From a virus: a stretch of DNA of 17,979 bases. The position numbers and the translations under genes were made by a program. The notes below the pieces were generated by a model. It ran no database searches, was not told the origin of the DNA, and worked only from the letters and a program-made list of their open reading frames with translations. Positions 1-17,979 of this stretch are shown piece by piece (position 1 is the first letter of the stretch; every line of letters begins with the position of its first letter). The DNA is taken from the UHGV virus genome UHGV-0211073; one strand, given 5' to 3'.

Positions 1-264
1 ATGAATATCAACTTAATTTATCGTCATCCGTGTGAGCTGGAAATTGAATCATTGCTGAGCCGTGAAGAGCCATATCCAGACACATTCACTCTTGCAGATC
101 GCACGACTGAACGGCTTACCAGAGCGCGCACAGGTCTGGTTCATGTGATGAATGAGATTCTTCCATCGGTGGGAGGGGAACAGGCGACAGTAATCAATAG
201 CTGGCTACAAAAAGTTACCTCCCTGATAGATATCAGTTTAATCGATGTGGAGAGTGCGAAATGA
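1..264 (+). CDS. Small hypothetical protein (87 aa), conserved pre-primase ORF
   Basis: ATG at position 1. Stop overlaps the next start (ATGA at 261-264). Shares a pattern (V-x-N-[DE]-I-L-x-S ... [IL]-[LI]-D ... D-V) with the 72-aa ORF at 17578-17796 in element B. Confidence 0.45.
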   Translation: MNINLIYRHPCELEIESLLSREEPYPDTFTLADRTTERLTRARTGLVHVMNEILPSVGGEQATVINSWLQKVTSLIDISLIDVESAK

Positions 265-482
265 CCAACATCCAGCTCATTGAAGCGCAATGTCGCATCG
301 AACAGGTTCAGACTGTTTTAGGGTTCTGGCTTGAAGGGGCCAGCCCAAGCAACAGAGACAAGTTAATGATTGGCGCGGTTATGTCACTGCTCAATGGCGT
401 ACCAGAAGCTATTCAGGAAGCGGACGAATTGTTGGGCAAATATGAGTTACAGAATCATTCAGGCGAGGCGAAACATGAATAA
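261..482 (+). CDS. Small hypothetical protein (73 aa)
   Basis: Start overlaps upstream stop; stop (TAA 480-482) overlaps the next ATG at 475. N-terminal 'IQLIEAQ' and C-terminal 'SLLNG...EADELL' resemble 'LQLIEQA' and 'SLVND...RAELV' in the partial ORF at 17789. Confidence 0.5.
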   Translation: MTNIQLIEAQCRIEQVQTVLGFWLEGASPSNRDKLMIGAVMSLLNGVPEAIQEADELLGKYELQNHSGEAKHE

Positions 483-1077
483 TTTCTTAACCTTCCATGC
501 AGAAGCAACGCCTGACGGCGTAAACATCATGCACCGCAGCAACAATGGCATGACAGAACGCGTTGAGACCGTCTCATATATTGATGCCGTAAATCGTCTG
601 GATGCCGGGGATTATGACGATAAACCAGATGAAGGCATGTTTATACATCTCGCTATTGCCAGTGGCGGCAACCAGGGATATTTCGATTACACATCACAGC
701 ATCACGTGATTATGTGGCGCTGGCTGATAGCAACAGCATTAATCAATGAAATGAGAAAGGAAAACGGCACCGTCAGCATTATTGATGACAGTGGCAATCA
801 TTCCGTGGTTTCTGTTTATTCCAATGGCATCGTCGCCATGCCGCTGTATCCAGTAGCAGAGCGCCTCGCTATGGCAAACAACATTGAGGGCGCAATGATC
901 GAGAAATATGGTGTTGATGTCGGAACAAAGAATGCCATCATTTTTTACAGCAACATGTTCGATGTCGAACAGGGAACACTCACTTCGTTTGGGCGAGAAG
1001 TGCTTGCCGATCTTCACAACAGCTTTATTGCCGAACTAAACGAAAACGGCATCCCAGAAGCACCAGTGACGCACTAA
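475..1077 (+). CDS. Hypothetical protein (200 aa) immediately upstream of the primase
   Basis: ATG at 475 preceded by AGGCGAGG and overlapping the upstream stop; uninterrupted ORF. The longer 370 start in the ORF track is probably an over-extension. No recognisable motif. Confidence 0.6.
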   Translation: MNNFLTFHAEATPDGVNIMHRSNNGMTERVETVSYIDAVNRLDAGDYDDKPDEGMFIHLAIASGGNQGYFDYTSQHHVIMWRWLIATALINEMRKENGTVSIIDDSGNHSVVSVYSNGIVAMPLYPVAERLAMANNIEGAMIEKYGVDVGTKNAIIFYSNMFDVEQGTLTSFGREVLADLHNSFIAELNENGIPEAPVTH

Positions 1078-1089
1078 ACGGGGGCCAGA

Positions 1090-3441
1090 ATGCGAAACAT
1101 TGATCTTATCCGTCAGGTTATCAGTGCGTCTGAAAACAACTGGCCTCATGTGCTGGGCTGCCTGAACATAAATGTCCCTGACTCTCCGCGCCGTCATGCT
1201 CCCTGCCCTGCATGTGGGGGCAAAGACCGATTCCGGTTCGATGACAACGGGCGCGGTAGCTTCATCTGTAATCAGTGCGGCGCTGGTGATGGGCTGGATT
1301 TAATTAAACGCGTAAATAACTGCGACACAACAGAGGCGGCGCTGCTTGCCGCTGATGTTCTGGGTATTGATTACCGGACAACGGAAACACCAGAAGCCAC
1401 CAGCCAGAAACGGGAACAACTGGAAACCGAGCGCCAGCGACGCGAACAGGAGCGCCTGAAAAGGGCAGAGAAGGACGAACAACAAAGACGGGATACGTTT
1501 TCCCGTCAGTTTGATGACATGCGCAGAAAGGCTGTAAACGGCAAATCTGATTATCTGGTTGCGAAAGGGGTAGGTGATTTTACATTCCCTGTGTTGCCCG
1601 ATGGATCTCTGTTGCTGGCGCTGGTGGATAAATCCGGCGCAGTTACAGCAGCACAGACTATTACCTCACATGGTGAAAAAAGACTCCTGACAGGTTCAGC
1701 AAAGCGAGGGGCATATCACGCCATAAACGCACAGAAACGACCTCACAGCATCATAATTGCTGAGGGGGTGGCTACCGCCCTGTCGTGCCATTTAATTCGC
1801 CCTGACGCAATGACAGTGGCAGCAATCGACGCTGGCAACCTGTTGCCAGTAGCGGAAGTCATGCGCAGAACATATCCACAGGCACAAATCATCATTGCCG
1901 CAGATAACGATCACCAGCAAGGAAACTCCGAAAGTGGAGGGATCAACACGGGGAAAGATGCCGCAGAGAGGGCCGCTATTTCCGTAGCTGGCTGGGTGTC
2001 TCTGCCACCGACTGACTATAAAGCCGACTGGAACGACTATCACCAACAACACGGGCTGGCGGCAGCCACAGCAGCATTTAAAGATTCGATGTACCAGCCA
2101 CGGGGGAAAGGGGCGCAGGTGAAAAATCACAAACAGTCAGTCGGGGCGCTGAATGAGATCAGTTCTGGCGAGGTGTTAAGCGATGATGAAATTGCTGTCC
2201 TCGAAGAAATCAACCGGACGTTTACGCATGTCACCATCGGCGGGAAACACAAGGTGGTGTCGCTAAAGCCTTCTCAAACCGGCGGTGTATCGCACGTTTT
2301 CGAGGATTTATCACAATTTCAGCATTATTTTCATCATAAACCGAGAGTCGCCAGAAAGCTGGCGGGATCGGCGTGGCTGTCATGGAGTGGGAAGAACTAC
2401 AAGCCAGGAGGCGTAGGATTTTATCCAGTACCAGACAAATGCCCTGACGATGTTTTTAATCTGTATGAGGGGCTGGCACTGGAACCAATTGAAGGAGATT
2501 GCACGGTATACCTTAATCACCTGTTGCAGGTTGTCTGTGCCGGTAATGAAGAGGCATACCAATATCTTATCCAGTGGATGGCGCACATTATCCAAAAGCC
2601 TGATGAAAAACCGTCCGTGGCAATCGTGATGAAATCTGTCCCGGGCACAGGGAAAGGCACAACGGTTAAACCGCTGCTGCAAATACTGGGGCAGTACGCC
2701 GCCCACATTAACGGGGCGGGACATATTTCAGGGCGCTTCAATTCAATACTTGCTAACAAGCTACTGGTATTTGCTGACGAAGTGACGATCCACAAGCCGT
2801 CTGAAGCTGACAGACTTAAAGCGATTATTAGCGAACCGACGTTTAACCTTGAGCGCAAGGGAATTGATGCTGAACCAATGCCGAATTTTGCCCGGTTGAT
2901 ATTTGCCAGTAACAGCACACAGGTATTACAGGCAGGGATAAGAGAGCGCCGCTATCTCGTGCTTGAGCCATCTCCTGAAAAAGCACAGAGCCGGGAGTAT
3001 TTTGATCGGCTGTACAGTTGGCTTAATGATGGCGGTGCCGCAAAGTTGCTTTGGCATCTTAAAGGGGTGGATCTCTCAGGTTTTGACCCTCAACGAGCGC
3101 CACAGACCGATGCCTTACGTGAAGAAATCTTGCTGGGGCTGTCTGGCGTTGAATTGTTTCTTTATGGCGAGCTAATCAATGAACCTCCGTTTAATGGCGA
3201 AGTCCGTTTGTTTGCAAAGGATATGGTTAGTCGGTTTGTAGCGTGGTCGCTTGAGCGTGGGGAAAAGCTTAAAGAACCAGCTGCCAGATCACTACTGGGT
3301 AAATCACTTGCACAAATGGGGCTGGTGAAGCATGGAAGACCAGACCGAGGGAATGGCGTGTTCTACGAACTACCAGAGGTCGGAGTTCTACAGGCTGCGT
3401 TTGCCCGTCTGATCGGTATGGGGGGTTATGATGTTTTTTAA
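1090..3441 (+). CDS. P4 alpha-like DNA primase/helicase (zinc-ribbon + TOPRIM-like + C-terminal P-loop NTPase)
   Basis: 783 aa. N-terminal Cys cluster 'CPACGG...CNQCG' (zinc-binding). Acidic TOPRIM-like motifs 'IIIAEGVATAL' and 'IIIAADNDHQQG'. Walker A 'VPGTGKGT' and Walker B-like 'LLVFADEV' in the C-terminal half. GGGGG-type RBS before the ATG. Confidence 0.9.
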   Translation: MRNIDLIRQVISASENNWPHVLGCLNINVPDSPRRHAPCPACGGKDRFRFDDNGRGSFICNQCGAGDGLDLIKRVNNCDTTEAALLAADVLGIDYRTTETPEATSQKREQLETERQRREQERLKRAEKDEQQRRDTFSRQFDDMRRKAVNGKSDYLVAKGVGDFTFPVLPDGSLLLALVDKSGAVTAAQTITSHGEKRLLTGSAKRGAYHAINAQKRPHSIIIAEGVATALSCHLIRPDAMTVAAIDAGNLLPVAEVMRRTYPQAQIIIAADNDHQQGNSESGGINTGKDAAERAAISVAGWVSLPPTDYKADWNDYHQQHGLAAATAAFKDSMYQPRGKGAQVKNHKQSVGALNEISSGEVLSDDEIAVLEEINRTFTHVTIGGKHKVVSLKPSQTGGVSHVFEDLSQFQHYFHHKPRVARKLAGSAWLSWSGKNYKPGGVGFYPVPDKCPDDVFNLYEGLALEPIEGDCTVYLNHLLQVVCAGNEEAYQYLIQWMAHIIQKPDEKPSVAIVMKSVPGTGKGTTVKPLLQILGQYAAHINGAGHISGRFNSILANKLLVFADEVTIHKPSEADRLKAIISEPTFNLERKGIDAEPMPNFARLIFASNSTQVLQAGIRERRYLVLEPSPEKAQSREYFDRLYSWLNDGGAAKLLWHLKGVDLSGFDPQRAPQTDALREEILLGLSGVELFLYGELINEPPFNGEVRLFAKDMVSRFVAWSLERGEKLKEPAARSLLGKSLAQMGLVKHGRPDRGNGVFYELPEVGVLQAAFARLIGMGGYDVF

Positions 3442-3470
3442 TATAGTCTTTTTACAAGAAGATCGTTTTT

Positions 3471-3574
3471 ACCTGTACCACCTATACCACTTTGCTAATT
3501 CAGCATTAAAAACAATGCGTTATAGTGGTACAGGTCAATATCTTACCTATACCAGACCTGTACCACCTATACCA
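3471..3574. repeat. Iteron-like cluster 1: two perfect 19-bp direct repeats ACCTGTACCACCTATACCA (3471-3489, 3556-3574) plus an inverted core TGGTACAGGT (3526-3535)
   Basis: Read directly from the sequence. Lies in the non-coding gap just after the primase stop (3441). Confidence 0.65.
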
Positions 3575-3617
3575 TTAACAAACGCATTTCTTCTGGCTGG
3601 CTGAGAGGGAACAACCA

Positions 3618-3848
3618 ATGATGAGCACACCATTTTACAAAGTGCGCCAGTTAGCTTCTTCCTCTGGCTGGCAGCTACGGTTTGAGGGGCGTTCAGACTG
3701 GCTACCCATTGCGGCATGGGCGAATGTTGAAATGTGTATTGACGGCGATACCGTTGAAATCATTATTCCCTGCGTGGCAAGTCGGGACGGCTGTATAGAG
3801 CCAACAGATATGGCAGCAGAAATCAGAGAGGTAAAACATGAACAATAA
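3618..3848 (+). CDS. Small hypothetical protein (76 aa)
   Basis: ATG preceded by GAGAGGGAA; stop overlaps the start of the next ORF by 11 nt. Confidence 0.45.
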   Translation: MMSTPFYKVRQLASSSGWQLRFEGRSDWLPIAAWANVEMCIDGDTVEIIIPCVASRDGCIEPTDMAAEIREVKHEQ

Positions 3849-4575
3849 CTATTGCATACTGCAGGGAATGACCAGAACGGAGCGCGAAGAATTAAAAAGT
3901 TTCGCTACACAGTGCGGGAATGCTGGCGACATCCAAAGTCTGGAACGCACTTTAATTATGATTGCGCACTGGATGCGCCAGGGGCAAAGAGTTTCATTTA
4001 CTGAATATGCCAGCCAGTGGACAGAGGCACAGCGCGAACGGAGCGACGGTAATCACTCAACACCCGAAATGGCGAAGCAATGGCCTTTCAGTGGTAAACG
4101 CTGTATCAGTCCCGGTGGTTCAGATTATTACCCTGCTGGTGTGGGAGATGAGCCATGTTGTGACGAGACTGAAATCCGCCACGCAGTGACAGTAATTACC
4201 GCTGAATACCCACAATTTAACCTTGACGGACTGGCGCTCCACAACCGGAATGCGGACTGGGAAAACCCGCTTGATAACCCGTCATTTATCGTATCGGCGA
4301 AAAGCTGCCTGAGATGGATCAGAGACAACGGGATGAGTAATGCCCAGATTGAGAGCTTCCCGCAGGATAACCCCACATCTGACACGTTGAAGCATGAAGT
4401 GGAGCGATATAACCAGATAAACCACCAGCACAGTGATCACCCGCACTATATCCCCAACGGAGCATTTATTGCGGCGATGGTGGCAAGCGGCTACAAGGTT
4501 AAGCCAGCGGGAAGAATGAACGCATTTTTCAATATTTCAAAAAAGGGATTATGTGCTGCTATGGGTAAAAATTAA
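3838..4575 (+). CDS. Hypothetical protein (245 aa)
   Basis: ATG at 3838 overlapping the upstream ORF; uninterrupted ORF; no motif recognised. Bracketed by the two iteron clusters. Confidence 0.55.
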   Translation: MNNNYCILQGMTRTEREELKSFATQCGNAGDIQSLERTLIMIAHWMRQGQRVSFTEYASQWTEAQRERSDGNHSTPEMAKQWPFSGKRCISPGGSDYYPAGVGDEPCCDETEIRHAVTVITAEYPQFNLDGLALHNRNADWENPLDNPSFIVSAKSCLRWIRDNGMSNAQIESFPQDNPTSDTLKHEVERYNQINHQHSDHPHYIPNGAFIAAMVASGYKVKPAGRMNAFFNISKKGLCAAMGKN

Positions 4576-4580
4576 ATAAA

Positions 4581-4684
4581 TGGTACAGGTCTGTACAGGT
4601 GGGGAGAGGTCATTTTTACCCACCTGTACCACCTGCAGGCCGCGCCACACAAGGGTTTGTGACATGGTGGTACAGGTGGTACAG
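4581..4684. repeat. Iteron-like cluster 2: several copies of the GGTACAGGTGG / CCACCTGTACC core in both orientations
   Basis: TGGTACAGGT (4581-4590), CTGTACAGGTGG (4591-4602), CACCTGTACCACCTG (4621-4635), GGTGGTACAGGTGGTACAG (4667-4684). Same core as cluster 1. Confidence 0.6.
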
Positions 4685-5050
4685 CAAAAACAGCGATTTT
4701 CTTTATAAGGTATGTTTTGCTCATCTGGCAGACGGAGGTATTCGCTGCGGTTTGGCACATAGCCCAGAACAGCAAAGAGTTTTACGAGACTTTTGTAAAA
4801 TCCAGTGTACAAGGGCGTGACGTTTTTGAAGGTGAGCACTACGAAATTTTCGTAGTTCAAAAAATAGCCTCTGAGATGTTGTTATGCCTGTTCAGCAAAC
4901 CATCCGCATAGCTGATCGCGAATCAAATTACCAATGGAGCCAGAAGCAAGGGCAGAACTGGAAAGCGCCTGCCGTGAAGAGTAATGCGACTCCATAAATA
5001 TAGTTTTTAGAGTCCATAAAAAAACTGTCAAAACCTGACATACAGAACGA

Positions 5051-5082
5051 TGCCACCAGCTACTGAACGGTGGCATTTTTTT
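5051..5082 (+). terminator. Rho-independent terminator (stem TGCCACC / GGTGGCA, then T7)
   Basis: 7-bp perfect stem with 11-nt loop followed by TTTTTTT at 5076-5082. Sits between the upstream module and the 5179 operon. Confidence 0.6.
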
Positions 5083-5178
5083 GTGCTATTTGTTTCATAT
5101 TTTGCAATCACAATGATGAATGTTGCGTTTTATGAAACTATAATGACTGTTGTTTTATACAGTTCTAAGGGGGGCGTT

Positions 5179-5352
5179 ATGGCTATTTCAGTAAAGCCAG
5201 TATTGATAAGTGAGAAGCAAATGGAAGCGATAAAGAAAATTCAGGAGGAGCAGCGTAAAAAATCAGAGGTAGGAGTTGCGCCAACGATCCACGAAATTGC
5301 TCGGGGATTAATGGATAAGGCGCTGGCTTACACTTTAACTGGACGTGGGTAA
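5179..5352 (+). CDS. Small protein (57 aa), first gene of a three-gene operon; possible DNA-binding or regulatory protein
   Basis: ATG at 5179 preceded by AAGGGGGG. Candidate -10 TATAAT at 5140-5145 in an AT-rich leader. Stop 5350-5352 lies 4 nt before the next ATG. The ORF-track start at 5050 overlaps the terminator and is rejected. Confidence 0.45.
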   Translation: MAISVKPVLISEKQMEAIKKIQEEQRKKSEVGVAPTIHEIARGLMDKALAYTLTGRG

Positions 5353-5356
5353 ATTT

Positions 5357-6700
5357 ATGGCTACGTGGCAACAGGGTATTAATTCTGGTGGTTTTCTGGC
5401 TGGCATCGGTGCGCAAAATGAGAATGCGCCAAAGGCAAGCGACATTAACGCAACGCTTGGTCTGATCCGCGAAAACAATGAACTGGCTCGCTCAGGTGCA
5501 AATAACGTTGCTCTGACAGGTCTTCGTGGTCTGGCTGGAGTTGCTGACATTTATAAGCAGCAGCAACAGCAGGAACGTAAAGCGGCATTCCAGAAAGGTT
5601 ATGCAGATGCTTATGCGTCCGGTGACAGGGAGCAGATGCGTAATCTTATTACAGCATTCCCAGAAGAGTTTGAGGAAGTCCGTAAAGGGATGAGTTATGT
5701 CGATGATGCTCAAAGGGATGATTATGGCAATCTGGCGCTCAAAGCACAGGTAGCCTCATCGCTTGGTCAGGGCGCATTTGGCAGGTTCATGATGGATAAT
5801 GAGCAGGAGATGCGTCGTTTAGGTATCCCTCCAGAAACTATTGCTGAAATGCAGGTTAATGACCCGCAGGGCTTCCAGCATTTCGCAGGTAATCTGGCGC
5901 TGTTTTCTCTCGGTCATGAGAAGTATTTCGATATCAAAGATCAAATGGAAGGTCGTCGACTTGAGCAAGGGCGACTGGATGAAAGTATGCGTCAGGCTGA
6001 CATGGAGAACGCGAGAGGATGGGCAAATATCCAGAACGCTCAACTAGACAGGGCTCAGCGAGCACAAATTCACTCAGATGAGATGGGATTGAAGCTAATG
6101 GAGCTGGGGCAAAAAGGTAAGCCGTCAGCAGACTTAATTAAGGGATTAAATTCTGACATTACCAATTTTGGCAAAAATTATAACTCTGTCAGAGCGGCGG
6201 CAAACTCTCTGCAAGCCCTTAGCAAGGTAAATACTGGCGCTGCCCAACTTGGGATTATCTTCAACTACATGAAATCTCTTGACCCGCAGTCAGTCGTTCG
6301 TGAAGGCGAACAGGTTCAGGTAATGCGGTCTGATGGCATATGGGGACAAATCAAAGGATACATAGACCAGCTTAATGCTGGAAACGGCCTGTCGCAGGAG
6401 GCAAAGGATAACATTGTTAACGCCGCAAAAATCAACGCCAATGCTATGGGGCAGCAGTTTAACCAGCAGGTTGACGAGTATCTCGATACATATGGAGAAA
6501 CTATTCCTCAGGGGCTAAGAAAAAGCCTTGAAAGAAGGAAAGCGAAGCTATTTGACGATGTTTCCGGGCAGCCTACATCACAGGCTGGCACTGGACAGGC
6601 AAAAGCGGCAACCGGAGGAATATCAGAAGGCGCAACGGCAACCAACCCTAAAACTGGTCAGAAAATCATTTACAGGAACGGAAAATGGCAGCAAATGTAA
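5357..6700 (+). CDS. Large hypothetical protein (447 aa), Q/A/G/N-rich, no catalytic motif recognised
   Basis: ATG at 5357 (MATWQQ...); long ORF; stop overlaps the start of the next gene by 16 nt. Contains a poly-Q run (QQQQQ) and no Walker A (GQKGKP does not fit), HEXXH or other signature. Confidence 0.7.
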   Translation: MATWQQGINSGGFLAGIGAQNENAPKASDINATLGLIRENNELARSGANNVALTGLRGLAGVADIYKQQQQQERKAAFQKGYADAYASGDREQMRNLITAFPEEFEEVRKGMSYVDDAQRDDYGNLALKAQVASSLGQGAFGRFMMDNEQEMRRLGIPPETIAEMQVNDPQGFQHFAGNLALFSLGHEKYFDIKDQMEGRRLEQGRLDESMRQADMENARGWANIQNAQLDRAQRAQIHSDEMGLKLMELGQKGKPSADLIKGLNSDITNFGKNYNSVRAAANSLQALSKVNTGAAQLGIIFNYMKSLDPQSVVREGEQVQVMRSDGIWGQIKGYIDQLNAGNGLSQEAKDNIVNAAKINANAMGQQFNQQVDEYLDTYGETIPQGLRKSLERRKAKLFDDVSGQPTSQAGTGQAKAATGGISEGATATNPKTGQKIIYRNGKWQQM

Positions 6701-8802
6701 TCTTACCGGAAGGTTTTGTGCTCGATGAACAACCTGATAACTCACAGTTTCCTGATAGTTCACAGCTTCCTGATGGTTTTGTGCTTGATGCCCAACCAGA
6801 ACAGCAGCAATCACCTTTGGTTTCACCAGAGGAAAATTCCAGACAGGAAAATGTTGTTAATAATGCTAACGGTTTCGACCGTTTTATGTATGGCGTTCTC
6901 AGTGGATTGATGGATGTTGGTAAAGGTGTTGGCCTGTTTCAGGATATGACACCAGAAGAGCAAGCCGCAATTCAGTCTCTACAGCAGAAGTTAGCGGCAA
7001 AACCATCAACCGCACAAGATGTTGGTGAGTTCGTTGGACAAGCAGCGCCATTTGTTAGTGGTGGTGGGATTATTTCTCAGGTTCCCAAAGGGGCGGCAAG
7101 ACTGGCTGCCGCCGTAGGGCTTGGTGCTGGAGAAGGGGCTATTGTAGCCAATGGAACAAATAGCGATGTTGCTTCCGGCGCTGCTATTGGCGCTGTGGCT
7201 GGCCCTGTAGCCGAACTTGCTGGCCCTGCAATTAATAAAATAGCTGGGAAATTAACCAAGAAGAATGTTTCTTCGATTCCAGATATTGAGGGGATTACTC
7301 CTGCCGAAGAGAAAATTCGTAAGTTATCTGCACAAGGCAACCCAAATCTTGCCTCTTCGCTTGAAGGGCTAGATCTAAAACCTCAGAAAGAAATTGTTGA
7401 GGCTGCAAATAGGCTTCATGTTGATTCAGTTCTTCCTTCTCATTTATCAGGAAATGAGCAATACCAAGCTGTAGAGCAAGCCCTAAAGTCACGGACAGGA
7501 TCAGCGTTAAAAGCTCAAGAAGATAAAGCAATAAGCGAATTAGCCTCTAGTGCTGACAAGATAATCGATGATGTTGCTGGTGCGCCAGATGCGTTAGCTA
7601 TGAGCGAAAAATATATTTATCAGATAAATAGTAGAATGGAAGCACTAAAAAACCGTAGTGATCAGTTATATAAACGTGTTGATTCCGCTCTATCACCAAG
7701 AACAAAAGTCGAAGCAAATAACACAAGCACTATGCTGGAAAAAATCGCTGATGATTTAGGAGGGTGGGATAATCTTGACCCAATAGAAAAGCGAGTTTTT
7801 ACAGCAATAAACCCCGGCCCAGATAGCATCCTAACGTATGCAAATTTAAACAGGCAAAGGCGTTTAGTTGGTGATGCCCTAAATAAAAAGCAGGGGCCAT
7901 ACAAAGATGCTGATAAAGAAGCGCTATCAAGACTATATGGAGCTTTAGCTGAAGACCAAAAATCTGTCTTATCCAATACTGGATACTTGCGAGATTTCGA
8001 AGTCGCACAACGCCTTGTAGCTATGAGAAAAAACTTAGAAAGGCAAATGGTAAATCTTCGCGGGAAAACACTTAATGGGGATATAGCGTATAAAGTAACG
8101 AATTCTCTTCAATCTATGGCAAAAGGTGATGCGAGAGGGTTTCGTGAGATTATGCAAAATACTCCATCAAGAACATTGCGAAGGGAGCTAGTAGGAACAG
8201 CATTAAGAGATATGCTTTCCTCTGGGAAGCGTGGGGCCGACTTTAATCCATCTGGCTTTGCAGATTGGTGGCAAAACTTGCAACACAGTGGACAGCTAAA
8301 GACTTTGGCTGAACATTTGCCAAAAGAAACAATGAGCGGACTATATGATGTATACAAAGTTGCCAGAGCAATAAAAAATGCTAAAGCGCATGAAATATCT
8401 ACTGGTAAGCTGAATGAGTTTGTAAACAGATTTAATCGGGTAACAGCTCCATACGAACTAGCAGCAAAACACATTCAAAAAATAGGCACGATGGTAGGCG
8501 CTCATTTTGGATCGCTTGGAGCCATTGCTGGGGCTGATATTGGAGCAAGATTGGCGAGTAAAGCTCGATTAGCTGGTGGAGCAGGGGCGGCTGATGCTGC
8601 GGATAAATTAATTGCCTCGCCAGCCTTCCAGAGCGCAGTAAAAAATCTACACGGAAAAGCGCCTGGGCACATTGTTGATTCACGTATCAGGCGCTCCCCT
8701 CAATGGAAGAGTTTTTTTAACTCTCTTCCTGAACAGGAAAAACGGACCATCGCCAGACTGGGCATCATTACTTGGCTATCTAATGATCCAGATAATGACT
8801 AG
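6685..8802 (+). CDS. Large hypothetical protein (705 aa) with N-terminal P[ED]GFVLD repeats and Gly/Ala-rich segments
   Basis: ATG at 6685 overlapping the upstream gene. N-terminus has 'LPEGFVLDEQP...LPDGFVLDAQPEQ'. Gly/Ala-rich stretches 'AAAVGLGAGEGAIVANG...AAIGAVAGPVAELAGPAINKIAG' and 'GAHFGSLGAIAGADIGARLA...AGGAGAADAADK'. No enzymatic motif seen. Confidence 0.75.
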   Translation: MAANVILPEGFVLDEQPDNSQFPDSSQLPDGFVLDAQPEQQQSPLVSPEENSRQENVVNNANGFDRFMYGVLSGLMDVGKGVGLFQDMTPEEQAAIQSLQQKLAAKPSTAQDVGEFVGQAAPFVSGGGIISQVPKGAARLAAAVGLGAGEGAIVANGTNSDVASGAAIGAVAGPVAELAGPAINKIAGKLTKKNVSSIPDIEGITPAEEKIRKLSAQGNPNLASSLEGLDLKPQKEIVEAANRLHVDSVLPSHLSGNEQYQAVEQALKSRTGSALKAQEDKAISELASSADKIIDDVAGAPDALAMSEKYIYQINSRMEALKNRSDQLYKRVDSALSPRTKVEANNTSTMLEKIADDLGGWDNLDPIEKRVFTAINPGPDSILTYANLNRQRRLVGDALNKKQGPYKDADKEALSRLYGALAEDQKSVLSNTGYLRDFEVAQRLVAMRKNLERQMVNLRGKTLNGDIAYKVTNSLQSMAKGDARGFREIMQNTPSRTLRRELVGTALRDMLSSGKRGADFNPSGFADWWQNLQHSGQLKTLAEHLPKETMSGLYDVYKVARAIKNAKAHEISTGKLNEFVNRFNRVTAPYELAAKHIQKIGTMVGAHFGSLGAIAGADIGARLASKARLAGGAGAADAADKLIASPAFQSAVKNLHGKAPGHIVDSRIRRSPQWKSFFNSLPEQEKRTIARLGIITWLSNDPDND

Positions 8803-8807
8803 TGAAT

Positions 8808-8821
8808 GGCCACGGATGGCC
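8808..8821. other. Short hairpin (GGCCA-CGGA-TGGCC) between convergent genes
   Basis: 5-bp stem between the 705-aa stop (8802) and the stop of the minus-strand gene (8822). No clear T-tract, so weak as a terminator. Confidence 0.3.

Positions 8822-17979: not shown

Follow-up and report, generated by a model that had tools for sequence, protein, structure and literature searches.

The two repeat clusters 3' of the primase gene in virus genome UHGV-0211073 (17,979 nucleotides, the whole stretch being referred to here as the window) are, at a probability we put at about 0.82, two modules of the vegetative replication origin of a satellite island, of the type seen in PICIs and P4 and split here by two genes, ORF76 and ORF245. 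The first-pass annotation had read the clusters as a probable replication origin carrying sites for the adjacent primase, and the comparative evidence strongly supports that reading: the iterons track the C-terminal half of the primase-helicase, and their layout matches that of the EcCICFT073 origin. The biology is expected rather than surprising, and the assignment would give a widespread family of E. coli satellites its origin and cognate initiator. The features are collected in Table 1.

Table 1 Iterons, spacers, genes and exchanged block at the putative origin, with other island genes (window coordinates).
Feature	Position	Strand	Basis
Primase-helicase, 783 aa (Zn-ribbon and Toprim primase domain, DUF5906 SF3 helicase, predicted C-terminal winged helix); proposed initiator	1090..3441	+	Pfam, PHROG
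Block differing from L004/L005: primase C-terminal two thirds, cluster 1, ORF76, ORF245, cluster 2	1925..4775	+	BLASTN vs L004
Predicted C-terminal winged-helix domain of the primase (approximate, ~residues 700-783); proposed iteron reader	3187..3438	+	
Cluster 1, two tandem iterons ACCTGTACC ACCTATACC (starts 3471, 3480)	3471..3488	-	
Cluster 1 spacer, 38 bp, AT-rich (GC 0.29 vs 0.46 in the window); candidate melting site	3489..3526	.	
Cluster 1, single inverted iteron GGTACAGGT	3527..3535	+	
Cluster 1, three iterons ACCTATACC, ACCTGTACC, ACCTATACC (starts 3545, 3556, 3565)	3545..3573	-	
ORF76, small protein between the origin modules, replicon-type specific	3618..3848	+	no Pfam or PHROG match
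ORF245, orphan PICI protein, mostly helical, possible C-terminal winged helix	3838..4575	+	
Cluster 2, three direct units in 10-bp phase: GGTACAGGT, TGTACAGGT, degenerate GGGAGAGGT (4582, 4592, 4602)	4582..4610	+	
Cluster 2, inverted iteron ACCTGTACC	4622..4630	-	
Cluster 2 linker, 38 bp, GC-rich (0.61), with GCCGCGCCA at 4639-4647	4631..4668	.	
Cluster 2, two tandem iterons GGTACAGGT GGTACAGCA (4669, 4678)	4669..4686	+	
A-run and T-run CAAAAACAGCGATTTTCTTTATA, GC 0.29	4687..4712	.	
PerC	11712-11999		
Integrase	12594-13946		
AlpA-like gene	15065-15283		

The repeats are built from a 9-bp iteron, GGTACAGGT (variant GGTATAGGT), of which 12-13 copies were found in 3471-3573 and 4582-4686 and none elsewhere in the window. 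Two perfect 19-bp direct repeats had been described in cluster 1 and are indeed exact (ACCTGTACCACCTATACCA at 3471-3489 and 3556-3574), and the inverted core lies between them (GTGGTACAGGTC at 3525-3536); an extra unit, ACCTATACC at 3545, was missing from that first list. Within this cluster, 9 bp of spacer separate the 3527 unit from the next three units. Cluster 2 had been credited with at least four copies in both orientations, and we located forward units at 4582, 4592, 4602, 4669 and 4678 and a reverse unit at 4622, with ATTTTTAC between the 4602 unit and the reverse unit. The common core proposed by the first-pass annotation, GGTACAGGTGG, needed correction: the repeats are real, but this sequence has just two exact occurrences and three with one mismatch, and the 9-mer GGTACAGGT, or TGGTACAG, is the better core. 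The placement of the clusters was as described, with the first iteron of cluster 1 (3471) directly downstream of the primase stop codon, which ends at 3441, and with both ORFs of the two-gene module bracketed by the clusters.

Counting the core, a check put forward together with the original description, gave seven exact matches to GTACAGGT against 0.19 expected, all of them inside the two clusters, and a count of seven was reached in none of 200 shuffles. A motif common throughout the host, of the REP kind, had been named as the case against an origin. In 116 kb of the H10407 chromosome outside the island, GTACAGGT was found three times, close to what chance predicts, and the 9-mer just once, as against six times in the clusters. 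Given this local enrichment and the random rate in the host, the motif is therefore not REP-like. A scan of viral_contigs with GGTACAGNTGGTACAG returned at least 120 matches, 0 of them encoding the primase C-terminal half, and is uninformative because this number of matches is at the chance level for a collection of that size. No Rfam match was found in 3400-4900.

The gene set and a comparison with ETEC H10407 identify the window as an EcCIMP1-like PICI satellite of E. coli in circularly permuted form: joined end to start, its final 400 and initial 400 bases match one uninterrupted H10407 sequence at 800/800 positions. The stretch from 3300 to 4900 is 100% identical to the chromosomes of H10407 and many other E. 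coli; some 130 of 5426 complete genomes contain all of it, the median copy number being one per genome. The H10407 island adjoins paoD/yagU and carries, in order, integrase, AlpA-like HTH, AntA, DUF4222, Ash, small ORFs, primase, two hypotheticals, P22-like ejection proteins and PerC. The window contains the same set in permuted order; across 9682-15272 it differs, with another integrase and other cargo. Pfam matches in the window comprised the primase-helicase (Zn-ribbon, Toprim, DUF5906), tyrosine integrase, AlpA, Ash, PerC and a P22 injectosome translocase. The hallmarks of a PICI are thus present: integrase, alpA, pri-rep, one-way transcription and accessory perC, without a full set of phage structural genes. 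EcCIMP1 itself is an E. coli PICI mobilised by the P22-like helper phage Kapi1 (PMC11773190), and like it the window encodes integrase, AlpA, antirepressor, Ash, primase, DNA-transfer proteins and PerC, and the H10407 copy shares its chromosomal neighbourhood (yagU). The main text of PMC11773190 gave no match to 'origin of replication' or 'iteron' in a term search.

Two sister islands (L004 and L005) occupy the same chromosomal site and are about 92-97% identical to the window in shared stretches. By BLASTN, the stretches shared with L004 stop at 1924 and restart at 4776, and the exchanged block in between holds the primase C-terminal half and both clusters together. Two candidate features in this area were rejected. 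The segment 4776-4900, which recurs in over 300 other genomes and had looked like a conserved non-coding element of 125 bp, is merely the start of a sister-shared block that runs to 5327, and matches to cluster 2 on Salmonella and Klebsiella plasmids are island remnants beside IS elements, not plasmid origins.

The arrangement of the iterons can be matched to that of a proven origin. Replication of a rep-ori plasmid from the PICI EcCICFT073 depends on both components, as shown by deletion of the ori site or mutation of rep (PMC6092414), and the CFT073 primase and origin serve as a conditional replicon (bioRxiv 10.1101/2022.09.30.509847). We fetched the EcCICFT073 sequence by the coordinates in the PMC6092414 supplement (origin at L024 7010-7240) and read the iterons from it. 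The 230 bp 3' of its primase gene contain two tandem CTGTCTACC, a 37-bp AT-rich spacer and one inverted unit, then a 10-bp spacer, three units, a 25-bp spacer and two inverted units, and finally one unit, GAAAGCCGCGCCA and two tandem units. Cluster 1 plus cluster 2 equal this contiguous origin unit for unit, in order and orientation, on the common plan of two tandem units, AT-rich spacer, one inverted, three, two or three, one inverted, GCCGCGCCA and two tandem. Both islands have the origin or putative origin immediately 3' of the pri-rep gene, with opposed sets of 9-bp iterons on the two sides of an AT-rich spacer and with the GCCGCGCCA element ahead of the final tandem pair. Iteron sets flanking an AT-rich region, a trait of the origins of Gram-negative PICIs, for which EcCICFT073 is the type case (Fillol-Salom 2018), are found here at 3471-3488 and 3527-3535 around the 38-bp spacer.

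The iterons are conserved well beyond E. coli. A scan of one genome per species, with alignment of primase relatives, yielded 18 loci in gammaproteobacterial orders from Enterobacterales to Methylococcales (Buttiauxella, Xenorhabdus, Arsenophonus, Pantoea, Methylobacter, Methylomonas, Colwellia and Sansalvadorimonas), with 43-84% identity in the primase C-terminal half. The TGGTACAG core lies 3' of the primase gene in 18/18 of these relatives, in some as a variant or degenerate form. Among 8-mers just 3' of the primase gene, CTGTACCA/TGGTACAG is repeated most often in 14 loci; TGGTACAG ranked lower, or was seen only on marking the sequence, in L011, L017 and L018, Arsenophonus (L015) has the one-base variant TGTACAGG, and Colwellia (L023) has degenerate core copies. 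The most distant locus (L022, 34% identity) carries another one-base variant, TGGAACAG. Columns of the alignments were invariant far more often within iterons than between them, at 73% against 13% of spacer columns in cluster 1 (Fisher p ~1e-13; four lineages aligned) and 63% against 15% of other columns in cluster 2 (Fisher p ~1e-9; five lineages aligned), a contrast somewhat inflated because the iterons themselves served to anchor the alignments.

The split arrangement, with both clusters, persists in an E. coli variant (primase 88% identical), Salmonella (69%) and Buttiauxella (64%), and the distance between the modules varies widely among relatives. It is 15 bp in Buttiauxella massiliensis (L019), which has the window's own iterons in the same order, and 15-30 bp across L019, L013 and L014. 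Xenorhabdus has a gap of 0.3 kb that contains ORF76; the window, L006, L029 and L031 have one of 1.0 kb; and the widest gaps, 4.9 and 6.8 kb, belong to X. ehlersii (L007) and Methylobacter (L017), respectively. The modules are contiguous in L013, L014, L019 and L020-L022. Since this is so in many relatives and in EcCICFT073, the arrangement in the window is best seen as one origin with a 1-kb insert. Homologues of ORF76, a tiny family, lie between the clusters in L006, L008-L010, L012 and L016, after a degenerate primase-proximal copy of cluster 1 in L007, and after cluster 1 without cluster 2 in L011; the same arrangement recurs in L029, L031 and L033 (the last without cluster 2 within 4 kb). 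ORF76 occupies the gap in E. coli, Salmonella, Enterobacter and Buttiauxella as well as in several Xenorhabdus loci, and Pantoea shows this arrangement in part.

Cluster 2 is less constant. No copy of it lies within 4 kb in an Enterobacter ludwigii island (L033/L034) that seems intact and has cluster 1, and a decayed Pantoea copy (L011) keeps cluster 1 without it; the second cluster may therefore be dispensable or otherwise used, being either auxiliary or devoted to regulation. These loci favour a different account, which we consider quite unlikely, in which cluster 1 alone is the origin and cluster 2 is mainly regulatory, the initiator on its tandem units controlling the downstream operon or, by titration or handcuffing, copy number. 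Extra iterons control copy number in iteron plasmids. Cluster 2 also always adjoins downstream operons that vary between islands (with ejection genes here, with SSB-PerC in L029 and L003, and with SSB-ProQ in L031), and a TATAAG stands 17-18 bp after its last tandem iterons, with no -35 match. However, a promoter and terminator scan found nothing in either cluster, the equivalent of cluster 2 is contiguous with cluster 1 in an intergenic origin of about 230 bp in EcCICFT073, L019, L013, L014 and L020-L022, and cluster 2 is retained even where the modules are 5-7 kb apart.

It is highly improbable that the clusters instead bound a two-gene cassette, mobile or invertible, as its terminal inverted repeats or recombination sites. 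The two ORFs are flanked by an inverted repeat (3467-3490 against 4667-4690; 24 nt, 88% complementary), and the position of ORF245 relative to cluster 2 shifts between lineages, but the same outer inverted units flank about 200 bp without genes in L019, L013, L014 and EcCICFT073, and the symmetry is therefore a property of the origin rather than of a cassette. The interval contains no recombinase, ORF245 homologues occur elsewhere without these repeats, and the region is at one copy per genome.

A two-module origin read by the primase is further supported by what the iteron-bearing loci have in common. When every window ORF was searched by tblastn, the only window protein present in all scan loci was the primase C-terminal half, that is, the SF3 helicase and the predicted winged helix. 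ORF76, ORF245, the AlpA-like protein, AntA, Ash, PerC and the integrase are each absent from many of these loci, and ORF76, ORF245, AlpA, AntA, Ash and the integrase are therefore excluded as the conserved reader of the motif. An operator for some other DNA-binding protein of the island (ORF245, AlpA or PerC) is thus scarcely credible: the clusters flank the ORF245 operon and the predicted fold of ORF245 gives weak winged-helix matches, though only these and with no function indicated, but homologues of each candidate are missing as above and those of ORF245 also follow an unrelated origin without TGGTACAG.

Nature has also performed the relevant domain swaps. N-terminal Zn-ribbon/Toprim regions that are 74-85% identical are joined to three different C-terminal halves, each with its own iteron. 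In the window the half is DUF5906 plus the predicted winged helix and the iteron is TGGTACAGG. The sister island L004 encodes a TOPRIM-DUF927 primase (P0044) that has only its N-terminal 45% in common with the window primase, at 85% identity, and its iteron is GTTGGTTCA; its stop codon is immediately followed by three GTTGGTTCA in tandem, 41 bp of AT-rich spacer and another three copies in inverted orientation, and no GGTACAGGT was found 3' of this gene. In Klebsiella (L035) an N-terminal domain 74% identical to that of the window is followed by a D5_N/DUF5906/Pox_D5 half and by GGTAGAC/GGTAGAG iterons. The iteron type therefore changes with the C-terminal half and not with the Toprim domain, and this natural series locates the determinant of iteron specificity in the C-terminal half of such proteins. 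It also lends indirect support to a dependence of the putative origin on its cognate Pri-Rep, a trait of Gram-negative PICI origins (Fillol-Salom 2018). Primase/origin pairs of this class are already in use as conditional replicons for DNA delivery, and GGTACAGGT with the window primase would make a second, orthogonal pair of practical use.

Within that half, a winged helix is predicted with good confidence at the C-terminus. The C-terminal 144 residues were modelled as such (pLDDT 84.5), the structural neighbours of the model are all winged-helix domains, including Cdt1, ORC/Cdc6, SarA, RFX and Fur, and several Arg and Gly residues in the predicted helix and wing are invariant across the primase family. 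The P4 origin-binding domain (1KA8) was not among the sequence or fold matches of this domain, which has no specific similarity to it.

We infer binding, melting and a requirement for each module from these patterns of sequence and inheritance. After induction, the primase-helicase would bind the iterons through its C-terminal winged helix, oligomerise on the opposed iteron sets and open the AT-rich spacer at 3489-3526, possibly together with the A/T tract after 4686. It would then load its own SF3 helicase ring and prime with its Toprim domain, whereupon a host polymerase would take over. AT-rich sequence also occupies the equivalent spacer position in EcCICFT073 and P4 ori. No DnaA box (TTWTNCACA) was found in 3400-4780 and no IHF or Fis consensus site at the clusters, which is not expected to matter for an initiator that would load itself. 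Cluster 1, with its P4 ori-like layout, would be the core module and cluster 2 an auxiliary, crr-like module able to act at a distance, the 1-kb insert in this lineage keeping apart what is contiguous in other relatives and in EcCICFT073.

Elsewhere in the window, at 11555-11675, lies an orphan origin-like cluster of the different iteron GTTGGTTCA. A more general proposal, which we consider unlikely, is that origins of the PICI/P4 class consist of two portable modules with free spacing (15 bp-7 kb) and a gap that acts as a cargo slot, and that the orphan cluster serves interplay between sister satellites. Gap cargo such as ORF76, a replicon-specific small protein, may on this proposal regulate initiation. 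The orphan cluster would be a complete, origin-like set for a primase type that the island does not encode, and may allow replication by a co-resident sister satellite or titrate the initiator of that satellite. If true, it would represent competition or hitch-hiking between satellites.

Set beside known replicons, the putative origin departs from the iteron origins of theta plasmids (pSC101, RK2, P1, F), which have direct iterons of about 17-22 bp, DnaA boxes and a Rep protein that recruits DnaB. The window has 9-bp units in both orientations and no DnaA box, and its proposed initiator is a primase-helicase rather than a Rep. Repeated sites, here predicted to bind the initiator, beside an AT-rich tract are nevertheless common to both, as is the possibility that extra iteron sets control copy number.

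For the comparison with P4, we took the ori and crr repeats from the annotated P4 record. Read in the sense of alpha, P4 ori has CTGTTCACC twice, a 35-bp AT-rich spacer, one inverted copy, a 12-bp spacer and three copies; cluster 1 shows this pattern too, its two tandem units being followed by an AT-rich spacer of about 35 bp, a single inverted unit, a further 10 bp or so and three more units. As in P4, there are two iteron modules that can be separated by kilobases, one of them directly 3' of the primase gene, and in L007 and L017 the modules lie on either side of the primase gene, the arrangement that ori and crr show around alpha. The last tandem pair of cluster 2 is followed by an A-run and T-run, kept in relatives, as in each P4 crr unit. 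The analogy to P4 ori/crr drawn by the first-pass annotation is therefore structurally sound as regards the ori-like layout and the separable modules. It does not extend to cluster 2 as a duplicated crr: crr, a second region required in cis, consists of two 120-bp direct repeats, whereas cluster 2 consists of one unit, about 105 bp in length, and contains no long duplication. In P4, moreover, the module beside alpha is crr and not ori, and the type I iteron is TGTTCACC as opposed to GGTACAGGT. The earlier label of alpha-type primase is likewise half right, holding for the N-terminal domain (33% identical to P4 alpha, with only residues 7-337 resembling it) and not for the rest of the protein; D5_N and Pox_D5, both domains of alpha, had no Pfam match in the window primase. 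The island is without sid, psu and delta and is therefore not a P4-like satellite. Membership of the P4 family fails because only the N-terminus is alpha-like, the iteron differs, the 120-bp repeats are lacking and the element is a PICI.

It is with EcCICFT073 that the correspondence covers island and origin alike, both islands having int, an alpA-like gene, one-way transcription and perC. Three things set the window apart from it: the iteron (GGTACAGGT against GGTAGACAG in EcCICFT073), an initiator of other domains without BLASTP similarity between the two, and the 1-kb two-gene insert that breaks an otherwise contiguous origin. P4 ori and the PICI origins thus have one layout in common.

The replication and integration modules of the island are reassorted independently, since window positions 9682-15272 are unlike the island of ETEC strain H10407 and the integrase more closely resembles the one in a Buttiauxella island (L006) than those of the sister islands. 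This 450-aa integrase shares 86% identity with its Buttiauxella counterpart and only 28% with the sister-island integrase. The same segment also carries an M78 peptidase (IrrE-like) and further cargo.

Upstream of perC lies an origin-like cluster built on an iteron other than that of clusters 1 and 2. Three direct copies of GTTGGTTCA at 21-bp spacing are separated by 43 bp of AT-rich sequence (GC 0.23) from three further copies, which are inverted and in tandem; one of these contains a mismatch. The primase that goes with the GTTGGTTCA iteron is the DUF927-type enzyme of the sister islands; the window does not encode it, and the cluster is an orphan here. In the sister island L004, the GTTGGTTCA cluster occurs twice, in mirror orientation and 7.7 kb apart, once near perC (16609-16729) and once beside the primase gene (8844-8954). 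The orphan cluster may be left over from the module swap, or may act as a site at which a co-resident island's initiator drives replication or is titrated.

In the Xenorhabdus ehlersii locus (L007), cluster 1 and its downstream leader are found intact 2.2 kb upstream of the primase gene and the primase-adjacent copy is decayed, which is evidence that the cluster 1 module is able to move. Isolated copies of cluster 2 persist in large conjugative plasmids (L002 and L003), where they adjoin IS elements or precede SSB-PerC genes; these copies are remnants of related islands. Within cluster 2, the last tandem iteron pair is preceded by a GC-rich element, GCCGCGCCA, which itself or as a close variant holds the same position in EcCICFT073 (L024, 7188-7196), in the Buttiauxella massiliensis (L019) and Klebsiella (L035) loci and in two relatives of the window primase locus (L014 and L006). 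This type of element is common to origins with unrelated initiators and different iterons. It may serve as a binding site for a common host factor or as a priming site, or it may reflect descent of the origin scaffold from one ancestor.

Coordinates of features in the window and in related loci.
Feature	Location	Context
M78 peptidase	window 10123-10611	variable segment
Origin-like cluster	window 11555-11675	upstream of perC (11712-11999)
GC-rich element	window 4639-4647	cluster 2
Cluster 1 copies	L007 3686-3790 and 8318-8340	Xenorhabdus ehlersii
Isolated cluster 2 copy	L002 6001-6129	Salmonella IncFIB plasmid
Isolated cluster 2 copy	L003 about 6370-6500	Klebsiella variicola plasmid
isrK	window 17110-17187	Rfam, 67.8 bits
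C4 antisense RNA	window 17250-17337	Rfam, 79.9 bits

The window carries the island in circularly permuted form: the 400 bases at the end of the window and the 400 at its start adjoin in H10407 (800/800 identical). Contiguity across this 17979/1 junction suggests that the source was either a circular contig, representing the excised or packaged island, or a tandem array. At 5345-8802 the satellite encodes homologues of P22-type ejection and DNA-transfer proteins (Inj_translocase, E 2.5e-73; phrog_770 DNA transfer protein), and it has neither capsid nor terminase genes. This gene content is in keeping with the P22-like phage Kapi1, the published helper of the EcCIMP1-like family (PMC11773190), and suggests that helper virions receive ejection proteins from the island itself.

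Both isrK and the C4 antisense RNA were identified by Rfam within the region annotated as an 'ash family' ORF, an arrangement similar to the c4-icd-ant immunity region of P1/P7.

Follow-up and report, generated by a model that had tools for sequence, protein, structure and literature searches.

At positions 3618 to 4575 of the window, which denotes here the whole stretch of 17,979 nucleotides that was analysed, two overlapping genes are located on the plus strand between two clusters of short repeats. The first gene, ORF76 (3618-3848), encodes a small, acidic (pI 4.6) and all-beta protein of 76 amino acids, and is preceded by a Shine-Dalgarno sequence, GAGAGGG, at 3603-3609. The second gene, ORF245 (3838-4575), encodes a protein of 245 amino acids, with GAGAGGT at 3826-3832 as its Shine-Dalgarno sequence. 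The ATG codon of ORF245 is placed 11 nt before the end of the TAA stop codon of ORF76, and the two genes overlap by these 11 nt. The gene upstream of the pair encodes a primase-helicase of 783 amino acids (1090-3441, plus strand). A promoter and terminator scan detected neither a sigma-70-like promoter nor a terminator between the end of the primase gene at 3441 and the pair, and both were absent also between ORF76 and ORF245. The nearest terminator-like hairpin on the 3' side of the pair, followed by a T-run, was found at 5042-5084 on the plus strand by the terminator scan and as the inverted repeat I17, and it is probably the end of the replication operon. From the lack of promoters and terminators between the primase gene and the pair, together with this hairpin, the pair is most simply regarded as the 3' end of that operon. 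An ORF of 58 amino acids at 3428-3604, which spans the first repeat cluster, most likely arises as an artefact from the repeated iterons and is not a gene; a similar ORF spans an arm in the related locus L007.

Close homologues of ORF245 (n=29) were found at 41-98% identity, and those of ORF76 numbered about 20, all of them in Enterobacterales. The genera with homologues of the pair are Raoultella, Enterobacter, Salmonella, Pantoea, Buttiauxella, Xenorhabdus and Providencia. Identities of 41-75% were recorded for homologues in Raoultella, Enterobacter, Salmonella, Buttiauxella, Xenorhabdus and Providencia, and the homologues extend as far as Xenorhabdus and Providencia with 41-45%. When the genes were compared with the 60%-identical copies in L007, at which distance dS is near saturation, the dN/dS values were 0.28 for ORF76 and 0.09 for ORF245. 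The locus, scored as present when at least 80% of 3400-4900 was covered, occurs in 130 of 5,426 complete E. coli genomes, and a 100% identical copy is found in many of the complete genomes, among them that of ETEC H10407. As judged from these comparisons, ORF76 and ORF245 are real genes under purifying selection, and no homology to a housekeeping family was found; the preliminary description would have been contradicted by a pair without conservation or with such homology. The idea that the pair is variable hotspot cargo was dropped, because neither its position nor its sequence varies enough across genera for such cargo.

The two genes are, on the other hand, separable, and the coupled pair of the preliminary description does not form an obligate two-gene unit. 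Homologues of ORF245 are present without ORF76 at well over a dozen loci, including L003, L015, L018, L022-L026, L139 and L149. Conversely, a Salmonella island (L160) carries a homologue of ORF76, between a DUF5906 helicase and SSB, without ORF245.

The repeat clusters are made of the iteron CCTRTACCA, which has nine exact sites in the 17,979 bp, all within 3472-3574 or 4581-4676, while only 0.14 sites were expected; the count of nine was reached in none of 200 shuffles. The overlapping ORFs are thus bracketed by repeat clusters, as had been claimed beforehand. Origin arm 1 (3467-3574) contains six iterons, five direct and one inverted, and an AT-rich spacer. Origin arm 2 (4576-4690), defined from the inverted-repeat pairs I1, I3 and I4, the arm alignment and the iteron scan, is an inverted copy of arm 1 with three exact iterons, degenerate ones and a GC-rich spacer, and is crr-like. 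When arm 1 was aligned with the reverse complement of arm 2, the arms appeared as one unit of about 125 bp present twice in inverted orientation, in which two direct iterons are followed by the spacer, one inverted iteron and two or three direct iterons. The spacer of arm 1 has a GC content of 0.34, as expected for an unwinding element, and the drop to this value was recorded at 3450-3549. The arms lie downstream of the primase-helicase gene, about 1 kb apart with the two genes inside, and the assignment of the pair to the replication origin is sustained.

The primase-helicase matched the Pfam models Zn_Ribbon_Prim, Toprim_3 and DUF5906 (SF3 helicase). Its N-terminal 335 amino acids showed 33% identity with P4 alpha (BLASTP, E 1e-40), and the alignment was confined to residues 7-337. 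The helicase half matched the helicase domain of the NrS-1 primase (6k9c) with an E-value of 1e-10. D5_N and Pox_D5 gave no Pfam matches in the window primase, and the winged-helix origin-binding domain of P4 alpha (1ka8) gave no phmmer match with it. This protein is the replicase of the element and presumably the binder of the iterons. In an otherwise near-identical island (L002), the first approximately 351 amino acids of the primase (6059-8818) are retained at 85% identity, the helicase half is replaced by DUF927, and the iterons and the pair are both absent. The recombination breakpoint inside the primase gene of L002 indicates that the helicase half, the iterons and the pair move as one cassette.

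The element that carries this cassette is a complete, circularly permuted Gram-negative PICI-type satellite of 17,979 bp. The last 191 nt of the window (17789-17979) and positions 1-4 together encode a 64-aa protein, exactly the one that H10407 has between ash and the first gene; since the two ends join into this protein, the window is a circular permutation of the complete element. The H10407 island comprises, in this order, genes for a tyrosine integrase, an AlpA-like HTH protein, AntA/B and Ash, small ORFs, the primase, the pair, P22 gp20- and gp16-like ejection proteins and PerC. The window differs from the H10407 copy at 9682-11029 and at 11793-15272, the latter with a different integrase. 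Gram-negative PICIs have been defined as elements of 10-20 kb with int, an alpA-type regulator and pri in one orientation (PMC10111431), and are arranged in integration, Bro, replication and late zones with the origin downstream of pri (PMC10111431). The window has the corresponding size, int, HTH gene, pri, origin downstream of pri and late zone. Its tyrosine integrase (12594-13946), AlpA-like HTH gene (15065-15283), Bro/Ash zone, primase-helicase, late zone and C4/isrK RNA agree with the preliminary classification as an island-type satellite. The isrK RNA (17110-17187; Rfam, 67.8 bits) and the C4 antisense RNA (17250-17337; Rfam, 79.9 bits) both lie inside ash and are the P4-type CI/seqA RNA immunity system, here without sid, delta and psu.

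The late zone (5345-8802) encodes P22 gp20-like (Pfam Inj_translocase) and gp16-like DNA-ejection proteins, and the sequence similarity of these genes suggests P22-like phages as helper candidates. The element has no capsid or terminase genes, and it is unusual for a satellite to bring ejection proteins of its own; in relatives such as L002, the late zone adds DUF2824 and one further gene. A non-coding stretch at 4776-4900, between arm 2 and the terminator-like hairpin and upstream of a 57-aa gene and the ejection genes, is 93-96% conserved in approximately 330 further complete E. coli genomes, in islands that have other replication modules and not the pair. It could be a late promoter/operator, a packaging signal or a small RNA. 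The segment at 10123-10992, absent from the H10407 copy, encodes an M78/IrrE-type peptidase (PADLOC capP-like, E 5e-25; also RmrA-like) and a 125-aa partner, and these may be a regulatory or defence-related cargo pair.

The preliminary description had found no recognisable motifs in the pair, and the profile libraries gave the same picture. Pfam, NCBIfam and PADLOC returned zero matches for ORF76 and ORF245, and the sole PHROGs match of the pair was a weak one of ORF245 to phrog_9576 (E 7e-4), annotated as 'unknown function'. An exhaustive profile search, however, collected 837 relatives of ORF245 at E <= 1e-3. Among the 186 relatives that were mapped, the C-terminal part was present alone in 95, the N-terminal part alone in 48 and both in 25. 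At the level of sequence, ORF245 is a fusion of two independent, widespread domains, which are also found as separate proteins. The N-domain (3838-4140, plus strand; approximately amino acids 5-100) is helical and is characterised by MTYxERExLK...MIAHWMRQ...FxxYAxxW...WPLxGxRxIxDxxSDW, and its stand-alone versions are proteins of about 90-120 amino acids. The C-domain (4150-4575, plus strand; approximately amino acids 105-245) has a winged-helix-like core and the conserved segments SYGLKHxVE, YIxNGAFIAA and NAxFNIS. Neither domain has a Pfam or NCBIfam model. Stand-alone homologues matched PHROGs 9576 and 17839 (C-domain) and 4935 (N-domain) with E-values from 1e-5 to 1e-13; all three families are annotated as 'unknown function', and hence supply no mechanism.

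Models of the two proteins were confident (pLDDT 88 and 89), and the AF2 model of ORF245 had a pLDDT of 87.9 and a pTM of 0.81. In this model the N-domain is predicted as a small helical bundle followed by the conserved loop, and the C-domain as helices followed by a beta-hairpin, with a weak likeness to a winged helix. The putative recognition helix of the C-domain, NGAFIAAMVA, has a hydrophobic character that would be atypical of a protein binding specific DNA sequences. Profile searches of all PDB sequences with ORF245, the N-domain, the C-domain and ORF76 gave nothing below an E-value of 0.6, and Foldseek against viral predicted structures gave no match at E <= 0.001, the best being a 149-aa protein at 2.4e-3. 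By hhalign, the C-domain was unrelated to the primase C-terminus and to the C-terminus/origin-binding region of P4 alpha, and the N-domain was unrelated to P4 Cnr. A tblastn search with ORF245 found nothing in 50,697 phage records, and only truncated island remnants in plasmids. Domain-fusion ('Rosetta stone') partners of the C-domain were limited to sub-threshold matches of DUF2786 and of the N-terminal part of Glyoxalase_8. The homology and structure searches that had been proposed for the pair yielded 837 relatives of ORF245, and no match of either protein to a known toxin, antitoxin or defence protein or, by sequence, to a solved structure.

The genomic neighbourhoods of this family point to replication modules. 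In enterobacterial islands, the gene with both domains or with the N-domain only directly follows the replicase gene in nearly all loci in which the upstream gene was identified; the exceptions are a Mu-like prophage (L013), a degenerate Raoultella copy (L014) and L031, which has a tail-gene region upstream. Three replicase types precede these genes, namely window-type primases (L006, L007, L017), P4-alpha-type primases with Zn-ribbon, Toprim, D5_N, DUF5906 and Pox_D5 (L015, L018, L029, L030, L145-L150), and AAA_25 RepA-like helicases (L003, L022-L026, L139, L149, L152). The gene after the ORF245 homologue is often SSB, with its start overlapping the preceding stop codon, followed by ProQ/FinO and PerC. 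Among 80 IMG/VR loci with the C-domain profile, at least 34-38 carry a module of PolA, a PD-(D/E)XK nuclease and an SNF2 helicase, although two peptide patterns served to pick these loci and many of them are related phages, so that the counts overstate independence. The locus scan used a narrower C-domain alignment, the broad one being too diverse. By Pfam, the same module also has Gam/gp157-like and SSB-like genes. At 38 neighbour positions the C-domain ORF is directly adjacent to PolA or the nuclease, and the stop codon of one gene often overlaps the start codon of the next; in many phage contigs the C-domain is placed between the family-A DNA polymerase and the PD-(D/E)XK nuclease. In the Mu-like prophage L013, which has no iteron origin, the ORF245 homologue lies in the early region beside a DUF2786/DUF7168 gene. 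A gene of this kind is found repeatedly on the 3' side of ORF245-family genes (L013, 6938-8431; L005, 169-1187; L075, 5020-6423), and one C-domain protein has a fused N-terminus with a weak likeness to DUF2786; these findings suggest a functional link between the two families.

The position of the family relative to the origin was also followed among the relatives. In L007, the pair is likewise located between inverted CTGTACC iteron arms. In the Xenorhabdus locus L006, the homologue of ORF76 is alone between the arms, with that of ORF245 immediately beyond them. The P4-like satellite L004 has adjacent arms after alpha, and a C-domain-only gene is next. In the Lacticaseibacillus phage JB1P3, two inverted iteron arms of 104 nt, 43 nt apart, follow the Prim-Pol/PriCT and VapE genes and directly precede a C-domain gene (47.8 bits to the profile). 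This locus (L159; PV668529, 5956-6655) shows the inverted 104-nt arms, CTGTCCCA, then the C-domain gene, HNH and terS; JB1P3 is a 14-kb Gram-positive 'phage' with a cfPICI-like layout. Among the relatives, the place of ORF76 is invariably within the arms or next to them, and that of ORF245 is within the arms or immediately behind them. The adjacent arms of L004 and of JB1P3, the one Gram-positive relative examined, indicate that the window origin is a split version of such an origin.

From synteny and fold, we infer a role of ORF76 and ORF245 as accessory proteins of the replication module, a reading that we hold tentatively and rate as nearly an even call. The two genes close the replication operon, are transcribed together with the primase-helicase gene and are coupled in translation. 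Their reality, this place in the operon, the anatomy of the origin, the domain architecture and the synteny are shown by the analysis, and the function in replication with all its biochemical detail is deduced from them. The domains of the ORF245 family accompany at least five unrelated replicase types, and it is therefore most likely that ORF245 recognises something other than the initiator of the element. Its target may be shared by all of these replicase types, for example SSB, a component of the host replisome, or DNA in single-stranded or forked form, and ORF245 could serve as an adaptor that helps to establish or protect replication forks after induction. All homologues of ORF76 neighbour the window-type DUF5906 helicase and CTGTACC iterons. 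ORF76 could be a modulator specific to this replicon, acting for example on the binding of the replicase or on the pairing of the two arms, as Cnr acts on P4 alpha. A bolder form of this proposal, which we consider somewhat unlikely, is that the N- and C-domains are an unrecognised, widespread class of replication accessory proteins, acting as replisome adaptors or fork-establishment cofactors with any helicase type, and that ORF76 is an origin-embedded regulator of iteron-arm pairing in a split origin. Such a class would span Gram-negative and Gram-positive PICIs, P4-like satellites and PolA-encoding phages.

Several points count against a function in replication. The searches described above gave no homology of the pair to any characterised replication protein, the Mu-like prophage L013 with its homologue has no iteron origin, the C-domain gene of JB1P3 adjoins HNH and terS, and the putative recognition helix of the C-domain is hydrophobic. 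In addition, early and replication operons of mobile elements also carry genes for anti-defence and host takeover, and guilt by association is therefore weak. The pair could consist of early proteins that, instead of taking part in replication, neutralise a host nuclease, a defence system or the DNA-damage response. Their expression would precede that of other genes once the element is induced or has entered a cell, as with plasmid leading regions and the semi-essential region of Mu. This explanation accounts for much of the evidence behind a replication role, including the independence of the ORF245 domains from the replicase type and the location of their genes next to SSB in many islands. 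It would also fit the Mu-like prophage, in which the homologue is an early-region gene beside DUF2786/DUF7168, the phage C-domain genes that adjoin a Cas4-like nuclease and a Gam/gp157-like gene, and the small size and acidity of ORF76. However, Pfam, PHROGs and PADLOC matched no known anti-restriction or anti-defence family, the place right after the replicase or origin is far more constant than variable counter-defence cargo would show, and ORF245 is highly conserved, as its dN/dS value indicates, unlike fast-evolving counter-defence genes. We regard this alternative as unlikely.

The preliminary description had noted that genes just after the origin often encode interference with the helper phage or redirection of packaging. 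The precedent stands, for rppA, a post-origin gene of EcCICFT073 whose product has a winged HTH, encodes interference (PMC6739421). If the pair acted likewise, one product would bind a morphogenesis or packaging protein of the helper, as RppA binds TerS. The winged-helix-like core of the ORF245 C-domain and the position of the JB1P3 C-domain gene directly before HNH and terS are consistent with this idea, but its extension to the pair did not hold up. No similarity of the pair to Rpp proteins was found, ORF245 has no detectable similarity to any solved structure and its architecture is unlike that of Rpp, and its domains also occur in the replication modules of ordinary phages, which have no helper. 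Interference of this type is quite improbable for the pair. The suggestion of a toxin-antitoxin-like addiction module, with ORF76 as the antitoxin and ORF245 as the toxin, agrees with the adjacency of the genes, their overlap with the small gene first and the co-transcription expected from the absence of a promoter and a terminator between them, as in type II modules, but is very hard to maintain, since each gene occurs without the other (ORF245 in RepA-type and P4-alpha-type islands, ORF76 in L160), either half of ORF245 occurs alone, and no toxin or antitoxin family or fold and no antitoxin DNA-binding domain (HTH, RHH or AbrB) was detected.

To our knowledge, P4 and a few SaPIs are the only satellites in which the firing of the replicon and the control of its copy number are understood in detail. 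If ORF76 and ORF245 are true replication cofactors, a function would become known for a gene that recurs in the replication modules of phages and satellites, and the split origin, with inverted arms 1 kb apart, would offer a simple system for studying replicase-mediated looping. If they act against helper phages or host defences, they would represent a new class of satellite weapon. The ORF245 domain families have no Pfam entry, although their relatives number in the hundreds and are found consistently next to genes for replicases, polymerases and SSB.

The type of the element, the type of its origin and the placement of accessory genes after the origin are already known from other systems. 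What is new is that ORF245 fuses two widespread, uncharacterised domains linked to replication modules, which span Gram-negative and Gram-positive satellites and phages, and that the origin is split with genes inside. Among Gram-negative PICIs, a precedent in position is that of the Rpp proteins, which are about 144-153 amino acids long and have a MerR/TerS-like wHTH at the N-terminus and a coiled-coil domain for dimerisation at the C-terminus (PMC6739421). RppA/B/C and the pair share the post-origin location, and RppA/B/C contain a winged helix, which the core of the ORF245 C-domain weakly resembles. ORF245 differs from RppA/B/C in size and architecture, shows no sequence similarity or top-ranked structural similarity to them, and has domains that are also found in phage replication modules. 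RppC was not among the PDB matches of the pair, and the searched copy of the database may not contain it. P4 Cnr (DUF5375), which belongs as a small accessory protein to a replication operon of this kind, is a possible counterpart of ORF76 by analogy; it is encoded upstream of alpha, and in the comparison made with the N-domain of ORF245 it showed no profile similarity.

The resemblance to P4 itself is partial. Like P4, the window has a primase with Zn-ribbon and Toprim domains in fusion with a helicase and directly after it short iteron clusters in both orientations, two separate iteron regions, to which the replicase is predicted to bind here, and the C4/isrK immunity RNA. The geometry of the arms differs from that of P4, in which crr consists of two direct 120-bp repeats right after alpha, 60 bp apart with a geneless gap, and ori1 is about 4.5 kb away. 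The window has only two arms, which are inverted, approximately 1 kb apart and enclose two genes. The helicase half and the C-terminus of its replicase have no relation to alpha detectable by BLAST, the helicase being NrS-1-like instead, and sid, delta and psu are absent from the window. P4, for its part, has no homologue of ORF76 or ORF245 (tblastn against phage records). With origins of the PICI/SaPI type, the window origin shares its location immediately 3' of the replicase gene and the arrangement of its iterons in two inverted arms, as in JB1P3. It is distinguished from them by the 1 kb of coding DNA that parts the arms; in the Xenorhabdus relatives, the arms enclose the ORF76 homologue only.
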